A stretch of 49,919 nt of DNA from Verrucomicrobiota bacterium (GCA_043788645.1 JAYVTS010000019.1:1-49919); one strand, 5' to 3'. Shown: positions 1 to 49,919, numbered from the stretch's first letter. A program made the numbers and translations. Notes: generated from the letters alone by a model not told the origin.

Positions 1-433
1 GGACTGTAGCGCACCGTTGGGGGTTGCGCCGGACAGGAGACAAATTTCTGTTTCAAACTTACCGATGACTGGATTATTGTCTGACCCGGCACATTAAAAA
101 CGAGGCCTTTCCGAATGAGTAGCCGCGAGAGAAGGCAAAGAACGCAAAAGGAGAGATTTCATTTTTCTGTGCTCTCGGGGTTCTTCTATGGCTTTACACC
201 CAGAAATCGGCCCGAAAGCCGCGTTCGGTACGACGATGCGATTTCTAAAGATTGGCTCTTGCGGTTTGATCGGAACGAGAATATGGATAGTCTACCTTCA
301 TTCGATTCCGGCTAAACCGTCCGCCCGAATGGGCCGTGTTGGTAAATCCTGGTCGGGACGGGTGGGGTGATCAAATGAGGTGCGTAATGTCATTACTTAT
401 TAAAATAGTAAATACAGGGCTCGCAAAAGAGTC

Positions 434-465
434 CAACGAGTCAACGAGTCAACGAGTCAACGAGT
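434..465. repeat. Perfect 8-bp tandem repeat (CAACGAGT)x4 in the intergenic region upstream of the 515 ORF
   Basis: Read directly: caacgagt caacgagt caacgagt caacgagt at 434-465, 50 nt upstream of the TTG at 515. Confidence 0.95.
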
Positions 466-514
466 TCGTGAACAGATTCGGAAAATAACCAATCGAATTG
501 GGGTTATTTTTGGG

Positions 515-3181
515 TTGGTAACGTTGTTTACCAGTCCGCAAGGTAGGGCGGACCCAACTCCCTACGCCCAGCACCGGGCTACCGCGATGGTCCAAGGGCC
601 GGGCGGCGTTCCCACTCCGGTAAATATCCATGGCGCCATCGCTTTGCACCCGGACGGATCAGTCTACGTGACGACTGAAGAAATAGTACCGCCCGGCAAC
701 GTTTCGGTGATACCGACGGTGCAGTGTTTCGAAGCGAGCGGTGCCCTCCGCTGGACCTTTGGCCTTGGTCCCATCAATTGTGACCACGAATCACGACCAA
801 CGCCCGCGGTCGACTCCGATCTGAATCGGGTCTACGTCGGCACCGGAAGCGGTCACATATTCGCGTTGAATACCGCCGTTACCGCCTCCGGAATTCCGAC
901 CGTCGCGTGGCAGTTTCCGCCAACTGGCAGCACGTTGCTCGTGGGCGCCTTCCGAGCACAGTTAGCGTTTGATTCGACTCAGGTGTACGCTCACTGCAAT
1001 GATGGAAAACTTTACGTATTGAACCGTACGACCGGGGTGCTCGTCAAGACCTGGACAACTGGAAACAATGGGCCAACGGGGTCTGGATGGGACCCAAAAC
1101 CCTTGTCCTCGGGCGCGGCCATCAGTGCCGACGGCGTCGTCTTTGTGGGCACTGCGGAGACGCTAAATAGTAATTCTGGACTTCAGACTGGCCGACTTTT
1201 GGGATTCGACCCCAGTGCTCCTGGAACTGCGGCTCCAAAATTTGCGGTGAGCTTGGGAGTCGCCATCGAAGGTCCGCCGTCCATTGGCCCCAATTGCTGG
1301 GTTTATGTCGCTTCCCGAAATTGTGACTTTGCCGACACGAGCTCCGTAGCCTCCGATGCCAATCATCCATTCGAAGCGAAGGTATTCGTCATCGATCCTA
1401 CCGTAAGTCCGGCTCCAACAACTCCTCTGTTCTCAAATTGGGTGTTACGGGACCATTTTAGCGCTGACGGCGCCGGGCCTGGCGCTATCTTCGGGGTAAC
1501 GATTGATCGGTTCGGATATGTCTATGTCTCGGATTTCTCGCACATGATTACCCGATTCACCCCAACACTGGACCGGCTCGACGCGATCCACTTGCCTGGG
1601 AAACTGTGTCAAACACCCGCCCTAACTCACGGAGGTCGACTCTTGGTAGCCGAATCCGACCCATCCTCAGGAAATACCGATGCCCGGTCGGTGACCGCCC
1701 TGGCACTGTACCCAATTCCGACTAGCACCGCCAACGGAGCGTGGGGCGCCAAGATCGGCGAAGCGGCGGTGGACTATAGTGACCTCTTTGTTGATACGCC
1801 GGGGAGAACGATCAATCTTCCCCCGAGCCCCCTCCTCGGAGCGCCATTAAATACATTCCCTCATGCAACGATCGCTTGGCGGGTAAAGTCCGCGAACGTC
1901 ACTCCAATCGCTCCGGCGTCGAGTTTTGCTTGGGCTCCGAATCAGTTCGGTGGGGTTGCGGTGGCCGCCGACGGCGGGATTTGGACCGCTGACGCTGGAG
2001 GCATGACTTCAGGGGACGTTCCGGGCGGGCACTTGGTCCGCATTTCAGGAAGCAGCCCATTGATGGGTGGCAGTTGGACCTCATTGCAAGGCGGCAATCG
2101 ACGCTCCGGGGCCTTCGCGGCGGTATCCGAGTATATTATTGCCGAACTGGCCAATTTCATCAGTTCGACGGGCAGCCAGGACGTTACGGCGGTTCATCCT
2201 AGCGGTTACGCCGTGGGAATGAGCGAGGGCTACTACAATTATCCGAATGCGGCCTACCAAAGAGCCGCGACGGTTTGGTCCGGTACGGTGCCGACCGCAT
2301 TGTTGGGGAGCTCTGGTTCTCCAGCACCTTGGGTACCTTCGACTGCCTCGGGACTCAATCTATTAGGCGACGTAGTCGGTTGGAAGGAGAGCGCGAATCT
2401 GCCCCTGGTATGGGAAAATACCCTGGGTACCAGCGCCTTCTTGGTCCAATTGCCAACAGAACCTGGGTCGTCGTTAACTCGAACAGTAGGGATCAATGAC
2501 TCAAAAGCGGTGGTTGGGTATGGAGCAGTTGCTGGCGTCAACCGGGTCTACCGGTGGATTAAGACCGGTGGATCTTGGGGTATTGTGTCTGTCCCGCTTT
2601 CAGGAGGGTATGCGGCCGAAACGGCCGGAATCACTTCCGCTGGGCGCATTTTTGGCCGGGCTAAGTTCGGTGGCGGGAATTGGAAAGGATATTATTCTCA
2701 GCCATCACCCTCAACTCTAAATGTTGTTTCGCAACTCTCCGACTTCGGTGGTGGTCAATCTGAGGTGTTGGCCGGGCTCGATGGTTATGGGGTAATTGGG
2801 CGCTCCTTAGATTCAAGTGGTCGGTGGCGGGCCTTCTTTGTTAAGGGTGATTTGAGCCAATCATTAACACTCGCGGCCGGTGATCAACTCCCGCCGCTGC
2901 TTCCGAGTGGTAGCGCCAACACCTCTCGGGCTCGCGGCATTAATCGTTCGTGCGCCGTAGTGGGAGAAGCCACCGATAATTTTAACACCGGCGTTCTTCA
3001 CGCCTTTGTCTGGGCGCCGAATCGGTCGACATTGGTGAACCTACAAACATTTGTCATCGGCAGCCAATTGGCCCTTTCCAGCGCCGCCGCTATTTGCGAT
3101 GGCGGGACCATCGTGGGTACCGGCACGTCGGGCTCGATTCCACGGAATTGGATCGCCTATCCTGTCTATAAGACAAACTAA
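515..3181 (+). CDS. Large beta-propeller (PQQ-like repeat) protein with C-terminal HAF-type extracellular repeats
   Basis: 888-aa ORF. The N-terminal part has propeller-style motifs (VYVGTGSGHIFALN, KLYVLNRTTG, GVVFVGT). The C-terminal third has repeated GINDSKAVVGYG / GINRSCAVVGEA...HAFVW units, as in HAF-family repeats. The start is uncertain (TTG 515 or ATG 587) and neither is followed by a clear signal peptide. Confidence 0.75.
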   Translation: MVTLFTSPQGRADPTPYAQHRATAMVQGPGGVPTPVNIHGAIALHPDGSVYVTTEEIVPPGNVSVIPTVQCFEASGALRWTFGLGPINCDHESRPTPAVDSDLNRVYVGTGSGHIFALNTAVTASGIPTVAWQFPPTGSTLLVGAFRAQLAFDSTQVYAHCNDGKLYVLNRTTGVLVKTWTTGNNGPTGSGWDPKPLSSGAAISADGVVFVGTAETLNSNSGLQTGRLLGFDPSAPGTAAPKFAVSLGVAIEGPPSIGPNCWVYVASRNCDFADTSSVASDANHPFEAKVFVIDPTVSPAPTTPLFSNWVLRDHFSADGAGPGAIFGVTIDRFGYVYVSDFSHMITRFTPTLDRLDAIHLPGKLCQTPALTHGGRLLVAESDPSSGNTDARSVTALALYPIPTSTANGAWGAKIGEAAVDYSDLFVDTPGRTINLPPSPLLGAPLNTFPHATIAWRVKSANVTPIAPASSFAWAPNQFGGVAVAADGGIWTADAGGMTSGDVPGGHLVRISGSSPLMGGSWTSLQGGNRRSGAFAAVSEYIIAELANFISSTGSQDVTAVHPSGYAVGMSEGYYNYPNAAYQRAATVWSGTVPTALLGSSGSPAPWVPSTASGLNLLGDVVGWKESANLPLVWENTLGTSAFLVQLPTEPGSSLTRTVGINDSKAVVGYGAVAGVNRVYRWIKTGGSWGIVSVPLSGGYAAETAGITSAGRIFGRAKFGGGNWKGYYSQPSPSTLNVVSQLSDFGGGQSEVLAGLDGYGVIGRSLDSSGRWRAFFVKGDLSQSLTLAAGDQLPPLLPSGSANTSRARGINRSCAVVGEATDNFNTGVLHAFVWAPNRSTLVNLQTFVIGSQLALSSAAAICDGGTIVGTGTSGSIPRNWIAYPVYKTN

Positions 3182-3194
3182 ACCGTAATTCAAT

Positions 3195-4106
3195 ATGAAG
3201 GCAGATCCTGATAAGGTTGTGATCTTTGGCCAACGGTCTATTCAACGACCGAGTGGCCGATCGATTATTTACAGGGGATCTGCCTTCACTCTGATCGAAC
3301 TCTTAGTGGTTATTGCCATCATTGCGATCTTGGCAGGCCTACTTCTGCCCGCCCTGAGCGGCGCCCGTCAACGGGCTCAAGGAATTGCCTGTTTGAGCAA
3401 TCTGCGACAATGCCAATTGGCCTGGCAATTGTATCTGACGGATAACAATGATCAATTTGTCCCCAACCATCCCTATTTTTCGCAGATGTCGTGGGAGTTT
3501 TCGCTAAGTTGGTGCTTGGGGAACATGGATTATGGTCAACCTGACGGAACCAATATTGCCAATTTAATGGGCGATCGCGGTTCTTCACTGGGTCGTTATG
3601 TCTCTACCCATCGAATCTTTAAGTGTCCTTCAGATCGGTCGCTGACCCCTTTGCCAAATGGGAAATTTCCACGGGTTCGGAGTTACTCGATGAATTCAAA
3701 TCTCGGAACCGACTTTCGAGATCCGCAAGGGGACCAAGGTTGGAGTGGTTTTGCCATGAAAGATCTGCCTAGAGCCAACCGACCAGAACTCTTCGTTTTC
3801 ATTGATGAATACGCCGACAGCATTGATGACTGCGCTTTCGGTGCAGACGGCAACGGTTTCAACGGATGGGGTGCTGGATACCCTAGTTCGCGGCATCGAC
3901 AATCTGGCACGGTTTCATTTATTGACGGGCATGTGGAAATGCATCGTTGGACTAGTCCCAAAACCACCCCACCTGAAACTGGCCGACCGTGGTATATTGC
4001 TTTTCCGCCGACTTCAATTCCATGGGATGATTCTCCCGCGGCGCGGGATTTGCAGTGGGTCTACGTCAGAAATTTCAGATCTTGGATCAATGAACCGTTC
4101 CCGTGA
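3195..4106 (+). CDS. Prepilin-type N-terminal cleavage/methylation protein, DUF1559 (H-X9-DG) family
   Basis: [26 protein letters not shown] pilin-like helix. C-terminal [13 protein letters not shown] matches H-X9-DG. Starts 14 nt after the upstream stop. Confidence 0.9.
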
Positions 4107-4730
4107 ACGACCGACAGTGAATACCAAGGTTCCTTCACTTTAATCGAGCTTTTGGCAGTCAATTTGATGCGGATCGCACGCTTCAGAGCGGTAGAGGACT
4201 TTCGCACACCGAAGACGCTATCGCGATCAACGACGCCTGGTGTGGAAATGCCGGTATCACGATTCGTTCATATCCTTTCGGCTGCGAATTACGGCGAGCC
4301 CGTCTGGAGGCGTTGGCCTCGCATTCCAAGCCAGACAGTATGTACTCACACGGCCCGGTTCGGAATCGCTTCGGCCGCCTTGCCAGAAGGGGTCTCGCGG
4401 CGTCTCGCGACGAAAGACTATGAAATATCCGGGCTAGACGGCTTCCGCCTCGGAAGGAGACTCGAACCACGGATTGCGAACTCGGGCATCAACTTCTGAT
4501 GGAGCGATGGCTTCCATTCGGTCGAAGTCCGCGGAGTTTTTTTGCAGGCGGAAAAGATCCGCGAACGCAATCCGCCTCTTCACTTTCTCGACGAGTGTGA
4601 AGGGGCACAATCCCGTTCATTTTTTCACCCGATGCCGTTCGTACGAATGCCATAGCGCCGCCGGACGGACGTGGCTCACGACCCGAGTAACCGTTTGCCT
4701 CCGGTCGAAAAAGGGGCATCGTTTAGGCCC

Positions 4731-6023
4731 ATGCGCCACGCTCCTATTTCTGCGACGCTTTTTTGTGAAAACCGGGCTCGCCTCCGGCAGCGGCTCACGC
4801 CGAATGCCGTCGCGTTTGTCAACACCAACGACATCTTGCCGACCAATGCGGACGGGACTTTGCGTCTGGTGCCAAATACCGATTTGTTTTATCTTACGGG
4901 GATTTCTCAGGAAGAGTCGCTTTTGGTGCTGTACCCGGATGCCGACGATCCCAAGTACCGAGAGATGCTTTTTTTGCGTGAGACGAACGACCTGATCGCC
5001 ACTTGGGAAGGGCACAAATTGACGAAGGAAGTGGCGCGGCTAGCGAGTGGAATCGCCCGGGTCCATTGGCTTTCAGAGTTTCCCGCGATTTTTCGCCGCA
5101 TCATGTGTGAGGCGGATCATGTGTATCTGAACGCCAATGAACACAAGCGGGCTCACTGCGAGGTCGAGACCCGGGAGGCGCGCTTCGTCAAGCAGGTGCT
5201 AGCGGAATATCCGCTCCATCAGTATCATCGCTTGGCGCGTGAACTCCACCGCTTGAGATCGGTGAAATCGGATCTAGAGGTTCAACTCATCCAAAACGCC
5301 TGTGCACTGACCCAACGAGGCTTTGAACGCGTGGCACGCTTCGTTCGGCCAGAGGTCAATGAACTTGAAATTGAGGCAGAATTCCTCCACGAATTTACTC
5401 GAGGCGGGGGTAGTTTTGCCTATTCCCCAATTATTGCTTCCGGGGCCAACGCGTGCGTTTTGCACTATCTCGAAAACGATCAACCCTGCCGCGACGGTGA
5501 CTTGGTACTGCTCGATGTGGCGTCGCAATTGGGTAATTATCAATCCGACCTGACCCGCACGCTACCGGTCAATGGCCGTTTTACCGCCAGGCAACGGCAG
5601 GTTTACGACGCGGTTCTGCGGGTTCTTCGCGGCTGTTGCGACGCCCTGGTTCCCGAAAAAAAAACTCGCGACTGGCAACGCGAGGCGGAGGAGATGATTG
5701 AGCGCGAATGTGTTGGGCTGGGGTTACTGACGCCCGCCCAGATTAAGGACCAAAACCCGGACTGCCCGGCCTTCAAGGAGTTCTTCATGCACGGCGTGGG
5801 GCATCCCATTGGGCTGGACGTTCATGACGTCGGCCTGACCACTGAGCCGATGCAGGAGGGGTGGATGATGACGGTTGAACCGGCGATCTACCTCAAAAAA
5901 GAGGGCTTCGCAGTGCGGCTGGAGAATGACATTTTGATCCGTGCAGGGGGTAATCTGGATTTGATGGCGGACATTCCGATCGAGGCGGAAGACGTCGAAA
6001 GATTGATGGCGAGCGGCAGATGA
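4731..6023 (+). CDS. pepP: Xaa-Pro aminopeptidase (M24B family)
   Basis: M24 metal-ligand motifs (LLDVASQLGNYQSDLTRT, HGVGHPIGLDVHD, VEPAIY, LENDILI). The ORF opens at 4671, but the ATG at 4731 (MRHAPISATLFCENRARL) fits the family N-terminus better. Confidence 0.9.
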   Translation: MRHAPISATLFCENRARLRQRLTPNAVAFVNTNDILPTNADGTLRLVPNTDLFYLTGISQEESLLVLYPDADDPKYREMLFLRETNDLIATWEGHKLTKEVARLASGIARVHWLSEFPAIFRRIMCEADHVYLNANEHKRAHCEVETREARFVKQVLAEYPLHQYHRLARELHRLRSVKSDLEVQLIQNACALTQRGFERVARFVRPEVNELEIEAEFLHEFTRGGGSFAYSPIIASGANACVLHYLENDQPCRDGDLVLLDVASQLGNYQSDLTRTLPVNGRFTARQRQVYDAVLRVLRGCCDALVPEKKTRDWQREAEEMIERECVGLGLLTPAQIKDQNPDCPAFKEFFMHGVGHPIGLDVHDVGLTTEPMQEGWMMTVEPAIYLKKEGFAVRLENDILIRAGGNLDLMADIPIEAEDVERLMASGR

Positions 6024-6253
6024 TCGGGGAAATCTCGCAGAATCGAAAAAGGGTTGTTGGGCTTACAATTCTGACAAATCCTGCCCGAATCTGCTCAATC
6101 CATCGGAAAAATGGGGGTTATCCGGCCGTTTTTGGGGGTAGCGGAGCCCCCCTCCCAATCGGTGGAACCCCTTTTGACGCTCCCCTCCTGGGTTCTTAGC
6201 ATTCTGTTTGGTCTTTATTCCTGTCCTTCTCAGTCTTTAACGCAGGTACACGC

Positions 6254-9200
6254 ATGATCGGCTTTCTCGTCCGCAAAATTCTCGGGTCCAAAAACGACCG
6301 CGAGATAAAGAAACTTCGTCCCTTGGTGGCGGAGATCAACCAGCATGAAGAAAAGCTCCGCACGGAGTCGGATGATGCGCTGCGCGCAAAAACGGCGGCG
6401 TGGAAAGCTGAACTCTCGCAAATGACTGACGACGTCGAATTGAAACGGCGTCTGAACGAGCTTCTGCCCGAAGCGTTTGCCGTCGTCAAGAATGCGTGTC
6501 GTCGGCTGACCGAACAGAAGGCCACGCTCACGGTTCGCAGCCATGAGTTGGTGTGGGCGATGGTCCCTTTTGACGTTCAGCTCATCGGCGGCATGGCGCT
6601 GCACCGAGGGTCCATCGCGGAGATGCAGACCGGTGAAGGGAAGACTCTGGTAGCGACCCTACCGACTTACCTCAACGCGTTGTCCGGTCGAGGAGTGCAT
6701 GTCGTCACGGTCAACGATTACCTGGCCGCCCGCGATGCGGAGTGGATGGGGGCGGTTTACCGATTTCTAGGTTTGACGGTCGGAGTCATTTTGCATGACA
6801 TGACGCCCGCCGTCCGTCGCCAGATGTACGGAGCAGACGTCACCTACGGCACGAATGCGGAGTTCGGTTTCGACTATCTTCGTGACAATGGAATGGCAAC
6901 TCGTGCCGAAGAACAAGTCCAACGCGGGCACTATTATGCGATCGTCGACGAGGTGGATTCGATTCTCATCGATGAAGCCCGTACTCCGCTCATTATTTCC
7001 GGGCCGGCGGTGGTTTCTATTGAGCATAAATTCATGGAAGCCAAGCCGCTCGTGGCGCGGATCGAGACGGCGCAGCAGGAATTGTGTGAGCGTTTTATCA
7101 CGGAAGCCAAGACCCTGTTGGGCAAGGCAAGACCCACCGATGGGGCGAATCCGCCGAAGAACGCCGATGATTTGGAGTTTGAAGCCGGTCGGCTTTTGCT
7201 GCGGGTGAAGATGGGGCAACCGCGGGCGCGAAATTATTTGACGCTCATGGAGGAGCCGCGGAATCAAAGTCTCGTTCAGCGGGTCGAGGGACTCCTGTTG
7301 GCCGATCAGTCCAAGAAAGAATACTACGCGCAGAAGGAAGAGTTGTATTTCGCCATTGAGGAAAAATCGCATGAAGCGGACCTCACCGAAAAGGGCCGAC
7401 TCTTCATTTCCCCCAATGATCCAGACGCCTTCATGCTCCCGGATCTACCGACGTTGTATCATAATATTGAGACCGGTCCGGAGGCGGATCCGCACAAGCG
7501 AATTGAGGCCAAAGCAAAAGTTCAGACGGAGTTTGAGGAACGAGCCTCCACGATTCACGCTATTTCCCAGCTCCTCAAAGCTTATTGTCTTTACGAGAAG
7601 GATGTTCACTACGTGATCCTGGAGGGTAAAATCATCATTGTGGACGAAAATACGGGTCGACTCATGACGGGACGCCGTTGGTCCGACGGATTGCACCAGG
7701 CCGTGGAGGCCAAAGAAGGCGTGGCGCTCGAGCGCGAGACCCAAACATTGGCCACCGTTACAATTCAGAATTATTTTCGACTCTATCATAAGTTGGCGGG
7801 CATGACGGGCACGGCTGAAACCGAGGCGCAGGAATTCCATGACATCTATAAATTAGGCGTTCTGGGTATTCCGGCGAATCAGCAAAACGTGCGGAAAGAT
7901 GCCAACGATACGGTCTACAAAACCAAACGAGAGAAGTTTGAAGCCGTGGTGCGGGAAATCGGTGAGAAACATACCAGCGGTCGGCCAGTGCTGGTAGGAA
8001 CTGTTTCGGTAGATTCCTCCGAGGCCTTGTCTCGAATGCTGACCAAAGCCGGTATCCGCCACAAGGTGCTGAACGCAAAGTATCACCAACAAGAGGCGGA
8101 AATTATTACCGAAGCAGGCCAAAAAGGCGGTGTGACCATTGCCACGAATATGGCGGGTCGAGGCACCGATATTAAATTGGGACCTGGGGTGGCCGAACTG
8201 GGCGGGCTCCATGTGCTGGCCACGGAGCGGCATGAATCCCGCCGAATTGATCGACAGTTGCGCGGGCGTTGTTCTCGCCAAGGGGATCCCGGTTCGTCCC
8301 ATTTCTTCATTTCTCTTGAAGATGATCTAATGCGGCTCTTTGGTTCAGATCGAATTGCCAAAGTCATGGAACGGATGGGGCTCGAAGAAGGGCAAGAATT
8401 GGAACATCCGTTGCTGAATCGCTCGATTGAACAAGCGCAAAAGCGGGTTGAACAGCACAACTTCATGCAGCGTAAACGCGTCTTGGAATATGATGACGTG
8501 ATGAACAAGCAGCGCGAAGTGGTCTATGGCTTTCGAAATCAAGTGCTGCACGGCTCGGATGTTCGTGATCGGCTGATGGACATCCTGGAGGAAGTCGTCC
8601 TCGAAAAAGTCCAGCAATTTACTGCCAGCGACACCGACCTCGCCGAGTGGAATATGCGGGGATTAGGCGATTGGGTGAACCTGAATTTTCCAGTCGGTGT
8701 ACCCGAAGCGGAATTTAGTAACGTGGCGAGAGCGGGGAAGGAATTACCCCAAAGCGGTTCGATGTATGACGGGTTGAACGAATCCCAGTTCGCCGTCGTA
8801 AAGTTCATTCATGACAAGGTCCGGGCCGCCTATGATCTCAAATCACAATTTGAGAAGCCGGACGCCCTGGCGAGCATTGAGCGCTATACCATGCTCGAAG
8901 CGATTGATCGCCTCTGGCAGGAACATCTGTACTCCATGGATTCGCTTCGCAGTTCGATTGGACTGCGCGCCTATGGTCAGAAAGATCCGTTGATTGAATA
9001 CAAGGCAGAGGCGTACAAGCTGTTTGCCGAGTTAATGGGGAACATTAAAACCGAGATTTGTGCGAATATATTTCGCAGCGCCTCGAGCCTGATGGCCTTT
9101 GAGCAGTTCTTGGTGAATCTGCCCAAACTCCAAGTCCAAATCCACGGCGGCGGCAGTGCATATGAGGACGCCAAGGCATTGGCGGGACCGAGTGCCGCGC

Positions 9201-9370
9201 CAGCCAAAACGGACACCAAAGCGATCGCTGTAGCCGACTCAGCTCTGGCGGAACCGACCGCCCAAGCGGTCAAAGGGACGCCGGTGCGAAACCTGACACC
9301 GCGAGTCGGGCGGAATGATCCCTGCCCCTGCGGCAGCGGTCAGAAATATAAGAGTTGTCACGGCAAATGA
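6254..9370 (+). CDS. secA: Preprotein translocase ATPase SecA
   Basis: [14 protein letters not shown] Walker [33 protein letters not shown], and a C-terminal zinc-finger tail [15 protein letters not shown]. Confidence 0.98.
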
Positions 9371-9518
9371 TTCAGCAAACGCTCGGCTATCTGCGAATGG
9401 CCGAAATCGTCCGCCATTTTGCGGTATTAGGAATTAAGTATCAGGTATCATGAAGACGAGAGGTTGATCGCTTCTAGGTTTTCGGTGTTTGATTCTTGGT
9501 TAGAAACCCATTCTTGGA

Positions 9519-10436
9519 ATGTCATTACCTGCCCCGTTGCTGCTCGCTGGACCAACGGCTTGCGGCAAATCAGCGGTGGCGATGGCTTTGGCCGCGCGCC
9601 TGAACGGGGAACTGATCTCGGTCGATTCCATGCAGGTCTATCGAGGGCTGGACATTGGGACCGCGAAGCCCTCCACGTCTGAGCGGAAAGCGGTGGTGCA
9701 TCATTTGATCGATGTGGTGGAATTGACCGAAGGATTTGATGCGGCTCGTTTTGTCTCGTTGGCGCAAGCGGCGGTCGCGGATATTCAGGCTCGGGGTCGA
9801 GTGCCCATTTTTTGCGGCGGGACCGGGTTGTATTTCAATGCGTTTCTCAATGGGCTTGGAGAGGCACCGCCACCGAATCCAATCCTACGGGCTGAGCTAG
9901 AGGCCGCACCGCTCGCCAGCTTGTTGGATGAACTCGCCCGTCATGATCCGGTGACGTTGGACGAAATTGACATCGAGAACCGGCGCCGGGTGGTGCGAGC
10001 CGTGGAAGTGATTCGATTGACCGGCCGACCGTTTTCGCAGCAGCGGGCTGCCTGGTCTGATCGGGCTCCAACTTTACGCGGTCGAACCTTTGGTTTGACC
10101 CGTTCGCGAGTAGAGTTGATTCGGCGCATTGATCGAAGAGTTGAAACCATGTTTTCCGCCGGATTGATCGACGAAACCCGCCAATTGCAGGCGCAGGGTC
10201 TGGAACAAAATCGCACCGCGATGCAGGCGATTGGCTATCGGCAAGTGATCGAATATCTGCACGGTGATCGCGGTCGCTTAGAGACCATTGAATTGGTCAA
10301 AGTGCGCACCCGCCAATTCGCGAGGCGCCAGGTCCAATGGTTTCATCGACAATTGGATCTGACCTGGTTGGACGTTGGCCCCGCCGAATCTCCATCCGAG
10401 ACGGCGAGTCGAATTGCCCCTGGTGCCGGATTCTAG
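9519..10436 (+). CDS. miaA: tRNA dimethylallyltransferase
   Basis: P-loop LAGPTACGKSAVAMALA, DSMQVYRGLDIGTAKP, and RQFARRQVQWF near the C-terminus. Confidence 0.93.
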   Translation: MSLPAPLLLAGPTACGKSAVAMALAARLNGELISVDSMQVYRGLDIGTAKPSTSERKAVVHHLIDVVELTEGFDAARFVSLAQAAVADIQARGRVPIFCGGTGLYFNAFLNGLGEAPPPNPILRAELEAAPLASLLDELARHDPVTLDEIDIENRRRVVRAVEVIRLTGRPFSQQRAAWSDRAPTLRGRTFGLTRSRVELIRRIDRRVETMFSAGLIDETRQLQAQGLEQNRTAMQAIGYRQVIEYLHGDRGRLETIELVKVRTRQFARRQVQWFHRQLDLTWLDVGPAESPSETASRIAPGAGF

Positions 10437-10452
10437 CCCGAATAAGGCGACC

Positions 10453-10491
10453 AAGAAAAACCCGGTGGCCCCAGAAACGAGCACCACCGGG
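10453..10491 (-). terminator. Candidate intrinsic terminator (minus strand) between the convergent miaA and 10672 genes
   Basis: 8-bp stem CCCGGTGG (10461-10468) / CCACCGGG (10484-10491). On the minus strand it is followed by TTTTTCT (complement of 10454-10460). Confidence 0.5.
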
Positions 10492-10671
10492 CACAGGAGG
10501 AAAGGAGGCAAAAACCTCTCGGACAAATTGACGTTATATAAACTACCCGGTTAGTCAAACCGGTTTCTGAGTTTCACGCACTCTGCCACCAAAAATGGAT
10601 CGGGATCATTTTTCTCCGCCCGGTTCCGCGGTAAGGCAAAAATTGCGCCGAGCGGACGGAAAATCGGCGGT

Positions 10672-11304
10672 TCAGGGCGAGTGCCCTCGAAGGAATACCC
10701 AGGCCAAACCGTAAAGAACCACCACCAACGTAGCCACCAGTGCAAGCAAGCGGTTTCTGGCAACGCGACGTTCATAACGGAGAGGGCGAAGACCTTGAAC
10801 ACTGCCCGTGGCCAAATACTTGATCATGTGTGGGTTGTTCGAGGTGGTGCCCACCGTGTGCTGCCGAATTCGTGCCAAGAGGTTCCGATACCACGAACCA
10901 AGATCAAACTTTCGCACCCCGAGTTCGTTGAAACGCGGATCTAACGGGGTTTCAATGAGAGGGAACGACGCCCCTAACACTGGCGCCGAATGGCTCGGCT
11001 CCAGAGTCAGGGGGAGCGGTTTGAGCCCGAGAGGCATTGTGGGCGGCAGCGGGACGGGTGGAACCGCAAGAGGCTCAGAGATCGTAACTTTGATCAAACC
11101 TGAATTGACGAACGGATCGGCCGCAGCACTGGTTGAAGCGTGAGCGGACGCGCTGGGCTGGAGTCTAGACAACGAATTCCGGAACGTTTTTCTTGGTCCC
11201 AATCTTAAGGCGGCAATCTCCTTTTCGAGCCGGGAAATCTCATCGTTTAAAGCTTTTTGATGGACATCGACCGGTGTGTCCAAACGGGAGCTAAAAAGTG
11301 CCAT
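10672..11304 (-). CDS. Hypothetical tail-anchored membrane protein with N-terminal coiled-coil segment
   Basis: 210 aa. NDEISRLEKEIAALR heptad-like N-terminus, a proline-rich middle, and a single C-terminal hydrophobic helix LLALVATLVVVLYGLAWVFL. ATG at 11304. Confidence 0.6.
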   Translation of the reverse strand: MALFSSRLDTPVDVHQKALNDEISRLEKEIAALRLGPRKTFRNSLSRLQPSASAHASTSAAADPFVNSGLIKVTISEPLAVPPVPLPPTMPLGLKPLPLTLEPSHSAPVLGASFPLIETPLDPRFNELGVRKFDLGSWYRNLLARIRQHTVGTTSNNPHMIKYLATGSVQGLRPLRYERRVARNRLLALVATLVVVLYGLAWVFLRGHSP

Positions 11305-11311
11305 AGGCGCC

Positions 11312-11995
11312 TTACTTTTTCAAAAGTAGGGTCGCGAACAACCCGGCCGCCAACAGGGCGACGACGACCAGAGGCCAGGTCAAGGCCAACCCGAGTTGGG
11401 CCAATTTTAGAAAGGGTAAACCCTCAAACCCTACCTTGACCTTCGTGCCGCCGACTGCGGTCCCATTGGCTGCTGAGCCATCAAGGATCGGCCATTTTTG
11501 ACGCGCTGAATTGAGCTCATTACGCGCATTTTCAATTACTGCGAGGTCCCGGCTCAAATCCTGGTTCCAGTTTTCTCCCGACCACGCTTTATCGCTCAGT
11601 TTTTGGACCGCACCGGCGACCTCCCGTAGGCCGAGGAGGGATTTCCCTAGCTGTTCCACCTCGCGGCGAGCCGTCACCTCCGCCTGCTCAAGCAAGGTAA
11701 TCGAATGGGTAACGCGATCCCGCACTTCCCCTCGGCCGTGATCGTATTCGGCCCGGCGGCGCTGAAGTTCCTCCAGTTCGGATTTGGCCCGTTCAACTTG
11801 GGCCTGGCGTTCACGGAGTGCGACCAATTGCTGACTCCGATCAGTAACCTCGGCCGACAATTGTTCTGGCGTGGGTACTTGACCGGCGACGACGCCCCTC
11901 GTCGTGCCGCTCGCAGCGGGCGTGGATGAGACGACGAACGGCGCCACGGGAGGAAGGTCGTCGTCGTGGAATTCAGTATCGTGCTGATAGGCCAT
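11312..11995 (-). CDS. Hypothetical tail-anchored coiled-coil protein
   Basis: The ORF opens at 12178, but the first ATG is at 11995 (MAYQHDTEFHDDD). Long charged helical region (LVALRERQAQVERAKSELEELQRRRAEY). C-terminal TM helix LALTWPLVVVALLAAGLFATLLL. Its stop is 8 nt before the next start. Confidence 0.6.
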   Translation of the reverse strand: MAYQHDTEFHDDDLPPVAPFVVSSTPAASGTTRGVVAGQVPTPEQLSAEVTDRSQQLVALRERQAQVERAKSELEELQRRRAEYDHGRGEVRDRVTHSITLLEQAEVTARREVEQLGKSLLGLREVAGAVQKLSDKAWSGENWNQDLSRDLAVIENARNELNSARQKWPILDGSAANGTAVGGTKVKVGFEGLPFLKLAQLGLALTWPLVVVALLAAGLFATLLLKK

Positions 11996-12598
11996 AAATC
12001 GGGCGCGGCGGGACGCTAGACAAGTCCGATGCACCTGGCGAGGGGGAGTTGTCCACGAACGCGTGATTTTCCGATCAGATCGTCGGATCAGGATTCCTAG
12101 CCTCAGGCGCGATGGACGGGGAGCGGCAGGAAAGTGGAACCGGATGAAGACAGAGGTGTGCGCGTTCGAACAATTCACCTTCTAAATTCAGAAAGGACTA
12201 AAGGCCGCCCGATTGAGCCGGAGCAAGCTCGTAACTGATCTGCTGACAAAGTCAAACAGTTTACATGGTTCAATAAAATCAAATTCCGTCAACATATTCA
12301 TCCAGTCAGTTCTTGCAAAAGGGTGCTGCCTCACTGTTGATCGTTGGAAATTCGTGCCAAATAGGATTCCCAAGGATACGAAAGAGCATGCGAAAAGCTG
12401 TCCGAAGGCGCAGAAAGACGGGCGTACCACGACCCATTGACGATGCGCCCAAAAAACGGCGCGTTTCGATTTGCGGCCCGCGATCAGGATGCTAACCATA
12501 GCGGGATCCCTGTTTATGCTTGCTTAAGCGCGCACCATTGGCGTGCCCAATCGAGGCATTGAGGGGCAAAATTAATCAAACGGTTAGGAGAAATCTAT

Positions 12599-15500
12599 AT
12601 GCAGTTTGTCAATAAATTCCGACCGAGAGGAATTCTCTCTGGCTTGGCCGTCGTGCCACTGCTGGTTAGCCTGAATTCGCTAGCGCAAGGGGTCGATCTC
12701 AAGAAGGACCTTAAATCCTACTGGAGCTTCGACGGAAATCTCAAAGATGGCACCGCGAATAAATTCGACGGCTCCGAGAACGGAACCGCTCCAATCGCAT
12801 TCGTGGCTGGTAAGTTCGGCAAGGCGATCGAACTCGACGGCATCGATCAATTTGTCCAAATCGAAGGAGGCGATCCCGACGATCTTTCCTTCGGCGGCGA
12901 CAACATTTCTAGCTTCACCATCTCCGGATGGTTCAAAGTCGGCACCTTCGACAAGTCCTGGGAAGCCTTGGTCATGAAGGGTGAAAATAACAACTGGCGT
13001 CTCCATCGTCACGGCGGCGACCAGGGCTTAGCGTTTCATAGTGGTGGCGGAGATACCCCGATAGGAACGCCCCCGGCAGACAATATCAACGACGGCAATT
13101 GGCACCATTTCGCGGCGGTCAGCGACCAAGACGTGGTCAATTACGGCACGGGGCTCTACATCGACGGTGTGCTTTCGGCAACCATTGCGTCCAAACCGAA
13201 TACGACTGCAAATGGGAAACGCGTGATGATCGGAGATAATCCGGACGCGCGCGGCCGTTACTGGAACGGACAGGTCGACGATGTGGCCATGTGGAGCCGA
13301 GCCTTGAATGAGGCTGAGATCGCCAAACTGTATAATGGTGGAGCCGGAACGTCGGTAAGTTCGCTCCTCGGCAATGGGCCGGTGGATACTGACAAAGATG
13401 GTATCCCGGACGACTGGGAACTTAAGTACGGTCTCAATCCCAACGACGCTACCGACGCCGCGAAGGATTTGAACAAAAACGGCATCTCCAATTTAGACGA
13501 ATTCAAGCTGGGTTTCGACCCGACCGATACCGTCCAACCCACGATCGTTTCGGCGAAGACCTCCGGCACGTTTGATACGATTGTCTTGAATTTTTCCAGG
13601 AAACTGGACGAGGCGAGCGCGGGCGCGGCGTCGAACTATGTCATCGCTCCTAGCTTGGTGATTAGTGCGGTGGCGGTAAAAGGTTCCACGGTGACCCTAA
13701 CGACGGCCAAGCAGACTCCCGGTGGGACGGCATACACCGTGACGGTCAACAACGTTTTGAGCGACAACAAACTTAAAATCGCCAACAACAGTAAGGTGAT
13801 CTTTTACTCGTACCTGGTGACCAAAGCGGGAGTCTTGAGGTTTGCGTACTGGGGCGGCATTGGTGGTACACCGGTTCAAGGGTTGCTAGATGATCCGAGA
13901 TATCCGGCGACTCCTGACCTCGTTGCCGCGGTCTTGTCCTTCGACAGTCGCGGTGCGTTCCCGGACGATTCTCATGAGAGTTACGGTGCGACGATTGAGG
14001 GATTCCTGACCCCGACGGAATCGGGCAATTACCGCTTCTTCAGCCGCAGCGATGACTCCTCGCAGCTCCTCCTGAGCACCGACGACACGGAAGCGAAATT
14101 GGCCCAAATCGCCGAAGAAACCGGCTGCTGCAAAGGATTCAATGAGCCCGACCATCCGACGACCTCCGAGTCGATTGCGTTGGTCGCTGGAAAGAAATAT
14201 TTCATCCGACTGATCTATAAAGAAGGCGGCGGCGGTGACTACGGCCAAGTTGCCTGGCGAAAAGAAGGCGACAAAACGCCGGCGGGTTCGCTGAAGCCCA
14301 TCCCAGGAAAATTCCTCTCCTCGGCAGTGGATCTCCCCTTCCCTTCGGAAGGCTTGTTGAATAGTCAGAGCCCGGGTGTAGGAGCCAAGAATGTTTCCCC
14401 GGCAACGGCCGTCACCATTGTTCACACCGACGGTAAGACGGCGTGGACGGCGGCAAATGTAACGCTAAAAATCGACGGCGATGCCGTAACTCCCACTCCG
14501 TTAACGAAAGAAGGAGCGGTGGCGACAATCAAATACCAACCCGCGGCTCTCCTCGCCAGCAAAACCAAGCACATCGTTAACCTCAGTTACCTGGATGCTG
14601 GCGGTAAGGCAGCAACCCTGGAATGGTCTTTCGAAGTCGCCCCGTACAGTGGTACGACCAAAGACAAGGTGGCTGGATACCCCGGCTTAATCCTGGGCAG
14701 TGCCACCTACACGGCTGACTTGGGTGGTCACACCGGCAAGGCGGGTGACTACGGGATCGATCTGACGAAGAAGGGCGGCCCGGTCGCGACCTATGATTCC
14801 GCCTTTGCGGCCGCGGCCAACGCGGCAACTGCTAAGGACGAAGTGTCGGTTGTCTTCTGGCAAAAGAAGGAAGACGTGGCCGACAGCTCCGCCTTCGCCC
14901 TTAGCTCACCAAGCGCCGGAAACCAACGCGTCTTCCACGCGCACGTTCCCTGGAGCAATCAACATATCTATTTCGATACCACCGGCTGCTGCGACGGTAC
15001 CACCCAACGTATTGAAGCAGATATCGCCACCTTCCCGGACTACACCGATGCGACCTTCTGGACCTCAAAATGGCATTTGTTCGCGTTCACGAAGAAGGGT
15101 TCCGCTAAGAACATTTGGATCGATGGCAAATTGTTCCTCTCGGGCGACAGCACCAACCCGCTCCAGACCGATATCGACTCCTTCTACATGGGTGCCGGTG
15201 GTGGTGGCGCGGAGTTGAGTCACGCCGTGATTGATGACTTCTCCGTCTACGGCAAGGAATTGGTTGAAGCGGATATCAAGGCCTTGTTCACCGGCACCTT
15301 GCCCACAGCCCTGCCGCCCGCCAAGGGTCTCATCGCCTATTGGGACTTCAATGCGGTGACTGACGATACGAGCACGATCACCAAGGGACTCGTGGCGTAC
15401 TGGAACTTCGACGGGAATCTTCAAGATTCCGTCAAAGATCATCACGGGACCGGCAAAGGCACGGGGACAATTCCATTCGTGGATAGTCGCGATGGCTTCG

Positions 15501-16216
15501 GCAAAGCGATCCAACTCGACGGCAAGACCCAGTACGTTGAAATCACCGGTGGAAATGACGACGAGCTGGAGTTCCCGAAGGGTAGCATGTCGATCGCCGG
15601 CTGGTTCAAAGTCGGAGCCTTCGACAAATCCTGGCAAGCGCTTCTCTCCAAGGGTGAGGGTTCCAACTACCGGATTGCTCGCCGTGGTGATGCCCAAAGC
15701 ATCGCCTATGCCGGCGGCACCGGCGAGGGCGCGGACGACGTTCCGAATGTCAATGACGGTGCTTGGCACCAATTCGTGACGGTCAGCGATGCCACTGTCA
15801 TTCCTCCGTTCGGAACGGCGATCTATATCGATGGCGTTCTCCACGGGGTTAATACCAACATGCCGGTGCTCACGGCGACCACCAAACACCTCTTCATCGG
15901 AGAGAATCCCGATTCGACGGGCCGCCAATGGAACGGTGCCATCGACGACATTGCTCTTTGGAACCGCCCCTTAACGGGCCCCGAAGTCAACGCGTTGTGG
16001 AATTCGGGTAAAGGACTCGTGGTCGGCTCCCTTCCTCGGACTGCCACATCGACCATCAGTGCCCAGCGTAGTGGTGCCAACATCATCATAAACTTTACGG
16101 GCACTCTGCAGTCCACGGACAGCCTGTCGAGTCCATGGGCGGATGTTCCTGGGGCCACGAGCCCGGTCACGGTTGCACCTTCTGGCGCACAGAAATACTA
16201 CCGATATAAGCCCTAA
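12599..16216 (+). CDS. Large secreted LamG (concanavalin-type lectin) / PA14 multidomain protein
   Basis: AGGAG 10 nt upstream of the ATG. Signal peptide LAVVPLLVSLNSLAQG. Two near-duplicate LamG-type modules (YWSFDGNLKD...GWFKVGTFDKSWEALV and YWNFDGNLQD...GWFKVGAFDKSWQALL). Ca-binding-type DTDKDGIPDDWE. PA14-like segment GNYRFFSRSDDSSQLLLS...YFIRLIYKEGGGGDYGQVAW. Confidence 0.88.
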   Translation: MQFVNKFRPRGILSGLAVVPLLVSLNSLAQGVDLKKDLKSYWSFDGNLKDGTANKFDGSENGTAPIAFVAGKFGKAIELDGIDQFVQIEGGDPDDLSFGGDNISSFTISGWFKVGTFDKSWEALVMKGENNNWRLHRHGGDQGLAFHSGGGDTPIGTPPADNINDGNWHHFAAVSDQDVVNYGTGLYIDGVLSATIASKPNTTANGKRVMIGDNPDARGRYWNGQVDDVAMWSRALNEAEIAKLYNGGAGTSVSSLLGNGPVDTDKDGIPDDWELKYGLNPNDATDAAKDLNKNGISNLDEFKLGFDPTDTVQPTIVSAKTSGTFDTIVLNFSRKLDEASAGAASNYVIAPSLVISAVAVKGSTVTLTTAKQTPGGTAYTVTVNNVLSDNKLKIANNSKVIFYSYLVTKAGVLRFAYWGGIGGTPVQGLLDDPRYPATPDLVAAVLSFDSRGAFPDDSHESYGATIEGFLTPTESGNYRFFSRSDDSSQLLLSTDDTEAKLAQIAEETGCCKGFNEPDHPTTSESIALVAGKKYFIRLIYKEGGGGDYGQVAWRKEGDKTPAGSLKPIPGKFLSSAVDLPFPSEGLLNSQSPGVGAKNVSPATAVTIVHTDGKTAWTAANVTLKIDGDAVTPTPLTKEGAVATIKYQPAALLASKTKHIVNLSYLDAGGKAATLEWSFEVAPYSGTTKDKVAGYPGLILGSATYTADLGGHTGKAGDYGIDLTKKGGPVATYDSAFAAAANAATAKDEVSVVFWQKKEDVADSSAFALSSPSAGNQRVFHAHVPWSNQHIYFDTTGCCDGTTQRIEADIATFPDYTDATFWTSKWHLFAFTKKGSAKNIWIDGKLFLSGDSTNPLQTDIDSFYMGAGGGGAELSHAVIDDFSVYGKELVEADIKALFTGTLPTALPPAKGLIAYWDFNAVTDDTSTITKGLVAYWNFDGNLQDSVKDHHGTGKGTGTIPFVDSRDGFGKAIQLDGKTQYVEITGGNDDELEFPKGSMSIAGWFKVGAFDKSWQALLSKGEGSNYRIARRGDAQSIAYAGGTGEGADDVPNVNDGAWHQFVTVSDATVIPPFGTAIYIDGVLHGVNTNMPVLTATTKHLFIGENPDSTGRQWNGAIDDIALWNRPLTGPEVNALWNSGKGLVVGSLPRTATSTISAQRSGANIIINFTGTLQSTDSLSSPWADVPGATSPVTVAPSGAQKYYRYKP

Positions 16217-16244
16217 GTTGAGTCTGGCTTAACGATACGCCCAA

Positions 16245-16277
16245 CAGGGCTGGAGTTCGCTCCAGCCCTGTTTTTTT
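16245..16277 (+). terminator. Rho-independent terminator after the LamG/PA14 gene
   Basis: Perfect 10-bp stem cagggctgga / tccagccctg, a 6-nt loop, then TTTTTTT (16271-16277). Confidence 0.9.
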
Positions 16278-16381
16278 CTCTGAATTCAAGCTCCTATCCT
16301 GATAGCCTTTGGGGCAAATCCAAACGGGTAGTGCTTCCCAAGTGAAGTGGAGAGCCGCGTAGGATCAAGTCGCCAACCTCA

Positions 16382-18742
16382 CTAGAGCAGGCGACGAGTC
16401 CGAGGGGGCGAACGTCGGACGGTATTGTTCGGATCGGTCTCCGCGGTCGGAGGCGCGGCGCCGAGAATTTCTTGCTTCGTTGCTGCATCCATCGCGTGCT
16501 GATTGATCCACGCTTTCGCCGTCGCCGGATATTGCCGTATCCATTCCTTACCCAATCGGACCAATTCTGCACGACGCCGACCTTCATCCTTTAATGCGAG
16601 AGCCCATTGGAGCGCCGCGGGGGTGTCGTGGGCCGCAAGATGCTTGGTCAGTGCCATCACTCCCTCGTCCGAACGAGCCGCTGGATTTTGAGTCGCCAAC
16701 CACGCCGCCGCACCCGCCAAATCTTCCGTCGCCCAATTGTTGATCAGTGCTTGTTCGACCCGGGTTCGCAATGCTCCGGCCGGGAATTGTCCAACCCATT
16801 GCCCCACACCTGCCGCATTGTCGGTGGACCAGGTCTGGACGATGGCTACCACCGCGGCGCCTTGTGATTCACTAGCGGGTAACGAGAGCGCAAACTTGGC
16901 GGCATCTAACGGCGCCCATTCGGCCCAACTGCCAGCGACTGTGGGCAATGCCTCGGAGCGAAGCACCGAATCAGAAAGACTTCCGGCCCAGGTAGCAGCC
17001 GCTTGGGGATCGGCCGCGGTCCAAGTCCGGGCGAGTTGTTTCAGGAGCGAACCGCGGGCTGCATTGGCCGGCAATCCCGGAAGGAATGCGGCGGCACCAG
17101 CCGGGTCTTGAGCGGTCCAGGGTTCCGCCATGGACAGCACGGCCGAATTTCGGTCTGGACCATCATTGATCGAATCGAGCCAAGTCACCGCTTCTCCGAG
17201 ATTGTGCCGAGCCCAGGCCCCAGCCAGGGATCCAGCTAACTCAGCATGTTTCGGACTGTCCGGTAATTCCGCCAATAAAGCAACGCCACGATGCGCATCG
17301 GCTGCGCCAAATTGGGGCATCGCCGCGGCGGCAGCAGCGTATTGCTCGTTGGGCGTGGGAAGTCCTCGAACCCAATCTGCGGCGGCCCCAGGATCTCGCT
17401 CCGACCAACTTGCGGCCACCGCCTGTAACGCTTCTAGACGCCGGGTACCCGCTGCGAGTCGGGAGACATAGTCAGCAGCGACTCGGGGTTCGCGAGTTGC
17501 CCAGGCCTCCAGCGAGCCCGCAAACGCTTCGGAACGTGCGCGAGCACTCACCAATTGTTCGGACCACGCGAGCGCAGCCTGCGGATCGGTGTCCGCCAAC
17601 TCTCTCGCGACGGCCCTAAATACCTTTTCGGCACCGGGCTCAACCTTTTGAGTTCGCAAAAATTCGGCAGCACTTTTCGCGTCCACCGCCGCCCAGGCCC
17701 CGGCAATTTCGAGAAGCACCTGTTGGCGCAAGGTCACGTCCGGAAGGCCTTTCGCCCAATTAACCGCGCCACCCGCTTCTTGTCCTGCCCAAACACGGGC
17801 CACCTGGATCAACGCATCCCGCCGTTCTCTCGTATTCGGGAGTGCTAACAACTGCGCCACCGCTAACTCCGGACGATCGGTCGCAATCGTCACCGCGAAG
17901 GATCGCACCAATTCAAACCGGCGCGGAGCCCCCGACTGGTTCTTCAAATATTCGAGAGCCGGATCCGGCTCTTGCCTTGCCCACGCCGCAATGAGAGCGC
18001 CGAGTTCTGCCTGGCCATCTTCGGTCGGTAAAACCCGCCCGGCCACCCGCACTGCCGCCGCTGGATGGAGGTCTGACAATCGCTGAAACAACGCCGCGTA
18101 AGCAGCCAAACGTCCGGTGCCCGCAGGAAGCGCGGCGACAAATTCAAGACCTTTGGCGGCGTCTGATTGCCCATAGCCGCGAGCGATGCTCGAGGCGGCC
18201 GACGAACGCAAAGCCCCAGGCGCTAGATTCCTAAACCAATTGAGACACCCCGGTCCGTCCCCCGTCATCCAACCAGCGACCGCACTGTCTCTTACCGTCT
18301 CTCGAAATTCTCTGGGAACTTCCGTTTCCACCAAGGCTAACGCCCCAGGCCCATCTTTTGCCGCCACGCGGGCGACGTAGGGCGTCATAAATTCGGGCAC
18401 CAACCTCCGCGGCAAAGTCCGCCGCGCTAACGTCGCCAATTCCACTGGCTGGGTGAGCGGTGCACGCTCGGCGGCATCCGCCACAATGCGGACCGCCAGC
18501 GCCTGGACCTTGGTTTTGGCCGCTTCCTTCAACGAGCCTTCAACTTCGCCCAATCCCAGTTCCCGACCGGAAGATCGCATTCCGAAATTCGTCACCACTT
18601 GAGTGGTCGATCCGACTTTCGAACCCGTTTGGAGCCGGTTAATGTACCGGTTCGACCGCAAAAATAGGAGCGAGCCCCCAACGACTAAAGTCGTTACGGC
18701 CGCGGTGCTGAGCCAAATTACTCGCTTTAATCCGAGATCCAT
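16382..18742 (-). CDS. Membrane-anchored alpha-helical repeat protein (HEAT/TPR-like degenerate repeats), function unknown
   Basis: 786 aa. N-terminal TM helix VIWLSTAAVTTLVVGGSLLFL. More than 12 degenerate ~35-aa units of the form W(A/T)xxDPxxAAxWxxxLPxxxxRxxAL, for example AASWSERDPGAAADWVRGLP, ARTWTAADPQAAATWAGSLS and NNWATEDLAGAAAWLATQNP. Confidence 0.8.
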   Translation of the reverse strand: MDLGLKRVIWLSTAAVTTLVVGGSLLFLRSNRYINRLQTGSKVGSTTQVVTNFGMRSSGRELGLGEVEGSLKEAAKTKVQALAVRIVADAAERAPLTQPVELATLARRTLPRRLVPEFMTPYVARVAAKDGPGALALVETEVPREFRETVRDSAVAGWMTGDGPGCLNWFRNLAPGALRSSAASSIARGYGQSDAAKGLEFVAALPAGTGRLAAYAALFQRLSDLHPAAAVRVAGRVLPTEDGQAELGALIAAWARQEPDPALEYLKNQSGAPRRFELVRSFAVTIATDRPELAVAQLLALPNTRERRDALIQVARVWAGQEAGGAVNWAKGLPDVTLRQQVLLEIAGAWAAVDAKSAAEFLRTQKVEPGAEKVFRAVARELADTDPQAALAWSEQLVSARARSEAFAGSLEAWATREPRVAADYVSRLAAGTRRLEALQAVAASWSERDPGAAADWVRGLPTPNEQYAAAAAAMPQFGAADAHRGVALLAELPDSPKHAELAGSLAGAWARHNLGEAVTWLDSINDGPDRNSAVLSMAEPWTAQDPAGAAAFLPGLPANAARGSLLKQLARTWTAADPQAAATWAGSLSDSVLRSEALPTVAGSWAEWAPLDAAKFALSLPASESQGAAVVAIVQTWSTDNAAGVGQWVGQFPAGALRTRVEQALINNWATEDLAGAAAWLATQNPAARSDEGVMALTKHLAAHDTPAALQWALALKDEGRRRAELVRLGKEWIRQYPATAKAWINQHAMDAATKQEILGAAPPTAETDPNNTVRRSPPRTRRLL

Positions 18743-18946
18743 GAAATATATTCCAATGTCCCTTAAACCATCGGATTCTCCAGCGTAAGCTTAAATTCTG
18801 AATTCTTGGAAGCAGAATCTCGCAGGTCCGACGCTTACACACCCTTCCCACCGGGCCAAGCCGCACGACAGGCGCGTGAGGGTTGGGCCAGACGACCTGG
18901 CCGGTCAAAGGATCGTCTGGCGCCCCGGGCCCAACCTCGGCCGCGA

Positions 18947-19999
<1,053 letters not shown>

Positions 20000-20118
20000 T
20001 CAGTAATTTGATGCAATGTTCGTATTCGACAAGGTCGGCAAAGTATGGGGACGACCGGGAGGGTCAACCGGTGATTTGCGTTCCTCGTTTTTCTCGCAAT
20101 GGACGGTTCCACCCCGGT

Positions 20119-20595
20119 TTACCCCCGATAAACGATCATGACGCCAAAATCGGTCAACAATTTCTGCGTTCCCATGTCCACATAACTGTAGTTAATCGGG
20201 GTAATACTCACGATATTCGCATCCCCGATTTCATTGAGTTCTTCGCTGACTTTGGAATCGAACAGGTCCTTGCCTACCTCTTTGCAATCGGAATGTCGGA
20301 TCGTCCGCACTCGGAGGCCCGCTTTGCCTTCGCGCGCCGCGACGTCCAGCGACTTGGCGGCTTTGTGAATCAGAGGCTCCGAAGGCTTGGAACTGAACGG
20401 TACCGCAATTTTCTTCTCGACCCTGGCCTCACCACCCTCCGGCGGCGAGCCAGCCGGGCGAGGCGGGGGCAACGCGGACTCCGACGGAATGGTCAATGGC
20501 TTGCCGCAAGTCGGGCAGTCAATCTGTTGGCCAACGGCTTCAGCCTCCACTTCGAGGTCGGTGGCGCAATGCGGGCACTTGAATACGATGTCCAT
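20119..20595 (-). CDS. Zinc-ribbon domain protein, function unknown
   Basis: N-terminal CPHC...x17...CPTC (FKCPHCATDLEVEAEAVGQQIDCPTCGKPL), a proline-rich linker, and a ~90-aa C-terminal domain. ATG at 20595. Confidence 0.7.
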   Translation of the reverse strand: MDIVFKCPHCATDLEVEAEAVGQQIDCPTCGKPLTIPSESALPPPRPAGSPPEGGEARVEKKIAVPFSSKPSEPLIHKAAKSLDVAAREGKAGLRVRTIRHSDCKEVGKDLFDSKVSEELNEIGDANIVSITPINYSYVDMGTQKLLTDFGVMIVYRG

Positions 20596-20946
20596 CACTC
20601 ATGTTTAACCGCTTTTGCCTCCGATGGGAAGCACGATACCGAACGTTTTAACAATTGACAGGGCCGTCTCCAGAAAAACAGAAATCAGTAAGGGTCAAAA
20701 GATTGGCGGAGGCGCCGTTAAATCGGATCAGTGGAATTTGTGAAAACCGGGGTTGTTTCGACCAGGGGAGTCTCCGAATTGATCCCTGCGGGTTGAAATG
20801 CATGGACTGAGGGCAAGGATGAGGCGGGATGAGGCCAGGGCGTGAACGTAGATGGAACCGTGAAGGTGCTCAGCACCTTCACGGGAGTGCGGCTGGAGGC
20901 TGGATGATCCTCGTCGTTGATCGTACCCGGGTTTTGACTCGTAGGA

Positions 20947-21189
20947 TTATTGGGGCAGCCGATCATGCGGCTCGGGCTCGATCAACGGAATCTTGGCAAG
21001 AAGGGTGTCGATATCGATCTTCTTGCCCCGTTTAGAACGTTCGTTCAAGTAGCGCTCGGCATCCAAGGCGGAGAGCTTCTCAGCGAGGGCACTACTTACG
21101 AGTTGATTCACGGAAATACCCTCGTCGAGTGCTAAACGCTTGGCGTTCTGATGAAGGGAATTGGGGAGTCGAATGCTGAGTGTGCTCAT
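20947..21189 (-). CDS. Ribbon-helix-helix (CopG/HicB-C-terminal-like) antitoxin
   Basis: 80 aa. LSIRLPNSLHQNAKRLALDEGISVNQLVSSALAEKL is a typical RHH beta-alpha-alpha. It overlaps the upstream PIN gene by 4 nt (21186-21189). Confidence 0.8.
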   Translation of the reverse strand: MSTLSIRLPNSLHQNAKRLALDEGISVNQLVSSALAEKLSALDAERYLNERSKRGKKIDIDTLLAKIPLIEPEPHDRLPQ

Positions 21190-21596
21190 GGTATCAGTGC
21201 CAGAAGTTGTGGAGGTGTGACGACCCGAACTCCCAAAGAAGCTGCGTGGTCGAAGTCAGAAATATTGTAGGTGACGAGGAAGTCGGCGCTTGCGGCGACT
21301 GCGGCCTCGAGCACCAGATCATCCTTGGGATCTCGGAGAAGAGGTCGCCAAAGAAAATGAACTTCATGCTGGCTGGAAACCGAAACGAACCAGTCGAGGA
21401 AATCCATAATCTGTGAGGCTGAGAGGTGCGGCAACAGTCCAGGCCGACGAGTGACATCATCATACTCGAACATCAACGGGGCGGTTACTGCGGGACGAAG
21501 CACGCCAGCGCGAACTAAAAGAATCAGCTGAAAAGAGGCCCCGGTAGCAGATTTGAGCGCTGAAACAATGACATTCGTATCGAACACGACACACAC
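21186..21596 (-). CDS. PIN-domain toxin (PIN_3 / TIGR00305-like)
   Basis: 136 aa with a GTG start. VVFDTNVIVSAL N-terminal acidic motif, FEYDDV, and RDPKDDLVLEAAVAASADFLVTYNISDF C-terminal motifs. Confidence 0.82.
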   Translation of the reverse strand: MCVVFDTNVIVSALKSATGASFQLILLVRAGVLRPAVTAPLMFEYDDVTRRPGLLPHLSASQIMDFLDWFVSVSSQHEVHFLWRPLLRDPKDDLVLEAAVAASADFLVTYNISDFDHAASLGVRVVTPPQLLALIP

Positions 21597-21626
21597 GTTG
21601 GTACTATTGGCGATACCAAAGTGAAG

Positions 21627-22628
21627 TCAATGCCGTCCGGACGTTCCTTTGTCCCGCTGGAATACCTGACGAATCACTTCCTCAATCGGCACCTCTTCGA
21701 CCCCAAAATCTTTGACCGGAAGTTCGTCCAACAGCCCTTTCACGGCCGGGATTACCCGATCACGTTTCACTTTGAGTTTGATGCTCACGGCACTCCGTTC
21801 CACGACGTCGCCAAATCGAGTCAGATCGCATTCCGGCGCGGGAAGCGCCGGATCGAGGTTCATGGTCACCACTTTGAAATCGGCGAACCGATCTAACACC
21901 TCCTCCAACCGGCCATCGAAAAATACTCGGCCTTGATCAATGATAATGACCCGTTCACAAAGTTCTTGGATGTCAGCCATGTAGTGGCTCGTGAGCAAGA
22001 GCGTGGTCTTGCTTTCCCGATTGTGGCGACGGAGAAAATCGCGGACCACTTTAGCACTGACAACGTCGAGGCCGATCGTCGGCTCGTCGAGGAACAATAC
22101 GCGGGGTTGGTGTAAAAGTGCGGCAATCAGCTCGCACTTCATTCGTTCGCCGAGCGAAAGTTCGCGGACGGCGGTTGCCAGCTTGTCCTGAATCCCGAGC
22201 AGTTCGCTGAGTTCCCCGACGGTCCGTTCAAACTGGGTTTTTGGAAGATCGTAAATTTTGGCGTTGAGTTCGAGGGAATCCCGCGCCGGCAGATCCCACC
22301 ACAGTTGGTTTTTTTGGCCCATGAGGAGCGCGAACTGACGGCGGTAGGCATCCGCACGTTCCCACGGGACGTATCCGAGCACACGCGCTTGCCCCGAAGA
22401 GGGATGCAGGAGGCCGGACAACATTTTGAGGGTGGTGGTCTTCCCGGCCCCGTTCGGCCCGAGAAACCCGACAAATTCGCCTTCTTCCACCCGAAATGAA
22501 ACATCCTGCACGGCGAACTTGGTTTCGTATTTCCGGTGGAACAGTCCACGGACCGCACCGGCGAACCCGGGTTCCTTCTGGTAGGTCCGAAAACTCTTGG
22601 AGAGCTGGCTGACTTCAATGGCCGACAC
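21627..22628 (-). CDS. ABC transporter ATP-binding protein (ABC-2 / COG4586-like)
   Basis: Walker A GPNGAGKTTTLKML, signature LSLGERMKCEL, Walker B VLFLDEPTIGLD, and a ~90-aa C-terminal extension. GTG start. Confidence 0.92.
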   Translation of the reverse strand: MSAIEVSQLSKSFRTYQKEPGFAGAVRGLFHRKYETKFAVQDVSFRVEEGEFVGFLGPNGAGKTTTLKMLSGLLHPSSGQARVLGYVPWERADAYRRQFALLMGQKNQLWWDLPARDSLELNAKIYDLPKTQFERTVGELSELLGIQDKLATAVRELSLGERMKCELIAALLHQPRVLFLDEPTIGLDVVSAKVVRDFLRRHNRESKTTLLLTSHYMADIQELCERVIIIDQGRVFFDGRLEEVLDRFADFKVVTMNLDPALPAPECDLTRFGDVVERSAVSIKLKVKRDRVIPAVKGLLDELPVKDFGVEEVPIEEVIRQVFQRDKGTSGRH

Positions 22629-22709
22629 CCGCGGACCGTAGGCGTTACTCCCAAGGAGTGGAAGGAATGAACCACGGACAAAAGCGAATGAATGCGGAGG
22701 GGTTCCTGA

Positions 22710-23231
<522 letters not shown>

Positions 23232-23297
23232 GCGGATTCCTTCTGCTCCTCCGAGGGTCCCACTGGCCGCCGCCCAAATTCCACGTAGTATTGGCTG

Positions 23298-24386
23298 GTG
23301 TCGGATGATCGGAAACAGCGCGTTTTGGTGGGCATGAGCGGCGGAGTGGATTCCTCCGCGACGGCCGCCTTGTTGCAGGCAGAGGGATATGAGGTAATCG
23401 GCGTGACGCTGAAGCTTTGGCCACAAGACTGCGTTTCCCGGGCCGAAGATAAGTGTTGCGGTCCCCAGGCCGTCATGGACGCACGGAGCGTCTGCGCTCA
23501 ACTCGGTATTCCGTATTATTTGGTGGACGAAGCGGCGGAATTTCAAACCCGGGTCATCGGATATTTCGCGGCGGAATATCGGGCCGGTCGCACCCCAAAC
23601 CCGTGCGTGATGTGCAATCAGCACCTCAAGTTTGGAACGTTGCTCGATCGCGCCCGGCAACTCGGCTGTAATCTGATCGCAACCGGTCATTTCGCGCGGG
23701 TGGAGCGGACGCCTGCCGGTCGTGTCTTGTTGCGGCGCGGTCGAGATCTGCGCAAGGACCAAAGTTATTTTCTCTTCAGTCTGCGCCAGGAACAACTCGC
23801 CAGTGTTCTCTTTCCACTCGGTGAAAAGACCAAGGCGGACACCCGAGATGTGGCGCGCGCGTGTTCCCTCCGGACGGCAGATAAAGAGGAGAGTATGGAA
23901 ATCTGTTTTGTGCCCGACAACGACTACGGTGCCTTTTTGCAACAGGCCAAACTCGTCGAGAAACACACGGGCGAAATCGTCGATGCTACCGGCCTGGTTC
24001 TCGGGCACCATGATGGCATCGAATTTTACACCATCGGCCAACGGAAAGGCCTCGGGCTTTCCGCGCCCAAACCGCTTTACGTCGTGGAACTGGATGTGGA
24101 ACACAATCGAGTAGTGGTGGGCGAGGAGGCGCAACTGCAGTCCCGTACTTTTAGGGTGACTCAATGCAATTGGATTCCCTACGATCAGCCGCCGGAATCG
24201 TTCGAGTGTGTCGCGAAGATTCGATATAATCACCCCGGGGCCGCCGCGACGGTTGCGGTTACGCCCGGAGCGAATGATACGGCAGAGGTTCGTTTGCATG
24301 AACCCGGCCGAGCGGTGACACCTGGGCAGGCGTGTGTGTTTTATCAAGACGATTTGGTGGTAGGTGGTGGATGGATTTCGCGGTAG
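23298..24386 (+). CDS. mnmA: tRNA 2-thiouridine(34) synthase
   Basis: PP-loop VGMSGGVDSS, NPCVMCNQHLKFG, and a GTG start. 362 aa. Confidence 0.96.
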   Translation: MSDDRKQRVLVGMSGGVDSSATAALLQAEGYEVIGVTLKLWPQDCVSRAEDKCCGPQAVMDARSVCAQLGIPYYLVDEAAEFQTRVIGYFAAEYRAGRTPNPCVMCNQHLKFGTLLDRARQLGCNLIATGHFARVERTPAGRVLLRRGRDLRKDQSYFLFSLRQEQLASVLFPLGEKTKADTRDVARACSLRTADKEESMEICFVPDNDYGAFLQQAKLVEKHTGEIVDATGLVLGHHDGIEFYTIGQRKGLGLSAPKPLYVVELDVEHNRVVVGEEAQLQSRTFRVTQCNWIPYDQPPESFECVAKIRYNHPGAAATVAVTPGANDTAEVRLHEPGRAVTPGQACVFYQDDLVVGGGWISR

Positions 24387-24409
24387 GATCGTGTGACTAT
24401 TTACGGATC

Positions 24410-26935
24410 ATGAAATTTGTTCTAGTACCCGTCGCTGCGCTCCTGGTGTGCCTCCTGGCGGCCCCGAACCAGGCCGCCGCACCGCCCGATTTCAATCGGG
24501 ATGTTCGGCCGATTCTTTCGGATACCTGCTTTACGTGCCACGGGCCAGACGATGCGAAGCGCAAAGCCAGTCTCCGACTCGACGTGAAGGAAAATGCCTT
24601 GAAAGGGGGTAAATCCGGGCGAGCGGCCCTCATCCCAGGCAAGTTGGAAACAAGCGAACTGATTCGCCGGCTGACCTCCAGTGATCCCGAGGAAGTCATG
24701 CCACCGCCCGATTCGGGCAAGAAGATCACTCGACTCCAAATTGAAACGCTCAAACGTTGGGTGGCGGCAGGAGGAGAATACGCGGCCCATTGGGCTTTTG
24801 TCCCGCCGCAAAAGCCGGAGCCGCCGACGGTGACGAATTCTTCCTGGGCGCGATCACCGTTGGACCGATTCGTACTGGCCCGACTCGAGAGCGAAAATTT
24901 ATCGCCACGTCCGGAGGCAGATCGAGCCACCCTCCTTCGGCGCGTAGCGCTCGATCTTACCGGTCTTCCGCCGAGCCTTGAAGAGGTTGAAGCATTCGTC
25001 GCGGATGCGCGACCCGACGCGTACGAGCAAGCGGTCGAGCGCCTATTCCGTTCTCCGCGCCACGGCGAGCGGTTGGCGCTTGAATGGCTCGACACGGCCC
25101 GGTATGCGGATACGCATGGGTATCATATTGATTCGGCGCGAGACATGTCGGCATGGCGCGATTGGGTGATCGCAGCCTTCAATTCCAATCAACGATTCGA
25201 CGCGTTCACCCTTGAGCAATTAGCCGGCGATCTGTTGCCAGCGGCGACGGACAAGCAGCGTCTCGCGAGTGGTTTTAATCGGAATCACATGATCAATTAT
25301 GAAGGCGGAGCGATTCCGGAAGAATATCATGCGCTGTATCTTCATGATCGGGTCAATACGACAGCGACCGCGTGGCTCGGCCTCACCCTGGCGTGCGCTC
25401 AATGTCACGATCACAAGTACGATCCGATCACTCAACGCGACTACTATCGTTTCTATGCGTTTTTTAACACCATTGATGAACAAGGGCTCGATGGACGTTT
25501 CGGCAACGCCAAACCCCTGGTCAAACTGCCGACGCCTGAGCAGGGCGCGGAACTCGAAAAGCGTCGGGCGTCGGTCAAGGCGTTGGAGTCCAAACTCGAC
25601 GGCCCTTGGCCGGACGTCGATCAAGAACAAGCGCGATGGGAGACTGATTTCGGAACCAAGGCCCCGGCTGAACCGATCCTGAAGTTATTGAAAATCCCCG
25701 CCTTAGATCGGACGAGCGAACAACAGGCGGAGTTACGTCAGTACTATCGAAAAGACGTTTCACCCATCGCTAAAAAAACGAGGGATGAACTGAATAAAAC
25801 TCGACAAAAATTGGAAGAATATGATCGCGATTTGCCCAGTGTGATGGTGATGGGCGAGATGGCTCAACCGCGAGATACTTTTATTTTATTGCGTGGTAAT
25901 TATGATCAGAAAGGCGAGAAAGTAACCCCAGGGACACCCGCTTTTCTCCCGCCGCTCCCCGTGGGGGAATCGCCCACCCGGCTGACTTTGGCGCGTTGGT
26001 TGGTGTCGCCCGAAAATCCGCTGACCGCGCGCGTGGTGGTCAATCGATATTGGCAAATGTTCTTTGGCGTCGGGCTCGTTAAGTCGTCGGAAAATTTTGG
26101 TTCCCAGGCAGACTGGCCGTCGCACCCGGCGATGTTGGATTGGCTGGCAACCGAATTTGTCCGCAGCGGCTGGGACGTCCGCGCCTTACAACGTCTCATC
26201 GTGACGAGCGCGACCTATCGGCAGCGATCGGCGGCGCCCCGGGGCCAGATCCGTGAGGATCCGGAGAACCGACTCCTCGCCCGCGGCCCGCGCTTCCGGT
26301 TGTCCGCGGAGGCGGTGCGCGATTTGGCGCTTCAGGTGAGTGGTTTACTGAGTCCTCGCATTGGAGGCCCCAGCGTGTTGCCCTATCAACCCCGGGGCAT
26401 GTGGGAAGAACTGATGTCCAGAGAAGACAACGATTCCTTCACCGCCCAAAAATATGTGCAGGATCATGGCGAAAAATTATATCGCCGTTCCATGTACACG
26501 TTCTGGAAACGGACCTCGGCGCCCGCGAATTTGAGCACCTTTGACGCTCCGGATCGCCAGGTATGCACCGTCCGCCGCCCGCGCACAAATACGCCGTTGC
26601 AGGCGTTGGTGTTGCTCAACGATCCCACGTTTGTCGAGGCGGCCCGGCACTTGGCGGATCGAATGGTGGCGGCTGCCGTGGATGATCGACAACGCATCGC
26701 GCACGCCTTCCGCTTGGCTACCGCGCGGGCGCCAACCGAGGCTGAAACCGATTTGCTTTTGCACCTTTACCAAAGCCAACTCGCACGGTTTCGCGGTCAC
26801 GAAAACGAAGCCCGCCGTTTGCTCGCGGTGGGGGAATCGGCGTTGGGCCCGGTCGACGATCCGGTGTCCCTCGCGGCGTGGACCATGGTGGCGAGCGCCA
26901 TCCTGAATCTCGACGAGACCATTACCAAAGGGTGA
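24410..26935 (+). CDS. PSCyt1 (planctomycete cytochrome c) / DUF1549 / DUF1553 protein
   Basis: Signal peptide MKFVLVPVAALLVCLLAAPNQAAA. Haem-type CFTCHGPD. Internal CAQCHDHKYDPI. NRYWQMFFGVGLV and a DUF1553-like C-terminus. The ORF opens at 24332, but the ATG at 24410 gives the signal peptide. Confidence 0.88.
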   Translation: MKFVLVPVAALLVCLLAAPNQAAAPPDFNRDVRPILSDTCFTCHGPDDAKRKASLRLDVKENALKGGKSGRAALIPGKLETSELIRRLTSSDPEEVMPPPDSGKKITRLQIETLKRWVAAGGEYAAHWAFVPPQKPEPPTVTNSSWARSPLDRFVLARLESENLSPRPEADRATLLRRVALDLTGLPPSLEEVEAFVADARPDAYEQAVERLFRSPRHGERLALEWLDTARYADTHGYHIDSARDMSAWRDWVIAAFNSNQRFDAFTLEQLAGDLLPAATDKQRLASGFNRNHMINYEGGAIPEEYHALYLHDRVNTTATAWLGLTLACAQCHDHKYDPITQRDYYRFYAFFNTIDEQGLDGRFGNAKPLVKLPTPEQGAELEKRRASVKALESKLDGPWPDVDQEQARWETDFGTKAPAEPILKLLKIPALDRTSEQQAELRQYYRKDVSPIAKKTRDELNKTRQKLEEYDRDLPSVMVMGEMAQPRDTFILLRGNYDQKGEKVTPGTPAFLPPLPVGESPTRLTLARWLVSPENPLTARVVVNRYWQMFFGVGLVKSSENFGSQADWPSHPAMLDWLATEFVRSGWDVRALQRLIVTSATYRQRSAAPRGQIREDPENRLLARGPRFRLSAEAVRDLALQVSGLLSPRIGGPSVLPYQPRGMWEELMSREDNDSFTAQKYVQDHGEKLYRRSMYTFWKRTSAPANLSTFDAPDRQVCTVRRPRTNTPLQALVLLNDPTFVEAARHLADRMVAAAVDDRQRIAHAFRLATARAPTEAETDLLLHLYQSQLARFRGHENEARRLLAVGESALGPVDDPVSLAAWTMVASAILNLDETITKG

Positions 26936-27078
26936 AAGGATGAAACGGTGAAACGTTCCATGAACTGGAAGACTGGCCTGCGGAGACTCTCGCCCCACCG
27001 GGGCTCACTGGGATGGGCTCGGGTGGAACGAGGCTCCCAGCGAGCCTCACCTCATTAACACCGTCTGCTCTTTCTCAG

Positions 27079-28554
27079 ATGCCTATGAATGCTGATACTC
27101 AACTCCGATCTTTGTTGACGCGGCGAGCGTTCTTTGGTCGCACGGCCACCGGTCTGGGCGCCGCGGCGTTAGCCTCGTTGCTAGGTCCTCCCGCTGGGTC
27201 TGCCCAGGGGCCAGTGGTTGCCACCGGATCGCACGGGGTGATGACCGGATTGCATTTTGCGCCCAAAGCCAAACGTGTGATCTATCTTTTCCAATCCGGC
27301 GGTCCATCCCATATCGATCTCTTCGATTATAAGCCCGGGTTAAAACAACATCACGGCGAGGAACTGCCCGCGTCCATTCGCATGGGTCAGCGCCTGACGG
27401 GTATGACCAGCGGGCAAAAGGCTTTCCCGTGTGTCGCGCCGATGTTTTCTTGGAAACAACACGGGCAAAGTGGGGCGTGGCTCAGCGAATTGTTGCCCCA
27501 TTTGGGTCGCGTTGTGGATGACGTTTGTTTTGTGAAATCCATGTGGACCGAGGCGATCAATCACGACCCCGCCTGTACTTTTATCCAGACCGGCAGTCAG
27601 CAAGCGGGTCGGCCTGCCTTGGGGGCGTGGCTGAGCTATGGGATCGGCAGTGAGAATGCACAGCTTCCGGCCTACGTCGTCATGATTTCTCAAGGCAGCG
27701 GAAATAAGACGGATCAGCCGCTGAGCACGCGGTATTGGGGTAGTGGTTTTTTGCCGGGCGAACATCAAGGTGTCCGGTTTCGGTCCCAAGGCGATCCGGT
27801 ACTCTATCTTTCCGATCCACCGGGAGTGACCCGAGCGGCGCGGCGCGAGATGCTGGACACCGTGGGTGCGCTGAACCAATTGGCGGCCGAGAGTTTTGGG
27901 GACCCCGAGATTGACGCGCGCATTGCCCAATACGAAATGGCCTTTCGGATGCAAGCCAGCGTGCCGGAGCTGACTGATCTTTCGACCGAACCCGCGCACG
28001 TTCGGGAGGCTTACGGACTCAAGGACAATCCCGTGGACGGTGGGTTTGCGCGGAACTGTCTTTTAGCGCGACGAATGATCGAGCGAGGAGTGAGGTTCGT
28101 ACAATTGATGCATCGGGGTTGGGATCAACACGGGGATTTGCCCCGCCAAATTCGAGGCCAGGCCAGGGATGTGGATCGACCGAGTGCGGCGCTGCTGGAA
28201 GATTTGAAGCAACGAGGTTTGCTGGACGACACGTTGGTCATCTGGGGCGGGGAATTTGGGCGTACCGTTTATTCGCAGGGCGCATTGAGCGCGGACAATC
28301 ATGGGCGGGACCATCATGGGCGTTGTTTTACGTTGTGGATGGCGGGTGGCGGTGTGAAACCTGGCTATGTGCATGGTGAAACCGATGATTTTTGCTACAA
28401 CATTCTCCGTGACCCGGTGCATGTGCATGATTTCAATGCGACCCTCTTGCACCTACTGGGATTGGAGCACACGCAGCTCACCTACAAATTCCAGGGGCGG
28501 CATTTTCGGCTAACGGACGTACATGGAGAAGTAGTGAAAGCACTGTTGGCGTAG
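27079..28554 (+). CDS. DUF1501 (sulfatase-fold) protein with twin-arginine signal
   Basis: [22 protein letters not shown] Tat-like signal, [21 protein letters not shown] and GRDHH motifs. ATG at 27079. Confidence 0.9.
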
Positions 28555-28615
28555 TGCCAGTTTGTTGGGCTCCGGTTCGTCGCGGCTCGGAAGGACCGGC
28601 TCCACGAGTCCCGAA

Positions 28616-28648
28616 CTGCCTTTCAACTGCCTTTCAACTGCCTTTCAA
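28616..28648. repeat. Perfect 11-bp tandem repeat (CTGCCTTTCAA)x3 upstream of tRNA-Asn
   Basis: Read directly at 28616-28648. Confidence 0.95.
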
Positions 28649-28791
28649 AAGGCGTGGACTTGCGGCGTGCCTCCACCGCGATGAAACGACAACGAAGAAC
28701 CACCGGGTGCTGCACCCTCTGGAGTTTTATTCGGTGGAAGTTGCCGTTGACGAGCGGGAAACTGGGCTGTTAACCTCCCGACCTTCTGAGT

Positions 28792-28866
28792 TCCAGAGTA
28801 GCTCAATGGTAGAGCACGCGGCTGTTAACCGTGGGGTTGTAGGTTCAAGTCCTACCTCTGGAGCCA
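28792..28866 (+). tRNA. tRNA-Asn (anticodon GTT), CCA encoded
   Basis: Manual cloverleaf: acceptor TCCAGAG/CTCTGGA, D-arm GCTC-AATGGTA-GAGC, anticodon arm CGCGG-CTGTTAA-CCGTG, variable GGGTT, T-arm GTAGG-TTCAAGT-CCTAC, discriminator G, CCA. Confidence 0.95.
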
Positions 28867-28869
28867 ATT
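28839..28869. repeat. attL core: 31-bp direct repeat (T-arm to 3' end of tRNA-Asn plus 3 nt)
   Basis: gtaggttcaagtcctacctctggagccaatt is identical to 33784-33814. Confidence 0.95.
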
Positions 28870-28923
28870 TTGAGGCCTCCTTTTCACGGGGGTTTTGTGC
28901 AAAAAGTTCTCCAAACACCCCGG

Positions 28924-28947
28924 ACTGTCAGCAAAACTGTCAGCAAA
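28924..28947. repeat. 12-bp tandem repeat (ACTGTCAGCAAA)x2 between attL and the integrase remnant
   Basis: Read directly at 28924-28947. Confidence 0.9.
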
Positions 28948-29048
28948 CGCACTCACGCGCCGGAATTCCGGTAAATTTGAGCGCGCTCGCTCACGGATCG
29001 CTGACACTCAGGAGCTTCGTTCCGGTAGCCTCAAAAGAGACCGGAAAA

Positions 29049-29874
29049 ATGAAAAACCGTTACCGCATGTTCCGCCGTGGCAGCCGTTACTACCTGCACG
29101 ATGGCGAAACCCCCAAGTTCGAATCGCCGCGCGATTACTTTGCGGGAACACCAACTCATCATTTCGACGGAACGGAACATCGAACGACGCCTTTACTACG
29201 AACTGTTATGGGACACTGGCGGCAGCCAGACCGACGTCGTCATGCTGACCGCGGAAAACTGTGATTGGAAAACCCGGGTATTGAGCTTTCAACGTAAGAA
29301 GCTCAACGGCGACGCGCCGCCCGCTCAATTGTCCATCGGACCGAAAATGGAAGCAGTCTTGCGGCAACTTTCGTCGGCTGGACCCCTATTTCCGAAGTGG
29401 TGCCAGACCAGAGACAAAGACCGTTCCGCAGAATTTCGCCTCCGCTGTAACCTGTTAAAGATCAATTGCATAGGATTCAATTCCTACCGATATGCCTGGG
29501 CGGAGCGCGCGTTTGCGGCAGGGTATCCCGAGCGGTTTGCCATGGCGAACCTGGGACATTCCAGCCGGGCGGTGCATCGATCGTACGCGAAAAAGGCATT
29601 CGTGATCTGTCCCCCCTGGAATGCTTTTCGGTCGGACAACAACCGTCGACTAACAAACCTGCAATGCTCGTTGAAGCCTGCGGAACAATTTGATTCGGGC
29701 GTTTCCGGGTCAAGGGGTGTCGCGGATTTCGCCGGTCGTGGACGGTTGACAGCCGATAACAATTTTGGTATAAACAAGCGAGGAGTAACGAGTGCCTCAA
29801 ACGCGAATCATCTTTTACAAAGACCTTACCGGAGGGGTGCCCGCCCTGGAGTGGCTGGCCGACCTCAGAATTAA
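29049..29874 (+). pseudogene. Tyrosine recombinase/integrase, disrupted (N-terminal stub and catalytic domain in different frames)
   Basis: The ATG at 29049 gives MKNRYRMFRRGSRYYLHDGETPKFES, then runs out of frame. The +1 frame from about 29128 gives AITLREHQLII...YYELLWDTGGSQTDVVML...NSYRYAWAERAFAAGYPERFAMANLGHSSRAVHRSYAK, a C-terminal catalytic-domain pattern with the terminal H..Y. No core-binding domain lies between the two parts. Confidence 0.7.
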
Positions 29875-29884
29875 CGGGCCCTGA
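29792..29884 (+). pseudogene. Truncated Gp49/HigB-like (RelE/ParE superfamily) toxin, N-terminal 30 codons only
   Basis: AGGAG 6 nt upstream of the GTG at 29792. VPQTRIIFYKDLTGGVPALEWLADLRINGP then a stop. It resembles the N-terminus of phage Gp49-like toxins that pair with XRE antitoxins. The partner gene starts 43 nt later. Confidence 0.55.
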
Positions 29885-29926
29885 AGAGAAAACGTTTATT
29901 CGAATCAAAACCGGAGGCGCACACCT

Positions 29927-30292
29927 ATGCTCAAGATTGAAAAATCAAATCGAACCACCGACGCCGTTGCCATCATGGAGGGAATGATTGGCAACGATCC
30001 CGACGCTCGTCGCGCCGTGGAAGAGGCGCGTGCGAATGTAGCGGTGGCCCAACTCATCTACGAAATGCGCGTCAAGGCAGGCCTAACCCAATCCGCCCTG
30101 GCGGAACTTATTGGAACGAAACAGCCGGTCATTGCCCGTTTGGAGGATGCTGACTACCAAGGCCACTCCCTCTCGATGCTTCAGAGAATTGCCACTGCGC
30201 TCAGTCTCCGGATTGAAATCACGGTTGCCCCCTTGGCTTCCAAAGTAGCCAAGCGAAGCCGTCGGCGATTGGCCACCCACGGTGCCAAATAA
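29927..30292 (+). CDS. XRE-family helix-turn-helix antitoxin-like protein (HigA type)
   Basis: GGAGG 9 nt upstream of the ATG. HTH MRVKAGLTQSALAELIGTKQPVIARLED. 121 aa. Confidence 0.82.
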   Translation: MLKIEKSNRTTDAVAIMEGMIGNDPDARRAVEEARANVAVAQLIYEMRVKAGLTQSALAELIGTKQPVIARLEDADYQGHSLSMLQRIATALSLRIEITVAPLASKVAKRSRRRLATHGAK

Positions 30293-30627
30293 GGCGACGG
30301 TATGCTCCGTTCGAGTTTCGGCAGAGCTACCTCACAAATGCGTGCTCCGCCGCAAGGGTAGAGATTTGGTTGATTGAAGTAGCCGCGTAGCGGGCCTGGG
30401 TGATGCTTCAAACGCGACTTTGAGGACCCTCTGCCGGTGTCTACGGTCGTCGCTTTGCCTCCGTCGGCTGGTTTCGCTACGACACGCCGTTCCCCCACGG
30501 GTCGCTCTTTGGAGAAACGTCCTTAACGTTATTACGCCTGGGAAAAATGGCGCGGATCTTGAGGATATTTCTGAAAGCAGGATTTGCCGTCGATTGAATA
30601 GCCTCCTTTGCAATTTCCTCTATGACG

Positions 30628-31752
30628 TTAGCAGCTGCCCGTCCTATAAGTTATATAGTTCTGACCCTTTTTTGATGGTATATAGTGAAATTGACCGCTA
30701 TTATTTTTTTTAATATGTCCCTTAGCCAAGGATACCGACTCTGATTGGAGCTTCTGAATGCCCTTGGAATACCGTTTACTCGAGGGCCTTTCATCCAGAT
30801 TATATTGAAGTTCGTAGCGATCTGAATGCAAAGATGACCAGTAAATTTTTACGTGGTTGTAGCTTGGATCCTCGAGCAAATTCCAGATCGCCGAAACTCC
30901 AGATATCGAAATGTCTGTCCCAAATAAAACAGATTGGAGCGCGGTAGCAGGTAAGGTTACGGCGTCATTATAAGTAGCAGAATCACAATCACACTGTAAT
31001 TTGTTTTGTATTTTGCATTCGCGGCATGACGTACATTTTACATAATTGGGTGAGCTACGAAATTTATCGAGGTCATAGATCATTCGAACTTCTTTTTCGT
31101 ACGCCCAAGCCGGCGACTTGCTAGTAAGGAATGCCAGAACCCTATCGGTTTCAATTTCTTGAAATTCACTCTCGGTAAGGTAAAGGCCACCCTCAGGATC
31201 CTGGTGGAAAATCCGGCCGCTATCTTTGATGATATTACAATTTACACTCGGATGTGCATCATAAAAACTCGGTGCAAAACTTTTCCTACTTAAATCGTAG
31301 GCGACCGGAAAGCCGCCAGCCTTAATTCCCGTATCAAATTTTCCGGAGTCGAAGCCAAGACAAACCCCCTGAAACGAGTCCGCATAATGAGCCCATAATA
31401 GCGTATTTGATTCGTTGGATCCAGTTGGATGATTGGGATCCATAATTCCCGTTGCGAAACTCAGCACGCGATATTTTTTATGCAGAAGCGCGAATGCTTT
31501 CTGATTGCGGATATCTGCTACGCCTCTATGTTGGTCAACACTTGTTAAGTCTGGTTTATTGGTCGGCAATGGGCTTATCGATTGATTGCGAGCCAGTTGC
31601 TCTTCGTGCGAGCGTTTTTCGTGATGTTCTGTCCAAGCTGGTCGCATTTCAAACGGGTCGTTTAAATCGAGTGGACTTGTAATATATAGACGCTTCGTCT
31701 CTATAATGGATTCTCCGACTGTCGCGTTGCAGAATTTGTAGACCAGGCTCAT
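30628..31752 (-). CDS. DUF2971-like protein with an internal Cys cluster
   Basis: N-terminal LVYKFCN...LYITSPLDLNDPFE matches the DUF2971 hallmark (YKY...fs.p..fNDPfE). Cys cluster CTSCRECKIQNKLQCDC. The gene is clearly more AT-rich than its surroundings. ATG at 31752. Confidence 0.75.
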   Translation of the reverse strand: MSLVYKFCNATVGESIIETKRLYITSPLDLNDPFEMRPAWTEHHEKRSHEEQLARNQSISPLPTNKPDLTSVDQHRGVADIRNQKAFALLHKKYRVLSFATGIMDPNHPTGSNESNTLLWAHYADSFQGVCLGFDSGKFDTGIKAGGFPVAYDLSRKSFAPSFYDAHPSVNCNIIKDSGRIFHQDPEGGLYLTESEFQEIETDRVLAFLTSKSPAWAYEKEVRMIYDLDKFRSSPNYVKCTSCRECKIQNKLQCDCDSATYNDAVTLPATALQSVLFGTDISISGVSAIWNLLEDPSYNHVKIYWSSLHSDRYELQYNLDERPSSKRYSKGIQKLQSESVSLAKGHIKKNNSGQFHYIPSKKGQNYITYRTGSC

Positions 31753-31856
31753 AGTGCTCAAAGCATCACAACTCAGTGCCCAATCTGACTACCTTTTGTG
31801 AGTCGCATGGCCGGAGTATTTAGGTTCCTGTTGATTGGACCACCTCGAGCTAGGGT

Positions 31857-32021
31857 TTAGCCGTAATTGATGCCTCTGGGCTGTTGGCGAATTACTTTGC
31901 GACCGGATGCGGCCTGCCGTTTCTTTGCGTCCCTAAAGATGGCCTTCAAATCATAATTCCACCGCTCTGCCTGCTCCTGTCGGGCTTTCCGGACCTCTTC
32001 GACAATCTCGTCTTTATTCAT
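31857..32021 (-). CDS. Small 54-aa protein (not in the ORF track), likely partner of the upstream PIN-like gene
   Basis: Manual translation gives MNKDEIVEEVRKARQEQAERWNYDLKAIFRDAKKRQAASGRKVIRQQPRGINYG. The ATG at 32021 overlaps the PIN-like stop by 8 nt (ATGAATAA). GGGAG lies about 10 nt upstream. Confidence 0.6.
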   Translation of the reverse strand: MNKDEIVEEVRKARQEQAERWNYDLKAIFRDAKKRQAASGRKVIRQQPRGINYG

Positions 32022-32499
32022 GTGCCGAATCTCCCATCAATTCTTCTGGTGTGCAAATCACTGGGGCGGTAAATCCGTGACGGATGCAAACCGCTTGGAT
32101 CAAAGTGGCCATCTCGGCATTGGCAATGTGGGCGCAGTTCCAAGTCACTAGGAAGTGCATGCCGTGGACCGCAGCTAGGGCAATGTGACCAGCGTCGGTG
32201 GTCGCCTTCGCTGGCAGAGCCAATGAGGCAATCAGTGCATTGCCCAGCATAACGGCGTCGTCTGTCAGATCGAGCAACGGAAAGTCGGAGAGTGCATCGA
32301 GTCGTCGCGCCGCCGCCACCGGATCCCCCGCCGAGGCCTCATCAATCACCAGCGAGGAGATGAAAATCTCAAAATGATTTCGCCGCTTCTCCCACCAATC
32401 CCGAGTGGTTTGTTGATGACCGGCCTGGATCAGGTCACGACTCGGCCGCGCCGTGAGGTAACTGGGCACCGTGGTTTCAAGATAGAGCCGTGCCTTCAC
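32014..32499 (-). CDS. PIN-like (VapC-family-like) domain protein
   Basis: The GTG at 32499 gives VKARLYLETTVPSYL (PIN N-terminal strand with E at the usual D). SSLVIDEA. TDAGHIALAAVHGMHFLVTWNCAHIAN (the PIN C-terminal motif with N at the usual D). Starts 10 nt after the Rep stop. Confidence 0.65.
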   Translation of the reverse strand: MKARLYLETTVPSYLTARPSRDLIQAGHQQTTRDWWEKRRNHFEIFISSLVIDEASAGDPVAAARRLDALSDFPLLDLTDDAVMLGNALIASLALPAKATTDAGHIALAAVHGMHFLVTWNCAHIANAEMATLIQAVCIRHGFTAPVICTPEELMGDSAHE

Positions 32500-32509
32500 G
32501 GCAAAAGTA

Positions 32510-33517
32510 CTAACCCGAGGGGCCGGGTGCAGCAAATGGCGCTGGAGAGCCTATCCCGTTCTGAGGGAGGCCCGGTGGTGATGGCGTGCCACGGGAGCGC
32601 CGCCGAATCTCCGCTTCTCCCCAACGAATTCGATCAGCGAATAGGGTCTCGACCGAGGGAGGATATAGGACGAGCCCTAGAAGTTCTGTTCGTCGGTGGT
32701 TCCAGAAATCCGCATTGCAGAAGAGCTTGACCGTGAACTCTCGGACGATGGGAAATCGTAAGGTTTTTCGCTTGTCCGCTGGCGTGATCGATCGGCGGTA
32801 GCCGCGGAAGACCCGGCGGACTCGAATGGCCTGGTCCACACTGATCTCGATCTCCTCAGGACGAGCCGCAGGAAGTTTGGCGCGGCCAATCACGCCCCAA
32901 AACCGGCCGGGTTTGGTGGCTAATCCGGGGACTACCTCGTGTTTGGCAACGTACCGCTTGGCCGCGTAGCCGCAGAGCTGGTGAAAGTTCTTGATCCGTT
33001 CGACTCGGGTCCCGGCTCGGTAGTGGCGCAGGGCGCCGCTGGCGACTACGTCGTACCAGTTTCGGGAAACCCAACGTTTGAAGGTGTCCTGGTTCTTGCG
33101 GTCCGGCTGCTCTCCGAACGGAATCAGGCGGCCAGCCCCGAGCCACCGACCGTCGCTGATGGTGTACCCGGGGAGGTCTCCCATACCCCATTCGAACCAG
33201 GCAACGACGCCGTTAAATTCCTGGCGCTCCACCTTGGCAAACGAGTGCCGCTCGATTTGGTGAGGGAACAGATCTGGGACGCCATAGATGATCAGATGGT
33301 AGTGGGGTGCGATCTGGCCGACGTTGGCCCCGCTCTTACCAGCTTGGAACTCAAGAGTCCACAGCGCCGAGGCACCTGGCCATCGGCGAGTGATCCGATG
33401 CCAGAACATTTCGAAATGCCGCTTAAAATCCTCGTGATAGGTCGGGAACTCGTTTGGGTAGGTCAAGGTGACGAAAATCGGCTGTTGGTCCCGTTGTAGG
33501 GTCGCCAGGAGCTCCAA
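32510..33517 (-). CDS. HUH-superfamily rolling-circle replication initiator (Rep), possibly frameshifted at its 5' end
   Basis: Motif I FVTLTYP, motif II (HUH) APHYHLIIYG, and motif III tyrosine region LCGYAAKRYVAK, in canonical order and spacing. The ORF track starts at a TTG (33517), but the frame stays open upstream to 33568 with no ATG. Confidence 0.75.
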   Translation of the reverse strand: MELLATLQRDQQPIFVTLTYPNEFPTYHEDFKRHFEMFWHRITRRWPGASALWTLEFQAGKSGANVGQIAPHYHLIIYGVPDLFPHQIERHSFAKVERQEFNGVVAWFEWGMGDLPGYTISDGRWLGAGRLIPFGEQPDRKNQDTFKRWVSRNWYDVVASGALRHYRAGTRVERIKNFHQLCGYAAKRYVAKHEVVPGLATKPGRFWGVIGRAKLPAARPEEIEISVDQAIRVRRVFRGYRRSITPADKRKTLRFPIVREFTVKLFCNADFWNHRRTELLGLVLYPPSVETLFADRIRWGEAEIRRRSRGTPSPPGLPQNGIGSPAPFAAPGPSG

Positions 33518-33783
33518 GAAGCGTCGGCGGGGTCGTCCGTTAATCGGTGAATGCCGACGGTCGAGGTTTCAATCGGCAGAGGGTTCGCGGAACTCATCGT
33601 CCCACCTCCGCGGATTCGATGATAGCGGGGACGGCCTTCCGGAGCCCGCGGGGAAGGGAGGGCCACGCTCTCGAGACGCGCTGGAGGTCGACGGGAATGT
33701 CTTGGGTTTTGATCTCGGCCGAGGGAGTGTGAGTGCCTTTGTGAGTCTTCCCGCGTAAGTCACTTTGGTTACAACGCTCCGGC

Positions 33784-33814
33784 GTAGGTTCAAGTCCTAC
33801 CTCTGGAGCCAATT
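33784..33814. repeat. attR core: displaced 3' fragment of tRNA-Asn (31-bp direct repeat)
   Basis: Identical to 28839-28869. The flanks differ on both sides. Confidence 0.95.
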
Positions 33815-33820
33815 CTATCT

Positions 33821-33898
33821 TCTGACCGTCTGCAACCGTCTGCAACCGTCTGCAACCGTCTGCGACCCTCTGCGACAAACCGCGACAAACCGCGACTT
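33821..33898. repeat. 10-bp-period tandem array (iteron-like): TGCAACCGTC x3 perfect plus about 5 degenerate units
   Basis: tctgaccgtc tgcaaccgtc tgcaaccgtc tgcaaccgtc tgcgaccctc tgcgacaaac cgcgacaaac cgcgactt, starting 7 nt beyond attR. Confidence 0.9.
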
Positions 33899-34238
33899 GG
33901 AGTAGTGTTTTCAACGATTTTCTCTCCTTTTCCATCCGCAACAACCGTGACATGCAACGACCGGTTTGAACTCGCAGCGCCTGGCGTTTGTGAGTGCAGT
34001 TGTGGGTGATTGGGGAGGTAGGCAGGCAGTTTCGCCATTGCGTCGGCTATGGGTAACATTGGTGGTATCGACTCGGATGCTGAGAAGCAGTGTCAGTTGA
34101 AGCTTTCGGATGGAGCAAGACCATTAGGCAACGACTCTCCATGCCCTAGTCGGATCACCAAGCCGCGACAGGTTTTGGGGGAAATTTTTGGAATTGCGCC
34201 CGTGTTCAACGATGAGATAAGATCAATTTGGAAATCGT

Positions 34239-34406
34239 ATGGCCCTCCCAGATCCAAAGACAAAGGCGAAGACGCCGAAGCAGGAAATTAGGCAACTTCA
34301 TGCGGCGGCCCGTAAGATCATTGCCTCGAAAGAATTGTCGCTTCGTTTTCTGGCGGCGACCGGAATGTATACCGCTTCCGGCGAGATTAAGCCGGAATTC
34401 CGCTAA
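34239..34406 (+). CDS. Small 55-aa protein (not in the ORF track), antitoxin-like position
   Basis: Manual translation gives MALPDPKTKAKTPKQEIRQLHAAARKIIASKELSLRFLAATGMYTASGEIKPEFR. Its stop overlaps the next ATG (TAATG at 34404-34408). Confidence 0.5.
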   Translation: MALPDPKTKAKTPKQEIRQLHAAARKIIASKELSLRFLAATGMYTASGEIKPEFR

Positions 34407-34811
34407 TGGTATCCCGTTCGCTGGTCCTCGGCTACCATGGTTATTCCTGCCGTCGTTGGCGCCGTTATGGATTTGGGTAACTGTCTAAACCTCATCGATT
34501 CGGAACACCTTGAAATCGTTGCGGCCGCTCATCGGATCTATTGCCAACTTTGCACGAGCTCGGGCGCTCAACCCTTGACGAACAAAGGCAAGGAAATGGC
34601 GGTCCGCTATCTCGACTGCGCCGGGTTCGAGACGCTCCATCACTTCCGCCGGGGCCAAGGTGAAGTTGCTTTTGATTCGGTTCGGGCCTTCTTTGTTGAA
34701 GGCCAGGAAATTTATCCCACCGCCGGGCTCAGATCTCTAGATCATATCCAGATTTGCGTCCGTTCTTTGGGCCAGATCACGGGCTTTTTCCTGCCGCGTC
34801 TCACGGTGTGA
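34406..34811 (+). pseudogene. Disrupted conserved hypothetical gene (N-terminal 24 codons in one frame, 124-aa remainder in another)
   Basis: The ATG at 34406 gives MVSRSLVLGYHGYSC... and stops at 34478. The frame from 34437 gives PAVVGAVMDLGNCLNLIDSEHLE...RYLDCAGFETLHH...FDSVRAFFVEGQEIYPTAGLRSLDHIQICVRS. This is consistent with an internal deletion or frameshift. Confidence 0.45.
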
Positions 34812-35624
34812 ACGTGGCCCAGTCGGCCAGCTGAGATCGCGGCAGGATGCGGGCGCCGTTCACCGTAACGTCAGCTTTCCGGGATGGTGGTTGGGAAACC
34901 AGGAATCGGGTTTTCGAGGTGCCGAGGGACGCTCCTTTCTAAACTGCTCGGGCTTGGCAGAAACTCAGCGCCTTTTCGCCGATCCAGGATCGTCTCTCCC
35001 CAGCGAATTCGATCTGTACCGCCCCTCCGTTGGCCGACTAGCCTTCTGGTATCCCACGTTCCACGGCTTAGCGACGACCACGATCCCGGCCCAAAGTAAC
35101 CTTCTCGGTCAAGGTTCGTTGCTTGAGGGGATCATTGGGCGGCAGGGCGAAAGCTGGAGCGGCGCCCGCGCATTTTCAATGGAGTCCAGACTCGGAAAAG
35201 GGGCGTTTCGATGGCTTTTTTTAACAACGGCCTTTCCTTTCATGGCAGCCATGAATTCCGAGACGGTTCAATTCGTGTCTCGTGATTGCTCAAGGCGCGT
35301 TACGGTTTCAAAGGTCATTACTCTGCAATTCCAATCGACGGTCAGTTCTTCCTTGCGTCCGGCCGTAATGCAAAGTTAGCGTCAAAAAAATCAGAAAAGC
35401 TTTTCCATCACCTCATGATAAACTCCGAACCTTTCGCTCACAGTCCGGCTGCTCGCATGCCAGGTCTGCGCGCAAGGCCGAGCCAGTTGATCAAGGGTTT
35501 ACTACCCCCAGAGTTCGGAAATGTGGCTCTGAAGCCCGTGGCATTTTCAAAATCAGAGTCGTTGTGCGAAAACGCGAAAAAACAAAACTAAACCCTAAAT
35601 TCCAAATCGATAGTGGCTTAAATT

Positions 35625-37373
35625 ATGAACAAAACGAAACAGATATTGGTCGCGGCTGCTGTGGCAGCTCTTAACACGCAGATGGCGTTTCGATCCCAGG
35701 CGGGTCTTTTCAAGATTGATTTCGGCCAATTTGAAAACGAGCGAGTGCCCTTGGATGCCGACGGAAACCCGTTACCTGCTCCTGCCCTCTTGGTCGATTG
35801 GACCGTCATCCCGACGTGGACCTACGCGGATCCCAATGCGAACGTAACTCCTGATTCTGCGAGTGCCAAAGGTACAGCGAATGCCGACGGCACGGCGGTC
35901 ACTTGGAAATTGATCGATGTCTCGTCGAATCCCAACAAAAACGTCACGCTCACGATTTTGGATAATAAGGCGCTGGTCGATAAACTGATGATCGATCCAC
36001 CTCCGTATATGCTTGGCCAGATCGCCAACAACCCCACCAAAGAGGGTCGCGCTGAGGTGTATGACGGAGTCCGGGTTCCTTCCGTCGTCAAAGACGATTA
36101 TCTCTATCGTTCCCCGGACACAGCCGGTACCGAAAGCCTGATGCGAATCGCCAATCTTGACCCAGGTACCTACAACGTCACCGTGTTTGAGGGTCGCACC
36201 ACCGACTCGGCTAGATTTGGAAAAATTTGGACGGATGATGTCACCGGCGCGAAAGAGCCCACGTTGCAAAACACCGGCAACTATGCCGGAAAGAACGATG
36301 CGGGAGATGTGCTTCCTGACGGACAACCGAGAACGGTCACGGTGAATTTAAAAGCGGGTGAGTTTCTTTGGTTCGCCGAGATGGAAGATAATTCCGGAGG
36401 AATCAGCGGAATGATTGTCCGATCCGTCGATCCGGTTGAATCAAAAGGTCTGTTCAAGATCGATTTCGGCCAGTTTGAAAACGAGCGGGCACCCTTGGAT
36501 GGTGACGGAAGCCCATTACCTGCTCCGGCTCCCTTGGTCGATTGGACTGTCATCCCGACGTGGACCTACGCGGATCCCAATGCCAACGTAATTACTAATT
36601 CTGCGAGTGCCACAGGTACTGCGAATGCTGACGGCACGGAAGTCACCTGGAAGCTGATCGACGCCTCCAAGGACGCCAACAAGAACGTCACGATGACCAT
36701 GCTGAATAATGTGGCTCAGAATGACGCCAACGGGTTCCCACCGGCGACGGGTCAGATCGCCAACAACCCCACCAAAGAGGGAATTGCGGTTTTGTACGAC
36801 GGAGTCTTGGTTCCCGCCGTCGTCAAAGACGACTACCTTTATCGGGCGCCTGACACCGCCGGCAGCGAGACTCTGATGCGCTTCGCCGGTCTAAACCCCG
36901 GGAAATACAATGTCACGGTATTTGAAGGTCGCACCACCGACAGTGGAAGATTTGGCAAACTTTGGGTGGATGATATCAAGGGCCTGAAAGAGCCCGCGGC
37001 GCAAAACACCGGCAACTATGCCGGAAAAAACGATGCGGGTGATGTGCTTCCCTTGGGACAGCCGAGAACGATGACCGTTGATATCAAAGCCGGTGAATAT
37101 CTTTGGTTCGCGGAAATGGAAGACAATTCCGGAGGCATTAGCGGCATGATCATCCGGGGCGTGACGACCACGGTCACTCCGGTCGCGGGATTGGTGGGCT
37201 CGGCTACGTTGGGCAGCGCCTTCGCGCCAGTTGCCGGGGCAACCGTGGATGCCACCGCCAAAACTATCACGGTGGCCAAGCCAGTCGGAAACTCGTTCTA
37301 TCGCGTCACCGGCAGCGCCAAAGTCACGAGTGTTTCTGTCGTCGGCGCCAACCTAGTGATTAAGTACGAGTAA
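35625..37373 (+). CDS. Secreted protein of unknown function containing two tandem ~248-aa repeats
   Basis: Signal peptide MNKTKQILVAAAVAALNTQMAF. Both repeats begin GLFKIDFGQFENER(V/A)PLD and end WFAEMEDNSGGISGMI(V/I)R. A strong terminator follows. Confidence 0.88.
   Translation: MNKTKQILVAAAVAALNTQMAFRSQAGLFKIDFGQFENERVPLDADGNPLPAPALLVDWTVIPTWTYADPNANVTPDSASAKGTANADGTAVTWKLIDVSSNPNKNVTLTILDNKALVDKLMIDPPPYMLGQIANNPTKEGRAEVYDGVRVPSVVKDDYLYRSPDTAGTESLMRIANLDPGTYNVTVFEGRTTDSARFGKIWTDDVTGAKEPTLQNTGNYAGKNDAGDVLPDGQPRTVTVNLKAGEFLWFAEMEDNSGGISGMIVRSVDPVESKGLFKIDFGQFENERAPLDGDGSPLPAPAPLVDWTVIPTWTYADPNANVITNSASATGTANADGTEVTWKLIDASKDANKNVTMTMLNNVAQNDANGFPPATGQIANNPTKEGIAVLYDGVLVPAVVKDDYLYRAPDTAGSETLMRFAGLNPGKYNVTVFEGRTTDSGRFGKLWVDDIKGLKEPAAQNTGNYAGKNDAGDVLPLGQPRTMTVDIKAGEYLWFAEMEDNSGGISGMIIRGVTTTVTPVAGLVGSATLGSAFAPVAGATVDATAKTITVAKPVGNSFYRVTGSAKVTSVSVVGANLVIKYE
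35703..37165 (+). repeat. Intragenic tandem duplication, period 744 bp (35703-36446 and 36447 to about 37165)
   Basis: The copies align at nucleotide level, with long identical runs such as ccttggtcgattgga and tcatccgacgtggacctacgcggatcccaatgc in both. Confidence 0.9.
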
Positions 37374-37406
37374 TCCAGACTGCCAGATTCCATTTGGGAA
37401 AATGCA

Positions 37407-37445
37407 AGCGGGCTTCCGTCCTTACGTACGGAAGCCCGCTTTTTC
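37407..37445 (+). terminator. Rho-independent terminator
   Basis: Perfect 13-bp stem agcgggcttccgt / acggaagcccgct, an 8-nt loop, then TTTT. Confidence 0.92.
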
Positions 37446-37578
37446 TATAACCTTGCCATTTTTTAGACTTCACCATCTTCGCTTTCGTAAACAGGGTTCC
37501 TGATAGGCAATTAGTTCTTGGACGCTCCGACTGATAAAAATTTGAATTCTCGACGCTCCGCGGTAATAACTGACTATG

Positions 37579-37911
37579 TCACACAGATTTCGTTACCTCA
37601 AACAGCCCGGGTTTTGTCCGTATCAGATCCAAAAGCCGGAGCGCCGCGCCGCTTGGTTTGCGCCGACCTTTTTCCCAACTGATCGAAGTCACCGAGGAAA
37701 CGTTCAGTAATGAGGCAAAAACCGCCTGGCTCACATTCAGCTTCCTGCGGATGGCTTCAACCCCTCTGGAATTGATCGGCTTAATCGGCTTCGGCGGTGT
37801 CAGTGTTCTGGTTCGCAGCGTGATTTTCCGCTTTCCGCGAAGGTGCTCGGCCATGGCTTCCACGCTGGCGACCAATGAATCGCCGTCGAATAGAATTCCT
37901 TTGCGTTTCAT
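37579..37911 (-). CDS. HTH antitoxin (COG2944 / MqsA-NadS-like C-terminal HTH)
   Basis: KLNVSQAVFASLLNVSSVTSISWEKGRRKPSGAALRLLDLI. Overlaps the toxin stop by 4 nt. Confidence 0.82.
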   Translation of the reverse strand: MKRKGILFDGDSLVASVEAMAEHLRGKRKITLRTRTLTPPKPIKPINSRGVEAIRRKLNVSQAVFASLLNVSSVTSISWEKGRRKPSGAALRLLDLIRTKPGLFEVTKSV

Positions 37912-38237
37912 GCTTTAATTTCCTCTTTAATCATCGCCACCGCAGATCGCAATCGTTTGAATTGATCGGAGGTCAAATATTCACTTTTTGCCTTCGTGAA
38001 CAGGTAGAAAAAAACGATGGTCGAGTGCCATTTTAAAAAGACGTAAATAACCCGCACTCCAGGCCGTTGGCCCCGTCTGGGCACTCGCAATTGAATTTTC
38101 TGTAAGCCTCCAGAACCTAGTATTAAGTCACCCTTTTCCGGATGAGCCATTAGCATATTTTGGAACTCGTTGTAGCTGGAATCGTCCACCAGCTTGTTCA
38201 CCGCGGTGGTGAATGATGGCAATTCGATAAACGTCAT
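37908..38237 (-). CDS. RelE/HigB-type toxin (COG4737-like)
   Basis: MTFIELPSFTTAVNKLVDDSSYNEFQNMLMAHPEKGDLILGSGGLQKIQLRVPRRGQRPGVRVIYVF fits the family pattern (F.e...F...l.d..y..lq..L...P..G..i.G.GGlrK.R...GkrGG.RvIY). The toxin comes first, as in higBA. Confidence 0.8.
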   Translation of the reverse strand: MTFIELPSFTTAVNKLVDDSSYNEFQNMLMAHPEKGDLILGSGGLQKIQLRVPRRGQRPGVRVIYVFLKWHSTIVFFYLFTKAKSEYLTSDQFKRLRSAVAMIKEEIKA

Positions 38238-38381
38238 CTCTGAACCCTATTACACAGTAACACGGTAGCAAGCGCAAAATCACTAATCTGATCGAGGTGA
38301 TCCGGGCCCGGCCATTCGATTGCCTCGAAATAGGTTGCCCCGTCTCGCCTCCTCTACTCCGCGGTTATAACGAACGCTCGG

Positions 38382-39794
38382 TCAGCCCGCGGCGATGATT
38401 TCAGTCAGGACGTTTCCCGACACATCCGTCAGCCGGAAATCACGGCCGGCATGGCGGTACGTCAACTGCTCATGATCAAAACCAAGCAAGTGCAATAGCG
38501 TCGCGTGAAGGTCATGAACGCTCGCTCGATTCTCCACCGCACTGAACCCAAACTCATCCGTAGCCCCGTACGCCGTCCCGCCGCGGATACCGCCCCCGGC
38601 CAGCCAGACGCTAAACCCATAGTGATTATGATCACGTCCAAGTTTAGACTTACCTCCGTCTCCCAATTCTACGGTCGGCGTGCGCCCGAATTCTCCACCC
38701 CATAGAATAAGCGTGTCTTCGAACATTCCCCGCTGTTTCAGGTCCAGCATCAACGCGGCGATGGGACCATCGATCTCCGCCGAATGTTTGCGGATGTTGG
38801 CCTCGATGTTGTCATGGTGGTCCCAGGGTTGGCCGGCTCCATGCCAGAGTTGCACCACGCGAACTCCGCGTTCGAGCAGGCGCCGGGCAATCAGGGTTTG
38901 CCGACCCTGCACATGGTCGCCGTAAAGCGCCCGGATAGAAGCCGGTTCATTCCCGATATCGAATGCATCCGTGGCCTCTAACTGCATCCGAAAAGCCAGC
39001 TCAAAGGATTCAATGCGGGCTTCGAGTTGGGGGTTGGTTGATCGCGTTTTTTGGTGCCCCACATTCAATTCGCGGAGCAGATTCAGTTGGCGCCGCTGCA
39101 TCGCCGTCGTTGCGTGTGAGCTGCGGATATTTTCAATCATTTTTTCGACTTGGCGATTTTCCGGATCGACGAACGTGCCCTGGAAGGCGCCCGGTAAAAA
39201 GCCAGATTGCCAATTCTCCGAATCCTTGATGGGCATACCCCCTGGACACATGGTGACGAATCCCGGGAGATTTTGGTTGGCTGTGCCCAGGCCATAGAGC
39301 GTCCAAGCGCCAAAACTTGGCCGCGCCTGGACGCTATCACCGCAATTCATTAACATCAACGAGGGCTCGTGGTTTGGCACCTGCGCGTACATCGAGCGAA
39401 CCACCGCAATATCGTCAGCGTGAGCCGCGGTTTGGGCGAACAGTTCGCTGATTTCTAAGCCACTTTGCCCGTGGCGTGAAAAGGTAAACGGGGAGGGAAA
39501 TGCTGCCCCGGTCTTCCGTTCAGTCCGCAGATACTGGCCCGGGATTAACTGTCCCGCGTACTTCTTAAGCGCCGGTTTGGGGTCAAAGGTGTCGACGTGG
39601 GATGGGCCGCCATTGAGGAAAAAATGAATCACCCGTTTGGCTTTCGGAGCGAAATGGGGCGCTCGGGCTCCCAGCGCAGAAATGAGCGGCGCAGAGGATG
39701 GCGCTAAGGTTCCAAAGGAAAGCGCTCCCAGGCCAAGCCCGGCGCGGGCGAGAAAGTCGCGTCGACTGATCGACGCAGCGGCGAAGGGATTCAT
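38382..39794 (-). CDS. DUF1501 protein with twin-arginine signal (second paralogue)
   Basis: [46 protein letters not shown]. Confidence 0.9.
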   Translation of the reverse strand: MNPFAAASISRRDFLARAGLGLGALSFGTLAPSSAPLISALGARAPHFAPKAKRVIHFFLNGGPSHVDTFDPKPALKKYAGQLIPGQYLRTERKTGAAFPSPFTFSRHGQSGLEISELFAQTAAHADDIAVVRSMYAQVPNHEPSLMLMNCGDSVQARPSFGAWTLYGLGTANQNLPGFVTMCPGGMPIKDSENWQSGFLPGAFQGTFVDPENRQVEKMIENIRSSHATTAMQRRQLNLLRELNVGHQKTRSTNPQLEARIESFELAFRMQLEATDAFDIGNEPASIRALYGDHVQGRQTLIARRLLERGVRVVQLWHGAGQPWDHHDNIEANIRKHSAEIDGPIAALMLDLKQRGMFEDTLILWGGEFGRTPTVELGDGGKSKLGRDHNHYGFSVWLAGGGIRGGTAYGATDEFGFSAVENRASVHDLHATLLHLLGFDHEQLTYRHAGRDFRLTDVSGNVLTEIIAAG

Positions 39795-39841
39795 AGATCC
39801 AGATTAGACCACCAAGTTAGGATTCATCGATTTCGAGAGGC

Positions 39842-42800
39842 TCAATCGATAAAAGCAAACTCGTTTGCCAGCAATAGTACCTGAACGTACTGTTCCCAAG
39901 CGTTGAGCAGCGGCGGCGGCAAATAAGGTCCGGCGAATTCCTTGCCGGCGTCCCATTGATAGTTTTCGGAAGCAAGCACCGGAGTCCATAGAAATTGATT
40001 ATAGCTCAGGCTGCCAGCAATCTCGACGATAAAATCGAGCGTGTCGCCGGCCTTAACGAGCAGGTGAGGAATTGAGAGGTCGGCCACGGAATGATGGACC
40101 ACGATTTTTTTAAGCTCACCGTGCCGACTAGAGGCGACGATTCCCCGCACGCCTTCGCCGGGTTCGGGTTCGTGTTTTAGGACGCCGGAGAGACCGATGG
40201 TGGCGTCGCAAGGCGCGATCCAACGGCGAATGCAGGCGTGCGCCCGGGTATTGCCGGGATGGCCACCTGCGGCGGTCAGTTGGGCCCAACCTGTTGGGCC
40301 ACCGGGGAGGGTCGGCTCGCCTTGCCAGGCCGTACCCGTGAAATGGGGAAAAGGCGTGAAGGATTTGACGCAGTGGGCGCCCTCATCGTACTCGCCCGTC
40401 CCGTAGAGCCAGGAGCTTGGCGGCGTAGGTGGAAGTAGCGCCGGCGGGTCCGCTTCAGCGGTAGCGACAAAACTCAGACCTGAGGTGACCTCACTTTCGG
40501 TGGCCGATCGTTGGTAGATGGTTTGATAAAGCCGTTGCACGCGCGCCGGGGGCGGCAGCGCGACAAATCGTTGATTGAGCCCTTGAGCAGAGTGGGCGAC
40601 AAAGGTGCCATTGAGGTAATAGAGAGCTTGCTGGGGCACGGTCGTTTCGTGCCGCACGGAGACATGAAGGTCGGGGTTCGCGAAATCAAAAGTACGAAAG
40701 GTTCCCGGTAGAAACTGGCGATCCACCAGCGCATAAATCGTCCGTCGCCGATTCTGCGAGTCGAGAAGTTCGGAGGGCTTGCCGCCCAAGGTCTCGTTGA
40801 GTTCACCGTTTACGGCCAGCAGGGCGTCGCGCACTTGTTCAAAGTCCAGGCGCCGAAGGGGGAAGCGGGAAAGGAGTCGATTTTCGATATCCGCGCTCGC
40901 TTCCACTTTCCGATCTACGGGCCGGGGCAGAGAGCTCTCGGAACTTTGTTGATAGGTCGCGCTGGCGACGATCAGGCGATGGATGGCTTTCAAGCTCCAG
41001 CCCTCGGCCACTAGGCGTCGCGCTAGCCAATCCAAGAGTTCCGGATGGCTGGGAGCTTCGGCACGGAGTCCGAAATCACTTGGAGTCTTTACGAGACCGA
41101 CGCCGAAGTGATTTTGCCAAAGTCGGTTAACGATGACGCGGGCGGTGAGCGGATTGTCTGCGTTGGCAATGGCCTGGGCCAGTTCGAGCCGCCCGCTCCC
41201 GTGCCGAAACGGCGTGCGGTTCGGTCCAGAAAGAATTCCGAGGAATTGACGAGGAACAACCTCACCCAATTGGGCCGCTCGCCCGCGAACCAATACGTGA
41301 GGGTCTGGCTCCGGTGGCCGATCACGAAGGATCAGGGCAGCGGGCAAGCCGAGTTCGATCAGACGTCGATCAACGTCTCCTTGTAATTTCCATAATTCTT
41401 CCGAAACCGCGGTCGGATAGGCTGAATCCGTGTTCACAATTCCTGCGTCGGGCACCGCCGTCGGCCCCTGAAGATCATCTAAGAATCGGCGCAATTCTTC
41501 CGCGGCCGGTTCGGCCAAACTTTCAAGAGGTGCGGTCTTTGATTTCTCGGCGTCGGCTCGCTGGACCTTCCACTCCTCGTCGATGCTTCGAAAGAGTTGG
41601 CCGTAGCGGGTCGCGGCCTCCCGGAGACTCGCGAGGGGTCGCCCAAATTCACGGGCCACCCGTCGGTTCAGAGTTGGTTCCGATAACACGGGTGCGAGAG
41701 TGGCCGCGGCCGTCTGGGCGAACTGGGCGTCGGTCAGCTGCTGCAATCCCATCAGATGGTGCCAGGGCGCAAAAATGGAGTGAGCGCTAGTAGGGTATTG
41801 CAGCAAAAAATCACGCCAACGTCTTACGGAGTAGGGAATGATATCGTCCGTGGTGAGAATCTGGCCGAACTCTTCTTCGGGATAGTTCTTTAACTCGAGT
41901 TGGGCGGCTAAGTAATCGCCCACGCGGGAACGAAGACGAGCTTGAGCTTCCGCTCGTCGTTCCGCCGATTTTTCCGATAGTTTCCGCTGGCGATCGGCCA
42001 GTCCTGAATCGGAGGACTGTGCGAGAGGGACCAGTTGGTCATCGCCGCCGTGGAATACGCCGTAGAGGGAGTAATAATCTTGAGTCGGGATTGGATCGTA
42101 CTTGTGATCGTGACAACGGGCACAGGCGACGGTAAGTCCGAGGGCGCCGCGGGTAATCACGTCAATCCGGTCATCGATGATGTCGTGAGTGACTCCTAAA
42201 AAGCGGCGGCCGCCGGTGAGGAAACCCAGGGCGGCGAGGTGGGGCGATCCGTTGGTCTCCAACTGGTCTGCGGCCAGTTGAAGCCGTAGAAAGCGGTCGT
42301 ACGGTAGGTCGTCGTTCAGAGCGCGGATGACCCAATCGCGATAGGTTGGGGCGTGGACAAAATACCGTTCCTCGCGTCCGTAGACGTAGCCTTTGGTATC
42401 GGAGTAACGGGCTAAATCGAGCCAATGCCGACCCCATCGTTCTCCGTAGTGAGGACTTGCCAGCAGTCGTTCGATGAGTTGGGCGACGGCTTGGAAGCGA
42501 TTCTGTTTGGCGGCTTCGATGAACGATTGAACCTCTTGGGGAGCAGGTGGCAGCCCGATGAGATCAAAGGTCATTCTCCGGATGAGGGTTCGGAGGTCGG
42601 CGGGAGGAGTTGGGGCCAAACGATTGGCTTCCAATTTCGCGAGGATAAAACGGTCGAGGTCGGTTTGGGGCCAGGCGGTGTTTTTAACGGCGGGCGGGCG
42701 AATTTCGCGAGGCGGCTGAAAGGCCCAATGCAAATGGGCATTGGGCGGTGGTTGAGTGGCGGCGGAGCCGGTTCCAAATACAAATAGGAGTGTGAATGCG

Positions 42801-42985
42801 GGCCGCCGCCAGCTCAGACGGGGCTTAACAACGGAGGGCCGGGCCGCGCGCGAGTCAGTGGGGCGCCCGAATTGGCGGATCGTTAGAAATTCGCCGAAGG
42901 CTTTGAGGGCGTCCGACAAAATACGGTCGATCCTGCTCGTTTGCTGTTGCCGGTGGGTGGGCACAAGGGCTCGGGGCCAGCTCAC
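39842..42985 (-). CDS. DUF1549/DUF1553 protein (no N-terminal cytochrome c module) with extra C-terminal domain
   Basis: HWAFQPP...DLDRFILAKLE, CARCHDHKYDPI, NRLWQNHFGVGLV, and a ~230-aa C-terminal extension. GTG start at 42985. The hydrophobic segment AFTLLFVFGTGSAA lies about 70 aa in, so the true start is uncertain. Confidence 0.85.
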   Translation of the reverse strand: MSWPRALVPTHRQQQTSRIDRILSDALKAFGEFLTIRQFGRPTDSRAARPSVVKPRLSWRRPAFTLLFVFGTGSAATQPPPNAHLHWAFQPPREIRPPAVKNTAWPQTDLDRFILAKLEANRLAPTPPADLRTLIRRMTFDLIGLPPAPQEVQSFIEAAKQNRFQAVAQLIERLLASPHYGERWGRHWLDLARYSDTKGYVYGREERYFVHAPTYRDWVIRALNDDLPYDRFLRLQLAADQLETNGSPHLAALGFLTGGRRFLGVTHDIIDDRIDVITRGALGLTVACARCHDHKYDPIPTQDYYSLYGVFHGGDDQLVPLAQSSDSGLADRQRKLSEKSAERRAEAQARLRSRVGDYLAAQLELKNYPEEEFGQILTTDDIIPYSVRRWRDFLLQYPTSAHSIFAPWHHLMGLQQLTDAQFAQTAAATLAPVLSEPTLNRRVAREFGRPLASLREAATRYGQLFRSIDEEWKVQRADAEKSKTAPLESLAEPAAEELRRFLDDLQGPTAVPDAGIVNTDSAYPTAVSEELWKLQGDVDRRLIELGLPAALILRDRPPEPDPHVLVRGRAAQLGEVVPRQFLGILSGPNRTPFRHGSGRLELAQAIANADNPLTARVIVNRLWQNHFGVGLVKTPSDFGLRAEAPSHPELLDWLARRLVAEGWSLKAIHRLIVASATYQQSSESSLPRPVDRKVEASADIENRLLSRFPLRRLDFEQVRDALLAVNGELNETLGGKPSELLDSQNRRRTIYALVDRQFLPGTFRTFDFANPDLHVSVRHETTVPQQALYYLNGTFVAHSAQGLNQRFVALPPPARVQRLYQTIYQRSATESEVTSGLSFVATAEADPPALLPPTPPSSWLYGTGEYDEGAHCVKSFTPFPHFTGTAWQGEPTLPGGPTGWAQLTAAGGHPGNTRAHACIRRWIAPCDATIGLSGVLKHEPEPGEGVRGIVASSRHGELKKIVVHHSVADLSIPHLLVKAGDTLDFIVEIAGSLSYNQFLWTPVLASENYQWDAGKEFAGPYLPPPLLNAWEQYVQVLLLANEFAFID

Positions 42986-43161
42986 TTCATTTCAACCCTA
43001 GGTCGGTTCTAACGCTAAAAGCTAGGGGAAATACTCTTTTCCAAATAGAACGGGCACCCCCACGGTGCCGGAATGCTCCGAAGCCATGATCGGCTGCCCG
43101 GTATGCCGATGCCTCTCGATCAACCGCTGCCCTGATTCGGAGGTCACCAGCGGTTGGTCGG

Positions 43162-44082
43162 CTAACGCGCTGTTGCGTGCGCTTGAGATTGGAAACGTTC
43201 GAGGAATCTCGTCGGTAGGTCCGGAGTCGCTCCGGGTTGGGTGCAGACAAAGGCACTTATTTCGCTGGCTGCGGCCAATAGTGCGGGTGTCTCCCATTGG
43301 TGTAACAACCCCATCACCAATGCGGCGGTGAAGGAATCTCCTGCGCCCACCGCGTCCTTCACGATGACGGGGCGAGCGGGCTCGGCGGTCCACACTCCGT
43401 CGCGCCACAATTTACTTCCCGCTGCGCCGAGCGTTAGCGCGACCACGTTTAACTCGAACCGGTTGGCGAGAGTTTCCAATTGTTTTTCGGGTGAACCCGA
43501 CAACCGATAGTACTCGGAGAGTACAGGAAGTTCGGTCTCATTTAGCTTGAGTACGTTCGCAAGTTCGAGGGACTGAGTGATGACCCTTTCGGTGTAAAAC
43601 GGAGTTCGCAAATTCACGTCAAAAACTCGGAGAGCACGGGGCCTTGTGGCCGCCACCAATTGTTGAATGGCCGCAGAACCACCCCGGGTGCGTTGTCCAA
43701 GCGAGCCAAAACAGATGGCGGCGGCGGCGCTAACTACCTCTTGAGCCTCGGGCGTCGCCCGAATTCCGTCCCAAGCGGAGTTCTCGGCAATCTTAAAACG
43801 GGGATGCCCATCGGAATCCACCGTGACGGCGACTGTTCCAGTGGGTCGATCCGGGTCGACCGTGATTCCCGCGAGCTTGAATCCGCGGTGACGCAACCGC
43901 CGCATCGCTTCTTCCCCGAGGGCATCGCGGCCAACCTGTGAAATCAAGTCGGCGTTCGCGCCGAGGGCCGCCGTGTGGCAACTGAAATTTGCGGGCGCAC
44001 CTCCTAACTGCGCACCGGACGGGAGCAGATCCCAGAGGACTTCACCGAGGCCCAACACCTGGAAACAGGGTTTTAGTGGCAT
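43162..44082 (-). CDS. PfkB-family carbohydrate kinase (fructokinase-like)
   Basis: GEVLWDLLPSGAQLGGAPANF N-terminal motif and DAVGAGDSFTAAL PfkB signature. Overlaps the end of the transporter gene by 10 nt. Confidence 0.88.
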   Translation of the reverse strand: MPLKPCFQVLGLGEVLWDLLPSGAQLGGAPANFSCHTAALGANADLISQVGRDALGEEAMRRLRHRGFKLAGITVDPDRPTGTVAVTVDSDGHPRFKIAENSAWDGIRATPEAQEVVSAAAAICFGSLGQRTRGGSAAIQQLVAATRPRALRVFDVNLRTPFYTERVITQSLELANVLKLNETELPVLSEYYRLSGSPEKQLETLANRFELNVVALTLGAAGSKLWRDGVWTAEPARPVIVKDAVGAGDSFTAALVMGLLHQWETPALLAAASEISAFVCTQPGATPDLPTRFLERFQSQAHATAR

Positions 44083-45470
44083 GCGATTCCCAAGTTTTTC
44101 TGAATCGATTCCAACGACAGGCCTCGCGTCTCAGGAACCATGAACTTCACCCAGATCAGCTGAAGGATCATCATTCCACAGAAAAAAAGAAACACCTGTT
44201 CTGGGGCAAAAGTGGCCATCATCGCCGGAAAAAACGTCGTCAATAACGCAGCAAAAACCCAGTGCGTCGAACTACCGAGTGCTTGTCCGGCCGCCCGGTG
44301 TCGATCCGGAAAAATTTCTGAAATCAGCACCCAGATGACCGCGCCTTGTCCGACGGCGTGAGCGGCAATGAACGCAAAAATGCAGACTGGCACGATACCT
44401 AAATGGTGAGTGGCGAACGCCCACGCGACCAGTCCCAGCGACGCAATATAACCAACTGAGCCGATATAAAGCAGGGTTCGTCGGCCGCAACGATCAATCA
44501 ACCACAGGCCTAAGAAAGTGAATACCAGGTTGGTCAAACCAATGCCCACCGATTGGAGCAAGGCTGCCTTTTCCTCAAGTCCGGTCAGGGCAAAGATCCG
44601 TGGCGCAAAGTAGAGGATCGCGTTGATCCCGGACATCTGGTTGAAGAAGGCCACTAAGATTGCCAGCCCGATAGGGACGGCATGACGTCGATCCCAGAAG
44701 GGCGCCAGCGATGCGCCAGCGACCGCGGGCCGACCCAACCGATCCGCTTCGGCCTCCAACTCCACCAAGGAGGCTTCGGGTTGAATCAAGCGCAAGACGA
44801 CCAATCCCTTGGTCCGATCTCCCTTTCGACCGAGCAACCAGCGCGGACTTTCGGGGATACCTAAACAAAGCAGCGTGTACGCGAAGGAGGGGAACACGGC
44901 GACGCCCAGCATCCAGCGCCACGCATTTTCTCCGACTCCGCTGAGGATCGCATTGGAGACGAAGGCCATGACGATGCCAAAAACGATGTTGAACTGAAAC
45001 ATTCCGGCCAAACGCCCGCGATGACTGGGTGGTGCGATTTCCGAAATATAAAGCGGCGCGGCGACGGTCGAAACTCCAATGCCGATCCCGCCGATGAATC
45101 GAGCCGCGATGAAGGAGTAAACTTCCGGTGCGAAGGCGCATCCGAGGGCCGAGATCACGTAAAGAATACCGATCCAACCGAGTGTGACCTTTCGTCCAAA
45201 GCGGTCCGTGGGCCAGCCCCCTAGCAAGGAACCCAATACGGTTCCGTACAACGCTGAAGCCATAGCGAAACCGTGCATCGCGGGGCTCAGCCCCCAAAGA
45301 GATTGGATTTTTTGTTCAGCACCCGAGATGACCACGGTGTCGAAGCCAAAGAGAAATCCCGCTAAGGCGGACGTGAGCGACCAAAAAAAAATGCGATATT
45401 TCAAGGGGGAAATGGAAGTAGTTGAGTTGCTGGCAGGTGATCCCAAGACATGGGAAGTGGGGGCCGGCAT
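44073..45470 (-). CDS. MFS sugar porter family transporter
   Basis: FGFDTVVISGA, PTDRFGRK, PESPRWL and PETRG sugar-porter motifs, with 12 hydrophobic segments. The ATG at 45470 is preferred over the ORF opening at 45551. Confidence 0.9.
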   Translation of the reverse strand: MPAPTSHVLGSPASNSTTSISPLKYRIFFWSLTSALAGFLFGFDTVVISGAEQKIQSLWGLSPAMHGFAMASALYGTVLGSLLGGWPTDRFGRKVTLGWIGILYVISALGCAFAPEVYSFIAARFIGGIGIGVSTVAAPLYISEIAPPSHRGRLAGMFQFNIVFGIVMAFVSNAILSGVGENAWRWMLGVAVFPSFAYTLLCLGIPESPRWLLGRKGDRTKGLVVLRLIQPEASLVELEAEADRLGRPAVAGASLAPFWDRRHAVPIGLAILVAFFNQMSGINAILYFAPRIFALTGLEEKAALLQSVGIGLTNLVFTFLGLWLIDRCGRRTLLYIGSVGYIASLGLVAWAFATHHLGIVPVCIFAFIAAHAVGQGAVIWVLISEIFPDRHRAAGQALGSSTHWVFAALLTTFFPAMMATFAPEQVFLFFCGMMILQLIWVKFMVPETRGLSLESIQKNLGIACH

Positions 45471-45520
45471 GAGCCGGGGAAATAACAGGAGGATGGAAGG
45501 AGCGGTCGGGCCGATTGTGT

Positions 45521-46336
45521 CTAGCGCCCGCCGCGGTTTAACGGATCCCAATACTGTGAATTATCGAGGGCTTTCGCGCCGCCGCTGACGGGGTCCAGGG
45601 GCGGGTTGATTTGGCTACCTTTGCGCGCCTCGGCATGGCCGTCCGTAAAGACCACGTTGCCATTGCCGCGGTGACGATTGTTGTCGATGCCCTCAAGACC
45701 TTGCCCGATTCCCATTCCACTCGTCGGCCACCATAGGCTGCTGCTCCAGGAACCGTCCGATTTGGGAATTCCATCGCCCAAGAGGAGGGTCTGACTGGGG
45801 CTGAGGACCGCGGATCGTTTGAACCAGGGCGCGACGTCAAACTTGACCCCGGAGACGGTGATCGAATCCGGTCCATAAGGAAAGTGTCCTAAAAAAAAGG
45901 CATTATATCCATACCCGACCTTATGAACGTCGAATTTCCACTCCCATTTAACCCCGGTATCGGTCCGTTTGCCTTTAATACTCGGGCAATGGAAAAGGTT
46001 CGAACCACTTTTGGAATAGCCGATGATGGCGTTCCCCCACCAATTGGTCACGGCCGTGGTCGGATTGTCCGTTTCACCCTGGTTGCGGTGGGCGGGAAAA
46101 GTATCGAGGTATTCATCCGTGTACAGCTGCATGTACAATCCAATTTGGCGGAGATTATTCAGACACGCAGTCCGGTTTGCTTTTTCTTTCGCCGTAGCCA
46201 GCGCGGGCAGGAGCATCCCGGCCAGGATCGCGATAATGGCGATCACTACCAGGAGTTCGATCAGGGTGAAGGCGGTCGAGCGCGAGGGCCGCCCGATCCG
46301 GTGGGAATGATGCAGAGCGAGGTGTGACACATTCAT
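45521..46336 (-). CDS. Prepilin-type N-terminal cleavage/methylation protein, DUF1559 (H-X9-DG) family
   Basis: [26 protein letters not shown] and [13 protein letters not shown]. The ATG at 46336 overlaps the GH32 stop (ATGA). Confidence 0.9.
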
Positions 46337-48411
46337 GGAGTTACAAGTTTGTAAACGGGTGGAACCGAGCGAAGCGGCCAAACAGTCAGCGAGGCAATCC
46401 TAAGACGATCAGTGGAACCAACCGCGACGAGTTGAAACGTGAGCTGTGGTGAACTGGGCAAAACCAGATCCGTGAGGACGCTTTCGCCGTCTTGGGCGAA
46501 AACCTCAATGGAAGAGGTGTCGACAAGCAACCGAACGGTGGCTTTTCCATTGGCGATTCGGAGAGGGGCCGAATGGACGTCGGCAAAAGAGGGATGGAAG
46601 TCCTTGCGCCCGGATCGGGTTCGGTCGAGGCGTATCGCGCCCGCATCAAAATCCAATTCCACTCGGGTGATCTCGGTGCCGCCGTGCCGAGCTTCCAGGG
46701 TGATCCCCCCAGTTGACGGAACGTGATCGAGTTGAAGCTCCAGTTCAGAAAGGCCCGACGCAAAGTGCTTGGTTTCCAGCCAGCGGTTCGCGCGTGATAC
46801 CCCGAGACGGTGGACGGACTCACCGGTACCCCTGATAGGCGTCAATTCGCGAACGGGCTGTTGCAGCAGCCGCCAACCGGCGGGAGTCTTGCGGAGGAGC
46901 AATTCCCTGGGCACGGACATCGCGCTGCGCCAGGGCTGAGTGGGCACATCATTGGCATAAGTCCAGTTGCTCATCCAGCCCAGCCAAAGCCGCCGACCGT
47001 CGCGCGCAGGAATGTCCGACCAGGAAACTCCCGCGTAAAAATCACTTCCGTAATCGGCCCAGAGCGCGGATTCGGTGGCGTTGCGAGCCGGTTGGTCGGC
47101 CAGAAGAAAATGGTCGGCGCTCAGGTGTCCCCAGCCACCGCTCGCACGGTCCGCAACCTCTAATTGAGCGGTCTTACCGAGAAATTCTTCGACGTTCCAG
47201 GATCGCCACGTCAACCGTTCCGAGTCGCCGCCCGTCGCCGTCCGCACTTCTTTACCATCCACTCGGAGATTGACCGCCAGTTTGCCCGGTTGGTTGCCGC
47301 CTCCGACTAAAAAGCTCAGATGTTTTCGGTCCACCGTGAAATTGGGTGAGGTCAGTATTCCTTGGGAGACGTCTCCATTTCTAAAAGTATTGATCAAACC
47401 CTTCCCGACGAAGCCATCGACTGGCTGTTGCGTACCGATGGAACCGGTGGCCGGAGCGTCGCCGAAGGCGTCGCCAGTGGCTCTCCAGCTGCCGTAAGTG
47501 CCGTCGTCGAACGTGCCGAGCATCCGGCCCGCCGGAACGGATGCGGGAATTGGTGCCAAGATCGACTGGGCATCTGGCAGGAAGCGGGTGCCATCGAATT
47601 CACCCACAAAATATTGCGTGCCCGAGCCACCGGCGGGGCCGCCCGAACCGACGTTGACAATCAGGACCCAGTGGGATTCTTGCGGTTTGCCTTCGACCCG
47701 AACCGGGAAGAGATCCGGGCATTCCCAGATTCCGGTGGTGGAACCGGCCGGTCCAAAGTCGCTCAGCTGGGTCCACGATTTTAGATTCGTCGAGCTGTAG
47801 AATCGGATTCTTCGCTTGAGCGGCCACGAGACGGCCATAATCCAACGCGCCGTGGCTGCATGCCAAAACACCTTGGGATCGCGGAAGTCGGTCTCACCGA
47901 TATCGAGCACTGGATTGCCGGTAAACTTGGTCCAGGTCCGACCCCGGTCGGTGCTGTAAGCGAGGTTTTGGTTCTGGAGCGGTTTGGCGGTGTAGTGTCC
48001 GGTGTAGATGGCCACCATCGGTGGCTGACCGTCCCGGCCAAACCCACTCGAATTTTTCCAATCAACCACGGCACTTCCGGAAAAGATCATCACTCCATTC
48101 TCCTCCGCCAGGGCCAAGGGCAAATGTTCCCAGCGGGTGAGGTCGCGGCTGACCGCGTGGGCCCAACTCATGTGTCCCCACTTGTCCCCCAAGGGGTTGT
48201 TCTGGTAGAACAAATGATACTCGCCGTCGTAGTACACCATCCCGTTGGGATCGTTCATCCAGGTTGTGGGTGGGGTGAAGTGGAACTGTGGCCGCCATGG
48301 CTCTTGAAAGGTGGGCCCGGGGGCTGCCGACAACGCGGACGAAAGTGCCAACGTCATCGGCACTGCCAGCGGCAGGCGGATAATTCTGCGTCGAAAGCTC
48401 TGGTACGTCAT
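46333..48411 (-). CDS. Glycoside hydrolase family 32 (beta-fructofuranosidase/levanase/inulinase type) with an inserted ~160-aa domain
   Basis: Signal peptide. WMNDPNG nucleophile motif, FRDPKV (RDP), WECPDLF (EC). A C-terminal beta-sandwich follows. Confidence 0.93.
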
Positions 48412-48555
48412 CGGAGTGCCCGCCCATATCTGATGGCCAAGTCGACTCGATATTCACCGAGGCACGCAGTACCTAAACTGGGGGAGCTAAAAAGCGTTAA
48501 ACCCTGCGCAGGATACCACCACCGTAGATGTCATTCAGGTGATTGTTTCCTATCT

Positions 48556-48584
48556 TGACAGGTTGACAACCTGTCAGTAACAGG
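48556..48584. promoter_or_regulatory. Candidate operator: perfect 9-3-9 palindrome TGACAGGTT-GAC-AACCTGTCA plus a third ACAGG half-site, overlapping two TTGACA hexamers
   Basis: Read directly at 48556-48576. The second inverted repeat CCTGT-cagta-ACAGG is at 48570-48584. The site lies 24 nt upstream of the regulator ATG, in the divergent GH32/regulator intergenic region. Confidence 0.55.
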
Positions 48585-48599
48585 CAGACGTACAGAACG

Positions 48600-49787
48600 A
48601 TGTCGGACGATCCTCGCCCTAAGCACCAGCGGATCTCGCAAGATCTGGAGAATGCGATTGCGACGGGTCGTTACGGGGTCGGTGCCCGATTGCCCAGTGA
48701 AGCTCAGTTGGTCCGGCAGCACTTGGTTTCGCGGCCGACAGTGATCCGAGCTTTGAAGGAATTGGAGGCTCGGGGAGTGATTGAGCGGCGGATGGGTTCG
48801 GGGAGTTTCGTGCGTCGACCGGAGGTGGCGGCCAACCACACTCGACAGCTGGGGCTCCTGATTCCTGGATTGGGAAGAACGGAAATTTTTGAGCTCATCT
48901 GCGGCGAGCTGGCGGGTCTGGCGCGGTCTCACGACTACAGTCTGCTCTGGGGTGGTGCCATCCATTCTAGCCTTGATTCTAGCCCGAACCCGAATCTGAC
49001 TGCGGAACAAGCGTTAGAAATCTGCGAACAATTCGTAAAACGGGGGCTGAACGGCGTTTTTTTCGCTCCGTTCGAACTGGTGGCTCACCGCGAGGAAATC
49101 AACCGGCAGATTGCTGAACGCTTCAGGCAAGTCGGCATTCCAGTGATCTTGATCGACCGCGACATCGGGCCTTTCCCTAAGCGTAGCGACTTCGACTTGG
49201 TCGGGCTCGATAATATGGCGGCCGGATATTTGCTGGCCGAGCACTTCCTTAAACTGGGCTGTCAACGCATTGCGTTTGTGGCTCGACCTCACTCGGCCTC
49301 GACCGTGGACGCTCGGATTGCGGGTGTTCGGGAAGCGTTCGTCCGGCGGGGATTGGACTTCCCTCGAGACTGGGTGCGGATCGGCGATCCTAAGGAACCG
49401 GGCTTTACCCGGCGGTTGCTCGCGGGGCGACCGTGGGACGCGTTGCTCTGCGCGAACGATTACACCGCCGCGGAACTGCTGCAGTCGATCCAAAAGCAAG
49501 GTGGGCGGGTGCCGGACGATATTCGAGTTGCCGGATTTGATGACGTTCGCTTTGCCACGCTTTTATCGAGTCCATTGACCACGGTTCACCAACCGTGTCG
49601 TGATATCGCCGTCGCGGCATTGCGGGCGATGCTCGATCGCATCCTCGACCCCACGCTGCCACCGCGCAGCCAATTGCTCACGCCGACGCTGGTGGTTCGG
49701 GAAAGTTGTGGCACCTATATTGGAGCTTCAGTTTCAGCGCCGGGGCTTTCGGCGGCTCGCGCGACGGGAAAAGTGCAGAGAAATTGA
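48600..49787 (+). CDS. Chimeric transcriptional regulator: GntR-type winged HTH plus LacI/PBP1-type sugar-binding domain (AraR-like architecture)
   Basis: N-terminus ISQDLENAIATGRYGVGARLPSEAQLVRQHLVSRPTVIRALKELEARGVIERRMGSGSFV. The C-terminal domain has VAGFDDV and TTVHQP, typical of LacI-family sensor domains. Confidence 0.88.
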   Translation: MSDDPRPKHQRISQDLENAIATGRYGVGARLPSEAQLVRQHLVSRPTVIRALKELEARGVIERRMGSGSFVRRPEVAANHTRQLGLLIPGLGRTEIFELICGELAGLARSHDYSLLWGGAIHSSLDSSPNPNLTAEQALEICEQFVKRGLNGVFFAPFELVAHREEINRQIAERFRQVGIPVILIDRDIGPFPKRSDFDLVGLDNMAAGYLLAEHFLKLGCQRIAFVARPHSASTVDARIAGVREAFVRRGLDFPRDWVRIGDPKEPGFTRRLLAGRPWDALLCANDYTAAELLQSIQKQGGRVPDDIRVAGFDDVRFATLLSSPLTTVHQPCRDIAVAALRAMLDRILDPTLPPRSQLLTPTLVVRESCGTYIGASVSAPGLSAARATGKVQRN

Positions 49788-49919
49788 TTGGGGAAATAGG
49801 TCACCCAGGGAGAGACTGAGCGGTCGGCCTTCTTGGCCGCCGCTTCTCGGACTTTGAGGGCCGCCTCATACTTCTTCTCCACTTTTTCGTCCCGGATGCC
49901 TTCTTTAGCTTCCAAGTGG

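What the first reader, a model, noticed from the sequence alone, without database searches (positions are those of the whole stretch)
28792..33814. Compact (~5 kb) integrative element in tRNA-Asn bounded by perfect 31-bp direct repeats
The 31 nt covering the T-arm, the 3' acceptor strand, CCA and 3 further nt of tRNA-Asn (28839-28869) recur exactly at 33784-33814, with unrelated flanks. That is the classic attL/attR signature of site-specific integration into a tRNA 3' end. The gene content is unusual. It combines a tyrosine-integrase remnant with an HUH rolling-circle Rep, which normally marks ssDNA phages or small rolling-circle plasmids. No capsid, conjugation or transposase genes are present. 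There are three toxin-antitoxin-like modules or remnants and one AT-rich cargo gene (DUF2971-like). Several genes look decayed, so this may be a domesticated remnant of a small episome class that is poorly described in PVC bacteria. This is my top candidate for the novel system in this window.
Basis: partly seen in the sequence, partly recalled or inferred. Interest (0 to 1): 0.8.

Follow-up and report, generated by a model that had tools for sequence, protein, structure and literature searches.

The report
Decayed mini integrative plasmid in tRNA-Asn
This is a real but broken-down 4.9-kb mobile element inserted into a tRNA-Asn gene; it belongs to an apparently undescribed family of very small "replicate-and-integrate" elements of Verrucomicrobiota, a type of element already known from other bacteria.

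Summary
tRNA-Asn(GTT) lies at 28792-28866. The 31 nt at 28839-28869 recur exactly at 33784-33814, with unrelated flanks and no second tRNA there.

The interior is a genuine site-specific integrative element, but a decayed one.
- The tyrosine integrase next to the tRNA keeps aa 1-23 and the catalytic domain. It lacks the equivalent of aa 24-161 of an intact relative, is frameshifted, and has N for H in HxxR.
- The HUH Rep (PF23343) keeps motifs I-III, but an in-frame stop disrupts its conserved N-terminal segment.
- A HigB-like toxin is a 30-aa stub.
- The apparently intact genes are cargo: a DUF2971/PDC-S31 defence candidate, a PIN-like gene plus a 54-aa ORF, and an HTH antitoxin-like gene.

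Relatives of the Rep occur almost only in Verrucomicrobiota. In about 20 loci the Rep sits between a tRNA gene and an 18-45-nt repeat of that tRNA, in elements of 2.2-8 kb laid out att-Rep-cargo-Xis-Int-tRNA. One relative (L109) has an intact integrase of the window's type beside tRNA-Asn.

Integrase plus rolling-circle Rep at a tRNA is already known from AICEs, IMEs and archaeal cryptic integrated elements. This is therefore a new member of a known kind. I found no empty site and no circular form.

The parts
28792..28866 (+). tRNA-Asn(GTT), intact. Its 3' part, from the crossover onward, is supplied by the element.
   Evidence: ARAGORN; Rfam RF00005 at 70.5 bits; 73/75 identical to the tRNA-Asn next to the related element L109.
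28839..28869 (+). attL core: the left copy of the perfect 31-nt direct repeat (T-arm, 3' acceptor strand, CCA and ATT).
28877..28947 (+). Element-borne spacer between attL and int. It holds a terminator-like hairpin (28877-28892 plus a T run) and two tandem 12-mers, ACTGTCAGCAAA (28924-28947). These are candidate arm-type or operator sites (inference).
   Evidence: L109 has a hairpin and the similar GTGTCAGTGAAACTGTCAGTAAAC at the same place. The hairpin count is not above shuffles.
29049..29646 (+). Tyrosine integrase pseudogene. aa 1-23 lie at 29049-29117, and the catalytic domain follows from 29125 in another frame. About 138 aa (the core-binding domain) are deleted, and the HxxR His is replaced by Asn (FNSYRY).
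   Evidence: Pfam PF00589 E 5e-4, below the gathering score; phrog_1 integrase. Full-length homologs are 325-365 aa and start MKNR(F/Y)..LFKR. tblastn of the intact L109 Int gives aa 1-23 -> 29049-29117 and aa 162-321 -> 29125-29613.
29793..29885 (+). 30-codon stub resembling the N-terminus of a HigB/Gp49-type toxin, directly upstream of the HTH gene.
   Evidence: ORF and translation. No Pfam or NCBIfam hit. The assignment rests on position and recalled sequence resemblance only (inference).
29927..30292 (+). XRE/HTH_37 antitoxin-like regulator (HigA-like), apparently intact.
   Evidence: Pfam HTH_37 E 4.7e-9 and HTH_3 E 1.6e-7; phrog_1373; weak NCBIfam antitoxin subfamily hits below cut-off.
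30628..31761 (-). Low-GC cargo gene, DUF2971, matching the single-gene phage-defence candidate PDC-S31.
   Evidence: Pfam PF11185 E 1.4e-9; PADLOC PDC-S31 E 4.3e-26; phrog_1762 E 5e-32; GC 0.42-0.45.
31857..32021 (-). 54-aa ORF overlapping the end of the PIN-like gene by 8 nt; a possible partner (antitoxin?).
   Evidence: No meaningful family hit: the only one is a sub-threshold Pfam CDI match, E 0.0046, taken as chance; none.
32014..32535 (-). PIN-like (VapC-like) gene immediately downstream of Rep.
   Evidence: Pfam PIN E 4e-4, 21.4 bits against a cut-off of 23.6. A PIN module occupies the same position after Rep in L027 and L107, but those PINs are not BLASTP-similar to this one.
32510..33613 (-). 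HUH rolling-circle Rep. The 335-aa ORF 32510-33517 has intact motifs FVTLTY, HYHLII and YAAKRYVAK. The conserved N-terminal segment upstream (to about 33613) is degenerate and interrupted by an in-frame TGA at about 33553.
   Evidence: Pfam PF23343 at 31.2 bits against a cut-off of 27.8; 137 homologs; alignment A1 with invariant residues; frame analysis; tblastn of P0003 runs through the stop to 33613.
33594..33783 (-). Coding segment between attR and Rep that ends in the family motif (DLQRVSRAWPSLPRGLRKAVPAIIES, 33621-33668). In relatives this segment is the C-terminal tail that the integrase gains in the circular form. Here it has no partner.
33784..33814 (+). attR core: the right copy of the 31-nt repeat (the displaced original 3' end of the tRNA), followed by host flank.
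   Evidence: The Logan unitigs L001 and L002 break exactly at this repeat.

Best explanation
The 4,945-bp unit (28839/28870 to 33783/33814) is a small integrative replicon that entered the 3' end of tRNA-Asn by tyrosine-recombinase attP x attB recombination. The element supplied a new 3' end for the tRNA (attL) and pushed the original 3' end to the far side (attR).

It belongs to a Verrucomicrobiota family whose intact members are laid out as distal att, HUH Rep, variable cargo, Xis-like HTH, tyrosine integrase, tRNA.

The inferred life cycle has three steps. Int, with Xis, excises a double-stranded circle. Rep nicks an origin on the circle and drives rolling-circle replication, which maintains or amplifies the circle. 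Rep could possibly also act as a relaxase for transfer by a helper. Int then re-integrates the circle at the cognate tRNA.

The copy in this window can no longer do this on its own:
- The integrase has lost its core-binding domain, is frameshifted and carries a catalytic His-to-Asn change.
- No Xis-like gene remains.
- The conserved N-terminal segment of Rep is interrupted by a stop codon.
- The HigB-like toxin is a stub.

What remains apparently intact is cargo: a DUF2971/PDC-S31 defence-candidate gene of foreign composition, a PIN-like gene with a small partner ORF, and an HTH regulator.

Shown: the repeat, the tRNA, the gene identities, the lesions and the family architecture. Inferred: excision, rolling-circle replication, the function of the cargo, and present immobility.
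For: Repeat and tRNA.

Rep: PF23343 above the gathering score, with all three HUH motifs and the invariant residues of the family.

Family architecture:
- 19 genome loci, 17 of them titled Verrucomicrobiota, Verrucomicrobiae or Limisphaerales, and 80 metagenome loci.
- In about 20 loci the Rep is enclosed by a tRNA gene (Met, Ser, Pro, Val, Arg, Lys or Leu) and an 18-45-nt direct repeat of that tRNA, giving elements of 2.2-8 kb.
- Where the 3' end of the tRNA is the duplicated part (12 elements measured), Rep reads inward from the distal repeat: the gap is 134-267 nt in 9, as in the window, and about 690-760 nt in 3.
- Intact relatives carry an HTH_17 Xis-like gene and a 430-450-aa integrase (PF00589 E 1e-10 to 1e-18) next to the tRNA.

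Closest architecture: L109 has Rep (51% identical), a 105-aa Xis-like ORF, an intact 346-aa integrase of the window's family on the opposite strand, conserved spacer repeats, and a tRNA-Asn 73/75 identical to the window's.

Lesions:
- Integrase internal deletion and frameshift.
- Rep in-frame stop.
- No Xis-like gene and no 270-aa ORF.

Cargo: none of the cargo genes is shared with relatives, so they are accessory. DUF2971 matches PDC-S31 and has low GC.

No capsid, conjugation or transposase family was found in Pfam, PHROGs or NCBIfam.
Against: No empty tRNA-Asn site was found:
- The window's flanking proteins are not on record.
- The contig of a relative 94% identical in DNA stops 6 nt into the repeat.
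- An 88%-identical ortholog lies in different synteny.
- An attB-junction search in metagenomes gave 0 hits.

There is no evidence of a circular form. The 4974-bp Logan contig is exactly what a k=31 unitig bounded by the repeated 31-mer would be.

Rep may still work. Its 335-aa ORF is open with all catalytic motifs, and some database homologs are called with equally short N-termini (P0016, P0028).

The window carries the 'integrase tail' segment typical of elements with a convergent integrase, yet its integrase is of the other type and orientation. Its history therefore includes module exchange that I cannot reconstruct.

The fold search for Rep was inconclusive.
Confidence: 0.8

Rival explanations
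1. The element is not dead but non-autonomous. The perfect att sites and the catalytically complete Rep core would let it be excised and replicated in trans by a related intact element in the same cell, in the way a satellite or a mobilizable islet is.
For: The 31-nt repeats are perfect. The Rep ORF is open with motifs I-III intact. Intact integrases of the same family targeting the same tRNA-Asn exist in related bacteria (L109). Spacer repeats that may be Int arm sites are conserved.
Against: The 50-kb window contains no helper element. No circular or empty-site junction was found. The origin has not been identified. A 31-nt repeat free of mutations only limits the element's age weakly.
Confidence: 0.2
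2. The island is a composite of two elements that integrated one after the other at tRNA-Asn and were then fused by deletion. The right part (tail segment and Rep) would come from an element with a convergent integrase. The left part (integrase remnant, HigBA remnant) would come from another.
For: The tail motif next to attR belongs, in 11 relatives, to a convergent integrase that is absent here. Several genes have internal deletions. GC is heterogeneous.
Against: L109 and L003 show Rep followed by the same integrase type in the same opposite orientation, and L109 is also at tRNA-Asn. That pairing is therefore native to this Rep clade. No third, internal copy of the att core exists even with 3 mismatches. 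No remnant of a convergent integrase is detectable. Module exchange by recombination explains the tail equally well.
Confidence: 0.12
3. It is the remnant of an integrated single-stranded DNA phage (microvirus- or inovirus-like) that has lost its structural genes.
For: The Rep matches the Pfam family named for ORF2/G2P replication proteins. It shows weak similarity to gokushovirus VP4 initiators, E about 1e-3 to 3e-4 over 15-35% of the protein. More distant Rep relatives sit on 4.4-5.8-kb circular contigs with four conserved non-replication ORFs that could be structural.
Against: Rep has no PHROG hit. The IMG/VR scan with two Rep-motif patterns found no relative. No capsid or morphogenesis family was found in the window or in the ORFs scanned from ten integrated relatives. 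Intact integrated relatives are as small as 3.5-3.7 kb and are filled by Rep, Xis and Int. Similarity to small actinobacterial rolling-circle plasmids is as good or better (E down to 8e-8).
Confidence: 0.04
4. The repeat is a chance match or part of a degenerate second tRNA gene, and the genes between the copies are ordinary chromosomal genes.
For: None beyond the absence of a demonstrated empty site.
Against: There were 0 matches in 100 shuffles. No tRNA is called at the second copy. The same tRNA-repeat-Rep arrangement recurs at about ten different tRNA species.
Confidence: 0.01

Closest known systems
AICEs (actinomycete integrative and conjugative elements, e.g. pSAM2; PMC3218068)
   Same: A tyrosine integrase with Xis is combined with an HUH rolling-circle initiator in one element. 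The element integrates into the 3' end of a tRNA gene and is flanked by direct repeats. The layout is att-...-rep-xis-int-att. Replication and integration modules are exchanged between elements. The window's Rep family is weakly similar to Reps of small actinobacterial plasmids.
   Different: There is no FtsK/SpoIIIE Tra protein. The hosts are Verrucomicrobiota, not Actinomycetales. The Rep is PF23343-type and has not been shown to be RepSA. The elements are much smaller: 2.2-8 kb in this family, against roughly 9-24 kb for AICEs, a figure I recall rather than took from the paper.
IMEs (integrative and mobilizable elements) of streptococci with relaxases related to rolling-circle initiators (PMC5357655)
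   Same: They are compact elements bounded by direct repeats. A tyrosine integrase is paired with a protein of the rolling-circle initiator type. There is no type IV secretion system. Cargo is variable.
   Different: The streptococcal IMEs use other Rep families (PF02486, PF01719, PHA00330, PF02407). About 60% of them (85 of 144) carry a coupling protein, and with initiator-type relaxases that protein is always TcpA. No coupling protein is present here, and nothing here shows mobilization.
Cryptic integrated elements of archaea (PMC6563490) and tRNA-borne genomic islands in general (Islander, PMC4383910)
   Same: They are defined operationally in the same way: an integrase plus att repeats made of a tRNA fragment, sometimes with a rolling-circle initiator (NitAQ6f-E2), no recognisable virus or conjugation genes, and frequent decay.
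   Different: The domain of life and the Rep family differ. Islander islands peak at 13.6 and 39.9 kb, so this family lies at the extreme small end.
Myxophage Mx8 integrase (intP to intX; PMC6070905, PMC4383910)
   Same: In 11 of 12 related elements tested, the integrase reading frame continues across the reconstructed attP into a conserved tail of 60-78 aa. Integration therefore replaces the C-terminus of Int, as in Mx8.
   Different: This applies to relatives, not to the window's own integrase, which points the other way. Only the orphan tail-coding segment is present in the window. No Int+tail fusion protein was found in the database, so the circular form is inferred and has not been observed.

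Membership tests
tRNA-targeting site-specific integrative element (Islander-type island) | Intact tRNA gene at one end | tested here: met
   tRNA-Asn at 28792-28866, found by ARAGORN and by Rfam at 70.5 bits.
tRNA-targeting site-specific integrative element (Islander-type island) | Displaced tRNA fragment as a direct repeat at the other end, not part of another tRNA | tested here: met
   Exact 31-nt repeat at 33784-33814; 0 of 100 shuffles gave a match; no tRNA is called there; flanks are unrelated.
tRNA-targeting site-specific integrative element (Islander-type island) | Integrase gene inside the element, next to an att site | tested here: met
   Present only as a pseudogene, 179 nt from attL. 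It matches the intact L109 integrase over aa 1-23 and aa 162-321.
tRNA-targeting site-specific integrative element (Islander-type island) | Empty site (attB) in related genomes, or a circular attP junction | tested here: inconclusive
   No usable relative was found. The Logan contig is explained by the assembly break at the repeated 31-mer.
HUH rolling-circle replication initiators (Pfam PF23343 REP_ORF2-G2P) | Profile match above the curated threshold | tested here: met
   31.2 bits against a cut-off of 27.8, E 2.7e-7. Nearly all of the 120 listed homologs carry PF23343.
HUH rolling-circle replication initiators (Pfam PF23343 REP_ORF2-G2P) | Motif I (FxTLTY), motif II (HUH) and motif III (YxxKY) present | tested here: met
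   FVTLTY, HYHLII and YAAKRYVAK are present. H72, H74, Y184, K187 and Y189 are invariant in alignment A1.
HUH rolling-circle replication initiators (Pfam PF23343 REP_ORF2-G2P) | HUH (ferredoxin-like) fold | tested here: inconclusive
   The AF2 model has pLDDT 71.6. Foldseek against PDB gave no hit at E<=0.001. RepB of pMV158, IS200 and ISDra2 TnpA appear only at E 0.1-0.6. The PDB sequence search gave 0 hits.
HUH rolling-circle replication initiators (Pfam PF23343 REP_ORF2-G2P) | Complete protein, including the family's conserved N-terminal segment (GLSKxHI ... RGxVxEF ... RRR) | tested here: not met
   An in-frame TGA lies upstream of ...GRPRRRFLELL, and the segment is shortened and degenerate.
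AICE | FtsK/SpoIIIE-type Tra translocase | tested here: not met
   No such domain in the window's ORFs or in the ORFs of relatives that were scanned.
AICE | RepSA/RepAM/Prim-Pol replication module in an actinomycete host | tested here: not met
   The Rep is PF23343. The hosts are Verrucomicrobiota. There is only weak similarity to small actinobacterial plasmid Reps.
IME (integrative mobilizable element) | Complete integrase plus complete relaxase or rolling-circle initiator within direct repeats, and no T4SS | tested here: not met
   In the window the integrase is a pseudogene and Rep is disrupted at its N-terminus. Intact relatives (L011, L012, L013, L027) would meet the formal definition.
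IME (integrative mobilizable element) | Mobilization by a conjugative helper (oriT or coupling protein) | not testable with these tools
   No coupling protein was found. An oriT cannot be recognised from sequence here.
Integrated ssDNA phage (Microviridae or Inoviridae provirus) | Capsid or morphogenesis genes (F/VP1, or pI/Zot and coat proteins) | tested here: not met
   No Pfam or PHROG hit of that kind. Rep has no PHROG hit. The IMG/VR scan found no relative.
Mx8-type integrase gene spanning attP | The int reading frame continues across attP, so integration changes the Int C-terminus | tested here: not met
   Not met for the window's own integrase, which is in the opposite orientation; only 17 codons are open upstream of attL in the tail frame. 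Met in 11 of 12 relatives.
Type II toxin-antitoxin modules | Adjacent intact toxin and antitoxin genes of recognised families | tested here: not met
   The HTH_37 antitoxin-like gene is intact, but the upstream toxin is a 30-aa stub with no family hit. The PIN match is below the gathering score (21.4 against 23.6 bits), and its 54-aa neighbour has no meaningful hit.
PADLOC phage-defence candidate PDC-S31 | Profile match to the PDC-S31 models | tested here: met
   PDLC04990 E 4.3e-26, with four further PDC-S31 models also hit. Defence activity itself is not testable here.

The most novel reading that the evidence does not exclude
The window's element may be a fossil of an undescribed, Verrucomicrobiota-wide family of minimal Rep-Xis-Int integrative replicons; intact members run about 3.5-8 kb. 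These would be among the smallest self-integrating, self-replicating elements known. In most members the integrase gene spans attP, so integration swaps a conserved C-terminal tail. That would act as a built-in switch between the integrated and excised states. The elements carry defence, TA and TPR cargo between tRNA sites. They share their Rep lineage with free 4.4-5.8-kb circular replicons that may be small viruses.
Probability: 0.45. Interest if true: 0.6.

Novelty: new member of a known kind. Interest (0 to 1): 0.38.

Why it matters
For this window the practical result is annotation. The 4.9 kb after tRNA-Asn is a dead mobile element. Its surviving genes (the DUF2971/PDC-S31 candidate, the PIN-like gene and the HTH regulator) are horizontally acquired cargo, not core genes.

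The finding also opens a family that I could not find described in the searched literature. Verrucomicrobiota have few characterised mobile elements. The family is a set of very small elements, each combining a rolling-circle Rep with a site-specific integrase, that target at least eleven tRNA species. Intact members such as L011, L012, L013, L027 and L109 could serve as minimal integrative vectors for a phylum with few genetic tools. They would also allow a direct test of whether changing the integrase C-terminus on integration controls the direction of recombination.

Tried and rejected
- Empty-site search. Exact look-ups of the left (two start choices) and right flanking proteins found nothing. 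The closest ortholog contig (L022, 93.8% DNA identity) ends 6 nt into the repeat. The 88%-identical ortholog has PhoU/pst genes downstream instead of a tRNA. An exact attB-junction search in metagenome contigs gave 0 hits.
- Circular form. The 4974-bp Logan contig L001 first looked like an excised circle. It equals window 28840-33813, which is what a k=31 unitig bounded by the repeated 31-mer must be, so I rejected it as evidence. That Logan assembles at k=31 is from my own knowledge.
- Viral origin. The IMG/VR scan and PHROGs gave nothing for Rep. The tblastn hits to Microviridae VP4 are marginal.
- Solved structures. The sequence search gave no hit, and the fold search gave only insignificant HUH hits.
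- Int+tail fusion proteins, which would be proof of the excised form in relatives. None was found. All long homologs read into antisense tRNA, meaning they come from the integrated form.
- Distal repeat of the intact tRNA-Asn relatives L109 and L003. Not found. Their homology to each other simply ends upstream of a 270-aa ORF.
- Third TA module. Not found. The gap at 30293-30627 has no convincing ORF.
- Homology between the PIN genes that follow Rep in L027, L107 and the window. None by BLASTP.
- Promoter and terminator scan. Counts were not above shuffles.

Full report
**1. Observation**

ARAGORN finds a single tRNA in the window, tRNA-Asn(GTT) at 28792-28866 on the + strand. Rfam confirms it at 70.5 bits and finds no other tRNA between 27000 and 37000.

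The 31-mer GTAGGTTCAAGTCCTACCTCTGGAGCCAATT occurs at 28839-28869 and at 33784-33814 and nowhere else, even with three mismatches allowed. None of 100 dinucleotide-preserving shuffles gave a match. The 40 nt on either side of the two copies agree at chance level, 10/40 and 8/40.

**2. What lies between the repeats**

Reading from the tRNA:

- **Spacer (179 nt).** It holds a terminator-like hairpin and two tandem copies of ACTGTCAGCAAA.
- **Tyrosine integrase remnant, + strand.**
  - Its first codons (MKNRYRMFRRGSRYYLHD...) are in one frame and the catalytic domain is in another.
  - Full-length homologs are 325-365 aa, begin MKNR(F/Y)xLFKR..., and align to the window's catalytic domain from about their residue 160.
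  - The intact integrase of the relative L109 matches window 29049-29117 with aa 1-23 and 29125-29613 with aa 162-321. About 138 residues, the core-binding domain, have been deleted cleanly, leaving a frameshift.
  - The His of the HxxR box is Asn in the window (FNSYRY against LHSYRY in all homologs).
  - The unusual S/A-Q in place of the first catalytic Arg (TGGSQTD) is shared by all homologs. It is a family trait, not decay.
- **HigB/Gp49-like stub.** A 30-codon stub resembles a HigB/Gp49 N-terminus. It has no profile hit, so this is inference. An intact HTH_37/XRE gene follows it.
- **DUF2971 gene, - strand.** GC is 0.42-0.45. It matches the PADLOC defence candidate PDC-S31 at E 4e-26 and phrog_1762.
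- **54-aa ORF.** It overlaps the end of a PIN-like gene. The PIN match scores 21.4 bits, just under the Pfam threshold.
- **HUH Rep, - strand.** The 335-aa ORF scores 31.2 bits against PF23343, whose cut-off is 27.8. Motifs FVTLTY, HYHLII and YAAKRYVAK are intact.
- **Segment between Rep and attR.** About 190 nt, ending in a peptide motif discussed in section 4.

No capsid, conjugation or transposase family was detected in Pfam, PHROGs or NCBIfam.

**3. Rep and its relatives**

The Rep has 137 database homologs, the best at only about 52% identity, and nearly all of the 120 listed carry PF23343. In the alignment the family has a conserved N-terminal segment (GLSKxHI ... RGxVxEF ... RRR). In the window this segment is shortened, degenerate and cut by an in-frame TGA just upstream of ...GRPRRRFLELL. 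The catalytic core is intact, so inactivation of Rep is likely but not certain.

Scans of GTDB genomes returned 19 loci, 17 of them titled Verrucomicrobiota, Verrucomicrobiae or Limisphaerales. JGI metagenomes returned 80 more. A scan of IMG/VR viral contigs with two Rep-motif patterns returned none. Rep has no PHROG hit. It has only marginal similarity to gokushovirus VP4 and somewhat better similarity to Reps of 4-7-kb actinobacterial plasmids, E down to 8e-8. The PDB sequence search and the fold search were uninformative.

**4. The family architecture**

I ran ARAGORN on all loci and searched each one for repeats of its tRNA. In about 20 loci the Rep is enclosed between a tRNA gene and an 18-45-nt direct repeat of one end of that tRNA.

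- The tRNAs are Met, Pro, Val, Arg(acg), Arg(tct), Ser(gct), Ser(cga), Ser(gga), Lys and Leu.
- The elements measure 2.2-8 kb.
- Usually the 3' end of the tRNA is duplicated. In L007, L015, L036/L037 and L050 it is the 5' half.
- In the 12 elements with a 3'-end repeat that I measured, Rep reads inward from the distal repeat. The gap is 134-267 nt in 9 of them, as in the window, and about 690-760 nt in 3.
- Intact members then carry variable cargo, an HTH_17 Xis-like gene, and a 430-450-aa integrase that runs into the tRNA. The cargo includes TA modules, TPR proteins, a STAND-like ATPase and a DnaJ-domain protein.

The window's cargo genes are found in none of these relatives.

*The closest architecture is L109.* Its order is: a 270-aa ORF; Rep, 51% identical to the window's; a 105-aa Xis-like ORF; an intact 346-aa integrase on the opposite strand (PF00589 at 30.1 bits, above threshold); a spacer with a hairpin and GTGTCAGTGAAACTGTCAGTAAAC repeats; and a tRNA-Asn 73/75 identical to the window's. 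L003 shows the same Rep-integrase pairing. The window's combination of Rep, this integrase type, its orientation and its target tRNA is therefore native to a sub-lineage. The window copy is a degraded version that has lost the 270-aa ORF and the Xis-like gene.

*A family feature seen in passing.* The segment between the distal repeat and Rep codes for a conserved peptide, DLxxVVxAWPxLPxPLKAAILAIVxS, with third-position wobble in the DNA. It is present on the Rep strand in 32 of the roughly 100 loci scanned, and in the window, at 33621-33668. It lies just upstream of Rep in all of them except L018, where it lies downstream, and L019, where it falls within the merged Rep-hit span.

In 11 of 12 elements with a convergent integrase, the integrase frame continues across the reconstructed attP junction into this peptide without a stop. 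The linkers fall into nine unrelated sequence types. Integration must therefore replace the integrase C-terminus, as described for myxophage Mx8 (PMC6070905, PMC4383910). No Int+tail fusion protein was found in the protein database, so the circular form has not been observed. In the window this tail segment has no partner. The integrase points the other way, and no remnant of a convergent integrase exists. That points to past exchange of integration modules within the Rep clade; L027, L107 and L109 carry three different integrase arrangements.

*Free replicons.* Five metagenome contigs of 3.8-5.8 kb have terminal overlaps of 55-127 nt, which is typical of assembled circles, and encode more distant Reps at 31-49% identity. 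Four of them share a set of non-replication ORFs, including a Laminin_G_3 protein and a roughly 445-aa protein with a hydrophobic stretch that I read as a transmembrane segment. Free circular replicons therefore exist in the wider Rep family. Whether they are plasmids or small viruses is open.

**5. Mechanism**

Shown:
- site-specific insertion in the T-arm-to-3'-end region of tRNA-Asn;
- the family layout;
- the lesions.

Inferred from established knowledge of tyrosine recombinases and HUH initiators (PMC5714925, PMC3218068):
- Intact members excise with Int and Xis and replicate as circles by Rep-initiated rolling-circle synthesis.
- They may be transferred with outside help, and they re-integrate at the cognate tRNA.
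- The window copy lacks a working integrase and an Xis, and probably a working Rep, so it is fixed unless served in trans.

**6. What could not be shown**

- *Empty site.* None was found. The flanking proteins of this organism are not on record. The contig of a relative 94% identical in DNA ends 6 nt into the repeat. The next ortholog is in different synteny. An attB-junction pattern gave no metagenome hit.
- *Circular form.* The 4974-bp Logan contig that carries the element equals window 28840-33813, exactly the unitig expected when a repeated 31-mer bounds it. It is not evidence of a circle. A second sample (SRR23617268) carries an identical 1.9-kb stretch that starts at the same break.

**7. 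Comparison with known systems, and novelty**

A tyrosine integrase combined with a rolling-circle Rep inside tRNA-flanking repeats is the hallmark of AICEs (PMC3218068). It is also seen in streptococcal IMEs (PMC5357655) and in an archaeal cryptic integrated element (PMC6563490).

The element fails the defining tests for an AICE: it has no FtsK-like Tra, the Rep family differs, and the host is different. It fails the tests for a provirus because it has no structural genes. As it stands it also fails the test for an IME, because it has no intact integrase.

Full-text searches found no description of this Verrucomicrobiota family or of PF23343 elements.

**Verdict.** This is a real, decayed member of an apparently undescribed lineage of a known kind of element. 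Interest is moderate. Most of it lies in the intact relatives and their attP-spanning integrase rather than in the window's copy.

Noticed in passing
Related loci L011, L012, L013, L027, L028, L029, L033, L038, L064, L070, L103; window 33621-33668 (-): In 11 of 12 related elements the integrase ORF stays in frame across the reconstructed attP. It continues into a 60-78-aa tail ending in the conserved motif DLxxVVxAWPxLPxPLKAAILAIV, so integration swaps the Int C-terminus, as in Mx8. The window keeps the tail-coding segment but has no matching integrase.
   Followed up: yes
L066, L082, L089, L096, L100 (whole contigs): These metagenome contigs of 3.8-5.8 kb have terminal overlaps of 55-127 nt and so are probably circular. 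They encode Reps 31-49% identical to the window's. Four of them share a Laminin_G_3 protein, a ~445-aa protein with a hydrophobic (probably transmembrane) stretch, and two or three small conserved ORFs. They may be small viruses or plasmids.
   Followed up: partly
window 28614-28648 and 33825-33896: Short tandem arrays lie just outside both ends of the element. AACTGCCTTTC x3.2 sits upstream of the tRNA. ACCGTCTGCA x4.9 followed by GCGACAAACC x2.5 sits immediately after attR. Their function is unknown. They belong to the host flank.
   Followed up: no
window 28877-28947; L109 about 3890-4070: Between attL and the integrase start there is a terminator-like hairpin and two tandem 12-mers, ACTGTCAGCAAA. 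L109 has a hairpin and the similar GTGTCAGTGAAACTGTCAGTAAAC at the same position. These are candidate arm-type Int sites or an int operator.
   Followed up: partly
L022 (end of contig) and L110 (end of contig): Contigs from other samples stop inside the T-arm of tRNA-Asn. L022 stops 6 nt into the window's repeat. L110 stops in the T-arm next to an L109-type element. This may reflect population heterogeneity at this att site.
   Followed up: no
L007, L015, L036/L037, L050: In these relatives the duplicated segment (26-45 nt) is the 5' half of the tRNA up to the anticodon region, and the element lies upstream of the tRNA. This is the rarer 5'-fragment type of tRNA integration.
   Followed up: partly
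L028, L029, L036, L064: Large TPR-repeat proteins recur as cargo in four otherwise different related elements. L033 carries a DnaJ-domain protein, and L007 an AAA_16/STAND-like ATPase.
   Followed up: partly
L027 9100-9749, L107 2685-3295, window 31857-32535: A PIN-domain module sits directly downstream of Rep in three members of the same Rep clade. The PIN proteins are not detectably similar to each other, which suggests repeated independent capture at that position.
   Followed up: partly
window 33900-35620: The 1.7 kb to the right of attR has low coding density. Its two longest ORFs (124 and 162 aa) have no hit in NCBIfam or PADLOC (only the 124-aa ORF was also scanned against Pfam), and a 20-nt segment (34995-35014) is 95% identical to 32616-32635 inside Rep. 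It could be debris from an older insertion at the same tRNA.
   Followed up: no
window 29110-29646; homologs P0246-P0258: The whole integrase family of the window, L003 and L109 has Ser/Ala-Gln where tyrosine recombinases normally have the first catalytic Arg (e.g. TGGSQTD, IGAAQTD). From memory, Bacteroides IntDOT is similar in this respect; I did not check this.
   Followed up: partly
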